A DNA stretch of 64,000 bases. Source: Nitrosopumilus sp. (GTDB taxonomy: Archaea; Thermoproteota; Nitrososphaeria; Nitrososphaerales; Nitrosopumilaceae). The stretch covers positions 1,984,001-2,048,000 of the forward strand of contig OZ250186.1 in assembly GCA_965238275.1 (NCBI GenBank), read 5' to 3'. A model generated the notes under the pieces. It was not told the origin of the DNA. It saw nothing but the letters and a program-made list of their open reading frames with translations, and made no database searches. Made by a program: the position numbers and the translations under genes. Positions 1-64,000 of the stretch are shown in pieces. Position 1 is the stretch's first letter. Every line of letters starts with the position of its first letter.

Positions 1-2
1 TA

Positions 3-1028
3 GACGACATAATACGCGACGGGGACAAGCTCCGCCATGCCACGCTGGCAGACGGGGAACAGTTCCGGTACATGCTGGAGCGGGCCAAGGTGTTTCTGAC
101 GCATTCGGGCCAGATGCCGCTGTTCTGCGATAACGCATCCCGGGCCTCCGATCCCGGAAACCGGTGCAAGCTGTACCTGAGACACGCGCTGCTCATGGCG
201 CTGATGCACAAAAAGGAAAACATCACGCAGGGAACGCTTGCCGCGTTCTTCGGGATAGACCAGTCCACCGTGTCCCGGTACTTTCCTGTGATGGACGCGA
301 TGCTGGCAGGAATACTTCCGACGGCAGACAATATATCCGAGGAGGTAGCTGCTGCCCCGACCAGGGAAGATTTCAAGAAGATCGTGCCCGGATCGGATGG
401 GGGCGAGATCTTCATAGACGGCACGCACTGCCCCATACAGCGCCCGTCCGTAAAGTCAGTCCGGCGCATGAAATACTCCGGCAAGAAGAAAAAGTTTACC
501 AACAATACCAACGTGTACACCAACCGGAACGGGGTGGTGATCGGCATATCAAAAAGCACCGTCGGGTCAGTCGGCGACATCACGCTGCTCAAGGAACGCC
601 CCATGCCGTTTGGAAAGTGGGAGAAGGCGATGCACGATCCGGACCTGCCAGAATCAGACAGGTGCCACCCATTCGTCGACCGCGGCTACCAGGGAATCGC
701 AGACCACCTGCCCGGCACCACGCCGGAGATCCCGCACAAGAAGACCAGGGACACGCCGCTGACGCCGGAGCAAAAAAAGCACAACCACAGGATCAACTCC
801 ACCCGGGTGTTGGTGGAGCACACGATAGGCAGGCTCAAGCGCTACGCGCGCCTCACCGACCCGTACGACGGCAACGCAGCCGGGTTCAACAGGGAGTTCA
901 ACGTGATCACAGGGCTGGTAAACCTGAACCTTTTGTGGGACTGCATGGAAAAGGGCCCGCCACCACCGGGGCAGTGGAAGACGTCAGTAGACTGGGACAG
1001 GGCCTGCTCCCAAGCTCCGGTCAAGTAG
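3..1028 (+). mobile_element. IS5-like (DDE_Tnp_4 plus HTH) transposase, probably 5'-partial at the window edge
   Basis: HTH (FGIDQSTVSR) and DDE motifs IDGTH..IQRP, YSGKKK, VDRGYQG, RVLVEHTIGRLK. The frame stays open upstream of the ATG at 72 to the window start. Confidence 0.9.
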
Positions 1029-1142
1029 AATTCAGGGCACGATGAAGTGCTGCAAGGCTGCGCACGTCATTTTGGATTTTGGGGTGAACGGACTTGCCAC
1101 ATGCCAGACACGAGTAGTTTTAGGCCGTATTTTTCCGGTTTT

Positions 1143-2039
1143 TTATGACCGAGTTGGCGAAATGGGCGGATTACGCATATCTTCTATTATGCGAAACCGT
1201 TTGACCCTGCGGATGGCGTGCTCCACATACACCCGTACCTTTGAGTGTTTTTTGTTGAATTCCTTCTGCTCGGGGGACAATTCTGCACCTTTTTGCTTCT
1301 TGTACGGCACTACGGCATCCCGGTCAGGAAACTCCTTGTTGATCCCCTGGTATCCGCCATCCAGGATCTCTCTGACCTTGATCCTTTTCTTGTCCTTGCT
1401 CCCGTCCTTGCGTGGAAGGTTGTCAGGGAATGTCGGGTGTTTCTTTTTGAATACTGCAAAGTCGTGGATCCTGCCCGGGGAATGCCGGGTCTTGTGAAGG
1501 ATGAGGCCGTCCGTGGCCGATGTGTACTGGACCTTGGACGTGTGCCTGTGTGCCTTGCCCGAGTAGTGGGACCGTTCCATGTCCTTGCGCCCGGGACGTT
1601 GTATCTGCTGCTCGGAGGCATCAATCAGGGCAGTCAGGCCCGGAATGATCTCCTCAAGATCGTCAAGCGTCTTGGTGGCCTTGATGCTGGCGTAGATCTT
1701 TGACGGAAGCGGAACGCACTGCCGGATCGACGGCTCCAGTGCCCCCATGCTGCGGGACACGCTAGCCTGGCCCACCTGAAACACCATGGCAAGAAGATCC
1801 TGTGTGGCGTATGTCCTGTAATAAAACAGGACCAGAAGAAACCTGTTTTTCAGATCCAGTTTCCACCTGCGTCCGGCACCAATGCCGCGCATCCTGCTTC
1901 TTTTGGAGAGTCGCTTTTGCTCTGCCCTGGGGTATTTTTTTGCCAGCCGCCCTGCCACCAAATTAAATTCGGAGACTGTCAGTCCAGTGCACCGGATGAA
2001 CAGTTTGGGCTTTTTTGCTAATTTGTCGTATAATGACAT
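1143..2039 (-). mobile_element. IS5-like (DDE_Tnp_4) transposase, C-terminally truncated
   Basis: Motifs IDASEQQIQRP, YSGKAHRH, LDGGYQG, RVYVEHAIRRVKRF. Likely start is MSLYDK at 2039. Similarity to the family ends just after RFRII, where the last helix seen in the neighbouring copy is missing. Confidence 0.85.
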
Positions 2040-2363
2040 GCTTTGACATGGGCAATCAGAATAAAACACGGCTGACGTATAGTTTTGATCATCGGGTAAG
2101 TTCGAATTGACATGCAATTCCGTGCAATCAACCGGATTTGTCCTGCAATGCGTCCAATCGTGTGGTTATACCCAATTACGGATTATGTCTATGGAGTCCA
2201 GGGCGTGATAGTGCGCACGTACAATGACAGCGAGTCCTGCTTCGTCTCGCTTGCCGTCCACAAGTTGGGCGCCGAGGACATCACAAGTGCGGCCGCAATT
2301 AGCACGAATTTTAGTAACTGCATAGTTTTTTGATCAAATGTTGAACTCCATGCCTACGCGCGT

Positions 2364-2433
2364 CTATGCAGTTTTTTGACGTGGAGCCAGGCCCTCGTGC
2401 AGGATCGTGCCAAGATCATCTCCCCTTGCCTTG
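2364..2433 (-). pseudogene. Displaced 3' end of the IS66 transposase
   Basis: Removing 2442-3689 and one TSD copy restores ...LMSIKQT-CKARGDDLGTILHEGLAPRQKTA*, which matches the IS66 C-terminal S..TCK..G pattern. Confidence 0.85.
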
Positions 2434-2441
2434 CATGTCTG

Positions 2442-2488
2442 GGACCTGTTAAATTTTGGTAATCAGATCAGTAAAAGTTACCAGAGCC
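2442..2488. repeat. 47-bp mini-MITE, copy 1
   Basis: GGACCTGTTAAATTTTGGTAATCAGATCAGTAAAAGTTACCAGAGCC. Its two ends form an imperfect inverted repeat (GGACCTGTTAAATTTT vs GGCTCTGGTAACTTTT, 12/16). Confidence 0.9.
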
Positions 2489-2513
2489 GCCAGCCAAGCG
2501 CCAACGTGGTGTT

Positions 2514-3209
2514 TTATTGCACGTTGCGCGCGACATGCAGTCCGCATTCTTTGACGCCACGTTCCCACCACCAACGGCCCGCGCGCGGATCTTCGCCGGG
2601 TTTCACAGCCCTAGTACATGGTTCGCATCCTATGCTTGTGTAACCCCTGTCCAACAACGCGTTGTACGGCACGCCGTGCGCCCTGACGTAGCCCCAAACG
2701 TCTTCAATACTCCAGTTTATTATCGGATTTATCTTCACTATCCCGCCGTGCGCCGAATCCAATTCGAACATTTCCATGTCGCGCCTGGCTTCGGTCTGAT
2801 CGCGCCGCAAGCCGGTGATCCACCCGTTGAGCGTGGCCAGTTTGGCATTCATCGGTTCGACTTTGCGGACATGGCAGCACGTTTTGCGTCCCTCGACGCT
2901 TTCGTAAAACAGGTGCGTGCCGCGCTCTTCGACCATGTGTTCGACGCGTTCGGGATCCGGTTTGAGCCTTTCGACTTTGATTCCATACCTGTCTTCCACG
3001 GCCGCGATTATGTCCAGTGTCTCTTTCGGCAGAAAACCTGTGTCTAGCGTGAAGAATTGGAATTCGGGGGTGATTTTCACCATCATGTCGATTACTGCCG
3101 CGTCTTCGGCGCCGAAGCTTGACGCCTTGCCGACTGACGGACAAAGGTTGTCAGACGCCCACCTGAGCGCTCCTTCGGCGGTAGTTATTTCAGAATTCAA
3201 CAGCCGCAC
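2514..3209 (-). CDS. cysH: Thioredoxin-dependent APS/PAPS reductase (4Fe-4S type); start uncertain
   Basis: Motifs SFGAED, LDTG, CC..RKVEP, WITGLRRDQ, SIGCEPCT, R.GRW and C-terminal ECGLH. The ORF is open to 3359, but CysH-like sequence begins near 3240. GTG at 3209 is the nearest in-frame start. Confidence 0.92.
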   Translation of the reverse strand: MRLLNSEITTAEGALRWASDNLCPSVGKASSFGAEDAAVIDMMVKITPEFQFFTLDTGFLPKETLDIIAAVEDRYGIKVERLKPDPERVEHMVEERGTHLFYESVEGRKTCCHVRKVEPMNAKLATLNGWITGLRRDQTEARRDMEMFELDSAHGGIVKINPIINWSIEDVWGYVRAHGVPYNALLDRGYTSIGCEPCTRAVKPGEDPRAGRWWWERGVKECGLHVARNVQ

Positions 3210-3228
3210 GTCGTCTGCGGTAAGCCGT

Positions 3229-3489
3229 TTACGTGCCCATTCGCTCTTCAATTTTTTCAAGCTCCTTAGTACATTCAGTGCTGTCGCTTTCCAAGGCTGA
3301 AATTTGTTCATCGTAGTTTTCAATATCATTTTTAAATTCTTTAATTTCGTTTTCGTCATTTGAATTGTCGATCCGATACTTTGTAGCTTTTCGAAGTTCG
3401 CGAAGCCTGTCTAATTCCCTATTGTTTGTTCTTATTCTTTCTTTAAATGCTTCTGCTGCACCTTCTGCACCGTAGTTTAATCCAGTCAT
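3229..3489 (-). CDS. Small AT-rich coiled-coil hypothetical protein
   Basis: E/K/N-rich heptad-like sequence with an AT-rich TATA-like stretch upstream (about 3505-3523). Confidence 0.55.
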   Translation of the reverse strand: MTGLNYGAEGAAEAFKERIRTNNRELDRLRELRKATKYRIDNSNDENEIKEFKNDIENYDEQISALESDSTECTKELEKIEERMGT

Positions 3490-3642
3490 GGTTGCATCAG
3501 AATACAAATAACATTATAATAAAGGTACTGAAAAGTGGCGGCGTGTTGCATAATCCTGCCTGCCATGTTACAATGAGCAGCACCATACACCATCATCCAG
3601 ACCGAAAAAGCTAAAGATCATGAGAATCAAGGCATCCTAGTG

Positions 3643-3689
3643 TGACCTGTTAAATTTTGGTGATCAGATCAGTAAAAGTTACCAGAGCC
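3643..3689. repeat. 47-bp mini-MITE, copy 2
   Basis: TGACCTGTTAAATTTTGGTGATCAGATCAGTAAAAGTTACCAGAGCC, with 2 mismatches against copy 1. Confidence 0.9.
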
Positions 3690-5044
3690 CATGTCTGCTT
3701 GATGCTCATCAGCGTGGCAATGGCATCTGCGCCCTTCTTTGACCTGCTCCCGTTGCTGTTCTTGCGCAGGATGACGCACGGCCTGATGGCCCGCTCTGCC
3801 CGGTTGTTGTGGTATTCGACGCCGTCTGTCTCCAGAAACGCAAACAGGTGATCTCCCTCCCGCACCAGCCTCTTGCGCATCCTGTTGCAGTGCCTGCAGT
3901 CGCGGTCCTTTTCGAGCCTGCCGATAAGTGACGCGATGCGACGATCCAGCCTCTTCTTTGCTGCCAGTGCTTCGGCACCTCCCGGAACGGCGCCGTCGAT
4001 GTGCGAGTCCCACAGTATCGTGCGCAGCGTCCTTGCGTGACGCTTGTAGTCATCGCCGGGATTCTTGTATTTCAGGGTGTCCTTGATGTCCCGGGCGTAA
4101 TGAAGGTGGCACTTTTGGTGTTCGGATCCGATGACGTTCCACGCGGCCCACGAGTCAGACGTGACGCATCCCGGGTAGTCCTTGCCGAGCATCTTTTTTG
4201 GAACCTTCGAGTTCCTGTGGCGGTGCACCTCGTAGATTACGGCGTACCTGGCTACAGCCACCCACAGCCAATAGTTTGTGCCGTCGACGCGCCAGGTCGT
4301 CTCGTCCCCGTTTATCGCAGGCGAGTTTCTTACCTCCTCCCTGATCTTCTCGTACAGCGGCCCGAGCTCCCGGGCCATCCTGCACACCATGCGGTTTATC
4401 GCAGATTCCGTGATTCTTGCCGAGTACATCATCATGACAATATTGCATATTCTGAGGTCTGACATGCCGTGCAGCCTGAGGATGACCATCATTATCATAA
4501 AGTTGATCCCGTACCTGGAGTTTGGCAGTGCCAGCGGAGTCCTGCCGGACACGATCCTCTTGCAGTTCCTGCAACGCCTTCTCTTTACTGTCACCTTGAT
4601 GTGCTTTAGTTCCGTCTTGGCAGCCTCCCTTACCACCTTTGTGTACGTGGACACGCATTCTGAGAGGTCGGAGCTGCCGCAGTTGCCGCACGTGTGCGGA
4701 TCTGCTGTCTCCTCTGCGTCTATTCTTTCAGGACGCGCAAGGCCCGTGCGTTTGTGGTCACTTGGCTTGCCCTTGCCCTTGCCCTTGCCCTTTGCGCGGC
4801 GCCGGGTACTGCCGGTCTTTTTGTCCGGTTTTGCGCCGATGCTCCTTGCAACGGCAGCCGATATGATGCCCTTTGCCTCCTGCAACTCTACCGTGAGATC
4901 CTGGATCTGTTTGAGGGCGGCAGCGTAAAGATCAGCGAGTTTGGCCATCTGCCGGTCTTTTTCGGCCATCTGCTCTACCATCACACCCACTTTTTCCTCC
5001 AGTTCTGCAATCCTTGACTCGGAATTATCATCAGACATATGCAA
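3650..5044 (-). pseudogene. IS66 transposase (TnpC-like), native C-terminus replaced by insert-derived sequence
   Basis: N-terminal coiled coil, Zn finger (CGNC..CRNC), GDETTW, YWLWV, TSD, QKCHLH and NNRAERAIRP.V..RK.S.GSRS..GA motifs. The last 13 aa are altered by or read from the 47-bp repeat. Confidence 0.92.
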
Positions 5045-5266
5045 ACCGTGGGCAGCAATGATCTAAAAATTAGGACGGAGAGAAAAACTCGATCAAGTGA
5101 TTAAAAATAGTTTTAAAAAATTAGACAGACGCGGATTTTCTGATTGTAGATATGGAGTTCAACATTTGATCAAAAAACTACACAGATACGAATTTTATTA
5201 TATTTCACAGTACTCATGTATATAATAGATTTTTAACTGTCTATTGACTCATGAACATAAGTTAGC

Positions 5267-5965
5267 ATGGCTTTAATTTATGGAATTTCCGGTAGCGAAA
5301 GGGGGCTCTTGAACAAATATCCCAGTGCAGTGCAAAAAATTGAAGATATTGAGAAAGCCTACAATGACTTGAAAGAACATATGAAGGAAGAAGATAACGG
5401 GTTTTTCGGGCGCATCAGGAAATGGAGCAAGCAACAGCAGCTAAATAGGTTTGAAAAAAACAAAGGTGATCCGATGCACGCAGGCACCCGCGGTGAATTG
5501 CATGTCTTAAATGAGCTGTCCAAGTTACCTGACGATTATCACGTTTTGTGTGGACTTGATTTTGAATTGCCGCATTACGTGACTTACAACAATCGAAAAA
5601 ACCTAAAATCAGCACAGATGGATTTCGTGGTGGTTTCCAAAAGAGGAGTGGTCATAATCGAAGTCAAAAACTGGAGCGACCGATATTATGAACAGCATGA
5701 AGGCATCAGTCCACACGAGCAAGTGGACCGTGCGGGACTGGTGCTGTGGATTTCGCTAAAAGCATGGAGAAGCCCACAAAACCCTCCGGTTACAAAAATC
5801 TTGCTGCCGGTGCAAGAAAACATGGGATATGATCTAAATTTCAAGTTTGTTTTGGTAAGGCATTTGGCAAATATCAATTCATTCATTGTAAACCAAAGAG
5901 AATTGTTTTCAGAAAAAGAAACTCAAAGGGTCGTTGACAGGTTAAAAGATCATGTCACGCAATGA
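5267..5965 (+). CDS. NERD (nuclease-related) domain protein
   Basis: G..GE..V...L followed by AQMDFVVV...GV.IIEVKN, a PD-(D/E)XK NERD signature. Confidence 0.85.
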   Translation: MALIYGISGSERGLLNKYPSAVQKIEDIEKAYNDLKEHMKEEDNGFFGRIRKWSKQQQLNRFEKNKGDPMHAGTRGELHVLNELSKLPDDYHVLCGLDFELPHYVTYNNRKNLKSAQMDFVVVSKRGVVIIEVKNWSDRYYEQHEGISPHEQVDRAGLVLWISLKAWRSPQNPPVTKILLPVQENMGYDLNFKFVLVRHLANINSFIVNQRELFSEKETQRVVDRLKDHVTQ

Positions 5966-6258
5966 TCAATCCGCGTGTTTGTAGACAGTCTTACCGGAAT
6001 TATCCTTCAGAGTATTTCCCCAAGACGCGCAGCCATTCCCCTGCAAGCCTGAATGTGCAGAATATTTCCCCCACCGTGAGAGTAATTTAAATGGGATTTT
6101 ACAGTTATTTTTACGACAAATCCAGTTTTTGTTCACGAATTTATTTTTCACTGCATATCGGATTCCATAATTTGGGACAGAGGTATTTTGGCGGCATGGC
6201 ATTGGCCGGAAGGTTGGCGGTAAGAAATTATTGCTACCGTCGGATTTATAAATAATTT

Positions 6259-6456
6259 TTAATAGTTTTTATATTTAGCCTGGTTGGCGGAATTATCATG
6301 ATAGCATTCTGAACACATCTTAGAATACAATAGCATTACGGCATTGCCACAAAAAATGCATTCATCATGCTTTACACGCCTCCCATGCTCCTCAGGACAT
6401 TTCTTGTGAACCACGTCAGCCCTCGTGACATCGGCTTCGTCGGGCAACATGTCCAA
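6259..6456 (-). CDS. Small Cys/His-rich hypothetical protein, possibly a 5'-frameshifted remnant
   Basis: H..C, CIFC and CSEC motifs in an AT-rich segment. Confidence 0.35.
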   Translation of the reverse strand: MDMLPDEADVTRADVVHKKCPEEHGRRVKHDECIFCGNAVMLLYSKMCSECYHDNSANQAKYKNY

Positions 6457-7155
6457 TTCATCTTTCCCCTTGCATTCTTGAGTATAACTTGCAATTCACC
6501 ATGAACTGAAGCAGGGTTTTATTTTATTGAAATTTAATGGGTGATGAAGGCGTATTCGACTCGGCATGAATCAGACATGCTGGAGACGGCCTAACTCATG
6601 GTGGAAGTTAGGTGTCCGTTTATGCCATGCATGCAGTATGCCAGACATATTGATGGCAGTTGCACGGTCCAACACATGCATGATGATGGACTTGGAACGG
6701 CTTTTGACATCAAGTTGACATGATTTCTGCAACGTCCCGAGGGATTACCATAGATTTCCACATGTGGGCTGCAATCATGGCCAGGCCGGATCCAGATGAT
6801 GTGCCCTTGGGCAGTCGTACCGGAGACCGAAGAATCTAGGGGTCTTTCCTCCCCCCCCCCTCATACCGGCGCATCCGGCGATGCATCCGCAGGCCAGATT
6901 GCAGAGACGTATAGGCAGTATCACTTATGCCTGTTTAACGCAGGCAACCCAGACATGCTACAGGCATTCCTGTACGTATCCTAATTCCCTTTTTGTACGC
7001 CCTTTTGAGTTCATCCCATTTTGTTTAGCCCATATTGCAGCAAGAGGTCGCAGGATCTGTAGTTTCGAGTGTGGTCGGTTCAACCTTGCATGGACTTTTT
7101 TGCGTCAGCATGGATCTAAACGAATATTGTAGAGTCCCAAGGTACACACAGCCAG

Positions 7156-8100
7156 ATGGCAGGCGAAATATCAGACAGGCTCTACAGGGTTCTTGAAGAG
7201 TCCTGCGCATCCTGCAAGTCGAACCTGATCTCGCTGTCAGGGGGACTGGACAGCACCATCATCGCATACCTGTCAAGACAGCGAAGTCCAAAGGGGGTGG
7301 CAGTCATTGCAGAGGACTTTGTCTCGACTGACCTGACATACTGCCAGATGGCGGCAGGAAAGATGAAGATGCCCCTGTCAATATACACGGTAGGTACGGC
7401 TGAAATCCTTGAGGCCGTCGGGGAGACTGTCAGGATTCTGGGAAACTTCAACGACATAGAGATTCGAAACAGCGTTGTCATGTATCTGGCAGCAAGATGG
7501 GCAAGGGACAACGGGGAGGAGTCGATCATCACAGGCGACGGCGCCGACGAGCTGTTTGCAGGATACAGGTTTCTCATCAACAAGCCGCAGGGGGAGCTCG
7601 AAGAGGAGATCAGGAGGGTCTGCTCTGTGATGCATTTTCCCACGCAGAGGATTGGGGACGCCCTGGGAGTAGGCATAGAATCACCGTTCCTGGACGAGTC
7701 GGTGCAGGAGCTTGCACGGGAGATCCCGGCTGACTTGAAGGTCAGAGGGAGAGGCAGGGAGAGGCACGGAAAATGGATACTGCGCAAGACGTTTGAGGGG
7801 CTCATCCCGCCCAGAATTGCATGGAGGCCCAAATCCCCAATGCAGGACGGATCCGGGACCGCAGGCCTGACGGGCCTGTTCGAGTCAGTTATCGACCGGG
7901 ACGAGTTTGCCGAAAAGGTAAAGGCGGTACAGGGGAAAGACGGCATCACCATCAGGAGCAGCGAGTCGATGTACTACTATGAGATCTTCAGGAGGCATTT
8001 TGGGCCTCCTGCACGTGTTCCATACGGCGCGTGCCCATACTGCGGATGCGCAATCAGGGATTCCAGATTCTGCAGGATGTGCGGCGCGTTTCCGGTCTAG
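7156..8100 (+). CDS. Asparagine synthase C-terminal-domain protein with a C-terminal Zn ribbon
   Basis: LSGGLDS PP-loop, TGDGADELFAGY, KWILR, WRPK, and CPYC..CRMC. Confidence 0.88.
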   Translation: MAGEISDRLYRVLEESCASCKSNLISLSGGLDSTIIAYLSRQRSPKGVAVIAEDFVSTDLTYCQMAAGKMKMPLSIYTVGTAEILEAVGETVRILGNFNDIEIRNSVVMYLAARWARDNGEESIITGDGADELFAGYRFLINKPQGELEEEIRRVCSVMHFPTQRIGDALGVGIESPFLDESVQELAREIPADLKVRGRGRERHGKWILRKTFEGLIPPRIAWRPKSPMQDGSGTAGLTGLFESVIDRDEFAEKVKAVQGKDGITIRSSESMYYYEIFRRHFGPPARVPYGACPYCGCAIRDSRFCRMCGAFPV

Positions 8101-8368
8101 GCGTTGTTCCTATACTTGCGCGGTTTTTTAATGAATATCCGCCTGCATCCGTTGCAGCAAAAGTAAAACTTTGTCCCGTCATGCTCGTGCAGCAGTGCAA
8201 GATCCTCGTCTAGTTCAATTCCGCACACGGGATCCACTGGCATGATTTACCCATTCTGAAATTCCTTATATTTGATGTGTAATTTCGAGGAAACCGGCAG
8301 CATCCAATGGAATTCCTCTCAAAACAGTCGCCTGCAAAAGCCGGACGGGCTGCTGTTGGCACGCCCGG

Positions 8369-8734
8369 TCAGGAATGGACGATATCCAGAATCTTGTCTG
8401 GGAGCAGTCCGTAATCGGCATCAGGCTCAAAGACTGCATACAGTATGTCGTCGTTAATCAGGACGCTGATTGCAAGAATCCGCTCACGCAGGGCCATGGC
8501 AAATTTTACAGGGCCGAGCTGCTTGTCAAACTCTTTTCTCATCTTTACACGCAGTGCAAGCTCCATGAAGATCATCTCGTCATCCCTCTCATCCTCGAGC
8601 GACTTGATGCTCTCCTTCATTCCCCCTGCGACAAGCCTGCCCCGCTCGTTAACAACGCCGACAAACCGGATCTTTGGATCAAGGGACATTACAGAGTCAC
8701 AGATTCCAACATAGTCATAAATTTTCTCGGCCAA
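8369..8734 (-). CDS. DUF6659-like (roadblock/profilin-fold) thaumarchaeal protein
   Basis: IRFVGVVN..G.LVAGG..... MRKEFD..LG pattern. Probable TTG start at 8734. Confidence 0.75.
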   Translation of the reverse strand: MAEKIYDYVGICDSVMSLDPKIRFVGVVNERGRLVAGGMKESIKSLEDERDDEMIFMELALRVKMRKEFDKQLGPVKFAMALRERILAISVLINDDILYAVFEPDADYGLLPDKILDIVHS

Positions 8735-8875
8735 TCTCAATACTAGTAAAAAATTTCTGCTTATTATCTTTATACGGCACAATAGTTTGTTGTACAACCC
8801 CAATCTAGTGCGTAAATTCTCACCAATAAAACACGATCCAGGCACGATTATGTTCAACAAACTACGGCACAATGT

Positions 8876-9982
8876 CTATGAGGTAAGCTTTTTGATGATG
8901 CCAAGAAACTCGTCTTCTGCAAACGGCGGGATCTTCATGACTTCAAGGTTTTCAGACACGTGTTCTGGGAGCTTTTGGCCTGCCAGGGGGGCTAGAACGC
9001 CGGGAGCCGAACGTATGAACTGCAGCGCGCGCAGCGAGGGCTTGAGTTTGTCAAACTCGGGCATCGCCCCTGGTTGAAGCAGCCGCCCCTGCATGAATGG
9101 CACGCTGGTAAAGACCCCAATTCCCAGAATCCTTGCAGCCTCCAGCGCGGATACGTCTGCTCCTCCTCCGCCGGCCTGCTGGGTCTTTGCAAGAAGCGCC
9201 TGGTCATAATACATGTTAAACGGTATCTGGATGAAGCGGAATCCGTGGTTCTTTCCGCCCGCCCTTGCCGCCATCTTCAGGACATCCCCAAGCTCGAGGT
9301 GTTGCGGGTTGCTCCGTGGAATCCGGAAGCACTCCCATGTGGCCATTCCGTAAAAGGCCAGCTTTCCCTCATCCCGCTTCTGCTCGTACAGCTCGAAAAC
9401 GGATTCCAGGTTCTTTAGGAACTGATCCCGGGATACGTCCTTTATCTGGCCCTCTATGGCGTTGTGAACATACATCAGATCAACACACTCCAGCCCAAGA
9501 TTCTTCAGGCTTCTGTCCAGCTGATCAGACATGTACGCAGGGGTCATGCAGTGGTATCCTGACGTGATGTCGCCCTCTCCGACGATGCCATTTTGGACAT
9601 ACTCCCTCTGGACGTACTCCCAGAAGCCCATCTGCACGTCAGCGTCATTTGTGACATATCCGTTCTTGGTGGAGATGAATACCTGATCGCGCGAGATCAC
9701 CCCGTCCTGGACAAGTTCGGATACTGCCTTTCTGACTGAACGCTCGGCCTTTTGGGATCTGTAGTTGATTGCAGTGTCTATCACGTTGACTCCTGAGGCG
9801 ACAGACTGCTTGACTGCAGCAGAGACCAGATCGTCTGTCCTGGAATCTGCATCGCCGAGGTATGTTCCAATGCCTACGTTTGACAGGGTAAGGTCCTCAA
9901 ACACCTTGAAGTTGGCCTGGTTCACGCCAGAGTCTATGGCAAACTTTCTTGTTCCTTCAGGCGTTGCAGAACCGGAGATCAT
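8876..9982 (-). CDS. Aldo/keto reductase
   Basis: GIGTY, IDTAINY, ISTK and SLKNLG...DL.Y.H motifs. Confidence 0.92.
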   Translation of the reverse strand: MISGSATPEGTRKFAIDSGVNQANFKVFEDLTLSNVGIGTYLGDADSRTDDLVSAAVKQSVASGVNVIDTAINYRSQKAERSVRKAVSELVQDGVISRDQVFISTKNGYVTNDADVQMGFWEYVQREYVQNGIVGEGDITSGYHCMTPAYMSDQLDRSLKNLGLECVDLMYVHNAIEGQIKDVSRDQFLKNLESVFELYEQKRDEGKLAFYGMATWECFRIPRSNPQHLELGDVLKMAARAGGKNHGFRFIQIPFNMYYDQALLAKTQQAGGGGADVSALEAARILGIGVFTSVPFMQGRLLQPGAMPEFDKLKPSLRALQFIRSAPGVLAPLAGQKLPEHVSENLEVMKIPPFAEDEFLGIIKKLTS

Positions 9983-10012
9983 GCAACAGATCACCACCGC
10001 TCAAATTTATGT

Positions 10013-10897
10013 CTAGAGCCCAATTAGGAGTCCTGCAACAAGCAGCGCTCCTGTGATCCGGCTGGATAGCAGCGTGGAGGACATTGACGGCACCAGTTCC
10101 TCCACGGTGTCGTGCCTCCTTCCCAGGCCGATTCCCGACTTTACCATCAGTGGCAGCCCCAGGAGGCTGACAAGGGACGAGGCAGGAAGCAGGCCGGCAG
10201 ACACGCCGGAGATTACGGCACAGTACGAGACTGCCGGAAATATCCAAAAGAGGACAGGCGCCCTGTTCCGGCCGGCGGCGATCACCAGGGTCTTTCTTCC
10301 CTTGGCCTTGTCAGCGTCGTGATCGGCAAAGGATGCGACAAAGAGCACCAGCGAGGACAGGGAACCCACTGCGGCCCCCACCAGGACAGATTCGGCTGTA
10401 ATCTGTCCGGACTGGATGTAGAAGGCCCCGATGGCAGTCAGGGAGCCCTTGAGGGCGACAAAAAACTCGCCCAGGCCGGAGTCGACGATCTTTGTGGAGT
10501 AAAAGTAGATGGACAGGACTGCAAATCCAAGAATCACGGCAATCACCACGCCGTCAGTGAGGACAAAGTATCCCCCTATGGCAGTGCCTATGACGAGGAA
10601 TATGATGCCTGCACGGTACACAGAAGATGCCTCAAGCAGGCCCTCGGGCAGGACCCCGGTGCCGCCGCTCATGGATGTCCGCTTCGTAATCGTGTCGATT
10701 CCACGCTTAAAGTCCCAGTAGTCGTTAAACAGGTCCACGCTGGCATGAAGTGCCATGACCCCGGCAAATGTCAGGGCAGCGTCAAACGGGCTTATCGCCA
10801 GGTTCTGCCACCAGCCAAGTGCCAGTCCGGCAGATACTGCGATCACGGAGGCCAGAAGGAAGCGGACACGGATGACACGGAACCAGACAGACAGCAT
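10013..10897 (-). CDS. menA: UbiA-family prenyltransferase (MenA-like)
   Basis: NDYWDF..G.D and D.DAD...G.KTL motifs with multiple TM helices. Confidence 0.85.
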   Translation of the reverse strand: MLSVWFRVIRVRFLLASVIAVSAGLALGWWQNLAISPFDAALTFAGVMALHASVDLFNDYWDFKRGIDTITKRTSMSGGTGVLPEGLLEASSVYRAGIIFLVIGTAIGGYFVLTDGVVIAVILGFAVLSIYFYSTKIVDSGLGEFFVALKGSLTAIGAFYIQSGQITAESVLVGAAVGSLSSLVLFVASFADHDADKAKGRKTLVIAAGRNRAPVLFWIFPAVSYCAVISGVSAGLLPASSLVSLLGLPLMVKSGIGLGRRHDTVEELVPSMSSTLLSSRITGALLVAGLLIGL

Positions 10898-10986
10898 TTG
10901 AACCAACATCCGTTCTCGGGCGTAATATTCATGAGTTTTGGATCCTGCATGCCTGTGTTTATAACCTGACTGGCCCGAACCGGTGT

Positions 10987-11208
10987 ATGATTCTTGGAAG
11001 GGTGTCAGACGGCGAGCCGGTGGTGAGGCTCGAACTGGAGATACGCTGCAGCAGCTGCAAAAAGGGCGTGCCCGGAGGCGTGACAGTCTCGGAGAGGCTT
11101 TACGGCAGTGACGGATTTGCCGCAGAGATTCAGGCGTTCAAAAGGGACTACCTCTGTGGGATATGCAGGGACAAAGAGAGGGTCGGCAGGAGAAACCGGC
11201 ACCAGTGA
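10987..11208 (+). CDS. Small Zn-binding hypothetical protein
   Basis: CSSC...CGIC. Divergent from menA, with a TATA-like TTTATAA at about 10958. Confidence 0.7.
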   Translation: MILGRVSDGEPVVRLELEIRCSSCKKGVPGGVTVSERLYGSDGFAAEIQAFKRDYLCGICRDKERVGRRNRHQ

Positions 11209-11293
11209 TTTTAGTGTGGGCGCGCCGTCCTGGTTGCCTGCAGTGTGTAAAGGCGGGCATTCCATGATGCCTGCAGACTGCTGCCGGCATTCA

Positions 11294-11695
11294 TCACACT
11301 AGGGATTCGTCGTTTACCTCAAGGGGCTTTCTTCCCATAAAGCCGGAGTCCGTTTCATGCCAGAACCGTATCTCAGTCTCGCCATACTTCCAGCACAGCC
11401 AGACCTCCTGGTTGAACCTGTTTGAGGGAAAGTCAAGAAGGCCCTGATCTATGCTCTTGACTACAACGCCGGTCTTTTCCAGGATCTCAACGGATTCGTA
11501 AAACCGGGTTACTGCCGAGTTCAGTTTCTGCTTGAGTACGACATACGCTTCAAGGGAGTTTGTAGTTGAGAGGCTGGCCTGCAGTTGCTGCTCGTATTTT
11601 GCCACCCCTTTTTTACATGACAGGGCGTACTCGAACTTTTTTATGACGTCAGGCAGCGCCGCGTTGGCCTTGTTGACGGTAAAGAGATGTGACAT
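11294..11695 (-). CDS. DUF2203 family protein
   Basis: FT...AN..LP, GLLDFP, LCWKYGE..I.FWH..DSGF.GR motifs. Confidence 0.88.
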   Translation of the reverse strand: MSHLFTVNKANAALPDVIKKFEYALSCKKGVAKYEQQLQASLSTTNSLEAYVVLKQKLNSAVTRFYESVEILEKTGVVVKSIDQGLLDFPSNRFNQEVWLCWKYGETEIRFWHETDSGFMGRKPLEVNDESLV

Positions 11696-11831
11696 GCATG
11701 ACATCAAACATTGCAGATTAAAAAGATTGATTTGCTCCAGCCGGCCACACAGCCTGCCGTGCAGATGACCGGACAATCCGGGTTCTCCTGCATCATCGGT
11801 TGGTGACACAAAATCAGGATCTTCTCCAGAT

Positions 11832-12008
11832 TCACTCGTCTGGTCTGCGCACCATTATGTCATCGCCGGAAATGACAAACTTTAGTTTGTCGGGATTGCC
11901 AAGCATTTCAAGTATCGGTTTTGGTATGTAGCTGTAGTTTGTCAGACGCTTCTCGTTTTTGATCACAGAAACGGTAAATTCCTTGGCGTCTTTGGCCCAC
12001 TGGGTCAT
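11832..12008 (-). CDS. 58-aa AbrB-like protein inside the IS6 element, divergent from the transposase (not in the ORF track)
   Basis: MTQWAKDAKEFTVSVIKNEKRLTNYSYIPKPILEMLGNPDKLKFVISGDDIMVRRPDE. IPK.I...LG....L.F...G..I.V resembles the swapped-hairpin AbrB pattern. Confidence 0.75.
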   Translation of the reverse strand: MTQWAKDAKEFTVSVIKNEKRLTNYSYIPKPILEMLGNPDKLKFVISGDDIMVRRPDE

Positions 12009-12079
12009 GAATTTTTTTTAGCTGCCTGTTATTTAAGACTGGTAGAAAGATCTATGTAATAATACCAATTGGTTTATTT

Positions 12080-13225
12080 ATGAACAGGGCAAAACGCGCC
12101 AAAACGGCGGCAAGGCAGGGACAGGTGATCAGCAACGACCCAAAGCAGGTGAGGATGACAAGTCTCAGACGATGGAATGTGGCATCGCAGTCTATTCCAG
12201 GACTGTGGTATCTGGTGATTCTTGGCTCTGCCGGGTTTGTATGCGCGTGCCAGCATTACGTCAATTGTGACGGCCTGTGCAAGCACGTGCGGGCAGTGGA
12301 CGTGTTGCTTGGCCGGATGTGGGACCGGTGCAGGAACCAAAATACAATTGTCATTAGCATGCCTCAGACTGCATGCCACCATTGCAAGTCGACTGTGTTT
12401 GCACGCAACGGGCACCGACACAACGCGTACGGGCCGATCCGGCGGTACCGGTGTAAGCCGTGCGGCCGGACATTCTCCGGACGGCCGGGCTTCAAGAAGC
12501 GCCATGCCGGCCCAGAGGCGATATCCCGGGCACTCAGGGAGGCAGCGTACGGGCTGTCCTGCGCTGCGGTGCAGGCAGTGATGGCACAGGACGGAACAAC
12601 CGTGCATTCAAGCACGATATACAGGTGGACTGCGCATTATTCGACGCTGATGGATGAATATTCAAGGCGGCTGCAGCCGCGCACGGGCTACAAGTGGCAC
12701 TGTGACGAGATACATTTCAAGGTTCGCGCGCAGGCGCGGTGGCTTTTTGCCGTCATGGACGGCGCCAGCAGGTTCATACTGTCCCATGACGTGTCTGAGA
12801 CAAAACTCAACTACAGACCCGCCCCCCTGTTTGCAGCCGCAAGGAATCTGGCCGGAACCACCCCGTGGGTGCTGGTAACAGACGGCCTGCAGGCGTTTTG
12901 TCCTGCCGCCCGCAGGGCGTTTTGGAGACGCAACGGCTTCAGGCTGATCCACGTCCGGGAGATTCACCTGAAGAACCGCTTCAGTCATAACAACAAGCAC
13001 GAGAGGCTTAACGGTGAATTCAAGGATCGCATCAAGACCGCCCGCGAGTTCGGGACAGAAAGTCCCGCGCTTGTGCGGCTGATGATCGTCCACCACAACT
13101 TTTTCCGCCCCCATGGCGGCATTGGCAAAATTACACCCGCAGAGGCCGCAGGGATCGTCATATCTGGAACGGACAAGCAGATCACCCTCATCAGTAATGC
13201 AGCAGCTGCTGCAGCAGCAGCGTAG
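12080..13225 (+). CDS. IS6-family DDE transposase with N-terminal SWIM and Zn-ribbon domains
   Basis: CxC..CKH (SWIM), CHHC..CKPC, TIYRW, WHCDE, VTDGL, NN.HERLNG and TPAEAAGI motifs. Confidence 0.9.
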   Translation: MNRAKRAKTAARQGQVISNDPKQVRMTSLRRWNVASQSIPGLWYLVILGSAGFVCACQHYVNCDGLCKHVRAVDVLLGRMWDRCRNQNTIVISMPQTACHHCKSTVFARNGHRHNAYGPIRRYRCKPCGRTFSGRPGFKKRHAGPEAISRALREAAYGLSCAAVQAVMAQDGTTVHSSTIYRWTAHYSTLMDEYSRRLQPRTGYKWHCDEIHFKVRAQARWLFAVMDGASRFILSHDVSETKLNYRPAPLFAAARNLAGTTPWVLVTDGLQAFCPAARRAFWRRNGFRLIHVREIHLKNRFSHNNKHERLNGEFKDRIKTAREFGTESPALVRLMIVHHNFFRPHGGIGKITPAEAAGIVISGTDKQITLISNAAAAAAAA

Positions 13226-13270
13226 TCGCAGCAGCAGCAGTAGCAACGGCAGCTGTAGCAACGGCAGCGA
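13198..13270. repeat. Imperfect (GCA)n trinucleotide tract
   Basis: gcagcagctgctgcagcagcagcg...gcagcagcagcagtagca, giving the poly-Ala tail of the transposase. A similar tract lies at about 13611-13645. Confidence 0.7.
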
Positions 13271-13688
13271 CACACGTAGCCCAGACTGGCCTTGGCGTGA
13301 TGGATGTCCCATCAATGCATGTCATGGCAATGACTGGGATTATCCATCACAACTGGCAGATTCTCCCTAGAGGAATTATGATTTAATGGGGAATGGCATA
13401 ACGGTGCGTAAAACAGCAAGTAAATCTGGAGAAGATCCTGAATTTGTGCCACCAACCGATGATGCAGGAGAACCGACAATCCGTATAACTTATAGCATTT
13501 GATGTGAATATGGATACAATGACATACGACGGCAAGCCCGGTTTACCGGCGGTCTGGATAGCAGGGATTCAGATGATCCCCCTGCAAGTCGCGGATGGGA
13601 TGTGCAATGATGCAGCGGCAGCAGCAGCAGCGGCAGCAGCAGCGGCCAAGGCAGGTCCTGCCGGCGGCAGCAGACCAGGTGGGCGCGT

Positions 13689-14186
13689 ATGACTTCATGT
13701 GCCGGCTGCAACATGCCGCTGGGATGGAAAAAGTACAACTTTCAAAAGCAGTGGCGCGTACGCGGATACTTTTGCAGGGAATGCATGAAGAGGATGGGCC
13801 AGGACTTTGACGCCCACGGAAAGGTTACCATACCAAGAAAGGCCTGTGATTCATGCCACCAAGAGTTTTATTTTTTGGAATCAGTGTGGCATGGAAAGAA
13901 ACAGAAGCACTGCTGCAACGTCTGCAGGGACGTAGGATTCACCGAAAGATCCGCCAACGAACTTCCCCCAATCCCACCCAGGATCCCGATGATGATGGCA
14001 ATCTTTGCAGCCTTTGGCGTCATGCTGATGATTACAGGGTTTGTATACGTGATGCTGGTGGCACCACAGCAGGAATCCAACATACTGCATATCATAATAG
14101 GGAGCTGCATGTCAGGCGGAGGTTTCATGCTGGCACGCAAGATGGTAAAGGTGCGCAACATCATACTTGGAAAGAAAAAGGTATAA
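13689..14186 (+). CDS. Hypothetical membrane protein with an N-terminal double Zn finger
   Basis: Four CxxC pairs followed by two TM helices. Confidence 0.8.
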   Translation: MTSCAGCNMPLGWKKYNFQKQWRVRGYFCRECMKRMGQDFDAHGKVTIPRKACDSCHQEFYFLESVWHGKKQKHCCNVCRDVGFTERSANELPPIPPRIPMMMAIFAAFGVMLMITGFVYVMLVAPQQESNILHIIIGSCMSGGGFMLARKMVKVRNIILGKKKV

Positions 14187-14389
14187 CTGGGAATTACAAA
14201 ACCTGCACCTTCAAGACGGCAGTCTTACCAAGCCGCTTCCCACGTAAGCACAGATCAGATCGTCTACTTGGAGTACCGTCTTTTGATCCTGAATGAATGT
14301 GATGAGAATCATGGCCATCATGCACCATCCACATTTGGAGTAGATTGCCCATCCAAAAACAATTAAGAGAAGAACCGCGGCAAAACTGC

Positions 14390-14668
14390 ATGTCAAACAA
14401 GATAAAGTGCTCGCACATCCTTGTCGCAAAACAGAGCGAGGCCATAGCCGTCCTGGAGAGGATCAAGGGCGGCGAGAAGTTTGGAAAGGTGGCAAAGGAG
14501 GTATCAATTGATTCGGGCAGCGCAAAAAGGGACGGCAGCCTCGGATATTTTGCAAGGGGCAAAATGGTAAAGCCGTTTGAGGATGCCGCATTCAAGATGC
14601 GCATCGGGGAGACATCAGAACCGGTCAAGACAGAGTTTGGATACCACGTAATCAAGAGGCTTGCATGA
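14390..14668 (+). CDS. Parvulin-type peptidyl-prolyl isomerase
   Basis: CSHILV, F..VAKE.S.D, G.LG.F, MVKPFE.AAF and TEFGYHVI motifs. Confidence 0.95.
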   Translation: MSNKIKCSHILVAKQSEAIAVLERIKGGEKFGKVAKEVSIDSGSAKRDGSLGYFARGKMVKPFEDAAFKMRIGETSEPVKTEFGYHVIKRLA

Positions 14669-14752
14669 TACTTGGATGCTGTCCTGCTGCACGGGGCAGG
14701 TGCCGGACAGACCGAGCACAACATTTTTTGCCGTTCCGGGAGGATTCAGGTT

Positions 14753-15013
14753 ATGGTGCTAAACGAGGAGAGTCTGGAGGGGATTCTGGCATACCTGGAA
14801 AGATCCATCACGCGCCTTGCAGCAGATGCATCCGAAAACCTCGGGATGAAGGGTACCGGCCTTGAGGACTTTCTTCAAAGGCAGTTTGACTTGAGGCTGG
14901 ACCGCCTGCTTGAGGCAAGGGACGGCAGCAGCATACACCACCTGGAGTCCGGAATGAAGAACAGGATAATACAGAGAAGGCAAAATATCCTGGACGGCAT
15001 CATGAGGGATTAG
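14753..15013 (+). CDS. Conserved hypothetical protein
   Basis: Host-like codon usage. Probable start MVLNEE at 14753, converging on the helicase stop. Confidence 0.65.
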   Translation: MVLNEESLEGILAYLERSITRLAADASENLGMKGTGLEDFLQRQFDLRLDRLLEARDGSSIHHLESGMKNRIIQRRQNILDGIMRD

Positions 15014-16539
15014 ACAAACGCGTCAAGCCCTGCAGGGGGATCCTCTGGCGGGTTCCCATCAGTATCAGGCTGGTTCCTCTCAAGTACTGCACTCATCCGG
15101 CTGCCCATGGATCGTGCGGCGGTCATCTTTCTGCGCCCTATCCAGTAGTATGCCTCGTCGATGGTGTCCTTTGCTATCAGGACCACCAGATTTCCGGTGT
15201 CCTTCCTGCCGGTCCTGCCCCGTCTCTGAACGTATCTTATGGAGCTTGGAACGTTGTCATAGAATATCACCTGGTTTACCTCGGCAATGTCCAGGCCTTC
15301 CTCGCCTACGCGGGTGGCAATCAGCACGCGAAACACCCCGTCCCTGAACTTTTGAACGGCCTGAACCTGCTCCTTCTGTTTCAGCCCGGCCTCGCCTGCC
15401 TTGCCTATCAGGATTCCGCACGGTATGCCCGCAGCGTTGAGGTTCTCGGAGATCATGCCGACAGAGTCCCTGTAGCTTGTAAATATCAGCACCTTTCCGG
15501 GAACGGACCCGACTATCTCCTTTAGTTTGGGAATCTTGGGGTGTTCCACCCCCCGGGACTTTGCCTCCATGGCAAGATGGACCGCCCGGGTAAAGTTGGG
15601 GTCAACCTCGAAGAGTTCCTTGACTCCTGCCCCCTTCCTTGCCCGCGCGCGCTTGCAGAACTCCAAAAACGGCGTGATCCCGTGCGCCTCAAGTATGTTC
15701 AGCGCGTAGTGGATTCTGATTGCGGTGAACAGCGGCTTGGCCGAGCGCCGGTTCTGGCTCAACACAAAAGTCCGGATTCGAAGCAGTGCAGAAAGCGACT
15801 GCTGCCCGGACAGGCTTATGCCGTTTCCCTTCAGGGTGTCATACCTTTGGTTCAGGGCCAGTTTCAGCAGCGTCTGGATGGCCTTGAGTTCCGGCGGGAG
15901 CGCCACCCTTATCCATTCGGTGCGCGTCTGCTGCGTGTACGGTATGACGTCAGGGCTCTCCTCGGTCCTCTCGGCGACGCTTGATATTCGGAGCCTTGTG
16001 AGAATCTCGGTGGCCTTTTCTGTCTCGCTTGGAAGCGTTGCAGTCATGCCGAGAATCCTGACTTGTGCGTGCAAGAGGCGCTCGGCGATTCCAGAGTAGG
16101 CATAATCCCCCACCGTCCGGTGCACCTCGTCAAACACCACGAGGCTGAACTGTTCAGGGGACACTATCTGCCGATCCAGATCATTCCTTGTTATCTCCGG
16201 CGTCGCGCACACTACGCTGCTGCCCCACAGCCCCTTGCGCTTCTTGACCGGATCGCTGCCGGTGACAAGCGAGATGTCGTCCAGGGTGAGGTGCTTTTGC
16301 AGGAACTCGTAGTGCTGGTTTACCAGCACCCGCGTGGGGGCCATGAACAGCACGCCCCCGTCCCCCCTCGAGAGATACTCGGCCATCACCTGGAGTGCTA
16401 TTGCAGTCTTTCCAAGACCGGTGGGCAGGACGACGATGCAGTTTTCAGAGACTGCCTGCCGCGCAAGGTTCACCTGGTACTCCCTCAGTTCCATGGAATC
16501 CTTTCGGACATACTTTTTCTCAACGTACTTTGTCAACAC
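15010..16539 (-). CDS. hef: Hef/FANCM-like SF2 DEAD/H helicase without the ERCC4 domain
   Basis: LPTGLGKT, DEVH, TAT, EEGLDI and QRRGRTGR motifs. Confidence 0.92.
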   Translation of the reverse strand: MLTKYVEKKYVRKDSMELREYQVNLARQAVSENCIVVLPTGLGKTAIALQVMAEYLSRGDGGVLFMAPTRVLVNQHYEFLQKHLTLDDISLVTGSDPVKKRKGLWGSSVVCATPEITRNDLDRQIVSPEQFSLVVFDEVHRTVGDYAYSGIAERLLHAQVRILGMTATLPSETEKATEILTRLRISSVAERTEESPDVIPYTQQTRTEWIRVALPPELKAIQTLLKLALNQRYDTLKGNGISLSGQQSLSALLRIRTFVLSQNRRSAKPLFTAIRIHYALNILEAHGITPFLEFCKRARARKGAGVKELFEVDPNFTRAVHLAMEAKSRGVEHPKIPKLKEIVGSVPGKVLIFTSYRDSVGMISENLNAAGIPCGILIGKAGEAGLKQKEQVQAVQKFRDGVFRVLIATRVGEEGLDIAEVNQVIFYDNVPSSIRYVQRRGRTGRKDTGNLVVLIAKDTIDEAYYWIGRRKMTAARSMGSRMSAVLERNQPDTDGNPPEDPPAGLDAFV

Positions 16540-16646
16540 ACGGAATCAGGGATTACAGATTTTATGTCTTCGTAAACACGAGATCCAGCATTTGATGATG
16601 CCTCCCAGTACACCATTCTAATATATGGAGCAGGCAATGAGCCTAC

Positions 16647-17168
16647 ATGAGTGCGGGGTTTGCAAGACCGAGTTGGGACGAGTATTTCATGCTGCAGGCA
16701 GAGCTGGTTAAACTGCGCTCCAACTGCATGACCAGAAAGGTGGGCGCAGTCATAGTCAGAAACCATATACAGCTGTCCGCAGGGTACAACGGCACGCCGC
16801 CGGGAATCACAAACTGTTTTGAGGGCGGATGCAAAAGATGCACGCTTAGGATGGAGGGAAAGATAGAGTCCGGCGCGTCCCTTGAGAGGTGCCTGTGCAA
16901 CCACGCAGAGTCAAACGCAATAGTCCACTGCGCAACCCTGGGCATATCGACAGGAGAGGGCTCCATCATGTATACCACGTACGTGCCGTGCATGGAGTGC
17001 ACCAAGCTGGCAATAACTGCAGGAATCAAGAGGTTTGTCTGCCTGGAGTCGTACCCGGAGGATGACGGCGGACTGCTAGAGGAGGCAGGCGCAGAGTGCG
17101 TCATACAGGACAGGGAGCCCATTGCGGGGTGGGTAAGGGAGCTGGCAAAAAAATACGAGAGGGCGTAA
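16647..17168 (+). CDS. dCMP deaminase
   Basis: RPSWDEYFM, GYNG.P.G, HAE.NAI and PC..C motifs. Confidence 0.93.
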   Translation: MSAGFARPSWDEYFMLQAELVKLRSNCMTRKVGAVIVRNHIQLSAGYNGTPPGITNCFEGGCKRCTLRMEGKIESGASLERCLCNHAESNAIVHCATLGISTGEGSIMYTTYVPCMECTKLAITAGIKRFVCLESYPEDDGGLLEEAGAECVIQDREPIAGWVRELAKKYERA

Positions 17169-17169
17169 G

Positions 17170-19710
17170 ATGCAGGCAGTCCACACCACAGAGTCGATAC
17201 CCCCGTCCATGCTCGTCTCGGCAACATACGACGGCGCGCTGAATCTTGCGATCCTCAAGTTTTATGATCCCGAATCCAAAAGGCTGTTCTTGTGGAAGGA
17301 TAACACCGGACACAAGCCGTACTGCTATTCCAGGCTGTCCCCGGACGAGCTGGGGTTCCTCCAGAACAGGGACGACGTCCTCGAGATAAAGACGACACGG
17401 AGATACGACCTGGCAAGAGACGAATCGGTAAACATGTCAAAGATAACTGTTGCAAACCCCCTTGCAATCGGGGGAGGGGCAGGAGGCAGGGGCATCAGGA
17501 ATCTGATCGAGACCTGGGAGTCTGACATCAAGTACTACGAGAACTATCTTTATGACACGAGGCTTGTCGTTGGAAGGTACTACAAGACTGAAAACAAAAA
17601 GATAGTGCCCCACAACATGGAGATCTCCGAGGAGGTCAAGCTTGCGCTCAAGAGCCTGCTGTGGGACAAGGTGGACAGCAAGAGCATGGTGGATGCAGAA
17701 GAGTTCAAGGAGTTCATCTCAGAGTGGGCGGATCTGTTGAACCAGCCGATTCCCAAGATCAGGAGGCTGGCAGTAGACATAGAGGTGGAGGCCGAGACTG
17801 ACAGGATTCCGGATCCCAAGGTTGCAGAAAAAAAGGTCACCGCGGTAGGCTTCAAGGGTTCGGACGGTTTTGACCAGATCTTTGTGCTCAAGACCGAGGG
17901 CACCCCCATGGGTACAAACGATCTTGGCGATGAGATCAAGGTCGTCTTTTACGAGGAGGAAAAGGGGATGCTGCAGGATGCCTTTGAGGCAATCGGATCA
18001 TTCCCGTTTGTAATAACGTACAACGGGGACGAGTTTGACCTGCCATACCTCTACCACAGGGCCAAGAGGCTTGGAATCGAGGATGCGCAGATTCCAATCT
18101 ACATGATGAGGAACTCTGCCACGCTAAAGGAGGGCGTGCATCTGGACCTGTACAGGACCATGTCCAACCGCTCGTTTCAGATTTATGCCTTCAGCCAGGC
18201 ATATACGGACTTTTCGCTAAACAGCGTCTCAAAGGCCCTCCTTGGAAAGGAGAAGATTGACTACGGGCTGAACCTAGACCAGCTTACCCTGTACCAGACT
18301 GCAAACTACTGCTACAACGACTCCCTCCTCACATACCAGCTGACAAGCTTTAACGGCGATCTCCTCATGAACCTGCTTGTAATCATCGCAAGGATTGGAA
18401 GAATGCCGATTGACGACATTGCAAGGATGGGGGTCTCTCAGTGGATCAGGAGCCTGCTGTACTACGAGCACAGGGTCAGGGACTACCTCATCCCAAACAG
18501 GGCGGAACTGGAGAAGAGATCAAGGGACGTCATGTCAGATGCCGTAATCAAGAGCAAAAAGTACAAGGGCGGCCTGGTAGTCAGCCCCAAGGAGGGGATT
18601 CATTTCAAGGTGGTCGTAATGGACTTTGCGAGCCTGTATCCAAGCATCATAAAGGTCAGGAACCTGTCATACGAGACTGTCAGGTGTCCGCACGAGGAGT
18701 GCAAGAGGAACACAATCCCGCAGACCAACCACTGGGCATGCTCAAAGAGGAACGGGCTGACATCAATGATCATCGGATCCCTGAGGGATTTGAGGGTAAA
18801 CTACTACAAGAGCCTCTCAAGGAAGGAGACCCTTACAGACGAGCAGAGGCAGCAGTACACGGTGGTAAGCCAGGCACTCAAGGTTATTTTGAATGCCAGC
18901 TACGGCGTAATGGGGGCAGACATATTCCCGCTGTACTTCCTTCCCGCAGCAGAGGCGACCACTGCAATCGGAAGGCACACCATCCAGGAGACGATCAACA
19001 AATGCGAATCCGCCGGAATCAACGTGCTTTACGGGGATACGGACTCGCTGTTCATCAAAAAGCCAACGCCTGCACAGATCCAGATGGTAATAGAGCAGGC
19101 AAAGAGGGATCACGGGGTCGATCTCGAGGTTGACAAGGAGTACAGGTACTGCGTGCTAAGCAACAGGAAGAAGAACTACTTTGGGGTTACAGAGTCCGGA
19201 AAGGTCGACGTCAAGGGGCTGACGGGCAAAAAATCGCACACGCCGCCGTTCATCAAGAGGCTGTTTGGCGAGATCCTCGTGGTCCTCGCAAGGATACAGA
19301 CAGAGGGCGACTTTGAGGAGGCAAAGAGGGTAATCTCAGAGAAGATTGCAGGGTACGGCAAAAGGGTGGAGTCAAGGGAGATACCGTTAAAGGATCTTGC
19401 CTTCACCGTCATGCTCAGCAAGTCGCCTGCAGAGTATACAAAGACTGTCCCCCAGCACATAAAGGCTGCAAAACAGCTAGAGGGCAGCAGGATCATAAAG
19501 AGGGGGGACAGGATCTCATACATCAAGGTCATAGGCAGGATCGGGGTAAAGCCAATCGAGTTGGCAAGAGGGGACGAGATTGACGCCAAGAAATACATGG
19601 AGTTTATGGAGTCCACCCTGGAGCAGATTACCTCGTCGATGAGCCTGGATTTTGACAGGATCCTGAATAAGCCAAAGCAGTCAGGCATGGACGAGTTCTT
19701 CTGGGGCTAG
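17170..19710 (+). CDS. polB: Family B DNA polymerase (PolB1)
   Basis: Exonuclease DIE, YNGD.FD, DFASLYPS, K...N..YG, YGDTDS, and a C-terminal PIP-like Q..MDEFF. Confidence 0.97.
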   Translation: MQAVHTTESIPPSMLVSATYDGALNLAILKFYDPESKRLFLWKDNTGHKPYCYSRLSPDELGFLQNRDDVLEIKTTRRYDLARDESVNMSKITVANPLAIGGGAGGRGIRNLIETWESDIKYYENYLYDTRLVVGRYYKTENKKIVPHNMEISEEVKLALKSLLWDKVDSKSMVDAEEFKEFISEWADLLNQPIPKIRRLAVDIEVEAETDRIPDPKVAEKKVTAVGFKGSDGFDQIFVLKTEGTPMGTNDLGDEIKVVFYEEEKGMLQDAFEAIGSFPFVITYNGDEFDLPYLYHRAKRLGIEDAQIPIYMMRNSATLKEGVHLDLYRTMSNRSFQIYAFSQAYTDFSLNSVSKALLGKEKIDYGLNLDQLTLYQTANYCYNDSLLTYQLTSFNGDLLMNLLVIIARIGRMPIDDIARMGVSQWIRSLLYYEHRVRDYLIPNRAELEKRSRDVMSDAVIKSKKYKGGLVVSPKEGIHFKVVVMDFASLYPSIIKVRNLSYETVRCPHEECKRNTIPQTNHWACSKRNGLTSMIIGSLRDLRVNYYKSLSRKETLTDEQRQQYTVVSQALKVILNASYGVMGADIFPLYFLPAAEATTAIGRHTIQETINKCESAGINVLYGDTDSLFIKKPTPAQIQMVIEQAKRDHGVDLEVDKEYRYCVLSNRKKNYFGVTESGKVDVKGLTGKKSHTPPFIKRLFGEILVVLARIQTEGDFEEAKRVISEKIAGYGKRVESREIPLKDLAFTVMLSKSPAEYTKTVPQHIKAAKQLEGSRIIKRGDRISYIKVIGRIGVKPIELARGDEIDAKKYMEFMESTLEQITSSMSLDFDRILNKPKQSGMDEFFWG

Positions 19711-19853
19711 CCCGGAGCGGGTGTGTGCCCCCTTGAAGCGATTGGCCTCTCGCCATGCGGATTCCTTGGCAGAGTCTATGCGGCCTGCAGGCAGGATGCC
19801 ACAGGCAGGCAGATAATCAAGGATTAAATAGAAAACCGGACACCCAAGTAGGG

Positions 19854-20528
19854 ATGCTGGTCATTAACTGCAAGAACTACATGGAGGTTGCAGGAGACAG
19901 AATTGTCAGGTTTGTTGAGACTGCCGAAAAGGTCTCAAAAAGATACAACGTGGAGATTGCCGTGGCGCCGCCACAGCACCTTATTGGCGCAGTCGCAGGA
20001 AGAGGCGGCAGCAACAGCAGCAGCATACCCATTCTTGCCCAGCATGTCGACGAGTCAGGCATTGGCAGCACCACGGGATTCGTGGTGCCAGAGATGCTAA
20101 AGGAGTCAGGGGTGAGCGGATCCCTGATTAACCACAGCGAGCACAGAATTCCAGATGCCGCGGTACAAAGGCTGGTGCAGAGGATGAGGGGGCTTGGAAT
20201 GATCTCCATCGTATGCGTTAGGGATGTGGCAGAGGCCGGAAGGTATGCAGGATTCAACCCCGACTACATAGCAATAGAGCCTCCTGAGCTGATTGGCTCG
20301 GGCAGGGCAATCTCAAAGGAGAGGCCGGAGATGATCACCGACGCAGGCGATGCAATAGCAGGTGTCGGGAGTCAGGCCGGGCTGCTGTGCGGTGCCGGAA
20401 TCATCTCAGGGGCAGACGTCGCAAGGGCCGTCGAGCTGGGAGCCAGGGGCGTTCTGGTGGCAAGCGGAATAGTAAAGGCGGCAGACTGGGACGGGATAAT
20501 CTCAGAGTTTGCCAGATCAATAAGATAG
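19854..20528 (+). CDS. tpiA: Triosephosphate isomerase (archaeal type)
   Basis: [26 protein letters not shown] and LVASG motifs. Confidence 0.95.
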
Positions 20529-22154
20529 CCATCCCCTGGCAGGATCCCGGATGAACCGGCACGCATGCATGCCATGAAATACTGATAAAATATAAAACAA
20601 CATAACCAAACAATACACCATGAACGGAACGACAACGTTTGCGTGCTTTGCACTGCTAGCAGCAGCCGCGCTGATTCCCGCCACGCCTGCGTATTCCCAA
20701 GACGAGGATGTCGATCCGTGTTCCCTGACACGCTTTGATCCAGACTGCAGCCCGTCAGGGTGACCCATTCCCTCGACAATCCCCCTGCAGATGGACAGTC
20801 CCAGTCCCGTGCCGCCGTGCCGGCGGGTTACGGTCGAATCCACCTGGTAGAACTTGTTGAAGAGTTTTGCCTGCTTTTCCTGCGGGATGCCTATGCCGTT
20901 GTCTTCGACGCCAAACCAGAGGAACTTGCCGTCCCGCTTGACAGTCACAGTTATCCGGCCGGTGTCAGCCGGCGTAAAGTCGACTGCGTTGTATATCAGA
21001 TTGTTTATGACCTCCTCTATCCTGGATCTGTCCCCCGTGACGCGTCCCTTCTCCAGCACCTGCATGATCAGTTTGATCCTTTTTTCGTCTGCCGTGTAGG
21101 CCATGGTGGATTTTATGCTCTCCACCATATCTTCAATGTCAAACTCCCCAAAGTCAAACTTCATCCTGCCCAGCTCCAGCTTGTGTATGCTCAACAGGTC
21201 TGTTACCAGATGGCGGAGGTGGACTGCGTTGTTGAGGATGGTCCTGATCGCCTTGGTCTGTTTTTCGTTCAGATCCCCCAGCATTCCGGGCTTGGCCAGC
21301 GCCTGCGAGAATCCGATTATTGGCGTGAGGGGAGTCTTGAGCTCGTGCGTTATGCCGGTGAGAAACTCGTCTTTCATCGTGTCTATCTGCTTGCGCTGGT
21401 CAAGCATGTCTGTAGTCTCCTTCATTTTGGTAAGGTCCTGTATGACCACGTTCCTGCCCAGCAGTGCCCCATCCTCGTCAAACAGGTTTGTGGGGGTTAT
21501 CAGTGCCGGAAACTCGGCGTGATCCTTCTTTTTCATCCACGACTCGACTGGCTGGCAGGCCCCGTTGACGCGCCACTTTGCCATGTTTATCAGTATGCCC
21601 GAGACGGACCTGTCTGCGGTGTGTTCTGTCAGGTTCTTGCCGATAATCTCGGACTTTGTGTAGCCGAGCTTTTCCGCATAGGCCCGGTTGCAGTCTACTA
21701 TCACCCCCTCCACATTCACGGTCCGGTACATGTCAGGCGAGTTCTCATAGAGGCTTTCGTACTTGCTCAGCCTCACCAACTCCTGAAACTGCCTAACCTC
21801 CTCATAGTCCAACAGGGTCGTCCTGCTTCGGACCAGCTTGCCGTTGGTGCCGACCACGTCCTCCACGGTAATCAATACATCAAATGACCTGCCGTCCTTT
21901 GTCAGCAGCGGAAACTTGTGGTTGTGGACAGGTATGCGTTTCTTCCAGTTTTCAAAGATGTTTCGGATGAGATCATGGTGCTCCTTGGGAGTGTGATCGA
22001 ATATGGACATTCCCACGACCTCGTCCCGGATGTATCCCAGCATGCGTGCGTATTTGTCATTGCAGCTGATTATGTGTCCATCAAGATCCACCACCCTTTG
22101 CATGGGCTCCAGCGTGGTACGCACCGTATGGCGTTTCTCAAATTCGGTACTCAT
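20517..22154 (-). CDS. PAS-PAS sensor histidine kinase with a truncated HATPase and a read-through tail
   Basis: Two PAS/PAC repeats, THELKTPL, N-box NLIYNA, DNG.GI and GGTGLGL. Kinase-like sequence ends at VEGMG (about 20764). Confidence 0.88.
20620..20763 (+). pseudogene. 5' remnant of a secreted protein gene
   Basis: [34 protein letters not shown]... has a signal peptide with an AYS/Q cleavage site and TATA-like AAATATAAAA at about 20588. It stops after 47 aa at the junction with the kinase. Confidence 0.55.
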
Positions 22155-22501
22155 TGTATCGCCCCTTCACACTGTAATAACTGGCAGTTGGCATATTCAG
22201 TTTGCATGTGAGGGTATCAGGTAAATATCTGTATTGTGTGTTGGCTGGTGCGGCCATCTCATAGGGTTGGGGACACAAACCCATGGCCGCGCATTACTGG
22301 GCGTGGCGCCAGGTAACTCCGGGCGATCTCGACGCACGTCCAAAGTTCATCGAAATGTTAAAGATTATCCCGCCTTGTCATGTCGGCCACCATCTGAGTT
22401 CCTGGATCGGGTCACATGTGGTTATTTTCGTACAACAAAAACACGCCAAATTCTGAAAACACTTATGAACAGTCCGTTTGGCATACCGACTATAATATAC
22501 C

Positions 22502-22969
22502 ATGGAAAGACTGTCAAAATTTGCAATTTATTTGGGAATTGGGATTGGCATGACCGTCTTCGTATTGTTCCTGATTGCGGCACTGCCAAATATACTTGAA
22601 AACTCCGTCCGAGATTGGGAACGCCTCGACAAGAGCGGCTACTCTGAAGAAGAACTGCGTGCAAAGTTTACAGAACACCCGGCATACAAGGCAATGTATG
22701 AAAGGTTTCCGGATACAAAGGAAGATTTCACATATTATGGAGAAGGAGACGGAAGCATGATGTTGGGAGTGATAAATTTTGAGAACAACAATCAACTGAT
22801 GCTTGATTTAAACTATCACGACTATGAGGGCAAGGTCCGTGCAGGCGCATACTGCAACACAGAATCAGGCCGCGACGGATTCTATGCAGACGAATTGTTT
22901 GCAGAGGGCTTTATACGAAATACCGACTGCCTGGAATTGACAGACGACGACAAACCGGTCGAACCCTAG
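22502..22969 (+). CDS. Membrane-anchored hypothetical protein
   Basis: N-terminal TM helix and an acidic extracellular-like domain with two Cys. Confidence 0.75.
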   Translation: MERLSKFAIYLGIGIGMTVFVLFLIAALPNILENSVRDWERLDKSGYSEEELRAKFTEHPAYKAMYERFPDTKEDFTYYGEGDGSMMLGVINFENNNQLMLDLNYHDYEGKVRAGAYCNTESGRDGFYADELFAEGFIRNTDCLELTDDDKPVEP

Positions 22970-23154
22970 GGTGCCGTTACGATGACTCCCCGTACGGGGC
23001 ATGCGGCAAGTTGACTAAGAGATTTTGATAATTGCCTGCGACGGTTAAAAGGAATTCATGCGGATGCCGGGTGGGCAGGTGCCTGTGCGGCTTGGAGGCA
23101 TACCCGGATACGTCAGATACATGTACAGATTAATGGTTTAATACCCCCTTGCAG

Positions 23155-23296
23155 ATGCCATATAGTTAAAAATGAAACAAATCTACTTTTACGACGAGGG
23201 GGACGGAAAGAATGCCATATAGTTAAAAATGAAACAAATCTACTTTTACGACGAGGGGGACAATTTGGGCGGAAAGGGCTTTTGGGCGGAAAGGGC
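23155..23296. repeat. Nested duplications at the ppdK 5' end
   Basis: A 50-bp unit at 23155-23204 and 23212-23261, plus the 16-bp unit TTTGGGCGGAAAGGGC at 23264-23279 and 23281-23296. Confidence 0.9.
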
Positions 23297-25877
23297 CTGC
23301 CTGTGCGAGATGACAAAGCTGAAGCTGCCAGTCCCGCCCGGATTTACAATAACCACCCAGGTCTGCAAGAAATACTATGAAAACAAGAAGGGCCTTCCAA
23401 AGACGCTCATGGCAGAAGTGAGAAAAAACATCGCAAAGATTGAAAAGAGGACCGGAAAGGGGTGGAACTCCGAGTCAAACCCCCTGCTGGTATCGGTTCG
23501 ATCCGGCGCTGCAGTATCCATGCCCGGCATGATGGATACGATTCTAAACCTGGGACTCAATGAGGTGACCGTGTCAGGGCTTGCAGAGAGGAGCGGCAAT
23601 CCAAGGTTTGCATGGGATTCGTACAGGAGGTTTATCCAGCTGTTTGGAAAGGTGGTGTTTGGCGTGGACGACAAAAAGTTTGACGGCGTGCTGGATGCGG
23701 CCAAGAGAAGGCAGGGCGTAAAGAATGACAGTGATCTGAACGAGAAGTCGCTAAGGGGGATAGTAGGCAGGTACAAGAAGATCTGTGAAAAGCATACCGG
23801 CAGGGCGTTTCCCGCAGACCCCACAGAACAGATAGAGCTTGCAATCAAGGCAGTCTTTGGCAGCTGGATGGGCCACAGGGCAGTCGTGTACAGGGAGAAG
23901 AACAACATCACGCGGGATGTCGCAGACGGGACTGCGGTGAACGTGGTGTCCATGGCGTTTGGCAACATGGGCGATGACAGCGCCACGGGGGTCGTATTTA
24001 CAAGAAATCCGGAGGACGGCACCCGCCACATCTACGGCGAATACCTGATGAATGCCCAGGGCGAGGACGTGGTTGCAGGAGTGAGGACAGGAAAGCAGGT
24101 AGACCAGATGAAAAACGATCTTCCAGAGTCATACAAGCAGCTTGCAAATACATGCCAGATGCTCGAAAGGCACTACAAGGAGCCCCAGGACATAGAGTTT
24201 ACGATAGAGCAGGGAATATTCTATCTGCTGCAGACCAGGAACGCAAAGATGAACGCAGTCTCGATGGTAAAGACGTCAGTGGACATGGTCAGGGAGAGGC
24301 TCATAGACAAGAACATGGCCCTGACCAGGATTCATGCAGAACAGCTGGAACAGATGCTGCACAAGAGGATGGATCCCGCAGATGTCAAAAAGCACGAACG
24401 CGTGGTAGGGGGGATCGCAGCGTCGCCCGGCGCTGCCAGCGGGATTGCGGTGTTTGATGTAACGAGGGCCGCTGCCATGGGGGAAAGCGGGGAGAAGGTG
24501 GTTCTAATCAGGGAGGAGACAAAGCCCGAGGACGTGCCTGCGTTCTTCGAGTCGGTGGGAATACTTACCAGCAGGGGAGGCAAGACGTCCCATGCCGCAG
24601 TGGTCGCAAGGGGAATGGGCAAGCCGTGCATTGTAGGATGCTCCGACCTGGAGATAGACTACGAGGGCAGGCAGTGCAGCGCAAACGGCAAGACCATGCG
24701 CGAGGGCGACACCATCACAATTGACGGAAACTCGGGCGCAGTGTATACGGGTTCGGTACAGATGATAGAGCCGGAGATTACCGCAGACTTTAGGCGGATT
24801 CTGAAATGGGCCCAAAAGTCAAAAAAGATCGGGGTCAGGGCAAACGCCGACACCCCGGACGGCGCAAGGCTGGCAAGGGAGCTTGGAGGCCAGGGCATAG
24901 GGCTGTGCAGGACAGAGAGGATGTTTAACGCAAGCGACAGGATAGGGCTGTTTGTGGATATGATCATGGCAAGGGATACCAAGGAGAGGGGCAGGGTGCT
25001 CAAGAAGCTCGGCCGCCTCCAAAAGAGCGACTTTATCCAGATCCTAAGGGCCATGGAGGGATACAAGGTCACAATCAGGCTGCTGGATCCCCCGCTGCAC
25101 GAGTTCCTTCCAAACCCCGAAGAGCTTGCAGAGAAGATTCGAAAGATGAAATCGCCAAAAGAGATAGACGAGGCAAAGAACGTCCTGAGAAGGGCAAGGG
25201 AGCTTGCAGAGGTCAACCCCATGATGGGGCACAGGGGGGTAAGGGTCGGAGTCACGTATCCCGAGATTTACGAGATGCAGATCCGCGCAGTCTTTGAGGC
25301 GCTTGCAGAACTTGCGCGCAAAAAAGTCAGGGCGCGTCCCCAGATTATGATTCCGCAGATAAGCAGCGTCTCGGAACTGAACCACATCAAGGGAATCTAC
25401 GACTCAGTCAAGGCCGAGATGGAGGCCAAATACAAGACCAGGCTGACGATAAACTTTGGGACCATGATCGAGGTGGTGCGGGCGGCCCTTACCGCAGAGG
25501 AACTTGCCGGTACTGCAGAGTTCTTTAGTTTTGGCACAAACGACCTGACCCAGGGCACGTTCAGCTTCAGCAGGGAGGACGTGGAGGGCAAGTTCCTTCC
25601 GGAGTACATGGACAAGGAGATCCTGGAGAGGAACCCGTTCCAGTCCATCGACGAGGGCGGCGTCGGCAGGCTGATGAGGCTGTGTGTCGCCGACGGACGC
25701 AGCGTCAGGCCCGACATGGAGGTCGGAATATGCGGGGAGCACGGGGGGGATCCAAGGTCCGTCAAGTTCTGCCACGGCCAGGGCCTCAGCTATGTCAGTG
25801 CCTCGCCGCACAGGATCCCGATTGCCATAGTGGCAGCGGCCCAGGCGGCAATAGAGCAGTCTGAGAAATCCCAGTGA
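23229..25877 (+). CDS. ppdK: Pyruvate, phosphate dikinase
   Basis: PVPPGF, LLVSVRSGA..SMPGMMDT, GG.TSHAAVVARG, GLCRTE, FSFGTNDL and GICGEH motifs. Confidence 0.97.
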   Translation: MKQIYFYDEGDNLGGKGFWAERACLCEMTKLKLPVPPGFTITTQVCKKYYENKKGLPKTLMAEVRKNIAKIEKRTGKGWNSESNPLLVSVRSGAAVSMPGMMDTILNLGLNEVTVSGLAERSGNPRFAWDSYRRFIQLFGKVVFGVDDKKFDGVLDAAKRRQGVKNDSDLNEKSLRGIVGRYKKICEKHTGRAFPADPTEQIELAIKAVFGSWMGHRAVVYREKNNITRDVADGTAVNVVSMAFGNMGDDSATGVVFTRNPEDGTRHIYGEYLMNAQGEDVVAGVRTGKQVDQMKNDLPESYKQLANTCQMLERHYKEPQDIEFTIEQGIFYLLQTRNAKMNAVSMVKTSVDMVRERLIDKNMALTRIHAEQLEQMLHKRMDPADVKKHERVVGGIAASPGAASGIAVFDVTRAAAMGESGEKVVLIREETKPEDVPAFFESVGILTSRGGKTSHAAVVARGMGKPCIVGCSDLEIDYEGRQCSANGKTMREGDTITIDGNSGAVYTGSVQMIEPEITADFRRILKWAQKSKKIGVRANADTPDGARLARELGGQGIGLCRTERMFNASDRIGLFVDMIMARDTKERGRVLKKLGRLQKSDFIQILRAMEGYKVTIRLLDPPLHEFLPNPEELAEKIRKMKSPKEIDEAKNVLRRARELAEVNPMMGHRGVRVGVTYPEIYEMQIRAVFEALAELARKKVRARPQIMIPQISSVSELNHIKGIYDSVKAEMEAKYKTRLTINFGTMIEVVRAALTAEELAGTAEFFSFGTNDLTQGTFSFSREDVEGKFLPEYMDKEILERNPFQSIDEGGVGRLMRLCVADGRSVRPDMEVGICGEHGGDPRSVKFCHGQGLSYVSASPHRIPIAIVAAAQAAIEQSEKSQ

Positions 25878-26313
25878 TTAAAAGCCAGGGGTTTTGAATA
25901 AACCGGCAGGCATGGTTCCGGATGCAGGACAATAATATTCTGGCATTAAACGTGAATGCATATTGATGTTTGTTTGTCCGACATTCTGTAAATCCTCGGA
26001 ATATTCTGCATATTCATTAATGTGAATTTTTGGCAGTCACGTAAGCCAATTAAAGTGTCATTTTCCAGTTATCGGCTCCTTTAGATAATTGGGGAGAGGT
26101 AATTTTTCGTCTGGACAGTGTCCGGCAATATCACCTTCAATCAGATATATGCCCAATATTGGCGCAGCCGCGGCAATTATGGCCATAAATGCTTGTAGGA
26201 TCTTTCCAGAAACATTATGAACCTGCCACCGGCATCGGATTGGAACCATGGGCCACAGAACATGATTTTGTTGCATAGGTTAGTTTTTATTTTTGGAGCC
26301 ACAACTGATCATC

Positions 26314-26703
26314 ATGCAAGGGTTTAACGTACCAGGGGCCCTATACCAGCAGAAATGCAGCAGGCTTTTACAGGAGGGCGAGATGCGCTTTGCAGGAATA
26401 ATCGACAAGGGGGGCGCACTCGTGGCCGGAGGGTTCAAGGAGACCGTGGTGCCGTACGAAAAGGACGAGACCAACCTGCAGTCTTTCTTCGAGTTCATCT
26501 CGAAGATATCCATCAGGCACGACTACGACGAGAGCCTGGGGCCGATCAACTACCTTGCGGCGCGCCGCGACAAGGTCATACTGATGGCCTTCCCCTTCCC
26601 GGTGTCAAACATCGTCCTCTTGATATCCGCAGAGCCCACAGTCAGCATCGAGGAGACGGCAGAAAAGGTGGTGCGCATATTCACGGACTCTGGCCAGCGG
26701 TGA
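26314..26703 (+). CDS. DUF6659-like thaumarchaeal protein (paralog of 8369-8734)
   Basis: MRFAGIID..G.LVAGG, R..YDE.LG.INY..ARR.KV pattern. Confidence 0.75.
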   Translation: MQGFNVPGALYQQKCSRLLQEGEMRFAGIIDKGGALVAGGFKETVVPYEKDETNLQSFFEFISKISIRHDYDESLGPINYLAARRDKVILMAFPFPVSNIVLLISAEPTVSIEETAEKVVRIFTDSGQR

Positions 26704-26927
26704 GGGAAAAGGCATCAGGTTTGTCATTATCGCAGCAGCAGCCTGTTGCATGGTTTGTTTCAGGATATTATCGTGAATTACGCCGTCTGCCAGGAACTGA
26801 AAAATCGAAAAAAGACGACCGACACAAAATCCCGCTCCAAAAATCCAGATAGACGTGCCGTACCTTAAGCCTCGGGAAAGCCCGTGCGCAAAATACACTT
26901 TAAAGCCATCTGCGCCCAACCATACCC

Positions 26928-27485
26928 ATGCTTCCCAGGATAGAGTCCATCAGGCAGATAAGGCAAAAGATTGGGGTCACGCAAAAAAAGCTTGCAGGCA
27001 TGACCGGCGTCAGCACGTCGATGATAAACCAGATAGAGTCGGGCAGGAGCAGGCCAAGCTACGAGACGGCAAGAAGGATATTTGACAGCCTGGCAACGCT
27101 GGAGGGGGCGTCCTCGTCGCACACGGTGGGGGACTTTTGCAGCAGCGACATCATAAGGCTAAAGCCCACTGACACGCTGCATGACGCAATCAGAAGGATG
27201 CACGAGATGTCCATCAGCCAGATTCCGGTATTTGACGGAGTCGACGTGGTGGGGCTGATATCCGAAGACGGCATCGTAAGGCACATCTCGGAGATGGGGG
27301 AGGCCGAAATCAAGAAGGCAAGGCTCTCAGACACCATGGAGCCGACACCTCCGATCGTGGATCACCAGACTCCTGCAAACGTGCTTGTCCCGCTGATAAG
27401 ATACTCAAAGTGCATACTGGTCTCAAGGAACACGAGGATCGTGGGGATAATTACGGCCTCTGACACCCTCAAGATGATGGAGTGA
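26928..27485 (+). CDS. XRE HTH plus CBS-pair transcriptional regulator
   Basis: TQ..LA...GVS.S.I.QIESG followed by two CBS domains. Confidence 0.92.
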   Translation: MLPRIESIRQIRQKIGVTQKKLAGMTGVSTSMINQIESGRSRPSYETARRIFDSLATLEGASSSHTVGDFCSSDIIRLKPTDTLHDAIRRMHEMSISQIPVFDGVDVVGLISEDGIVRHISEMGEAEIKKARLSDTMEPTPPIVDHQTPANVLVPLIRYSKCILVSRNTRIVGIITASDTLKMME

Positions 27486-27879
27486 CTTTTGGGTGGGAGC
27501 AGAGTTCTGCAAGCACGCCTGCAAGCGACTTTGGATGAATGAACGTAACCTGCGTTCCCGCAGAGCCGGGCCTTATCTTTCCCAGGAACCGGATTCCGCA
27601 CCCCTCCATCCTTTCCACCTCGCCTGAGATGTCGTCAGTCTCCAGCGCGATGTGGTGGAGTCCCGGCCCCTTGCGGTCAAGGAACTTTTTAATCGGGCTG
27701 TCCGGGGTTGTGGGCTGCATCAGCTCGATCCGGCCGTTCTCCAGCGTGATTATCGCCACGCGGACCCCCTCAGACTCCACCGTCTCAAACTCGACTTTGT
27801 CGACTCCGAGGGCCTGCTGGTACACGCGCGCCGACTCCTCCACGTCGTTTACCGCAATTGCGACGTGATCGATTAGCAC
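27469..27879 (-). CDS. mce: Methylmalonyl-CoA epimerase
   Basis: IDHVAIAV, IEL.QP, GLHHIA, F.HPK..GVL.EL motifs; adjacent to the mutase gene. Confidence 0.93.
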   Translation of the reverse strand: MLIDHVAIAVNDVEESARVYQQALGVDKVEFETVESEGVRVAIITLENGRIELMQPTTPDSPIKKFLDRKGPGLHHIALETDDISGEVERMEGCGIRFLGKIRPGSAGTQVTFIHPKSLAGVLAELCSHPKVTPSS

Positions 27880-29469
<1,590 letters not shown>

Positions 29470-29475
29470 TATTCA

Positions 29476-30402
29476 TCACTTTAGTACGGATTTGGTTATC
29501 CTGGCCCCCGCCTCAAACGGATCCATGCTGCCCTCCTGCACCATGTTAAGGTGTTTGGCGGTGGCCTTGTCAGAGAGTAGCATGTCATCGATTTTGCTGC
29601 GAATGTTATTTAAAATGATATCCCTTAGTTCGGCCTCGAGGCGCGGCCCGCGCGTCTCCTTTTTGGACTCTGCCCGGGACTTCATCATGCCCTTGAGCAC
29701 CTTTGCAAACTCGCCGATTCCCGTGTTCCTCTTTGCAGACGTCTTGAGGACGATCGGCCTTCTCTCAGAGCCCCCTATGAAGTCCTGCACGGCATCAAAG
29801 AGCCGGCTAGAGCCTGCAAGATCGCTTTTGTTGATGAGGTAGATGTCGCCAATCTCAGTCAGCCCGGCCTTGATGGTCTGGATGCTGTCGCCGGTATTGG
29901 GGTTGAATACCACCACGGTGATGTCTGCAATCTTGGATATCTCCACTTCCGTCTGTCCCGCCCCGACGCTCTCGATTATTATCGGGTCGAACCCGGCATA
30001 CTCCAGCACGCGGATGCTGTTTCTCAGGGAACCGGATACCGCGCCTGTAGCGCCCCTTGATGCGATGCTGCGGATATACGCGCCAGAGTCGGTGGACTCG
30101 CTCATCCTGACCCTGTCCCCGAGTATCGCCCCTCCGGTGATGTGGCTCGTGGGATCTATTGCCAGCACCGCAGGCTTGGTGCGCAGTTTCCTCAGGTCCA
30201 GAACGGTCTGGTTGATAAGCGAGCTCTTGCCGGCGCCTGCAGGCCCGGTTATCCCGATTATGACAGAGTTTCCTGTCTCCCCGAAGATCTCCTTGAGCAG
30301 TTCCCGGGTTCCTTCCGGATCGTTTTCCACCATGGTGATGGCCTTTGCAATGGCGCCCCGCCTCCCCTTCTTCAGATCAGGTATCAGATCCAATACGGTC
30401 AT
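29476..30402 (-). CDS. meaB: MeaB/ArgK GTPase chaperone of the mutase
   Basis: GITG..GAGKSS, AIDP.S..TGGAILGDR.RM, GAGQ.E and NKSD motifs. Confidence 0.93.
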   Translation of the reverse strand: MTVLDLIPDLKKGRRGAIAKAITMVENDPEGTRELLKEIFGETGNSVIIGITGPAGAGKSSLINQTVLDLRKLRTKPAVLAIDPTSHITGGAILGDRVRMSESTDSGAYIRSIASRGATGAVSGSLRNSIRVLEYAGFDPIIIESVGAGQTEVEISKIADITVVVFNPNTGDSIQTIKAGLTEIGDIYLINKSDLAGSSRLFDAVQDFIGGSERRPIVLKTSAKRNTGIGEFAKVLKGMMKSRAESKKETRGPRLEAELRDIILNNIRSKIDDMLLSDKATAKHLNMVQEGSMDPFEAGARITKSVLK

Positions 30403-30520
30403 GGCTCCAAGGGGCAATAAAATTCTGTTTACCGCGCAAGGGAGGAATGCAGACATTAATGGTGCCACAGGATGGGAATGTACTCATGGATCTTGGCCGG
30501 CCATGTCCTGCCGGTCTGTA

Positions 30521-30925
30521 TTATTCCCCGGCATAGATTATCGGGGCGGCGGGATCCCCATGGGGTCGGATCTCAGTCTTTATCTGCACGTGTCCGAACT
30601 CGCTGTGCTCGACTTCAAGCACCACAGGGTGTACCGCCCAGCCGTGCTTGGGGGTACCCTGGAATGGCACAGTCTCTGTAAACCCGGATCCCTCAAACCC
30701 CTTCTGGAACGATTCGGACATTCCAAGAATCTCAAGCACCACAGAGTCGGTGTTGCCGGAGACGTCATCATAAATGATCTCCACATCTCCAGTGTCATAG
30801 TATACGGCGCTGACATGAAGCGCCTCCCGAAGGGCCGCATCATCCCCACCCCGGTCCCCTGTCAAAAATAGGAGTGCAAGTACCGTGACCACCCCAAGAA
30901 GTATCGGGGCCGTAAACCTAGCCAT
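30521..30925 (-). CDS. Membrane-anchored hypothetical protein
   Basis: N-terminal hydrophobic helix; start overlaps the aminopeptidase stop. Confidence 0.75.
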   Translation of the reverse strand: MARFTAPILLGVVTVLALLFLTGDRGGDDAALREALHVSAVYYDTGDVEIIYDDVSGNTDSVVLEILGMSESFQKGFEGSGFTETVPFQGTPKHGWAVHPVVLEVEHSEFGHVQIKTEIRPHGDPAAPIIYAGE

Positions 30926-33422
30926 CCCCGAACTCCCGGTTCATCCTTCTGAGCAGCGCAGAGCGTATGCGCACCCTTTCAAGCATCTGTGCCTGCGTCC
31001 TCTCTGTTCCGGGTGCGGGGTTCTCCTTGAAGAATGCAGTTATCTCAGATTCCATGGAGTCGTCTGCCACAGACGATATGCTGGCAACTATCCGATTGAG
31101 CAACGGGTTTCCGGAGCCGACCTTTTTGTTGAGGCGCTTCCAGTTCTTTTTCAGCCATGGCCACAGGATCTTCCTGCCGTGCGGGTTGGCAGCCACCTTC
31201 ATGATTGGCAGCTGCATGTTCTGGGAACGGACCTCGGATGTCTGTGAAAAGTTGAGGGTTCTGGTGAGGAGTCGCGTGTCTTGGAACCCGCACATGGTGC
31301 CCAGGAACCTGAGCCTCTCCTCTGCGGTGCCTGCGTTCCTGTACAGTTCCAGCAGCTGGGCAAACGTCTTGGCGTTTCCGTTCCAGGCTGCAATGGAGCA
31401 GACAGGCTCGACCAGGTCGGGCCCGAGCGAGTCGGGAGACTCCAGGAATCGGTCGTACCGTGCACGCGCCTCGGCAGTCACTTCCGGGTCGTTCATCCGC
31501 CCCAGCGCAGATATCACAAACGTGCGCAGCATGGCATCGGTGTGGCTGTCCGTCTTTTTGGAATTCCATCCCAGGCGCGAAAGCATCGCCTTGAGGTGGC
31601 GCCGGGCATACATGCCAACCTCTCCTGAGAATCCCTCGTGGAATGCGCCAAAGTACAGCGATGCCAGATTGTGTGCGACGTTGAGGGATGCCATGTAGCT
31701 CTCCTCGTCAAGGTATGCGTCTGAAAAGTCAAGATAGTCTCGTACCGTCTTGTCGCCTGACACGCAAAGCGAGAAGAGATCGTTTTGGACCGCCCACCGG
31801 TCTATAGCGGGAACCTCCTTTTTGTCCACCATGGGCTTCAGGTCAGAGAGCATCGCGTCGTCGTACCTGACACGATAGAATCCCGTCCGTCCGTGGTTCA
31901 CGACTGGTCCTCTGGTACCTTTGGGAATCCTTACCGATACGGACTCTTTTTTGAGGAGTTTCCTTGATGACCCGTCTTGGAGTCCCATGGACAGTGGGAT
32001 GTGCCAGAGGCCGCCTGAGTGATCCTCGTCATGCTCCAGCAGGTAACGCCTCTGCTCAAGTTTCAGGGTGCTGCCTCTCCGGCTTGCCAAAACCAGCGGG
32101 AACCCGGGCTGCTTGAGCCAGGTGTCCACCATGGATGCCACCGGCATCCCCGACGCCCTGCCGATCGCTTTCCACAGATCTTTTCCCTCGGCGTTCCCGT
32201 ACTTGAAGTCAGACAGGTACTTCTTGAGGCCCTTTTGGAAGTTCGGCTCGCCGACATAGTGCTCAAGCATCCGCAGTATGCATCCCCCCTTGTCGTATGA
32301 TATCGCGTCAAATATTTCCCGGATCTCTGCCGGCGAGTTTACCGTGACGTCTATCGGATGGGTGGTCTTTAGGGAGTCGATTCCCATCGCAGCCAGCATG
32401 GCATCGTCGACAAACTGGCTCCACAGGTCCCACTGCGGATAGAACCGGTCGACAAACTTTGTCGCCATGAACGTGGCAAAGCTCTCGTTGAGCCACAGGT
32501 CGTTCCACCACTTCATGGTGACCAGGTTTCCAAACCACTGGTGCGCGATCTCGTGGGAGATGACTTCTGCGATAAACTGCTTGGTCCGGGTGGAGGAGGT
32601 CTTGGGGTCGTAAAGCAGTATGGTTTCCCGGAACGTGATGGCCCCCCAGTTCTCCATGGCGCCTGCTGCAAAGTCCGGGATGGCAATCAGGTCCAGCTTG
32701 GGCAGCGGGTATTCTATCCCAAAGTATTCCTCGTATGAAGTCAGCAGCTTCTTGCCCAGGTTCAGCGAGTATCTTCCGCGGGACTTGTTGCCCTTTGTGG
32801 TTACGACCCGGATCCTGGTCTTTCCTGCCTTTCCCGAGAGGTATTCAAACTCTCCCACGCCAAGATAGACAAGGTAGGTGGGGGTCACCGGGGTCTTTGC
32901 AAACCGGTGCAGCGTCCTGTTCCCGGATTTTTTCTTTGAGATGACGGGCATGTTTGATATCGCAGAGAATCTGTTATCGGCCAATATGGATATCTCAAAG
33001 GTGGCCTTTGCCATGGGCTCGTCCCAGCACGGAAACGCGCGCCTTGCATCGGCTGCCTCAAACTGGGTCGTGGCAAGATACTTTGTCGTGCCGTCCTGCT
33101 GCTCATACCGGCTTCTGTAGAATCCAAGGAGCCGGTCGTTTAGCGTCCCCTGAAACTTTATGGATATCGTTACGGGGCCCTTGATCTTCTTGTCCAGTGT
33201 TATTTTCAGTTCCTCTTGTTTATCGTCAGTGGCATGGGTGGAGCCGACCGTTTTGCCTTCGTGCTCTACCACGCACGATTTTATCTTCAGCTCTGCACAG
33301 TGCATTGTGATACTGTCAGTGCGCACCATGCAGGACGCAGAGATGGTCTCGGTTCCATCAAAGACAAACTTTTCAAGATCCGGCTCAAAGATCAGATTAT
33401 AGTTGATGGGTTTTACATTCAC
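30918..33422 (-). CDS. M1 family aminopeptidase (tricorn factor F2/F3-like) with ERAP1-like C-terminal domain
   Basis: TQFE..DARR.FPC.DEP, GAMENWG, HEIAHQWFGNLVT..WW..LWLNE and Y.KG motifs. Confidence 0.96.
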   Translation of the reverse strand: MNVKPINYNLIFEPDLEKFVFDGTETISASCMVRTDSITMHCAELKIKSCVVEHEGKTVGSTHATDDKQEELKITLDKKIKGPVTISIKFQGTLNDRLLGFYRSRYEQQDGTTKYLATTQFEAADARRAFPCWDEPMAKATFEISILADNRFSAISNMPVISKKKSGNRTLHRFAKTPVTPTYLVYLGVGEFEYLSGKAGKTRIRVVTTKGNKSRGRYSLNLGKKLLTSYEEYFGIEYPLPKLDLIAIPDFAAGAMENWGAITFRETILLYDPKTSSTRTKQFIAEVISHEIAHQWFGNLVTMKWWNDLWLNESFATFMATKFVDRFYPQWDLWSQFVDDAMLAAMGIDSLKTTHPIDVTVNSPAEIREIFDAISYDKGGCILRMLEHYVGEPNFQKGLKKYLSDFKYGNAEGKDLWKAIGRASGMPVASMVDTWLKQPGFPLVLASRRGSTLKLEQRRYLLEHDEDHSGGLWHIPLSMGLQDGSSRKLLKKESVSVRIPKGTRGPVVNHGRTGFYRVRYDDAMLSDLKPMVDKKEVPAIDRWAVQNDLFSLCVSGDKTVRDYLDFSDAYLDEESYMASLNVAHNLASLYFGAFHEGFSGEVGMYARRHLKAMLSRLGWNSKKTDSHTDAMLRTFVISALGRMNDPEVTAEARARYDRFLESPDSLGPDLVEPVCSIAAWNGNAKTFAQLLELYRNAGTAEERLRFLGTMCGFQDTRLLTRTLNFSQTSEVRSQNMQLPIMKVAANPHGRKILWPWLKKNWKRLNKKVGSGNPLLNRIVASISSVADDSMESEITAFFKENPAPGTERTQAQMLERVRIRSALLRRMNREFGDG

Positions 33423-33569
33423 GGCTGTTCTTTTTTTGTTGCGCCATAAGTAGATTTTCCAGCATGTGGTTCTTGCAGGCCAGGACGCACTGGATTTTGG
33501 GGGAGGCAGTACAAATCTGTCAGGACCTACACGCAGATGTCACTTATACAGTGTGACCTGCCCCGAGTG

Positions 33570-34073
33570 CTACAGTCCAATCTTTTCTTTGATCTGGTGT
33601 ATCTCGTTTTCTAGTCTCTGGAATCGGTCATCCATCATGTCGTGCATGTTGTTTGAGAGGCTCCGTATCTCTGCAGTGGTCTGATCCTGTTTGCCCGGCA
33701 TCTGATCCTGCTTGCCCGGCATCTGATCCTGTTTGTTATTCATGCTAGCAAGACAGCTGTATTGTGTAGAGAAGCCTTCAATCATCTCTTCTGCCAAGTC
33801 CCCGTGTGCGATTTTAAAGGATTTGAATTCGCCTGTCGCAGTCTGATATGATGTCTGAACATCATCTATCATTATGGGATGTTTGGCATCGCGTATGTCT
33901 TGAATCAATGATTCGATGTTTTGTCGGGTACCCTCTGCTATGATCTCTACAGGGCCATCATCCAAGTTTTTAATGCGGCCTTTGATTTTGAGGCGGTGGG
34001 CACTGTTACGCAGCCTGTATCTGAATCCAACTCCCTGAACTATCCCGTGTACAGTGATTGTAGCCCGTTCCAT
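33570..34073 (-). CDS. Acylphosphatase with a C-terminal coiled-coil/heptad-repeat extension
   Basis: G.VQGVGFR and G.IKN..DG.VE motifs. Tail KQDQMPG x2 plus KQDQ. Confidence 0.88.
   Translation of the reverse strand: MERATITVHGIVQGVGFRYRLRNSAHRLKIKGRIKNLDDGPVEIIAEGTRQNIESLIQDIRDAKHPIMIDDVQTSYQTATGEFKSFKIAHGDLAEEMIEGFSTQYSCLASMNNKQDQMPGKQDQMPGKQDQTTAEIRSLSNNMHDMMDDRFQRLENEIHQIKEKIGL
33681..33735. repeat. 21-bp tandem repeat (about 2.6 copies)
   Basis: Units of ctgatcctgYttgcccggcat. Confidence 0.85.
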
Positions 34074-34188
34074 GACATTATATGCAATCTTTATTTTATT
34101 ATGCTTTTCAAAGACATGTTTCGCGTGCGGAGCATAACAGGATACCTGAGTAATGCAAACCTCAAATACGCTCGCTCCATGTGTAGTC

Positions 34189-34353
34189 ATGTTGGATTTT
34201 GAAGAGATGGAACACTTTATCCGGCACAAGATGAAGATGGCCCACGTCTACCAGCCACTGTTGATCAAGACCATGTACCTCAAGAAAAAATTTGGTGATA
34301 AAGAGTACCTTGAACACCTTTTGGGGATGTATGGGCGTATGGCCGGAACATGA
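34189..34353 (+). pseudogene. N-terminal remnant of an HNH/HIT-associated protein
   Basis: F.E...FI...MKMAHVYQPLLIKT resembles the M.MSH.YQP start of larger HNH/HIT proteins as I recall it; the ORF ends after about 54 aa. Confidence 0.45.
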
Positions 34354-35418
34354 CTAGCGCTTCATTGGGAACCTGACAAGAATTTTGTAATTGTGTCTTT
34401 TTGCGTTCCCATAGTGCCAGTCTATGTCGTGGGTCCCATGGTTTAGGCTGTGCAGTGATTTCTCCATCTGCCCGAGTGTGGCATGCTCGACATTCCTCTT
34501 CTTCAAATTCTCAATATACTTCTTCGGTGGTAGGTTGTTCAGTTTCCTGCAGTTGCACTCCTGGCAGGCAAGCACCAGATTCCACAATTCCGTGTCGCCG
34601 ATATAGTCGTATGGGATCACGTGGTCTACATGCGTCTTGTCAGGTTCCAATGCGTCCTTGCAGTAAAAGCACGTATGCGTGAATGACTCTAGGAGTCTGC
34701 GGAATTTTGCCTGGTCTCTCGGGCTGATGTCGTTTGCTTCTATCTTGCTGACCAGTCTTGGCATCCCGAGGTTGCGCGTCTCAAGGAAACGCACCCATTC
34801 GAGAATGACTGCCTTGAATAGTATGTCGTGGTTATCCTTGAAATATCGCATCGCATCTGGATTCAGGCGGATTCCGCCACCGGGGTCGATTTTTTTGTTG
34901 TCTGCTGAGTCGTTGTAAGCCTTTGCCAGATAGTCAAAGAAGATCTTCTCTTTTTCCTGAAACCGTGGCACCACGTCGTCAAAACACTTTTTGGTGATTC
35001 GTTCAACGCATCTCTGTATTTTTGCCGGTTCCTTTTTCTCCAACTCTTTGAACGTGTACGGGTATTCCTCTCCGGTAAACTCCATACGTATTATAGTAAT
35101 GATTTCCGGTTGCTGGTTTGACGGTCCCTGAAGGAGCTTGGACTTGCATTCCTGCAACCAGTAGTAGCGAAAAAAATATTTTGCAATCACCGAGTAGCGG
35201 ATCTGCACCGCATCACTGGAGTTGCTGTAATCCAGCAGGAATCTGGCCAGCGCGAACTTGTAGGTATTGTTCTTGCTGCCTCTTGTCAGTATCCTCATGA
35301 ACGCGGTACGGAACTCATAGTCGGTCCTTTGTTCAAACTCCACACAATTCTTGTTATGGAACGGTAGATATGTGATTTGGTGCGCGGTACGAGACGTGTT
35401 CCCGGTACGAGTTGCCAC
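34354..35418 (-). CDS. HNH endonuclease (McrA-like Zn-HNH) with an N-terminal TYKFAL domain
   Basis: CFYC..HVDHVIP..WNLVLAC..CN..K and N-terminal K.NTYKFAL. The true start may lie downstream of 35418. Confidence 0.88.
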   Translation of the reverse strand: MATRTGNTSRTAHQITYLPFHNKNCVEFEQRTDYEFRTAFMRILTRGSKNNTYKFALARFLLDYSNSSDAVQIRYSVIAKYFFRYYWLQECKSKLLQGPSNQQPEIITIIRMEFTGEEYPYTFKELEKKEPAKIQRCVERITKKCFDDVVPRFQEKEKIFFDYLAKAYNDSADNKKIDPGGGIRLNPDAMRYFKDNHDILFKAVILEWVRFLETRNLGMPRLVSKIEANDISPRDQAKFRRLLESFTHTCFYCKDALEPDKTHVDHVIPYDYIGDTELWNLVLACQECNCRKLNNLPPKKYIENLKKRNVEHATLGQMEKSLHSLNHGTHDIDWHYGNAKRHNYKILVRFPMKR

Positions 35419-35616
35419 GAAACCACTTGTCTGGGAGGCAGATCAAGTAGGAGATTTTGCGTCGGTCCTTATTGGATTTGGGTTTGCAGATATCGCACAT
35501 ATGGCGGTAGGATTGGATGCCTCTAATCACTTGCTTCTCTTCTACACTTCTTCGTATCTCGCATTCCTTGCAGTCCGGGTTCCATAGTTAATATTTGTGT
35601 CATTTCCACCACATCC

Positions 35617-36615
35617 ATGGCAAAGACGTGGAAGGACGAGGAGATCAGCCTTGAGAAGATCAAGAGCCAGACAGTTGCCGTGATTGGTTATGGAATCCAG
35701 GGAGACGCACAGGCCAACAACATGAAGGACTCCGGGCTAAACGTGATAGTCGGCCTCAAGGAGGGCGGCAACAGCTGGGGCAAGGCAAAAACAGACGGCC
35801 ACAACGTAATGCCGGTCGCAGACGCAGTCAAGCAGGCAGACGTCATCCACGTGCTGGTTCCAGACATGATCCAGGGCGAGATGTACAAAAATGTGATAGC
35901 CCCCAACCTTTCGGAAGGCAACGCGTTGTCATTTTCCCACGCAGCTGCCATCTATTGGAAGTGGATTGAGGCTCCAGACAACGTTGATCTTATCATGGTT
36001 GCGCCCAAGGGGCCAGGCTCCAAGGTAAGGGAGACGTACCTTGACGGCTTTGGAACGCCGTCCATAGTGGCAGTCGAGCAGGACTTTACAGGAATGGCGT
36101 GGGACAGGACACTTGGAATCGCAAAGGCCATTGGGAGTGCAAGGGCCGGCCTCATCAGAACCACCTTCAAGGAGGAGGTGGAGACTGACTGGTTTGGCGA
36201 ACAGGCAGACCTGTGCGGCGGTGCGGCATCCATGGTGACAAACGCCTTTGAGACGCTAGTCGAGGCAGGCTACCAGCCGGAGATTGCATACTTTGAGGTA
36301 CTGCACGAGCTGAAGCTTATAGTTGACATGATTCAAAGGTACGGCATCAATGGCATGTGGAACCGTGTCAGCGAGACTGCAAGGTATGGCGGCCTGACGC
36401 GCGGGCCGATGGTGATGGACGAGGCAAGCAAGGAGAGGATGAGAAACGTTCTGACCATGATTCAGGACGGAACCTTCAACGCCGAGTGGGTATCAGAGTA
36501 CCAAAAGGGCGGCAAGGACGCGTTTGCCAAATACATGAAACAGTACGATAACCACCAGATAGAAAAAGTCGGCAAGCAGATGCGCAAGATGATGTGGCCA
36601 GATTCCACCGAATAA
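35617..36615 (+). CDS. ilvC: Ketol-acid reductoisomerase
   Basis: IGYG.QG.AQA.N, APKGPG, E.ETD.FGEQ..LCGG and SETA.YG motifs. Confidence 0.96.
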   Translation: MAKTWKDEEISLEKIKSQTVAVIGYGIQGDAQANNMKDSGLNVIVGLKEGGNSWGKAKTDGHNVMPVADAVKQADVIHVLVPDMIQGEMYKNVIAPNLSEGNALSFSHAAAIYWKWIEAPDNVDLIMVAPKGPGSKVRETYLDGFGTPSIVAVEQDFTGMAWDRTLGIAKAIGSARAGLIRTTFKEEVETDWFGEQADLCGGAASMVTNAFETLVEAGYQPEIAYFEVLHELKLIVDMIQRYGINGMWNRVSETARYGGLTRGPMVMDEASKERMRNVLTMIQDGTFNAEWVSEYQKGGKDAFAKYMKQYDNHQIEKVGKQMRKMMWPDSTE

Positions 36616-36623
36616 GACTACTA

Positions 36624-37046
36624 CTAAATTCTTCCCAGATCAGAGACGCCCGTATTGATGTGATCTATTATTACCGGTAATGGCGTTCCGGGGCCAAACA
36701 CGTGTTTCACGCCTGACTTCATCAGCGCCTTGTGATCCACGTCAGGAATCACGCCGCCTCCGACTACCAGCACGTTTTCAACGTCCCTCTTCTTCAGCTC
36801 CTTTATCACCCTTGGAAACAGCGTTCCGTGTGCGCCATTAAGCAGGCTCATTGCAATTGCATCCACGTCCTCGTCCTGGGCAATCTGCGCCACCCTCTCG
36901 GGAGTTGCAAACAGGCCCGAATAGATGACCTCCATGCCGGCATCCCTGAAGGCCCTGCAGAGGACAAGCGCCCCCCGGTCGTGGCCGTCAAGGCCGAGCT
37001 TGGCAACCAGAATCTTGATGCTTCGGGATGCGACCTTTTGCTTCAT
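36624..37046 (-). CDS. Methylmalonyl-CoA mutase, cobalamin-binding small subunit
   Basis: KLGLDGHDRGA, GGG.IP and FGPGT motifs. Confidence 0.93.
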   Translation of the reverse strand: MKQKVASRSIKILVAKLGLDGHDRGALVLCRAFRDAGMEVIYSGLFATPERVAQIAQDEDVDAIAMSLLNGAHGTLFPRVIKELKKRDVENVLVVGGGVIPDVDHKALMKSGVKHVFGPGTPLPVIIDHINTGVSDLGRI

Positions 37047-37229
37047 ACCGGTAACTGGATTATTGATCTTTTAAAATCCTTCTACAGGATGTCCGGATAC
37101 ATGGAGGCTTAACATGCACGTGCGTGCACAGAGGTCGGATAAGTTGCAAGAGACCGCGTCCTCAAATCCCCGATAACTTTTCTGTGCAGTTTAAGAAACA
37201 ATTTTTAAGAATCCACTCCAGCGCAGTAC

Positions 37230-37979
37230 GTGGCACGCCCAAAAATTACCAATACCTTGAAAGGGGCCCTTGGCGAAACCTACTACAAGGAGCTCTGTTC
37301 GCAAAGGGGCTGGGCATACTGCTCGCTTGAAGTCATATACCGTTCCAAGGATCTTGACGCCGTGACTTTCAAGATGGGATTTGAGAGGGTTCGTGTCAAC
37401 ATTCCTGAATCTATGAGGCCAGAAGTCCTGCGAATAGCAAAACCATCCAACCGATCTTCCCACAACCCAAGCTTCGTGTTTGACTACCTGGCCTGCAAGA
37501 TAGGACAAGCAGACACATCACGAATTCAGCGTCCTCAAGTGCGCGATTTCTGCTGGGCTGAAGTAAAGACTGGATTGGGGATTTTCTCGGACAACCAGTA
37601 CAAGACGCTGTCAGAAATACGCCTGCCGATTGCCATTTTCCACATAGAAGACGTTCTAGCCGAACCGAGGCACATAGAGATGGATTGGGAAATGACGTCC
37701 GGGGCTAAGTTTGCGCGCATGTTGGATGAAAATGACGATGATTACAAAGATGACTATCGCAACAGTGGCAGGAGCAATTCCAAACGCAACGATTACGGCA
37801 ACAGCCGTGGAAACGACTACAAAAACAGCCATGATTCGAGCCGTAGCGGCATGGTGGCAAAATTTGGCGGCACGTGCAACATATGCAAGCGCAAAATAAT
37901 CGCCGGCAAAGACAGGGTAGCACAGGACAGGTACTCGAAATGGGTTCATGCAGGATGCGCGCCACGAAGAAAATATTGA
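37230..37979 (+). CDS. Putative PD-(D/E)XK nuclease-like protein with a low-complexity linker and a C-terminal Zn finger
   Basis: G.LGE, FD, AEVK; repeated DY.NS; C..C...I..G..WVH..C. Confidence 0.65.
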   Translation: MARPKITNTLKGALGETYYKELCSQRGWAYCSLEVIYRSKDLDAVTFKMGFERVRVNIPESMRPEVLRIAKPSNRSSHNPSFVFDYLACKIGQADTSRIQRPQVRDFCWAEVKTGLGIFSDNQYKTLSEIRLPIAIFHIEDVLAEPRHIEMDWEMTSGAKFARMLDENDDDYKDDYRNSGRSNSKRNDYGNSRGNDYKNSHDSSRSGMVAKFGGTCNICKRKIIAGKDRVAQDRYSKWVHAGCAPRRKY

Positions 37980-38100
37980 ACAGCGTGAGTCAGATTACGC
38001 GTGTCCTTCATTCATAATACCCGCACTTGCGGATGGAAAATGATCCAGATAACAGCCCACTGTGGGTTCGAATCCCTTTAGACCCGCTCCCTACAGCATG

Positions 38101-38223
38101 TCAGATCTTAATTATCCGGTTGCACGACCTGCACTTGACTACAACCACGCCGTCGCCTGGAAGCCGGACAAACCTCTTTGAGCCGCATCCGGGGCAGATT
38201 GGGCATGCACGGACCGGCTCCAT
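38101..38223 (-). CDS. 40-aa Zn-ribbon microprotein (not in the ORF track)
   Basis: MEPVRACPICPGCGSKRFVRLPGDGVVVVKCRSCNRIIKI. Its ATG overlaps the nadM stop (TGATG). Confidence 0.65.
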   Translation of the reverse strand: MEPVRACPICPGCGSKRFVRLPGDGVVVVKCRSCNRIIKI

Positions 38224-38753
38224 CAGTGTTTGGTGGGAACTGTGTCTGATTTAGATATTACCTCAAGCCTTCCCCTGGCGTTGATTCCCGTAAGAAAAGC
38301 ATACACCGCATCCGGCACAAGGCTCTTCCAGTCCCCACCGGAGGCTATCAGCGAGCGGATGTTCGTGGCGTTGTACCTTGAGGCGTCCAGAAACTCCGGT
38401 GCCACCACCTCCACCCCGGAGTCAGAGAGCAGCATGGAGACGTAGTCGTTTCCGCTGTATACGCGCTCAAAGCTGGGCAGCGCGGACCTGAGGTAGGAGT
38501 GCCAGGTGGCAACGTTGAACTGGTTTTCGATTGAGAGGACAATAAATCTGGACAGGTCAAGGCCGGAGGCCTTGAGGGATTCGCGAATCATCTCGATGCG
38601 CTCTCCTGCCGTGAACGGATCCTTCTCCAGATAGTTGAACTGGGCGCTTGTGACTGCTATTATCACCTCGTCGCAGTCCCCAAGGATGCGTTCTGCCAGA
38701 TGCAGGTGGCCAAGATGAAACGGCTGGAACCTGCCCATCATTAATCCGCGCAC
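38223..38753 (-). CDS. nadM: Nicotinamide-nucleotide adenylyltransferase
   Basis: GRFQPFHLGH, PFTAGER and AT.IR motifs. Confidence 0.93.
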   Translation of the reverse strand: MRGLMMGRFQPFHLGHLHLAERILGDCDEVIIAVTSAQFNYLEKDPFTAGERIEMIRESLKASGLDLSRFIVLSIENQFNVATWHSYLRSALPSFERVYSGNDYVSMLLSDSGVEVVAPEFLDASRYNATNIRSLIASGGDWKSLVPDAVYAFLTGINARGRLEVISKSDTVPTKH

Positions 38754-38782
38754 ATCAGGGACTGGTTTTGGATTTTATTAAG

Positions 38783-39700
38783 TTAGACTATGGTGCCGCT
38801 TCCAAGTATCCGGACGGTGGGGGATTCTGGTTTCAGGATTACCACTGTGTCTCCCGTCCGGCAGACCAGCGGCTTTTCAAACTCCAGCATTACCGGATTA
38901 ATGGATGAGAACCGCGCGGCCTTTACCTGCAGGCCCGCGCTCACAAGGCATCCCTGGTTCTGTGTGATTTCGCCCTTGTAGAACCTGTTGGGCGTAAAGT
39001 CAAGCGTGATTGCCATTTTAGTCTCCACTGCCCCCTCGGCGCACAGCACGTCCCCGCGTCCAATCTCGTCGGGCCGCACCCCCTTTACCGCAAGCCCCAC
39101 CCGGGCAGGGGAGACGGATTCCGGGGTGGGATCATCATGCATCTGAATCGACTTTATCAGGACGTCGTGCCCTCCGGGGTAGTGCCGGAGCGTGTCATAC
39201 TGTTTGATTCGGCCGGAGGTCACCTTTCCCAGCACCACTGTGCCCACCCCCCGGACATCAAAGCAGTGGTCAACTGTGACTATTGGCGGGCCGTCACAGG
39301 ATACCGGGCCCAGCTTGGTCATGGCGTCTCTCATCTGGTCCTGTTCAACCCGGACATATCCTTCCACGACTGTTCCCTTGATCATCGCATCAAGCCTTGA
39401 GCCGTCCACATCAAACGTGTGCGACAGGATTCCCTCGGTCTTGTTCAGCAGGTCAAGGGCGATTATCTGCTCTCCCGTAAACCTGTCCAGCGCATCCACG
39501 TGAAATATGACATACTCTGCCAGGTTGATTGCCTGGAGCAGGGGCTGTATCTTGTCCGGGAACCCGCTCGGGGTAACCCACGTCCTGATGGTGCCGGACT
39601 CTTTTCTGTCATACATGGAGAGATCCGTGACTGTCCCCTTTTTTCCAAACTCGGATGCAGTGTCCTGTTTGCCCAATACTACAAAGTTTACAGACTCCAC
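38783..39700 (-). CDS. SelB-like/EF-Tu domain 2 protein with a degenerate G domain
   Basis: VDH.F.V.GVGTV.LG.V..G, IKSIQ.HD and RVGLA.KG motifs. Probable GTG start at 39700. Confidence 0.85.
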   Translation of the reverse strand: MESVNFVVLGKQDTASEFGKKGTVTDLSMYDRKESGTIRTWVTPSGFPDKIQPLLQAINLAEYVIFHVDALDRFTGEQIIALDLLNKTEGILSHTFDVDGSRLDAMIKGTVVEGYVRVEQDQMRDAMTKLGPVSCDGPPIVTVDHCFDVRGVGTVVLGKVTSGRIKQYDTLRHYPGGHDVLIKSIQMHDDPTPESVSPARVGLAVKGVRPDEIGRGDVLCAEGAVETKMAITLDFTPNRFYKGEITQNQGCLVSAGLQVKAARFSSINPVMLEFEKPLVCRTGDTVVILKPESPTVRILGSGTIV

Positions 39701-39809
39701 AGGGGACGTGCCGGTGCACGACCTTATGAAGTTTTGAATCATGCGCCTGCAGGCCAGAAGAGTTGCAGATATCGGGTGCTGCTGCACGTGAAGATGGCCG
39801 GCCGGCCTG

Positions 39810-40550
39810 CTACCAGTCCACCATGTTGCGTAACCGCGCCGACACCACGCCGGCGTCATCACCGGGCACAGACACCACATACGGCGTGTTTGCGGGACGC
39901 CTCCCCTCAGAGACTGCAAATGTATCACCGCCACTATTCCACAGATACGCCACCGTACCACGCCCGACTGCAAATGCGGCCGCCTTGCCTGCACCATCAA
40001 ACCTGCTGCCGCCTGGCTCCAATGCACCAATATCATTTCGCGCCAGAAACAGTCTGACTGCCCGCACGTACGCCTCATGCTCCTTCAGTATGATGCGGTC
40101 AGACAGCGTATCCTCGGTGTCCCCGGGCATGACAGGCACTGCATCCTGCAGGATTATCCCCCCGGTGTCCACTCCTGCATCTGCCATGTGGACGGTGCAT
40201 CCGGAATACTTTACGCCGCCATCTACTACGGCCTGCCTCTGTGCATGCAGTCCTGGAAACAGCGGCAGCAGCGAGGGGTGTATGTTCATGACGTTGTATC
40301 TTTCTGTCACATGCGAGGGCAGAATCTTCATGAATCCTGCCATGCACACCAGCCCCGGATCAAGTGAGTCCAGCACAGATACGATGCCGTCCATAGCAGG
40401 CTCCACAACACATTCGATTCCCATATCCTGCGCAATTTTGATTCCGGCCGCACCAGGCACGTTACAGACTACTGCCTGCACGTCTACATTTTTGGCCAGA
40501 GACTCCATGTTGGAGCCGCGCCCGGATATCAAAACTACAATCCCAGTCAA
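39810..40550 (-). CDS. purN: Phosphoribosylglycinamide formyltransferase with a C-terminal extension
   Basis: VLISGRGSN, AGFMKIL, NIHPSLLP.FPG and GCTVH....VDTG.II motifs. Confidence 0.9.
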   Translation of the reverse strand: MTGIVVLISGRGSNMESLAKNVDVQAVVCNVPGAAGIKIAQDMGIECVVEPAMDGIVSVLDSLDPGLVCMAGFMKILPSHVTERYNVMNIHPSLLPLFPGLHAQRQAVVDGGVKYSGCTVHMADAGVDTGGIILQDAVPVMPGDTEDTLSDRIILKEHEAYVRAVRLFLARNDIGALEPGGSRFDGAGKAAAFAVGRGTVAYLWNSGGDTFAVSEGRRPANTPYVVSVPGDDAGVVSARLRNMVDW

Positions 40551-40785
40551 TTCAGACCGCCTGCTGCATTGCTCCCACAGGAACATGTCCTGACATGGCA
40601 TGCCCCGATACGCTTGAAACCAAACATGAAAAACGAATTACTGCCAAGGAGGATCGGATCAGCCTCTCTTCGGGGTTCTGTCCCACAGCACATGCAGACT
40701 CCCATGAACCAGCATTGCATGCACGGCTAAAAGATTCTTTGTGTCCGGGAGTGGTAACCGTACCGGTGCACCACCACCACCATCA

Positions 40786-41541
40786 TCATGGAAACGATTC
40801 CAGCACGGCAGCATAGCTTACAAACCTGTGATTCTCCGGCCGGACGCGTATTTGCCGGTACTTGGAGGAGACCGGCCTGCCTGCAGCACCGCAAAGGCCT
40901 AGCGGGCCGCGTATGTATCCCGTATCATTGGCATAATTGAGCACCTCGTCGGTAGGCGCGTAATGGTTGACTATCTTTTCAGACACGGCATCATCAAGAA
41001 TCCTGCCGTACTTTTCAGACGACGGGATCTGGTCAGAAATTGAGGCGCCAAACAGGTAGACGCTATTAACCGCAGGATTCTCCATCCTGCCTGCAAGATA
41101 CTCTAGCGTGCTGAGAATCACCTGGGAGCCCAGCGAGTGTCCCATTAGTCGTATCGCAGTGTTGGGGCTTGCACGCCTGAAATCCTCGATGAACCGGCCC
41201 AGATGGTACCCGTTCATCACGGCGATCTTTTGGCCGACCTCCAGTGCGGACTTTTCATGCTTTACCAGGTGGGCGCCGGTGGTGTTAGAGTCGTAGCTGA
41301 ACCCCACCACCGGAAAGTCATACCCGAGATGGTGTAGGCGCTCCCGGGCAATGACCGCCTTTTGAATCGCGCCGCGGCTGTCGTTTCTCAGCCCGTGAAT
41401 CATTATCGTGACCTCTGCAGAGCCCCTGAGGCCCTCAAAGTACCGCCTGGGGTACAGGTAGTATGCGTCGTCTTTGAGCCTCCGGCCCGTGGACAGATCA
41501 TAGTATCCCCTGGTGGAGATGCGCGGAATCCTCCTACTCAT
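40786..41541 (-). CDS. Alpha/beta hydrolase (DUF726/DUF900-like)
   Basis: IHG, GHSLG nucleophile elbow, D.VL and ENH motifs. Confidence 0.85.
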   Translation of the reverse strand: MSRRIPRISTRGYYDLSTGRRLKDDAYYLYPRRYFEGLRGSAEVTIMIHGLRNDSRGAIQKAVIARERLHHLGYDFPVVGFSYDSNTTGAHLVKHEKSALEVGQKIAVMNGYHLGRFIEDFRRASPNTAIRLMGHSLGSQVILSTLEYLAGRMENPAVNSVYLFGASISDQIPSSEKYGRILDDAVSEKIVNHYAPTDEVLNYANDTGYIRGPLGLCGAAGRPVSSKYRQIRVRPENHRFVSYAAVLESFP

Positions 41542-43193
41542 TGGTGTGATCCCAGATTCTTCTTGTACACTGCAACCTCAGACTCCTCTACCTTTGCAAA
41601 GAGGGGCGAGACGCTGCCCAGCGCGTGTCCGGGCTTTACTCCCAAGGAGGACATGCCATCCCACGTCGAATCCCCGACATTCCCGTCCAGTCCCAGCTGG
41701 TCCCATATCCTCTGGGCGCTCTCGGGAAGAAACGGCATTATGGCGATTGCCAGGCTCCGCACCGCGTTGACAGACAGAAACACGCAGTTGTTGGCGCCAT
41801 TGCCTCTCTTCCAGGGCTCCTTGTGCTGGAAGTACTGGTTGAAGAACGAGGAGAACTCCATTATTTTTTTCAGGGCCCGGTCCAGGTGGTTCTGCCTCAT
41901 GAGCATGCCCGTATCAGCGGCAAGGGATAAGATCTGTTTTTCTGCCTCGGCGTCCATCTCGTCAAAGGGCGTGGCCTCGGGGACTATTCCCCCAAAGGCC
42001 TTTTTGGTGAATCCAAGCGCCCGGTTGACGAGGTTTCCCAGGTTTCCGATAAGTTCCGAGTTGATTCGGACGGTAAAGTCGTCCCAGTCAAAGTTCAAGT
42101 CGTCCTGGGAGTACGGGTTGATGGAGACCAGGTAGAACCGCAGATAGTCAGCAGGATAGTACTTGAGAAACTCCTTTAGCCCGATGTACCAGTTCCTGCT
42201 CTTGGAGATCTTTTTTCCCTGGAGGGTCAGGTGGCCCCGGGTGGGGATGTAGTCGGGCAGCTTGTACTCGCCGTTAATCCCCAGCCTCATTGCAGGCAGG
42301 AACAGGTAGTGGTGGTATGCTATGTCCTTGCCGATAAAGTGGTAAATGTCTGCAGAGTTCCAGAATTTTTTTCCGTCAATTCCCCGGTCGTTGAGAAACT
42401 TTACCGCAGTGGAGATGTATGCCAGGTGGTTGTCAAACCACCCATAGAACACCTTGCCCCTCGCAGAATCAAGGGGGACCGGAACGCCCCACGGGATGTC
42501 CCGGGTGATGTCCCAGTCGATGAGCCCGGACTTTATCCAGTTCTGGACATATTTTTTGACGTCCTTTTGGAGGTGCTCGTTGCCATCAAGCCATTTGGAC
42601 AACGAGTCTCCAAAGTCCCGGAGCCGGAAGAAGTAATGGGTGGTCTTTCTCTTGGTGGGGGGCTGGCAGCATATGGAGCATCTGGGATCGGCTATCTCGT
42701 CGGGCACGCGCCCGCAGCTCTCGCAGAGATCAGAGTATTGGTCGTGCGCATCGCAGTACGGGCAGGTTCCCTGGACGTACCTGTCAGGCAGGAATTTTTT
42801 GTCGTGCTCACAGTAGAACTGTATTATCTCCTGCTCGTAGATGTATCCTGCATCGTTGAGCTTGCGAAACACGTCCTGGACGAATTCGATGTTCTCAGGC
42901 GAGCTGGTCCTGTAAAAGTAGTCAAAGTTTATGTTGAATGCGGCAAAGTCCTCAGAGTCGCGCCTGTTCCAGTGGGCGACATACTCTGCAGGGGTCTTTC
43001 CCTCCTTTTCGGACTGGATCAGTATCGGGGTTCCAAAGTCGTCAGAGGCGCAGATGTAGTATGCGTCGACCCCGTTGAGCTTGAGAAACCGCGTCGTGAC
43101 GTCTGCGGGAAGGTACGTGGATGCGACATGCCCCAGGTGTATCTCCCCGTTGGAGTAGGGGAGTGCGCTTGTGATGATTGCCTTTTCTGTCAA
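41538..43193 (-). CDS. metG: Methionyl-tRNA synthetase
   Basis: ALPY.NG..HLGH, Zn knuckles, ITRD..WG.PVP, FIGKDI and K.SKS motifs. Confidence 0.96.
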   Translation of the reverse strand: MTEKAIITSALPYSNGEIHLGHVASTYLPADVTTRFLKLNGVDAYYICASDDFGTPILIQSEKEGKTPAEYVAHWNRRDSEDFAAFNINFDYFYRTSSPENIEFVQDVFRKLNDAGYIYEQEIIQFYCEHDKKFLPDRYVQGTCPYCDAHDQYSDLCESCGRVPDEIADPRCSICCQPPTKRKTTHYFFRLRDFGDSLSKWLDGNEHLQKDVKKYVQNWIKSGLIDWDITRDIPWGVPVPLDSARGKVFYGWFDNHLAYISTAVKFLNDRGIDGKKFWNSADIYHFIGKDIAYHHYLFLPAMRLGINGEYKLPDYIPTRGHLTLQGKKISKSRNWYIGLKEFLKYYPADYLRFYLVSINPYSQDDLNFDWDDFTVRINSELIGNLGNLVNRALGFTKKAFGGIVPEATPFDEMDAEAEKQILSLAADTGMLMRQNHLDRALKKIMEFSSFFNQYFQHKEPWKRGNGANNCVFLSVNAVRSLAIAIMPFLPESAQRIWDQLGLDGNVGDSTWDGMSSLGVKPGHALGSVSPLFAKVEESEVAVYKKNLGSHQ

Positions 43194-43241
43194 TATGGGG
43201 GGGGTAAGTCAGGCTAATCTTAATAGTGTACGGTTATCGGA

Positions 43242-44454
43242 GGGTGTGTCCTAGAGACATATACCCCCGGATGACAAAAGATATGGATCGGCAGATCACG
43301 GCATCGCCTAATGACTACAAAGAAACGCGATCAACGACAATACGATTTGGTTCAGCAGTACCTGTCTGGTCTCATGCTGAATACCGTGCTGGGAATAATC
43401 AAGGAGCTTGGGAATCCGTACGCCGTCAGGCCCGGCCTGGGCGGCATGACTGCATATCCGCCTGGCGCCATGGCAGCTGTCTGCATCATGCTTGAGGCAC
43501 AGCGCACGACCTACCGTAAGATGGTCGGCATTCTCCGGAATAACGGCACCATGGCAGGTAAGATGGGCCTGGACCGGATTCCCTCCAAGAGCACGATAGC
43601 GCGCGCCTACGGTCTGATCCCGGAATGGTATCTGGCAGAGGCACACCGGATTGCCATCAGGGAGGTGGAGGCAGGCTCCCTGGCAGCAGACAGCACCGGA
43701 TACTCGTACCTGCGGTTTGTCAGGTGGCTTGACGTCAGGACCGACAGTTTTCGCACCAGGAAGGGATGGGTCAAACTGCACGCAATCGTGGATATCCGCA
43801 CCAGGGTGATAATCGACTGCATGGTGACAGACAGCGCGGTGGCAGACATAAACGGGTTGTATGTGATGCTCTGCAGGCTAAGCCGGGGCACCGGCGACTT
43901 TTGCCTGGATTCTGCGTACCTGGCAAGGCTCATGTGCAACATGATATCTGCCATGGGAATGGTGCCCCGCATCAAGCCAAAGTCCAACACCGTACGCAAC
44001 GCCAAGGGAAGCCAGTCGTGGCGCGAGATGGTGAGCCTGTACATGGATGATCGGGACAAATTTGATTCGCAGTACCACCAGCGGAGCATCATCGAGGCAG
44101 TCTTTGCCGCCCTCAAGAAGATGTACGGGGATGGCACCAGATGCCGAAAACACGAGAACCGGGCAAATGAGGTTGCGATCCGCATCATGTGCTACAACGT
44201 CGAGCTCGTGGCCAGATTGCAGGCAAAAGACGGTAGGCTCACACAGGATCAAATCGCGATACTTGCAGCGTAACCGGCGCGTCTTGACACGCGCCTCCTA
44301 GCGGAGCCTCCGCACAGCGTCTTGGATTTGGGGGATTTTATGGGTTGTGGGGGATCGACGGTGCTGCACTGTTGATGCCGACGGGTTCTGGCACCAATCG
44401 TGTCTTTGACATCTTGGCACATGGGATGGCATTTTTTATTACTAGGACACACCC
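43242..44454 (+). mobile_element. IS5-family (IS903-like) element, 1213 bp
   Basis: Perfect 13-bp TIR GGGTGTGTCCTAG (43242-43254 and 44442-44454). 9-bp TSD GTTATCGGA at 43233-43241 and 44455-44463. Confidence 0.92.
43311..44273 (+). CDS. IS5/IS4-superfamily DDE transposase
   Basis: DSTG, W.KLH..VD, DSAY and YHQRS..E..F...K motifs. Confidence 0.92.
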   Translation: MTTKKRDQRQYDLVQQYLSGLMLNTVLGIIKELGNPYAVRPGLGGMTAYPPGAMAAVCIMLEAQRTTYRKMVGILRNNGTMAGKMGLDRIPSKSTIARAYGLIPEWYLAEAHRIAIREVEAGSLAADSTGYSYLRFVRWLDVRTDSFRTRKGWVKLHAIVDIRTRVIIDCMVTDSAVADINGLYVMLCRLSRGTGDFCLDSAYLARLMCNMISAMGMVPRIKPKSNTVRNAKGSQSWREMVSLYMDDRDKFDSQYHQRSIIEAVFAALKKMYGDGTRCRKHENRANEVAIRIMCYNVELVARLQAKDGRLTQDQIAILAA

Positions 44455-44505
44455 GTTATCGGACATGTGCCTTCCCAGGATACTCCCAACGTTGAGCAGG
44501 GCTGG

Positions 44506-45219
44506 TCATTGGAATAGTGGGGGCATCGTGGTGCTTGGAGGGATGTTTTCCAAGACGTTCTCCAATTCATCCAGCTCCATCGCCCCGTATTCCATCATCT
44601 TCCCTAGCCACTTCAGTGAATCGTTTTCCATGGCATCCCTGCAAATGAACAGGGGCCTGCCCAGTCTCAGCGTCTCCCAGCAGTGGTGCATGGAGCCGCT
44701 TGATTCCCCCGCTTCCACCACTATCGTTCCATCAGAGATTAATGCCATTGTCCTGTTCCGCAGCACAAAGTCTCTTGGCCTAGTGGCGTGATCAACCGGA
44801 TACTGTGAAACTGCCAGGTGATCTTTCATGATTGTCTCTTGTAGCCCAGAGTTCTCCTTGGGGTACGCCCGGTTCAGAGGAGTCCCAAGGACTGCAATCG
44901 TACTGCCCCCATATGCCATGGCAGCGGTGTGGGCCGCTGTGTCAATTCCTCTTGCAAGTCCGCTCACGATGGCTATCTTGTTTTTAGTGAGAAACCGGAC
45001 AATGTTCTTGGTTTCCAGAAGTCCCGTCTCCGATGCCCTCCTAGAACCTATAACAGAGATCCGGGAAGATGATAGGGGAATCTCCATTGGTCCAACGCAA
45101 TACAATATTTTTGGGGCAAATTTTGTTTCAATATCGTTTAGCGGGTGTCCCAGTAGTGTTTCTACCTGAATGGACGTGTGTGCAGACTTTATACCCATGT
45201 CAATCCCACGTGACTGCAC
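44506..45219 (-). CDS. DprA/Smf-family protein (Rossmann core only)
   Basis: IGSR.AS..G, VSGLARGIDTAAH, TIAVLGT, RNR...LIS..T.VVEA...SGS motifs. Confidence 0.9.
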   Translation of the reverse strand: MQSRGIDMGIKSAHTSIQVETLLGHPLNDIETKFAPKILYCVGPMEIPLSSSRISVIGSRRASETGLLETKNIVRFLTKNKIAIVSGLARGIDTAAHTAAMAYGGSTIAVLGTPLNRAYPKENSGLQETIMKDHLAVSQYPVDHATRPRDFVLRNRTMALISDGTIVVEAGESSGSMHHCWETLRLGRPLFICRDAMENDSLKWLGKMMEYGAMELDELENVLENIPPSTTMPPLFQ

Positions 45220-45270
45220 TGCTTCATTTATGTCTCATATTGGATTCCATGTTATATCCATGTTGTGTAA

Positions 45271-45550
45271 TTTTGTAATTAGTTCTACCCAATTGTTGTT
45301 CCCATCTTGGTAACTCTTACAGATACTCACGACTACCTCACCCACACTACTGTATTTTCGCTGGATTGTGCCTCTGCACGATGCATTTTGTCGGTTTGGT
45401 CATCCATTCATTTTGTAATTAGTTCTACCCAATTGTTGTTCCCATCTTGGTAACTCTTACAGATACTCACGACTACCTCACCCACACTACTGTATTTTCG
45501 CTGGATTGTGCCTCTGCACGATGCATTTTGTCGGTTTGGTCATCCATTCA
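45271..45550. repeat. Perfect 140-bp tandem duplication
   Basis: 45271-45410 appears identical to 45411-45550. Confidence 0.93.
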
Positions 45551-45565
45551 GATTACACTGCATCA

Positions 45566-46489
45566 TCATGGAGTACCGATGCGGGCGTACGAGCCATCAG
45601 ACACCATTATGTCAGGGAATAGTCCTGGCCGGATTATCCTAGTTAGTATCTCCAGGCCGTCAACTGTTCTTGGGCCGGACTTGCTGAAGAACGAATCCGC
45701 ATCAACTGCAAACACGTTGTTGCCCCTTACCGCCCTGAGCGTGCGCCACGTCCGGTCATCCCTCAGAGATTCATACTCTGAAACGGTCCTGCCTGTATCA
45801 AAGCCGCACGGCATCAAAATTATGATGTCGGGGTCCGCCCTGGCCGCCTCTGCGACATCCATCTGTCTGGAGTATTCGCCGGCCCTGCTTACCATGTTCT
45901 GCCCGCCTGCAATCTCGACCATCTCGGGAACCCAGTGGCCCGCGGTAAAGAGGGGCTCAATCCATTCTATCGCAAGGACCCTTGGCCGCTCAGGGTTTGG
46001 CACGCCGCCGGCAATCCTGTCAATCCTGGCCTGGAGGGCGCGCGTGACCTCTGACGCCCTTGCAGGCACCCCCAGAATTTCTCCCAGTTCGGTCACCGAA
46101 TCAAGTATGTCCGAAAGGCTGTGGGGATCCATGGAATAAACGGTAGGCCTCCTTGCAAGGATTCGGAGTGCGTCATCCAGGTGGCCGGTGTGTGCCGCAC
46201 ACGCCTCGCATGTCTCCTGGGATATGATAACATCAGGCCGTGCTTCCCTGAGCACCTCCTCGTCGATCCGAAAGATCTCCTGGCGCTGGTTTATCAGGTT
46301 GTACGTTGCAGCATTAATCTGGCTGCTGGTCATACCATCAGGGTTGATTGCAGAACTTATCACCCTGGGTTTTGCAGCAGCCTCCGGGGGATACCTGCAT
46401 TCGTGGGTAACCCCGAATATTTGATCCCCGAGGCCAAGCTCGTACAGGATCTCGGTGGCGCCGGGCACCAGCGAGACTACTCTTTGCAT
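45566..46489 (-). CDS. BtuF-like cobalamin/iron ABC substrate-binding protein
   Basis: RVVSL.P.ATE.LY.LG, GVTHEC.YP, EW..P...AGHW.P and GPR.VDG.E motifs. Confidence 0.88.
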   Translation of the reverse strand: MQRVVSLVPGATEILYELGLGDQIFGVTHECRYPPEAAAKPRVISSAINPDGMTSSQINAATYNLINQRQEIFRIDEEVLREARPDVIISQETCEACAAHTGHLDDALRILARRPTVYSMDPHSLSDILDSVTELGEILGVPARASEVTRALQARIDRIAGGVPNPERPRVLAIEWIEPLFTAGHWVPEMVEIAGGQNMVSRAGEYSRQMDVAEAARADPDIIILMPCGFDTGRTVSEYESLRDDRTWRTLRAVRGNNVFAVDADSFFSKSGPRTVDGLEILTRIIRPGLFPDIMVSDGSYARIGTP

Positions 46490-46578
46490 GCCTTTGCTGG
46501 CTGCAGTCTCCCTCTTAAAAATATCATCTCCCGAAATGATTCGGCAGATTAATACGCATAATCCAGGCATGTACTGCG

Positions 46579-47739
46579 ATGCGTTCGGACTCCCAGAGAA
46601 TACGCCGTGCAATCCTGGAAGAATGGCACAGGAACATGTCCAAAAACAGGGATCTCTTCTCGTCAGACTCTGTCAGCGGAGCAAGCCCGCCGTCAGTCTT
46701 TGTGGGATCATACAACTATCCCAAGGTCTTTGTGGGTCCGATGGTGCCGCCGGCCCACGGGGATACAAGCCTGCTGGACAGCCCGGAACGGTGGAAGGGA
46801 AAGACCCTGGAAGAAATAGTCAACTTTAGGCTGAGCCTGGTTCGCGGAATAAAGCCTGTCCCGGTGCAGCAGACCGAGGGGCGTTACGTTGAGAGCCTTC
46901 AGGAGGTTGCAATGGCATCGCGGCCCACCGACTCTGACCTGTCATTTAGCAGGCCGGTATCCTCATCTGGAATCTCAATCGACGGGGAGAGCGCCCCGTT
47001 TGGCCCCGCAGGCAGGATAGAATCTGCAAGGTTTTCAGGGGTGTCCCCCGTCAGGCAGATTGAGAAGGCATTCTATGACGGCGACCTCAAGGCACAGGAT
47101 GCAGTCATGAACCTGTACGGTTCGGGAGTCGAGATATCCAGGATTCAAAGGTGCCTCAGCATCGGGATGCTCGGCATGAAGCGGAGGCTTGTTCCCACCA
47201 AGTGGAGCATCACTGCGACTGACGATATGATCTCGTCTGCGCTTGTCGAGGACGTCCTGGAGTACCCCCTGATTGACTCGTGCAGGGTGTTTTCCTTTGA
47301 GCACCTGGGAAACGTCTTTGCAGTCATACTGTTCCCGCGCAGGTGGCTCTACGAGATGATCGAGGCATGGCACTCTGACGGGACCGTCGGGTTCGGCTCC
47401 GACTCCGAGGATGCGCGCGGGATAGGCCATCCGCCTGCCATAGACGGCGCCTATTTTGCGGCAAAACTGGGGGTTGCAGAGTACCTGCACCGGAACGGGA
47501 TCCAGGCAGGCGCCGTGATCCTAAGGGAGATCAGGCCAGAGTACGCAATACCTGTGGGCGTATGGCAGGTCAGGGAGGGAGTCCGCCAGGCCATGAGGCA
47601 GGAACCGGCAATTGCAGGTAGCCTTGGCCACGGGCTGCTTTTGGCATCTGAAAGGACCAGCATCAGCAAGACAGAATGGCTCCGGCACGGCAGCATCTCG
47701 GGACTGGTCAGGCAGAAGGTCCTGTCAGACTTTTTCTAG
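46579..47739 (+). CDS. Nre-family DNA repair protein
   Basis: SPPSVFVG..NYPKV..GP, RRLVPT.WSITA.DD, PVGVWQVRE and a C-terminal PIP box Q..LSDFF. Confidence 0.9.
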   Translation: MRSDSQRIRRAILEEWHRNMSKNRDLFSSDSVSGASPPSVFVGSYNYPKVFVGPMVPPAHGDTSLLDSPERWKGKTLEEIVNFRLSLVRGIKPVPVQQTEGRYVESLQEVAMASRPTDSDLSFSRPVSSSGISIDGESAPFGPAGRIESARFSGVSPVRQIEKAFYDGDLKAQDAVMNLYGSGVEISRIQRCLSIGMLGMKRRLVPTKWSITATDDMISSALVEDVLEYPLIDSCRVFSFEHLGNVFAVILFPRRWLYEMIEAWHSDGTVGFGSDSEDARGIGHPPAIDGAYFAAKLGVAEYLHRNGIQAGAVILREIRPEYAIPVGVWQVREGVRQAMRQEPAIAGSLGHGLLLASERTSISKTEWLRHGSISGLVRQKVLSDFF

Positions 47740-48180
47740 GATGTGCCGGGGAGGTATTACAGGGTAATGTTTTGGTAGGCATTTTTGGGTATTGTCAGCG
47801 CGATCCCGTGAAAAATGCATGTTATCAACGAGGTTTTTGCCGGCTTTTTATGCTCTCCATGTCTCTTAGGGCATGGCCGACCAGCCACTTCACGTCGTCT
47901 GCCGTGACATCCATTACGTCTTTAGCCAGATACAAAGAACCCGAGTGATTCTTCACAAACGTTGCGGCGCAATCTTCGTTGTTGTCGATCCCACACATGG
48001 TTTTGAATCTGGTCCAGCCCGCACAGTCCAGAATTCCACAACACAAACGCGCATGCAGTTACAACCACCAGTGCCGACCTAAAAATAAATCCCCGTGTTG
48101 CTATAACTAATTTTATATGCCGAGTTGGTAGTAATTGTGAGGGATAGGGTGATGCCGCATGGGAGTTAAAGAAAGGGTAC

Positions 48181-49245
48181 TATACCAGCAAACAAAATTT
48201 CAGGGGATTGTAAAATATTTTTTCCACGTGCAGGGTTATGCTCATTCCAAATGGTATAATCAATGAAGATCAAGACGATGCTGAAAAGATACGCCGCTGA
48301 GAATGACTGCAATGTCAAGGACCGCATGATGCTGATCATTAGAATCCAACGTGACGGAATAACCATAAGGGATTCTGCAAAATCTCTGGGAAAGTCAGCC
48401 TCGTGGGGCTACAAGTGGCATGAGCGCTACCTGGAAGTGGGATTTGACAGGCTGGCTGACATGCCACGCTCCGGCAGGCCCACTATGGTGAGCAAGGCAG
48501 ACTTGAAGAGGATCCGAAAGAACGCATGCAGGAAGACGGTATGGACGGGTAGGGAGATGCAGGAATACATCCAACAGCAAACCGGAGTAAAATACAATCT
48601 CATACACGTACGCTACATACTGCGGAGCTGGGGTTATTCCCAGAAGGTTCCGGTGGGAAGACACGCAAACAGGGCCCCTGACGATGAGATCAGGGAATTC
48701 CAAAAGGCGATGCCGGACATTATAAAAAAAAGAACAGTGAAGGGGCAGTCGTAGCGATACAGGACGAGTCCATAGTAATCTCCGATGCGCGGCCGCGAAA
48801 ACGCGGCTACACCAGGAAGGGAATACGGGCGTTTTACACGTACACGGGCTCACACTCCAAGACGATACTCTACGGCCTGATCACCACGGACGGCAGGGGG
48901 ATGTTCAGACAGTACGACAAGTTCAACCAGCATGCCTTTGCAGATTTTTTGATGCAGGCAGTATACAAGTTCAAAAAGATCTGCCTGATCATGGACAAGG
49001 CCTCCCAGCACAGGGCAACAAAGATACGCGAACTGGTTGAGAGAACAGACGGCCTGGAGATAATCTTTCTGCCGACTGCAACCCCTGACCTGAGCGCCAT
49101 AGAGACGTACTGGCGGGATCTCAAGCGGGCAGTCCTTGACGTGTCATACACCAGCCTGCGTATGCTCCGCGAGGCGATCACCAGGTACACGAGGTACAAA
49201 AAACCAAATCTGGTCGTTGAAAATTTCCTGTACCGGGTTATCTGA
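48181..49245 (+). mobile_element. IS630-family element, transposase in two frames (48263-48754 and about 48727-49245)
   Basis: HTH with R.GRP, then QDES, MDKASQH and P...PDL..IE..W..LK motifs. An A8G run lies at 48724-48732 in the overlap. TA-flanked imperfect ends near 48181 and 49240 are approximate. Confidence 0.88.
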
Positions 49246-49417
49246 GACGGCATCAAACCACGATGGATACGCACGCAGGCAGCGTGTGCCATGCACGATG
49301 CTCCAAACCCAGCGGTCTCAGGACTCATGCCCGTTCCTGGACGGGCACACGGACGTTTTAATTTCCAGAGGGAGTTATTGGCTCAAAATATCGGGGGAGT
49401 TTTGGTATGAATTTTTC

Positions 49418-49990
49418 ATTGTTGGTATAGATAACTGTGACGAGCTGCAAAAATTCATCATTCTGTCCGTCCATGTCAACGGCGAACCAATCAGGGGCAG
49501 AACAAAGATTCAGAAGATATTGTTCCTGTTGTCGGATGTAATCCAAGATATCAAGGATCAAAGCAGCTACGAGGCAGACAATTACGGCCCATACAGTGAA
49601 GTGGTTAACTCGGAACTCGAGTACCTAGAACAGATAGGTGTGCTGCTTTGTGGCAATGCAGAGATTTCAACAACCAATGTTGGTAGTGAAATAGCAGAAG
49701 AACTTGCAAAAACCGAGGACAAGGACACCATGGTTCTGCTGTCTGATTACAAGGCATTCCTCAACGATCTACCCACCAACGAAGTACTCGCATACGTCTA
49801 TTCCGCATATCCGGACATGACAATAGAGTCGGCGGTAGTTGATAAGATAAAGCCCAACATGGAGCGATATATGTTGTCTCTGGTAAAAAGACAAAAGATC
49901 AGTTCCCAACGCGCCGCTGAACTGCTGGTCAAGCCCCACAACCATGTAATTGAGCGGATGAATGAGGCTGGCATGACGGTACTGGAATAG
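49418..49990 (+). CDS. Putative antitoxin: YwgA/SocA-like wHTH fused to a UPF0175-like tail; start unclear
   Basis: GRTK.QK..FLL, Y....YGPYS..V...L and KIS..RAAELL motifs. No in-frame ATG/GTG/TTG near the domain start. Confidence 0.65.
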   Translation: MVGIDNCDELQKFIILSVHVNGEPIRGRTKIQKILFLLSDVIQDIKDQSSYEADNYGPYSEVVNSELEYLEQIGVLLCGNAEISTTNVGSEIAEELAKTEDKDTMVLLSDYKAFLNDLPTNEVLAYVYSAYPDMTIESAVVDKIKPNMERYMLSLVKRQKISSQRAAELLVKPHNHVIERMNEAGMTVLE

Positions 49991-49993
49991 ACA

Positions 49994-50206
49994 ATGAAGA
50001 CACTGGACTCCTCTACTGTAATTGCCAAGCCAGATCTGAAGATCCAGAACACCTTCAATGTAGAACAGCTGGCACTGGAAAGCATGAATCTGAAAAATGC
50101 CATCACAGGTTCTGAGCCAATCCTAAATTATCTGAGAGGAAAATCTAGCCTCAGAGAAGACGATGTTAAGATTTTAAAAAACGCCAAAATGAAGCAGAGA
50201 AGGTAA
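49994..50206 (+). pseudogene. Degraded PIN-like (DUF3368-like) toxin
   Basis: Begins MKTLDSSTVI, like the PIN first strand with its Asp, 3 bp after the antitoxin-like gene. Only 70 aa. Confidence 0.4.
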
Positions 50207-50366
50207 ACATACTATAGATGTCCCATAGTGCCACTCACAATTAATTCCCGATATTGAGCCGTCTATTCATGCATGCAAACAAATCAAGATTGAATCTTAC
50301 AGTCCTGATACTGCAAGACACTTTTTCATAACGTCAAGCGTGGGCATTCCAGGACACGGACCGGTT

Positions 50367-50645
50367 CTATTCGGCAGCAATCCTGTTTTTGTCATGCCGC
50401 CTCTTCTTGAGCAGGCTGTACATGATCATTCCGACATTAATGATGGAGACGATCTCAATCAGGTCCACCCCGTAGAGTAGCCAGTCCAAGACCGGATGTA
50501 CCCTTGAGATAATTCCTGCCTCCAGCATCAGGTCCGCGTTCCATACCATGTGCGGAATCTGAATAAACTGTATCAGGGCAATGATGATTATGCTTCCCAG
50601 AATCTTGTTCTCGTACCATTTCCAGAATTTGTTCCATGCGTTCAT
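50367..50645 (-). CDS. Small membrane protein
   Basis: Two hydrophobic segments with QIPH and YGVDL.EI motifs. Confidence 0.75.
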   Translation of the reverse strand: MNAWNKFWKWYENKILGSIIIIALIQFIQIPHMVWNADLMLEAGIISRVHPVLDWLLYGVDLIEIVSIINVGMIMYSLLKKRRHDKNRIAAE

Positions 50646-50717
50646 GCATCACTTTGGCTCCTGATTCTATTAAACGGTGTGAAAATTAGATTGTCCTAAC
50701 TTTACATGTGTTGGTTC

Positions 50718-51521
50718 TCAGCCGGTCCCGAGCGCCAGCGCGCCTTCCCTCTTGTGCCTGCTGTTCCGGTTCATCTCCCGGATTTTCTTGATTGCAGATT
50801 CGGGGATTCCAGTTATCGTATGTGTGTCGCCTGCTGACATTTTCTTCTCAAGCATGCAGTACAGGACCGAGTCGACCTCCTCGTATGTGACTCCCAGCTC
50901 GTCTTCTGCCTCGTGCCTCTTCCACAAATGAGGGCTGCTCTTCTTTTCGATGATGTCCGAGGGTACTCCGAGGTGTCTTGCAATCTGGCGTATCTGGAGC
51001 TTGTACAGGGAGATGATCGGCGTGATGTCTGAGGCGCCGTCGCCATGCTTTGTAAAGTATCCAATCTGGTACTCGCTTTTGTCGCTGGAGCCAAGCACAA
51101 GATAGTTCTTGGCGTTTGCATAGTAGTACAGTATGTTTGCCCGGATCCGTGCACGCAGGTTTCCCTGGGCTGCGGCATTGGGTTCAAGGTACATCGAGTA
51201 CTCGTGAACGATGGGCCGGATGTCGACGAGCTTGTACGGGATTCCAAGCAGCGAGATTATCCTCATGGCATCGCTGGTCTCGGATTCCGGGGTTACTGCA
51301 GTATCAGGCATGACGACTGCGATGGTGTTATCCCTGAGGCTGCTGCTGTTCCTGCCGCACAGGTATGCCAGGACCGCAGAGTCCACCCCCCCGCTGAGCC
51401 CGAATATCACCCCCTTTGCACGGTTCTGCTCAACCTGCTCGGAGAGGAGGCTCCCTATTGTCCGGGTAATCCCAGAATAGTCCTGATCCTTGATCTCCTT
51501 TAGTATGTCCGGATTCAACAA
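50718..51521 (-). CDS. nadE: NH3-dependent NAD+ synthetase
   Basis: GLSGGVDS, GN..AR.R, GYFTK.GDG and E.ELG..Y motifs. Confidence 0.94.
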   Translation of the reverse strand: MLNPDILKEIKDQDYSGITRTIGSLLSEQVEQNRAKGVIFGLSGGVDSAVLAYLCGRNSSSLRDNTIAVVMPDTAVTPESETSDAMRIISLLGIPYKLVDIRPIVHEYSMYLEPNAAAQGNLRARIRANILYYYANAKNYLVLGSSDKSEYQIGYFTKHGDGASDITPIISLYKLQIRQIARHLGVPSDIIEKKSSPHLWKRHEAEDELGVTYEEVDSVLYCMLEKKMSAGDTHTITGIPESAIKKIREMNRNSRHKREGALALGTG

Positions 51522-51601
51522 GTATGCTAGACGGCCTGTAAGAATAAATCTTGTGCAGTCACCGCGGGCATGCCAGCTGCTGCCTTGTCCAGGACGACGC
51601 C

Positions 51602-51904
51602 TCAGGCGTCTACGTATATGCCGTCGTCTCGGACCTCTACAGGGTACGTCCTCAGCTTGACATCCTTGAGATAGTCCATAAGATCCCCTGTCTTGATGTT
51701 GTAGTGCCAAAAGTGCAGCGGGCATTCCACGATGTCGCCGTCAAGTTTTCCCAGCGCGATCGAGCCGTCTTGGTGGACGCACAGGTTATCCATTGCATGG
51801 TACCCGTCCTGGTTGAATATGGCAATCTTTCTTCCGTCCATGTTAAACGCCCTGCCGCTTCCGGGATTCACGGCGCCCTTGAGTGCGATCTTTTTCCAAG
51901 CCAA
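51602..51904 (-). CDS. Rieske [2Fe-2S] ferredoxin
   Basis: CVH...CPLH motifs. Confidence 0.92.
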   Translation of the reverse strand: MAWKKIALKGAVNPGSGRAFNMDGRKIAIFNQDGYHAMDNLCVHQDGSIALGKLDGDIVECPLHFWHYNIKTGDLMDYLKDVKLRTYPVEVRDDGIYVDA

Positions 51905-52066
51905 TGGTTTTAGGGTTTTATTGGCATTTATTTAGATTCGTATGAGGGGGTACCCCGAATATGAGGCATTGCCGTTTTTGGGATTGGAATGGTGCAATGC
52001 ATAGATCATATCTCCGGACGGTTGCCAGTACGGATCTTCGTGTATGTTGTTGTGCCCAGCCTATTA

Positions 52067-53308
52067 CTACCAGCTGCTTGCGTATCTCTTCTGCTCGGGG
52101 GTAAGCCTGTCAATCCCCACATCCATGGCCTTGAGTGCGTCAACTGCCACCTGCCTGTCAATCTTGGCAGGAACGTTGGTTATCTTGTTTTCCATGGTGC
52201 CGTGGTTTTCAAGGATGTGCATGATGGAGAGGATCTGGTTTGAGAAGGACTGCGCCATGACCTCAGGGGGATGGCCCTCTGCGGCAACCAGGTTTGCAAG
52301 ACGGCCCTGCCCGACAAGATACACCTTCTTTCCATTACCCAGCGTGCACTCGTCAAGGTTTGGCCGCACCTCCCGGACGGATTCAGACTCGTTTAGGAGA
52401 AACTTGCAGTCAATCTCGACATCAAAGTGGCCCACGTTGCCCAGGATTGCACCGTCGCGCATCCTGAGGATGTGCTCCTTTCTTATCACGCTGGTCATTC
52501 CTGTACAGGTTATGAAGATGTCCCCGATTCTTGCAGCCTTTGCCATCGGCATCACCTCGAATCCGTCCATGTGTGCCTCCAGGGCCTTGACGGGATCAAC
52601 TTCGGTAACTATCACCTTGCATCCCATGCCCCGGCACCTTGCAGAGACGCCCTTGCCTACCCAGCCATACCCCACGACGACGGCACGCTTTGATGCCATG
52701 AGCAGGTTCATGGCACGCAGGTAACCGTCGATGGTGCTCTGTCCGGTGCCATACCGGTTATCAAACATGTGCTTGGTGTGCGCCTCGTTTACCAGTATTA
52801 CGGGATACCGCAGCTTGCCCTGGTTCTCCACTGCGCGTATTCGGGTCACCCCGGCAGTGGTCTCTTCGGTTGCCCCGATAATCTTCATGCTGCTGAACCT
52901 CTTATCAAAGTGCGCCTTGATGTTCATGTCGGCACCGTCGTCAGTCAGGATGACCGGCTTGTGTTTTAGCACCTGGTCTATGCACCAGTCGTACTCCTTG
53001 ACAGACTGCCCGTTCCAGGCATACACGTGAATTCCCTGAGATGCCAGAAATGCGGCAACGTCGTCCTGCGTGGTCAGCGGATTCCCGCCGCAGCAGGCAA
53101 CGGTCGCGCCAAGCTCCTTGGCGCCCATGAGCAGGACCGATGTCTCCTTTGTGATGTGCAGGCAGAACCCGATGGTTATGCCCTCAAGGGGCTTTGAGGG
53201 CCTGAGCCTGTCAATGGTGTTGTTTAGAATCTGCATGTGCGACTTTGCCCATTCATAGGATCGCTTCCCGTCGCTGATCATCTTCTTGCTGGTCTTTACC
53301 TTGCTCAA
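52067..53308 (-). CDS. ahcY: S-adenosylhomocysteine hydrolase
   Basis: DDGAD, EETT.G, FDNRYGTGQS, GYGWVGKG, GHFDVE and GHP.EVM..SF motifs. Confidence 0.96.
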   Translation of the reverse strand: MSKVKTSKKMISDGKRSYEWAKSHMQILNNTIDRLRPSKPLEGITIGFCLHITKETSVLLMGAKELGATVACCGGNPLTTQDDVAAFLASQGIHVYAWNGQSVKEYDWCIDQVLKHKPVILTDDGADMNIKAHFDKRFSSMKIIGATEETTAGVTRIRAVENQGKLRYPVILVNEAHTKHMFDNRYGTGQSTIDGYLRAMNLLMASKRAVVVGYGWVGKGVSARCRGMGCKVIVTEVDPVKALEAHMDGFEVMPMAKAARIGDIFITCTGMTSVIRKEHILRMRDGAILGNVGHFDVEIDCKFLLNESESVREVRPNLDECTLGNGKKVYLVGQGRLANLVAAEGHPPEVMAQSFSNQILSIMHILENHGTMENKITNVPAKIDRQVAVDALKAMDVGIDRLTPEQKRYASSW

Positions 53309-53522
53309 CGACGAAACCTCCTGACCGGAATATAAAATCCTATCAAAGACTGGCCCGGCATGGTCTGGTTGATTCTGCAAATAGCCTGTCTTGCTGTGGG
53401 CGGCGGCCTGAACCGGCACACGCAGGCTCAGCCGTCAGATAACAGTGTACGGCACCAAGAAAAACACCCGGATGACAACATCAGGCGCACCGGTCACACG
53501 AAAATTCCATGGCATGGTATGG

Positions 53523-54734
53523 TTATTTTTTTGTGGCACTGACCAGGGATATCACGTCCCGGTCCCTCAGTTGGTAGTCTGTGGGAAGTCTCAGGTTGTA
53601 TCTGAGATCGTTTGCGTACAGCAGCCCCTTGGTCAGGTCCGTGTGAATCTCCCTTGCAAGATCCCGGACAGTCGAGCCGTCCTTTAGCAGGATTAGATCA
53701 GGCAGGATCCTGCCCTTCCCGTCAGAGAGGTTCTTTGCATCGGCCACGGGATATATCGAGTTCATCTTGAGCAGTTTGAAGACTGCCACGTTTATTGCAA
53801 ACTGGACCCCGGTCTGCATGTACTCGCCCATGATCCCCCTTTTGATGATGTCCAGGGCCCCGATCTGCTTCTCCGTGAGATCCTCAGGCCGGATTATCTC
53901 AAACTGCTCGGAGCCCGGGGAGTATCTTATCATGCCCTTTTGCTCTGCGCGCCTGAGGCTGAACTCGCTGTCGCCGCTTACCGGAATCACTATGGAATCA
54001 ACATACCTCTCCCTAAGCCGTACAAAGTTCTTGTCTGCGCCTTCAACGTCGATCTTGTTTGCCACAATCAGCGTGGGCTTTGAGATTTTTCTGAGAACCG
54101 CCACAAACTGCTTGCTCTCAGTCATGTCAAAATCATCAAACGGCTTGTCCCCGAGTTTGGTCTCTGCCAGCGCGGCCAGGACGTGTGCCCTTTTGACCCC
54201 GATGCCGCGGTAGAGATCGGTGATCGTGGTGGCAGTATCGGCACCGTCGTTGATCAGTTTTGAGACCTTGCCCCGGTTTCCCTCCAGAATCTTGTGGTAC
54301 CACATGAGCAGCTCCTCTTCAATGTCTGCAAAGTCAGAGATTGGATCGCCTGTCCCGACGCTGGTGATTCTTCCGGCAGAGTCGATTCCTCCGGAGGCAT
54401 CGACTACGTGAAGCAGTGCGTCAGACTGGGCTGCGACTGACAGGAAACGGTTCCCAAGGCCCTTTCCCCTCCACGCATCCTTGATCAGGCCCGGCAGGTC
54501 TATGAGTTCAATCGGGATGTATCTCCACCCGTCAACGCACTTTGAGTTGTTTGGGTTGTCCTGGACTTGGAACTCCGGATGCACGCACAGCGACACTGCG
54601 TGTCCTGTTCCGGAGACGGGGGACTTTGTGGTGAACGGGTACGATGAGATCTTTTCAGAGGAGATGGTGGCAGAGTTGAAGAACGTGGTCTTGCCGGTAT
54701 TTGTCTTTCCTACAAGGCCTATCTTGAGGGTCAT
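53523..54734 (-). CDS. ychF: YchF/OLA1-family ATPase (Obg family, TGS domain)
   Basis: GK.N.GKTTFF, YPFTT, DLPGL, G.GLGN.FL and ANK.D motifs. Confidence 0.92.
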   Translation of the reverse strand: MTLKIGLVGKTNTGKTTFFNSATISSEKISSYPFTTKSPVSGTGHAVSLCVHPEFQVQDNPNNSKCVDGWRYIPIELIDLPGLIKDAWRGKGLGNRFLSVAAQSDALLHVVDASGGIDSAGRITSVGTGDPISDFADIEEELLMWYHKILEGNRGKVSKLINDGADTATTITDLYRGIGVKRAHVLAALAETKLGDKPFDDFDMTESKQFVAVLRKISKPTLIVANKIDVEGADKNFVRLRERYVDSIVIPVSGDSEFSLRRAEQKGMIRYSPGSEQFEIIRPEDLTEKQIGALDIIKRGIMGEYMQTGVQFAINVAVFKLLKMNSIYPVADAKNLSDGKGRILPDLILLKDGSTVRDLAREIHTDLTKGLLYANDLRYNLRLPTDYQLRDRDVISLVSATKK

Positions 54735-54788
54735 GTAATGGTTGCAGCCTCAGAATATTTATAATGTTAGAGTCGCGGCGAAGGCTGC

Positions 54789-55166
54789 TCAGTCATGGCA
54801 GTCAGCATGTGCGGATTTCTTGATTCTTTCAATGGAGTCGCTGATGTTTCTCAGCGCCCAGTCAATCTCGGAGAGATCCTCAGGGGACAGGGAGTCGTGC
54901 CATTTCTCCAGGATTGGGTCTGCAATGTCAGAACAGCCTGACAGCACCTGCCAGTACGGATGGTGCTCGGCAGTGGCATGTGCGAGTTCTGCCACGTCGG
55001 ACAGGCCGGCCTTTGCCCTTGCAATCGGGGTGATCCTCTGATCGAGTATCCTGATGATGCCAGAGTCGGCGTCCCCCTCAATCTTCAGATGGAGGCCATG
55101 CCGCTCATGCCTCTCTGCCAGATTAATCAGATCGTCGTAAAAGTCCTCAAGGCTGCTGCCGGTCAT
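54789..55166 (-). CDS. Conserved hypothetical protein
   Basis: ATGA overlap with the upstream CoA-binding gene; AEHHPYW motif. Confidence 0.75.
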   Translation of the reverse strand: MTGSSLEDFYDDLINLAERHERHGLHLKIEGDADSGIIRILDQRITPIARAKAGLSDVAELAHATAEHHPYWQVLSGCSDIADPILEKWHDSLSPEDLSEIDWALRNISDSIERIKKSAHADCHD

Positions 55167-55576
55167 GACAGCAGCCTCCTGTGTTCTGCCAGCATGCACC
55201 TGTTAAAGACGATTGGGATTCCCTCCCTTGCAGCCAGGTCCTCGGCATCCTGGTTGTGTATTCCCTCCTGCAGCCAGATTACCTTGGGCCTCTTTTGGAT
55301 GGCCTCCTGCACAAACGGTATCACCTGATCAGAGGGGCGGAATATCTCTATAACGTCAACATCGTTTTGTATCTCCAGGACAGAACCGTACGCCCTGCGT
55401 CCCATGATTTCATCTGCTGCAGGATTAACCGGAATCACGTCATAACCATTCTCCGAGAGGTATCTGGGCACGTAGTGTGCGGCCTTTGCAGGGTCCCTGG
55501 ACATGCCGATTACGGCCACGCGCCTCAATGAAAGGATGTCGCGAATCTGCCCGTCAGTATGCGTGTCGGTTTTCAT
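55163..55576 (-). CDS. CoA-binding protein (YccU-like)
   Basis: AVIG.S.DP, GY.VIPVNP, IFRP, WLQEG and NRC motifs. Confidence 0.92.
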   Translation of the reverse strand: MKTDTHTDGQIRDILSLRRVAVIGMSRDPAKAAHYVPRYLSENGYDVIPVNPAADEIMGRRAYGSVLEIQNDVDVIEIFRPSDQVIPFVQEAIQKRPKVIWLQEGIHNQDAEDLAAREGIPIVFNRCMLAEHRRLLS

Positions 55577-55770
55577 GATATGGGTCAGGGCATGCAGAAT
55601 ATAATTTGAATTATCGGGCATCCGGATGATTCTTGCACATCCGGTTATTGTGGCGGCGTCATCTTCAGTCAGAATGCCTGGCAGATTCAGTCATTCCAGA
55701 CATGATCCGGGCATTCCCAGGTATGATGAGGGTACAAAGGATTTTTTAATGACACGCATTTGACCTAGTC

Positions 55771-56301
55771 ATGGAAGAAGAACCGAATGACATGATGGTT
55801 TTGGGCGCCATAATGCGCGGCACGAAAAAATTTCAAAAGATACAAAAATCCACAAAGATCGACCCCGAGGAGCTCGAATCAATCCTGGAAAAGCTAGAGG
55901 AGCGCAGATTCATCCAGATAGTGGATAAGAAGGGATGGATGGGAAGGAAGGTCGAGATATTCGTCACAGAAGAGGGGGCAAAGGAGGTTGACGAGCGCAT
56001 CCATGAGCTCCAGTCAAAATGGGGCCAGATGTCGGCAGTCTACAAGACAGGAAACAAGGAAAAGATGAAGAGATGCATGGATGACAATAGATCATTCCTG
56101 CCCATGATGATGTTCTTTGGAATCATGGACATTATGATGTTTAGCATGATGTTTAACATGATGGGCATGACAATGACAGACTATGTCCCTGCAGAAAGCA
56201 TGCCAGAGGGCATGGAGGGCGCCGGCATGGATGATGCGGGAGCCGACGCGGGCATGGACGGGGACATGGGCGGCGGATTTGACTTTGACGTCGGATTTTA
56301 G
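55771..56301 (+). CDS. Winged-helix protein with a Met/Gly/Asp-rich C-terminal tail
   Basis: MarR-like L..LE.....I....T..G pattern and a Met-rich tail. Confidence 0.8.
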   Translation: MEEEPNDMMVLGAIMRGTKKFQKIQKSTKIDPEELESILEKLEERRFIQIVDKKGWMGRKVEIFVTEEGAKEVDERIHELQSKWGQMSAVYKTGNKEKMKRCMDDNRSFLPMMMFFGIMDIMMFSMMFNMMGMTMTDYVPAESMPEGMEGAGMDDAGADAGMDGDMGGGFDFDVGF

Positions 56302-56337
56302 GCGGCATTTTATACGGGAACCAAAGATCACCCGTAA

Positions 56338-57345
56338 TTGAACTACAACTCCTTTGAGAATCCGGGACTGGTAAAGGTTCTCAGGTTCCTGCAGGCACAC
56401 AGCGACGAATACCTGTCAGGGCAGGACCTGAGCGACGTGCTGAGGATCAGCAGGGTGGCAGTATGGAAGCACATCAGGAAGATCCGGGAACTGGGTTACT
56501 CTGTAGAATCAAGACAAAAGCTTGGATACAGGCTCTTGGCAGACTCTGACAGACTGCTGCCGTGGGAGGTTACCTCAGGACTGAAGACTGATGTCATCGG
56601 GCAGAGGGCATACTACTTTGAATCCACAGACTCCACCCAGGCGCAGTCCCTAAGGCTTGCAGCGGATCCTGCAAACAACGGGGCCATAGTAACTGCGGCA
56701 AGGCAGACTGACGGAAGGGGAAGGAGCGGGAGGAGGTGGATCTCGCAGGATGGCGGGATCTGGTTTTCAGTCATACTGCAGCCGGAATTTGAGATCTCGG
56801 ATGCCACGCTGTTTCCAATTGCGTCATCAGTCGCCCTCTCAGAGGCAATAGAGAAGACGTTTGGAATTTCTCCGGAGTTGAAATGGCCAAACGACCTGAC
56901 CATTAACGGCAAAAAGGTTGCAGGGATGCTAGTCGATGCGTCGATGGAGTCAAACAGGATCCAAAACATGATCCTCGGGGTGGGGATAAACTTCGATGTC
57001 GATACCGGCAGAATAGAGGATGCGCTAAAGGACAGCCCGGGATTCTACGGTGCATCGTCGCTGAGCCACGACGGGGAAAAAAAGGTCAGGCCGGTGCAGC
57101 TGGTCCAGGCATTCCTGATTGCGCTGGAAAGAGTCTGCAACGAACTGGGTGCAGGGCGTGCAGAAAGGATAGTTTCAGAATGGACGGGGAGATCATCTAC
57201 CATCGGGAGGCATGTGGAACTGGATGCGCCGGACGGAAGAATCAGCGGGAGGGCCGTAAGGATTGACACGGATGGCGCCCTGGTGGTCCTGCAGAGTGGC
57301 GTATCACACAGGATCATAGCAGGGGACATAACAAGTTCGTCCTGA
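56338..57345 (+). CDS. birA: Bifunctional biotin protein ligase/repressor
   Basis: N-terminal HTH (SR.AVWKHI), DST, GRGR.GR.W, KWPND and K.AG motifs. Confidence 0.95.
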   Translation: MNYNSFENPGLVKVLRFLQAHSDEYLSGQDLSDVLRISRVAVWKHIRKIRELGYSVESRQKLGYRLLADSDRLLPWEVTSGLKTDVIGQRAYYFESTDSTQAQSLRLAADPANNGAIVTAARQTDGRGRSGRRWISQDGGIWFSVILQPEFEISDATLFPIASSVALSEAIEKTFGISPELKWPNDLTINGKKVAGMLVDASMESNRIQNMILGVGINFDVDTGRIEDALKDSPGFYGASSLSHDGEKKVRPVQLVQAFLIALERVCNELGAGRAERIVSEWTGRSSTIGRHVELDAPDGRISGRAVRIDTDGALVVLQSGVSHRIIAGDITSSS

Positions 57346-57617
57346 TTATCATGTGCGGCACATTGAACGCGGGGCGTCTTGGATGGCAGCCGGCCCAGCC
57401 GGAACGGACTGCCCCGGGGATCCGGCCACGTCAATCGCATCATGCGCCGTCGCGCGCATGCCGCACTTGTGAGAAGGGCATTGCAGTGATTCATGTGGGC
57501 GCTGGCATCTGCCGCAGCCGCAGTCGTTCTGGCAGACAACCATGTCCGGTTTTTGGAACGGCCCGAGTGTCCCCATGAAGAGATCGATTTATTATAAGCC
57601 ATACACATGGGGAGCTT

Positions 57618-58196
57618 ATGCAATCAAATTCCCCCAATGATATTACAGACCGCTACAAGCATTTGTCGCTGTTTTGGACCGACATCCTACACCTGATGTC
57701 AGGCAAGCCACATGCGCTTACCTCCGTGGGTCCGATGAGGGCGTTTGCTACAAACTCAAAAAAAATCTCCACGGAGATGATTGAGATTAACGAGGACCTG
57801 ATGGAATTCAACAAGTACCTTGCAGAATACTATGAACAGCTCATGGAGACGTGGAATACTGCCCAGAAAAAGGTCAACCAGAAGGCGCTGAAGATTCCCC
57901 GGGATACAGAACAGGCAGAGGCCCTCAAAAGGGCATGGATAAACATCTTTGACAATGACTTTACGGAGCTGTTTGATTCTGCAAAATTCGGGGAAAATTA
58001 CGGAATGCTAGTCTCCAAGGAGCTAGAGCTGGCAAAGCACTGGAATGTCATAGTCAGCACCATCCTAAAGTCTGCAAACATTCCAAGCAAGGAGGAGATG
58101 GACGAGATATACAAGGAGGTTCACTCTCTTAAAAAACGAATTAGCAGGCTGGAGATGGAGCTAAAAAAGGCGGGAATGAGAAAAAATGCAAAGTAG
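57618..58196 (+). CDS. phaE: Class III PHA synthase subunit PhaE
   Basis: W.......F..LF.S..F and P...E.DE.YK....LKKR pattern; overlaps phaC. Confidence 0.85.
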   Translation: MQSNSPNDITDRYKHLSLFWTDILHLMSGKPHALTSVGPMRAFATNSKKISTEMIEINEDLMEFNKYLAEYYEQLMETWNTAQKKVNQKALKIPRDTEQAEALKRAWINIFDNDFTELFDSAKFGENYGMLVSKELELAKHWNVIVSTILKSANIPSKEEMDEIYKEVHSLKKRISRLEMELKKAGMRKNAK

Positions 58197-59250
58197 TCCC
58201 AGGCTGGATCCCAGAATAATAGAGGAGATGATCAGGTTCGGCGAGAACGTGGTCAAGGCGCCAAGGATGGTCGCAGCGCCAGACGAGATCAACATGGAGG
58301 TAACCCCGCACAGCGTGGTGCAGAAGATCGACAAGACAAGGTTGCTGCGCTACAAGCCCCTTACAGACAGGCAGCACAGGACGCCGTTGCTCATATCGTA
58401 TGCCCTGATCAACAGGTTTCACATACTGGACATCCATCCCCAAAAGAGCTGGATACGAAACCTGCTGCTGCAGGGGTTTGACGTATACGTGCTGGACTGG
58501 GGAACGCCGACCAACATGGACAAGTATCTTGATTTTGACGACTATGTAAACGGGTATCTGGATTATTACGTAGAGTACATCAAAAACGAGTCAGCAGTCG
58601 AAAAGATCTCCCTTCAGGGGTATTGCACAGGCGCCACCATCACCACGGTATACGCAGCGCTGCACCCGGAGAATGTAAAGAACTACGTATCAACGGCGCC
58701 TGTCATTGACGGATGGCACGACACCACCGTAATCAGCAATCTTGCAAAGCACATGGATGTGGACAAGATGGTAGAGACTATTGGAAACATGCCCCCGGAG
58801 TTCATGTACTACTGCTTTTCGGTGCTCAAGCCGTTTGAGCAGGGACTGGAAAAATATGTCAACTTTTTCAAAAACATAGACGACAAAAAATTTGTCGACG
58901 GCTTTCTCAGAATCGAGCGGTGGTTAAGCGACACGCCGCCGATTCCAGGCGAGCTGTTCAGGCAGTGGATCAAAAACATCTACCAGGACAACCTGCTAAT
59001 CCAGAACAAGATGTACGTGGGCGGGGACCACATAAATCTGAAGAACATAGACATGCCTGCATTCACCCAGATAGCAGTCGGGGATCATCTGGTGTCCCCG
59101 GAGTGCAGCATGCCGCTGCACTACGCCATCGGAAGCCAGGACAAGACGATGAGGATATACCCGTCAGGCCACGTTGGAATGATCGCCAGCTCCCTGTCGC
59201 AAAAAAGGGTGCTGCCCGAGCTGGGGCAGTGGCTTGCCGAGAGATCATAG
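58186..59250 (+). CDS. phaC: Class III PHA synthase subunit PhaC
   Basis: PLL..YALINR..ILD, DWG.P, lipase-like box GYCTG, DHLV and GHVG (Cys-Asp-His triad). Confidence 0.93.
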   Translation: MQSSPRLDPRIIEEMIRFGENVVKAPRMVAAPDEINMEVTPHSVVQKIDKTRLLRYKPLTDRQHRTPLLISYALINRFHILDIHPQKSWIRNLLLQGFDVYVLDWGTPTNMDKYLDFDDYVNGYLDYYVEYIKNESAVEKISLQGYCTGATITTVYAALHPENVKNYVSTAPVIDGWHDTTVISNLAKHMDVDKMVETIGNMPPEFMYYCFSVLKPFEQGLEKYVNFFKNIDDKKFVDGFLRIERWLSDTPPIPGELFRQWIKNIYQDNLLIQNKMYVGGDHINLKNIDMPAFTQIAVGDHLVSPECSMPLHYAIGSQDKTMRIYPSGHVGMIASSLSQKRVLPELGQWLAERS

Positions 59251-59490
59251 GCCGTGTGCACGAAAGTCTGCAGGATCATGACTGCGCCCGTCAGATGCCG
59301 TGTGATTCGCCTCCAAGGATAATGCGTGCCAGGACCTGGCAGCAGCAGCCCCGTCATTCCCGAAGGGATTGGACAAGAACCAAGCCCGGGCGGGCAGGCA
59401 GGCAGGCAGGCAGGACGTCAGAAAAGGACGGCAGTCCGCGCATCACATTCACAACGACAGACATATTACGTATTCAATGAAAATCATGGC

Positions 59491-59910
59491 ATGAAGGATG
59501 TTAGCAAACTGCTGGTCCCCCTTGACGGATCAGAAAACTCCATGAGGGGCCTGGAGATGGCAATTGTCCTTGCCAAACAGTGCAACGCATCCATTACATC
59601 GGTGCATTCCATACACACCCAGTCACACTCGTCGTTTCAAAGCATGCACGTGAATACTGAGGGTACAGACGAGTACATACAGAAAGTGATGGAAAAGGCC
59701 GAACACAACGTGACAGAGAAGGGGATCAAGTTTGACTACAAAGTGCTAAACGGCGACATAGGATACAACATAATCAAGTTTGCCCAGGAGAACGCCTTTG
59801 ATATGATCGTAATGGGTTCGCGCGGAAGGCACGGCATAAAGATGCTGTTTGGGAGCGTGACAAACTCTGTCCTGCAGTCCTCAAAGATTCCCGTGCTTGT
59901 CGTAAAGTAG
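59491..59910 (+). CDS. Universal stress protein
   Basis: LVPLDGS, IVMGSRG, GSVT and PVLVVK motifs. Confidence 0.93.
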   Translation: MKDVSKLLVPLDGSENSMRGLEMAIVLAKQCNASITSVHSIHTQSHSSFQSMHVNTEGTDEYIQKVMEKAEHNVTEKGIKFDYKVLNGDIGYNIIKFAQENAFDMIVMGSRGRHGIKMLFGSVTNSVLQSSKIPVLVVK

Positions 59911-59915
59911 TTCTT

Positions 59916-60389
59916 CTACGACAGTCCGTGCTTTTTAAAGTATTTTTGATGGTACTCCTCTGCACGATAGAACACGGGTGCCGGCACAATCGTAGTCACG
60001 ATGGGTCGGTCGTACCGTTTCGAGCCATCCAGCCGTTGTTTGGAGGTCTCTGCTGCATCCTTTTGTTCCGGGTTGTGATAGAATATTGCCGAGCGGTACT
60101 GGATGCCAACGTCAGGTCCCTGCCGGTTTAGTGCGGTCGGATTGTGGTTGTTCCAGAATATATCAAGGAGATCGTCATAGGAGATGATCTCCGGGTCGTA
60201 GTCGACCTCCACTGCCTCTGCATGTCCGGTCCTGTCGGTGCACACCTCCTCGTAGGTGGGGCTCGGTATGCTGCCGCCGGTATACCCGGCAGCGGTGGAT
60301 CTCACGCCGGGTGTCTTGCTAAACAGATCCTCGACATGCCAGAAGCATCCTGCGCCAAACGTAGCCTTCAAGTTGGCAGGTATTGGCAC
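59916..60389 (-). CDS. msrA: Peptide methionine sulfoxide reductase A
   Basis: GCFW, GY.GG, GHAE, QG.D.G.QYRS and AEEYHQ.Y motifs. Confidence 0.96.
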
Positions 60390-60559
60390 CTGTCAAATTA
60401 AAACCATGCCATTGTACACGCGCCCCCCATACGGGACACTCAAAACAATGGACTTTGGCATGCGCTAGCCGTCAGTAGCGTCTCGAATATAAAAAAATAT
60501 CAGGTGGCCGTCGCTGTAAGGCTGCCCGGCCGCCGGATTATAAAAAAATCAGATTATAG

Positions 60560-60985
60560 TTATTTGGTCTTTTGTACGAATATAGAAACCCATGACTGGA
60601 AGATGTTCTTGTTTAGATCAACGAATGATTTTGTGTTGTCGTTGAATGTCTTGATGTTTCTCTGTGCTGCATCGATGGTTGCAAGTGCAATCTGGTTCTG
60701 GGTTGTTGCAGTCTTGATTACCTCGTTGCTGGCACTCTGGATTGTCTTAAGTGTGATTTCAGGAATCGTGGCTGCAAGTCCGGTCTTTGCTACATATGCC
60801 TTTTGCAGTTCAATAGCTGAACCTGTAATGCTCTCATATGCCTGAATGTACTCCTGCTGCATGTTGGTAACTGCCTGGTGGTACTGTGGCACTGACTGTC
60901 TGATGGCGCTAAACACTTTGTTCGTGTTGCTCTGATACATGGAAAATATGTCCTTTGGGTGTTCTGTGTGTTCTGTTTTACTCAT
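60560..60985 (-). CDS. Putative phasin (PhaP-like)
   Basis: Amphipathic helical Q/N/T/A-rich protein, translationally coupled to an AbrB gene near phaEC. Confidence 0.65.
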   Translation of the reverse strand: MSKTEHTEHPKDIFSMYQSNTNKVFSAIRQSVPQYHQAVTNMQQEYIQAYESITGSAIELQKAYVAKTGLAATIPEITLKTIQSASNEVIKTATTQNQIALATIDAAQRNIKTFNDNTKSFVDLNKNIFQSWVSIFVQKTK

Positions 60986-61407
60986 TTTTTCACCTCCTCA
61001 TTATTTGATTTTTTTGCTATTGGCAGTACAATTACTTGAACCAGGTCACCGTCCGAAAGGCCAAGCGCGTTGCGCTCAGCTTCCGGAATTGAGATCCTGC
61101 CGTTGCTGCTGATGGTCGTCTTGTATGCACCCCAGTTCATAAAGCACGAAAACATCTGTCCGATGTTAAACATCGTATCCATGCCCTTGTTCTGCATCGA
61201 GTACATGTTCTGCATCAGGTCTGACTGGGTCTGTTTGGTCTTATCAGATATCTCCTTCAGCGTTGTCAGGGGGTTGAATGTCTGGTTGTTCTGATTCGTC
61301 ATCAGAGAGCCAAAGTTCTTTACGAACTCGGCTTGTGCGTTGCCGCTCTTTTGAATCCAGTCCCTGAACATCTGTGTTGGGTCGTATTGGTTCTCATTAC
61401 CGCTCAT
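60982..61407 (-). CDS. AbrB-domain regulator, PhaR-like
   Basis: C-terminal GRISIP.AER.ALG..DGDLVQV.V.P with an N-terminal M/Q/F-rich region, like haloarchaeal PhaR. Confidence 0.78.
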   Translation of the reverse strand: MSGNENQYDPTQMFRDWIQKSGNAQAEFVKNFGSLMTNQNNQTFNPLTTLKEISDKTKQTQSDLMQNMYSMQNKGMDTMFNIGQMFSCFMNWGAYKTTISSNGRISIPEAERNALGLSDGDLVQVIVLPIAKKSNNEEVKK

Positions 61408-61413
61408 TGGTAA

Positions 61414-61536
61414 GGGGAGGGATACCCAGATCTATCTCCTCAATTCCAAATCATGGCGCCGATGACATGGCAGCAAGCAGGGATGCCAAATGTTTGGGGG
61501 AGGGATACCCTCATGATTAGGGATGCCCCCTCAAAA
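61414..61536. promoter_or_regulatory. Repeated AGGGATRCC motif upstream of the phaR-like gene
   Basis: Copies start at 61418, 61479, 61501 and 61519. GGGGAGGGATACCC is exact at 61414-61427 and 61497-61510. Confidence 0.55.
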
Positions 61537-61773
61537 AGGTGCCTCTGACTTGGGAATTGTTTTTGCTGCATGCCTTATTCTTCAGAAACGCCGGTCTGCA
61601 CGGGTATCATCAGGACATGTTTTATTGTGTTTTTCCTGATCAGCGTTGGGCTCCCCGCGTCAGTATCTGGGATGGGCGGATTGTTTGTACCGGTGTATCA
61701 GGCTCATTTGGCAGCACTTACCATGTCACGCAGCCGCCTTAATCAGGCCAGACGATGCGTTGTGCATGAATTC

Positions 61774-62583
61774 TCAGGCATCGTCTCCGTCAAAAAATCT
61801 GAGAACCGATGCCACAAATGCGTCAGAATCATGCACGTATGGGGTGTGGCCGGATCCATTCATTACAAGAAGCCGGCAGTCTGGAATTGCAGAGGCAAAA
61901 TCATCTATGAATCTGATCGGGATAACCGGATCATTGGAACCCCAGACCAGCATTGTGGGGGCGGAGATTGTCGCCAGGTCCGAACTGGTCAGTTTTGAAT
62001 TCTGCAGCCCCAACAGGGCAGACATGAAGGCAAATTTGGAGTTGTGCATCATCATCCTAGAGACAAAGCCATCAACAATGTCCGGGTCGGCATGGGCATC
62101 AGAACCACTCATCATCTCAAATGCCTTTGTGGCATTGTCATGGTTTGGGTATAATGCAGCCATGACATACGCGTCCAGGGCGGCAGTGGATCTTTTCATA
62201 AAGCCTGAAGGCGATACCAGTACAAGCCTTTCAACGTTTTTGGGATGGGATATGGCATACGCCGCAACAATCTGCCCCCCCATTGAAGATCCAATCAGGC
62301 ATGGGTTGGAGATGCCGATGCGTGCGAAAAAACCATTCAAAAAGTCTGAAAAAAAGTCAAGCGTATAATCCAAGGAGGGCCTGTCGCTGTGCCCGAATCC
62401 AAGGAGATCAGGGACCACCACACGGAAGGTCTTTGCAAAGAGGGGGGTTACACGGTTCCACCGGTCAGCAGAAGCGCCTAGACCGTGCACCAGAACCAGG
62501 GTTCTTTTGGAACTACCAGAGTCTAGATAGCGAACCCTGTGTCCGTCGACAGTGACGAATTTTTCCTTCACTATATCTAACAT
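61774..62583 (-). CDS. Alpha/beta hydrolase
   Basis: HGLG, D..GFG.S, GSSMGG, WG..D and GH.P motifs. Confidence 0.92.
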   Translation of the reverse strand: MLDIVKEKFVTVDGHRVRYLDSGSSKRTLVLVHGLGASADRWNRVTPLFAKTFRVVVPDLLGFGHSDRPSLDYTLDFFSDFLNGFFARIGISNPCLIGSSMGGQIVAAYAISHPKNVERLVLVSPSGFMKRSTAALDAYVMAALYPNHDNATKAFEMMSGSDAHADPDIVDGFVSRMMMHNSKFAFMSALLGLQNSKLTSSDLATISAPTMLVWGSNDPVIPIRFIDDFASAIPDCRLLVMNGSGHTPYVHDSDAFVASVLRFFDGDDA

Positions 62584-62897
62584 CGTGTTTCATGACTAGA
62601 TAAACCTTGATTCATATCGGTTCGTGGTGGCATACAGTGGACTTTCAGGCAGATGTCGTTTACGATACAGGCAGGCAGGCATGCATAGTACCGGACATAA
62701 TGATCCGCTCATTATCCAGCAAAATCAGGCATGAATTCAAAGGAAAATTAGCGAAACATTATGTCCCCGACTATGCATGCATGGTCGCGCACAGTCACGC
62801 CTGCTGCAAGCAGGATGCGGCTACATCATGCCATGACACCGGGCACAGAGACAATGCCTCAAGGACAGAGGTTAATAGTCACCGGGCCTGAACAAGG

Positions 62898-63761
62898 TTG
62901 AAGATATTTTTGGTCTCAATAAATCCTCTCGATGTCTTTCTATGGACCCTCCGTAGGAATGAAAGGGATGTCATAAACCTCTATGACGCGCTGTCGCCCA
63001 TGATGCAGATTGCCACGGGGGGGAACATGCTTAACTTTGGATACTGGGATGACGGACATCCGGATCCGGTCTCGGCACAGAGAAACCTGTGCAGGCACGT
63101 TGCCGTGATGGCAGAGATGGGGCATGCCGGAACTGTTCTTGATGTTGGAAGCGGGTTGGCTGCCCCGGCATCATACTGGAAGGAGACGTATGAAGATTTA
63201 CAGATATGCTGCGTAAACATCAACTATTCCCAGCTGCGCAGGGGCCTGCACACGAATCTCATATGCGTCAATGCATCATCTACCAGGCTGCCATTCAGGA
63301 ACAACTCCGTGGATCGAATCATAGCCCTGGAATCTGCGCAGCATTTCAGGCCGTTTTCGGATTTTATAGCACACGCCGGCAGGATTCTGTCAGATTCCGG
63401 GCTGCTTGTGCTGGCGGTTCCCGTAACAATGGGCAGGCAGTCTGCCATGAAGCTGGGAATCCTGAAATTTACATGGTCATCAGAGCACTACTCCCTGGAG
63501 CAGATCCGGAAGGATGTGACATCGGGGGGATTTGTGGTGGATGAGGAGGAGATGGTAGGCCGGTCAGTGTATGATCCGCTTGCAGATTATTACATCAAAA
63601 ACCGCAGCACGTTAAGGGAGATCATACTGCAGCAGTATCCGTCATACGCTGAGGCAATTCTCTTCAAATCAGTACAAAAGATGAAAAAGGCATCAGAGGA
63701 CGGAGTGATTGATTATGCGCTGCTGAAGTGCCATTTGCAGGACACCTGCCGGGATGCATGA
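62898..63761 (+). CDS. Class I SAM-dependent methyltransferase
   Basis: LNFGYW, VLDVGSG, LPF...S.D and ESAQHF motifs. Confidence 0.9.
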   Translation: MKIFLVSINPLDVFLWTLRRNERDVINLYDALSPMMQIATGGNMLNFGYWDDGHPDPVSAQRNLCRHVAVMAEMGHAGTVLDVGSGLAAPASYWKETYEDLQICCVNINYSQLRRGLHTNLICVNASSTRLPFRNNSVDRIIALESAQHFRPFSDFIAHAGRILSDSGLLVLAVPVTMGRQSAMKLGILKFTWSSEHYSLEQIRKDVTSGGFVVDEEEMVGRSVYDPLADYYIKNRSTLREIILQQYPSYAEAILFKSVQKMKKASEDGVIDYALLKCHLQDTCRDA

Positions 63762-63835
63762 AGGCGATGCCGCGCAAGGCGCGACCCTATTTTACATCAG
63801 GCTGCCTTGACAGAATGCACGGGTAGTCCAAGGAA

Positions 63836-64000
63836 TCACTGGAGTATCTTTCGGAGTCCTGCACACCGGTTTCTTATGGTGACCTCGGTGACTCCGGATG
63901 CAATTGATATGTCCTTTTGGGACTTTACCTCTCCGGTACTGTTGCACGCAAGGTATAGCGCAGCAGCTGCCATCCCCATCGGATCCTTGCCTGCCACCAT
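63836..64000 (-). CDS. tfb: Transcription initiation factor IIB, C-terminal part (runs off the window)
   Basis: AGKDPMG.AAAALYLAC.....SQ..I...SGVTEVTIRNR. Confidence 0.92.
   Translation of the reverse strand: MVAGKDPMGMAAAALYLACNSTGEVKSQKDISIASGVTEVTIRNRCAGLRKILQ

What the first reader, a model, noticed from the sequence alone, without database searches (positions are those of the whole stretch)
2434..3697. Gene mobilisation by a pair of 47-bp mini-elements: a transposase-free composite transposon carrying cysH
Seen: a 1248-bp segment bounded by an exact 8-bp duplication (CATGTCTG) splits the IS66 transposase, and removing it restores the frame and the C-terminal motif. Both ends are the same 47-bp unit in direct orientation (2 mismatches). 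Each unit is two facing 16-bp imperfect TIRs (GGACCTG.../GGCTCTG...) around a 15-bp spacer. No transposase lies inside. Known: GG..CTG termini with 8-bp TSDs fit the IS6 or IS1595 families. TSD-element-cargo-element-TSD in direct repeat is the product of IS26-type cointegration of a circular donor. Inference: a near-minimal MITE, activated in trans, captured and moved a metabolic gene, possibly through a roughly 1.2-kb circle holding one 47-mer. MITE-flanked composites that I know of use much longer units, so this may be an undescribed minimal gene-capture system in archaea.
Basis: partly seen in the sequence, partly recalled or inferred. Interest (0 to 1): 0.88.

Follow-up and report, generated by a model that had tools for sequence, protein, structure and literature searches.

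The report
Transposase-free cargo transposon carrying cysH
A 1.25-kb piece of DNA with no transposase of its own, carrying a spare sulfate-assimilation gene and capped at each end by the same 47-base palindromic unit, has jumped into another mobile element in an ammonia-oxidising archaeon, and is one of several such gene-carrying hitchhikers in that genome.

Summary
A 1248-bp segment (window 2442-3689) splits an IS66 transposase gene. It is flanked by an exact 8-bp duplication, and 8 of 8 other IS66 copies are uninterrupted at that point. Contigs from 4 of 4 public runs laid reach 30 nt past the junctions. Its ends are two 47-bp palindromic units in direct orientation (2 differences). The cargo is an intact APS/PAPS reductase plus a coiled-coil ORF, with no transposase.

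The unit is two facing 23-nt terminal repeats with the IS6/IS26 signature (GG, T6-G7-T8). The genome holds 94 such ends. Six pairs of them, 0.95-4.8 kb apart, bracket cargo with 8-bp duplications.

The 47-mer is not shown to move alone: 0 of 31 short pairs have a duplication. Three of the six cargo elements have inverted, not direct, ends. So the IS26-type circle route is possible but not shown. No autonomous partner lies in this genome. The best lead is a 536-aa IS6-related protein in relatives whose gene ends inside a copy of the repeat.

Verdict: a real non-autonomous cargo transposon. It is a new variant of a known kind (mobile insertion cassette, or MITE-based pseudo-compound transposon).

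The parts
2311..5192 (-). IS66-family element that received the insertion. Terminal inverted repeats at 2311-2357 and 5146-5192.
   Evidence: arms of 47 nt, 87% complementary. DDE_Tnp_IS66 at 2.4e-36; NF033517 at 222 bits against a cut-off of 180; 8 other copies in the genome.
2367..2441 (-). Severed last 25 codons of the IS66 transposase.
   Evidence: residues 476-500 of an intact copy align here at 96% identity.
2434..2441 (.). Target-site duplication, left copy (CATGTCTG).
2442..2488 (+). Left 47-bp palindromic unit. Its outer 23-nt repeat starts GGACCTGTTAAATTTTGGTAATC; an inner, inverted 23-nt repeat follows.
2514..3359 (-). Cargo gene: assimilatory APS/PAPS reductase (cysH), longest ORF 281 aa. 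Homologues align from about residue 44, so the true start is probably internal.
   Evidence: PAPS_reduct at 1.3e-47. NF002537 at 268 bits against a cut-off of 154; TIGR02055 at 253 bits against 235; alignments start at residues 36-48 of the query.
3229..3507 (-). Cargo ORF of 92 aa, coiled-coil, AT-rich (GC 0.37). It overlaps the 5' end of the cysH frame. The same pair is kept in a relative (G106).
3546..3634 (.). 89-bp non-coding stretch of the cargo, repeated at 93% identity at genome 1277068-1277156, upstream of an unrelated ORF.
3643..3689 (+). Right 47-bp palindromic unit, in direct orientation to the left one. Its inner terminus is TG instead of GG.
3690..3697 (.). Target-site duplication, right copy (CATGTCTG).
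3692..5038 (-). N-terminal 477 codons of the interrupted IS66 transposase. The ORF as it stands (3650-5044) runs into the unit and stops there.

Best explanation
The 1248-bp segment is a non-autonomous cargo transposon. It is a mobile insertion cassette whose two extremities are outward-facing 23-nt terminal repeats of the IS6/IS26 type.

Shown:
- It entered the 3' end of an IS66 transposase gene as one piece, with an 8-bp staggered target cut. That removed the last 25 codons of the gene.
- It added a second, divergent APS/PAPS reductase gene plus a coiled-coil ORF to the genome.
- It encodes no transposase.
- It is one of six elements in this genome that share the same termini and an 8-bp duplication and carry unrelated cargo.

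Inferred:
- A DDE transposase made elsewhere bound the outermost repeat at each end and moved everything between them.
- That enzyme is IS6-related. The best candidate is a 536-543-aa PF13610 protein found intact only in related genomes.
- The two near-identical 47-bp units in direct orientation come from a duplication of one unit when the cassette was first built. That step may have been an IS26-like copy-in event.

The confidence given is for this whole statement, including two-ended insertion as the last move. That the segment is a real trans-mobilised cargo element with IS6-type ends I hold at about 0.9.
For: Insertion and duplication: 8 of 8 other IS66 copies are empty at the site, and the reading frame is continuous in intact copies.

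Family in this genome:
- The 19-nt repeat core with up to 4 mismatches occurs 94 times, against 0-6 for five shuffled patterns.
- Among 4371 pairs of ends, exactly five have perfectly complementary 8-nt flanks (0.07 expected). These are c2-c6, each 1.2-4.8 kb apart. A sixth pair (c1, 951 bp) has 7 of 8.
- Their cargo differs: HEPN plus nucleotidyltransferase, an ABC ATPase, a TnpB-like gene plus a UbiE methyltransferase, and cysH.

Family elsewhere:
- One more such element with an exact duplication lies in another species (1 of 189 end pairs in fetched loci).
- The repeat pattern is found in 28 of 151 genomes of the genus, including this one, with 0-1 control hits.
- Exact-pattern hits in 185,579 species genomes give 31 stretches: 24 labelled Nitrosopumilus, 2 Cenarchaeum, 5 on two other MAG labels.

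IS6 signature: GG ends, T6-G7-T8 and an 8-bp duplication match the literature passages.

Candidate enzyme:
- Its stop codon overlaps a repeat copy, and a second copy lies 120-160 bp beyond, in 6 of 8 loci where the 3' end could be read.
- A C-terminal remnant lies in this genome between a 47-bp unit and a repeat module.
- It hits 7 of 14 repeat-rich genomes against 4 of 136 others.

Assembly: supported in 4 of 4 runs, with cassette depth equal to that of the neighbouring unique sequence.
Against: - No intact transposase whose own element has these termini was found in this genome. The 1694-bp IS6-like IS here has repeats alike only in GGTTCT and makes 9-bp duplications in 3 of 4 copies. The IS5-like IS that does make 8-bp duplications has different ends.
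- The 536-aa candidate has no matching repeat on its 5' side in any locus seen. Its NCBIfam IS6 score is below the cut-off (37 against 125 bits), though PF13610 passes (34 against 27).
- Simple two-ended insertion does not by itself explain why both ends are complete palindromic units that are near-identical direct copies.
- It also does not explain why no short element of the family has a duplication.
- The co-occurrence counts are among kin and are not independent.
Confidence: 0.55

Rival explanations
1. IS26-type route. A circle of about 1201 bp holding the cargo and one 47-bp unit was fused into the IS66 gene. This happened either by replicative copy-in, which duplicated the unit and 8 bp of target, or by a conservative or homologous reaction with a unit already sitting there. 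The result is unit-cargo-unit in direct repeat.
For: - The ends have the IS6/IS26 signature and the duplication is 8 bp.
- IS6 pseudo-compound transposons are 'invariably' direct repeats because of the cointegrate mechanism (passage of PMC7986276).
- The two units differ at 2 of 47 positions here and 3 of 47 in element c3. The closest of 102 non-sister comparisons differs at 6, and flipping one unit gives 12-15 differences.
- A third sister pair (46 of 47) flanks 2.36 kb of cargo in another species.
- 0 of 31 short elements have their own duplication. That is what an element that only makes cointegrates would leave.
- The only transposase candidates linked to the repeat are PF13610 proteins.
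Against: - Three of the six duplication-flanked elements have inverted ends: c4 with 199-bp arms at 99.5%, c5 with 64 bp, c2 with 22-25 bp. Intermolecular copy-in of a one-unit circle cannot give these.
- No long-range complementary flank pairs were found that would mark intramolecular replicative events. All five exact pairs are local.
- e982, one of the two inverted-arm elements without a duplication, lacks the inversion signature. I compared its flanks by eye.
- Two transposase-binding ends only 1 bp apart on a 47-bp rod are hard to bring together (inference).
- Archaeal IS6-like elements may not share the IS26 mechanism (abstract and passages of PMC6807381).
Confidence: 0.3
2. A classical composite. 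Two independent insertions of a free 47-bp MITE happened to flank the cysH module at its original locus, and the outer ends then moved the whole piece.
For: The same two-gene module exists without units in a related genome (76% identity over 966 nt). So the cargo predates the units. MITE-flanked composites are known in bacteria (discussion passage of PMC6382973).
Against: No solo 47-mer has a duplication, so independent insertion of the unit is not documented. Two independent units would be about as different as other family members (median 11 differences), not 2-3. They would be in the same orientation only half of the time, yet three sister pairs are all direct.
Confidence: 0.08
3. Single-strand (IS200/IS605-type, PATE or REP-like) or site-specific recombinase element. 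The hairpin-forming units at both ends in direct orientation would be the recognition structures.
For: Both ends are hairpin-capable palindromes in the same orientation. A TnpB-like gene lies in one relative, c2.
Against: An exact 8-bp target duplication is proven by empty sites, and those families do not make one (recalled). No Y1 transposase is in the genome. The flanking 8-mers of the six elements share no common target word.
Confidence: 0.02
4. Assembly artefact that joins a cysH locus to an IS66 copy through short repeats.
For: The genome is 16.6% repeats of 600 bp or more. Contigs extend only 30 nt into IS66 on each side.
Against: The same junction words are present in 4 of 4 runs from 4 studies, at the depth of the adjacent unique sequence. 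One contig covers 2412-3719. A diverged strain (9 substitutions and a 9-nt deletion in the cassette) has the cassette at the same junctions. The duplication is exact and the frame is restored precisely.
Confidence: 0.01

Closest known systems
IS26/IS6-family pseudo-compound transposons and translocatable units
   Same: Termini begin GG with G at position 7 flanked by T. Some family members share the first nine bases with the IS26 repeat or with the family consensus. The target duplication is 8 bp. Direct-repeat copies of the element bracket the cargo.
   Different: The repeated module is a 47-bp repeat-repeat palindrome with no gene, not an 820-bp IS with its transposase. The repeats are 23 nt long and lack G10, as reported for archaeal members. 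Half of the sister elements have inverted ends. Neither a cointegrate nor a circle has been shown.
Mobile insertion cassettes (MICs, e.g. MIC231 of the Bacillus cereus group)
   Same: Terminal repeats of an IS family bracket passenger genes. There is no transposase, mobilisation is in trans, and a target duplication is made. The definition is recalled; the term and its use were seen only in search listings and abstracts.
   Different: Here each end is a complete palindromic mini-element rather than a single repeat. The host is an archaeon and the termini are of IS6 type.
MITE-flanked composite structures in Acinetobacter (439-bp MITE around class 1 integrons; MITE-297 of 502 bp around a 76-kb region)
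   Same: Two copies of a non-autonomous element flank cargo 'comparable to a composite transposon' (discussion passage of PMC6382973).
   Different: Those units are about ten times longer. Here the units are 47 bp, and family relatives use 64-202-bp modules.
IS6-family MITEs listed in ISfinder
   Same: Non-autonomous derivatives made of both IS ends.
   Different: The review reports only two, of 227 and 336 bp, and no cargo-carrying forms (passage of PMC7986276).

Membership tests
IS6/IS26-family derivative (by its ends) | Terminal repeats start with GG and have G at position 7 flanked by T. | tested here: met
   The outer ends of the cassette are GGACCTGT... and GGCTCTGG... Family variants are GGTTCTGTT and GGCACTGTT. 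The criterion comes from passages of PMC8477213 and PMC6807381.
IS6/IS26-family derivative (by its ends) | 8-bp target-site duplication. | tested here: met
   The duplication is exactly 8 bp here and in c2, and 8 bp plus 1-2 ambiguous bases in c3-c5. It is confirmed by empty sites.
IS6/IS26-family derivative (by its ends) | Moved by an IS6-family DDE transposase (H-HTH plus DDE). | tested here: inconclusive
   There is none in the cassette. Genome copies of an IS6-like IS have other repeats and a 9-bp duplication. The 536-aa PF13610 protein abuts repeat copies in relatives, but it is below the NCBIfam IS6 cut-off and has no 5' repeat.
IS6/IS26-family derivative (by its ends) | Transposes only through cointegrates, giving direct repeats of the element. 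| not testable with these tools
   Direct sister units are seen in c6, c3 and a G006 locus. Inverted-end relatives with a duplication are c2, c4 and c5. Only contigs, not raw reads, were available.
Mobile insertion cassette (MIC) | IS-type terminal inverted repeats around passenger genes, no transposase, and a target duplication. | tested here: met
MITE (the 47-bp unit as a free mobile element) | Solo copies flanked by their own target duplication. | tested here: not met
   0 of 31 short repeat pairs have 7 or more of 8 matching flanks. The distribution of matches looks like chance.
IS1595 family | An IS1595-type DDE transposase is present to act in trans. | tested here: not met
   PF12762 gives no match in the 99.9%-complete genome, while the control genomes ring.
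IS200/IS605-derived PATE or REP-RAYT | No target duplication, and a Y1 (HUH) transposase. | tested here: not met
   An exact 8-bp duplication is present. PF01797 is absent from the genome.
Assimilatory APS/PAPS reductase (CysH) | Full-length match above the curated cut-offs. | tested here: met
   NF002537 scores 267.7 bits against a cut-off of 154. TIGR02055 scores 253.2 against 235.3. The Cys motifs were read by eye in the translation; their meaning is recalled.

The most novel reading that the evidence does not exclude
A 47-bp palindrome made of nothing but two abutting IS6-type terminal repeats acts as a complete 'IS module' for an IS26-like copy-in or translocatable-unit cycle in archaea. 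Small circles carrying one unit plus any neighbouring gene are fused into new sites by a transposase supplied in trans, which duplicates the unit each time. This would be the smallest known gene-capturing element. It would also be the first evidence that archaeal IS6-like enzymes work through cointegrates. Cruciform extrusion of the palindrome could bring the two termini together.
Probability: 0.25. Interest if true: 0.8.

Novelty: new variant of a known kind. Interest (0 to 1): 0.6.

Why it matters
It shows that gene shuffling in these IS-laden Nitrosopumilus genomes is not limited to autonomous ISs. Repeats of 600 bp or more make up 16.6% of this genome.

A family of transposase-less elements with IS6-type ends carries metabolic, defence-type and transport genes: cysH, HEPN-nucleotidyltransferase, an ABC ATPase and methyltransferases. 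These elements insert with clean 8-bp duplications in at least two species.

The thaumarchaeal mobilome survey that I searched by terms (PMC6563490) has no occurrence of MITE, cargo, composite transposon or PAPS. So this class seems unrecorded for the group.

The direct, near-identical 47-bp units offer a tractable substrate for one open question: do archaeal IS6-like transposases use the IS26 cointegrate mechanism? How small a functional 'IS' can be could be tested with the same substrate.

Tried and rejected
Partner IS in this genome. I clustered all repeats of 600 bp or more (258 loci, 54 families) and read their termini. None has the GGYTCTGKTAAATT end.
- F24/F37 (GGCGTTGTCCA...) is about 70% alike by my own hand alignment, but F37 makes 9-bp duplications.
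- The 1355-bp IS5-like element makes 8-bp duplications but ends AACTCTGTTTCC.
- The 1694-bp IS6-like IS makes 9-bp duplications.
- PF12762, PF01610 and PF01797 gave no match in the genome.

Partner IS in relatives.
- The repeated repeat copies in G017 are 77-bp MITEs.
- The 449-453-aa and 372-376-aa IS6-like genes in G155, G069 and G162 have no matching ends.
- The 536-aa gene has repeats only on its 3' side.
- A by-eye resemblance of L093 sequence to its C-terminus was not borne out by tblastn.

Replicative-inversion signature. It was not found for e982 (by eye, from the flanks). No long-range complementary flanks were found.

Cassette elsewhere. A 21-nt unit-cargo junction word found nothing in genome contigs, where the own genome may be left out. 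The cassette DNA matches only G106 beyond the cysH coding similarity.

Reads.
- No circle ('goes back') joint was listed.
- The 'skips 1256' joint is at 3.4-5.8 times the cassette depth. I attribute it to the other IS66 copies, not to excision.
- Only Logan contigs could be laid, so rare forms cannot appear.
- No RNA holder was listed.

Supplementary files of papers were not opened. Table S1 of PMC6563490 and the supplements of PMC6807381 could bear on IS families and repeat alignments.
Full report
**What is there**

The window lies at 1,984,001-2,048,000 of a single-contig genome of 2.217 Mb, 52.7% GC.

Between window 2311 and 5192 lies an IS66-family element with 47-nt terminal inverted repeats. 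Its transposase gene runs on the minus strand.

That gene is split by a 1248-bp segment (2442-3689). CATGTCTG lies on both sides, at 2434-2441 and 3690-3697. The two ends of the segment are 47-nt copies in direct orientation that differ at 2 positions. The pattern occurs nowhere else in the window and in 0 of 100 shuffles.

**The insertion is real**

- All 8 other IS66 copies in the genome are continuous across the point, and both 8-mers map to a single 8-mer in them.
- Four intact transposases (477-500 aa) align residues 1-477 to window 5038-3692 and residues 476-500 to window 2441-2367. So 1256 bp were added and 8 bp duplicated.
- In contigs of four public runs from four studies, the cassette is joined to IS66 sequence on both sides. 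One contig covers 2412-3719. Only 30 nt lie beyond each junction, one short of the tool's 31-nt bridging rule. The depth equals that of the neighbouring unique DNA.
- A diverged strain (9 substitutions and a 9-nt deletion in the cassette) has the same junctions.
- The 'skips 1256' joint has 3.4-5.8 times the cassette depth. I attribute it to the other IS66 copies.

**Cargo**

- The 281-aa ORF is a full-length assimilatory APS/PAPS reductase: PAPS_reduct at 1.3e-47; NF002537 at 268 bits against a cut-off of 154; TIGR02055 at 253 against 235.
- It is a second copy. The housekeeping gene lies at genome 658230-658958 (60% identity). Of 101 genomes of the genus searched, this one included, 94 have a match.
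- All hits outside this genome are 45-67% identical, except one of 74% in G106.
- There, the coiled-coil ORF plus cysH module is conserved at 76% over 966 nt, with the same overlapping frames but without any unit.
- In the large protein collection, the nearest clusters are 73-83% identical and unnamed. Named ones (Nitrosopumilaceae, Nitrosopumilus, Cenarchaeum) are 61-70% identical.
- The cargo is therefore a pre-existing thaumarchaeal accessory module, not a copy of the resident gene. No transposase domain is in the cassette.

**What the 47-mer is**

Each unit is an imperfect palindrome: two 23-nt repeats facing each other around one base. The half-unit is a repeat family.

- The 19-nt core with up to 4 mismatches occurs 94 times in the genome, against 0-6 for five shuffled patterns.
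- The 23-nt IUPAC pattern with up to 3 mismatches occurs 59 times, with 0 control hits.
- Besides 47-bp units, there are modules of about 65, 121 and 200 bp that begin and end with the repeat.
- The termini read GG(C/T)(T/A)CTG(G/T)T. Some copies begin GGTTCTGTT or GGCACTGTT.
- Passages that I read give the IS6/IS26 consensus as GGTTCTGTTGCAAA and the IS26 repeat as GGCACTGTTGCAAA, with GG and G7 invariant and flanking T conserved. Archaeal members have longer repeats that lack G10, and mostly 8-bp duplications (PMC6807381, PMC8477213).

**A family of cargo elements**

I compared the 8 nt outside every repeat end with every other (94 ends, 4371 pairs). Exactly five pairs are perfectly complementary (0.07 expected). 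A sixth has 7 of 8. All six are local pairs.

| Element | Genome coordinates | Length | Duplication |
|---|---|---|---|
| c1 | 672574-673524 | 951 bp | 7 of 8 |
| c2 | 708592-713380 | 4789 bp | GTAATTTT |
| c3 | 1110135-1113604 | 3470 bp | AGTCCGGC |
| c4 | 1948325-1953068 | 4744 bp | TGATTTGG |
| c5 (nested in c4) | 1948532-1951945 | 3414 bp | CCCAAGGA |
| c6 (the finding) | window 2442-3689 | 1248 bp | CATGTCTG |

- Their cargo is unrelated: HEPN plus nucleotidyltransferase with a nested IS (c3); an ABC ATPase (c5); a TnpB-like gene and a UbiE-type methyltransferase (c2). A GNAT gene sits in a 121-bp-armed element without a duplication.
- None carries a transposase that the elements share.
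- In another species, a 1237-bp element with 47-bp units at both ends has the exact duplication GTCTAGCA. It is 1 of 189 end pairs tested in fetched loci.
- The repeat occurs in 28 of 151 genomes of the genus, including this one. It is most frequent in the larger genomes.
- Outside the genus, the exact pattern was found only in Cenarchaeum and in two other MAG labels.

**Mechanism: what is shown and what is not**

Shown: a piece bounded by two outward-facing repeats entered with an 8-bp staggered cut. This happened six times in this genome with different cargo.

- The two units of c6 (2 differences) and of c3 (3 differences) are closer than any of 102 non-sister comparisons (minimum 6, median 11). 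They are clearly direct, because flipping one gives 12-15 differences.
- A third sister pair (46 of 47) flanks 2.36 kb in G006.
- IS6 pseudo-compound transposons are 'invariably' direct repeats (passage of PMC7986276).
- None of 31 short repeat pairs (21 units of 47 bp, 8 modules of 200-202 bp, 2 others) has 7 or more of 8 matching flanks. An element that never inserts alone would leave this pattern.

Against it:
- c2, c4 and c5 have inverted ends (c4: 199 bp at 99.5%) together with direct duplications. Fusion of a one-unit circle cannot give that.
- No long-range complementary flanks mark replicative rearrangements.
- No circle joint was seen, though only contigs could be laid.

The one statement that covers all six elements is two-ended insertion of whatever lies between two outward repeats. 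How sister units arose remains open. I put the IS26-type route at about 0.3.

A detail worth noting: 3 of the 5 differences between sister units in c6 and c3 fall in the terminal dinucleotide of an inner end (TG for GG; AT for CC). All four outer termini are intact. This is reminiscent of weakened inside ends in compound transposons (recalled).

**The enzyme**

- The genome has no IS1595, ISL3 or Y1 transposase.
- Its IS6-like IS (1694 bp, one copy at window 11781-13474) has a 381-aa transposase. Its best NCBIfam match is IS6 (84 bits, below the 125-bit cut-off). Its repeats share only GGTTCT with the family, and 3 of 4 copies have 9-bp duplications.
- In relatives, a 536-543-aa protein with a PF13610 domain (34 bits against a cut-off of 27) ends inside a repeat copy. 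A second copy lies 120-160 bp beyond. This holds in 6 of 8 loci where the 3' end could be read.
- This genome keeps a C-terminal remnant of it between a 47-bp unit and a repeat module (genome 92032-92936).
- The protein family is tiny: 26 proteins at E up to 1e-5 in the collection.
- It hits 7 of 14 repeat-rich genomes and 4 of 136 others, though kin are not independent.
- No matching repeat lies 5' of the gene anywhere, so the autonomous element is not defined.

**Comparison and novelty**

- Transposase-less cassettes with IS ends (MICs) and MITE-flanked composites are known in bacteria. I saw search listings and abstracts for MICs, and a discussion passage of PMC6382973 on 439-bp and 502-bp MITEs.
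- The IS6 review lists only two MITEs, of 227 and 336 bp.
- A term search of the thaumarchaeal mobilome paper found no MITE, cargo, composite transposon or PAPS.
- A 2026 archaeal IS survey mentions MITEs once, in its background.
- A 2024 review of prokaryotic MITEs lists no thaumarchaeal MITEs in the passages shown.
- I therefore class this as a new variant of a known kind. The new features are IS6-type ends, 47-bp repeat-repeat units as direct repeats, an archaeal host, and several cargo types.

The claim that such elements are not in print rests only on searches and on the term look-ups named above.

Noticed in passing
window 11781-13474: A 1694-bp IS with 56-nt inverted repeats (GGTTCTCCTGCATC...) and a 381-aa transposase. 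The protein has an N-terminal zinc-binding region and its best NCBIfam match is IS6 (84 bits, below the cut-off). There are four full copies in the genome, three with 9-bp duplications.
   Followed up: yes
whole genome (G000): Extreme load of mobile DNA: 258 repeat loci of 600 bp or more in 54 families, 367 kb or 16.6% of the genome. Window 1-2117 alone holds parts of two DDE_Tnp_4 (IS5-like) elements.
   Followed up: partly
genome 1096168-1097522 beside unit 1097530-1097576; genome 1121202-1122926 beside unit 1122936-1122982; L035 and L037 in relatives: Autonomous ISs repeatedly sit within 8-10 bp of a palindromic unit, or about 350 bp from a repeat module. Examples are the IS5-like and IS66 elements here, and the 450-aa IS6-like genes in G155 and G069. 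This may reflect a target preference for the hairpin-forming units.
   Followed up: no
window 3643-3644 and genome 1113558-1113559: In both sister-unit composites, one inner terminus has lost the terminal dinucleotide (TG for GG; AT for CC), while all four outer termini are intact. That accounts for 3 of the 5 differences between sister units.
   Followed up: partly
window 3229-3359 and L025 1127-1400: The coiled-coil ORF ends in a stop that overlaps the cysH frame. The same arrangement is kept at 76% identity in G106. The N-terminal 44 residues of the long cysH ORF have no counterpart in housekeeping homologues. This could be translational coupling or a frameshift fusion.
   Followed up: no
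window 3546-3634 and genome 1277068-1277156: An 89-bp non-coding stretch of the cargo recurs at 93% identity upstream of an unrelated 366-aa ORF. A 102-nt match (84%) lies in G160.
   Followed up: partly
genome 1110867-1110962 and at least 11 other places: A repeat of about 90-96 bp at 96-100% identity in a dozen loci. One copy lies between the HEPN and nucleotidyltransferase genes of element c3, and one inside element 1471786-1474765. Its nature is unknown.
   Followed up: no
L043 3109-3377 (G162), L042 3112-3256 (G155), L094 4615-4760: Downstream of the 536-aa PF13610 gene, the repeat occurs two or three times in tandem, in the same orientation, at about 123-bp spacing. A short direct repeat (GGTCT..AAA) lies both at the 5' border of the conserved region and after the first repeat copy.
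   Followed up: partly
L063, L070, L079, L086 and L076 (genome contigs): Exact copies of the 23-nt repeat lie on one contig of a MAG labelled only 'bacterium' (4 stretches) and on a contig of a 'Candidatus Poribacteria' MAG (1 stretch). This is either mis-binned archaeal DNA or transfer between co-resident symbionts.
   Followed up: no
genome 982023-983173 and 1471786-1474765: Two further cargo-bearing structures have long inverted arms made of family modules (202 bp at 97%; 113 bp at 94%) but no target duplication.
   Followed up: partly
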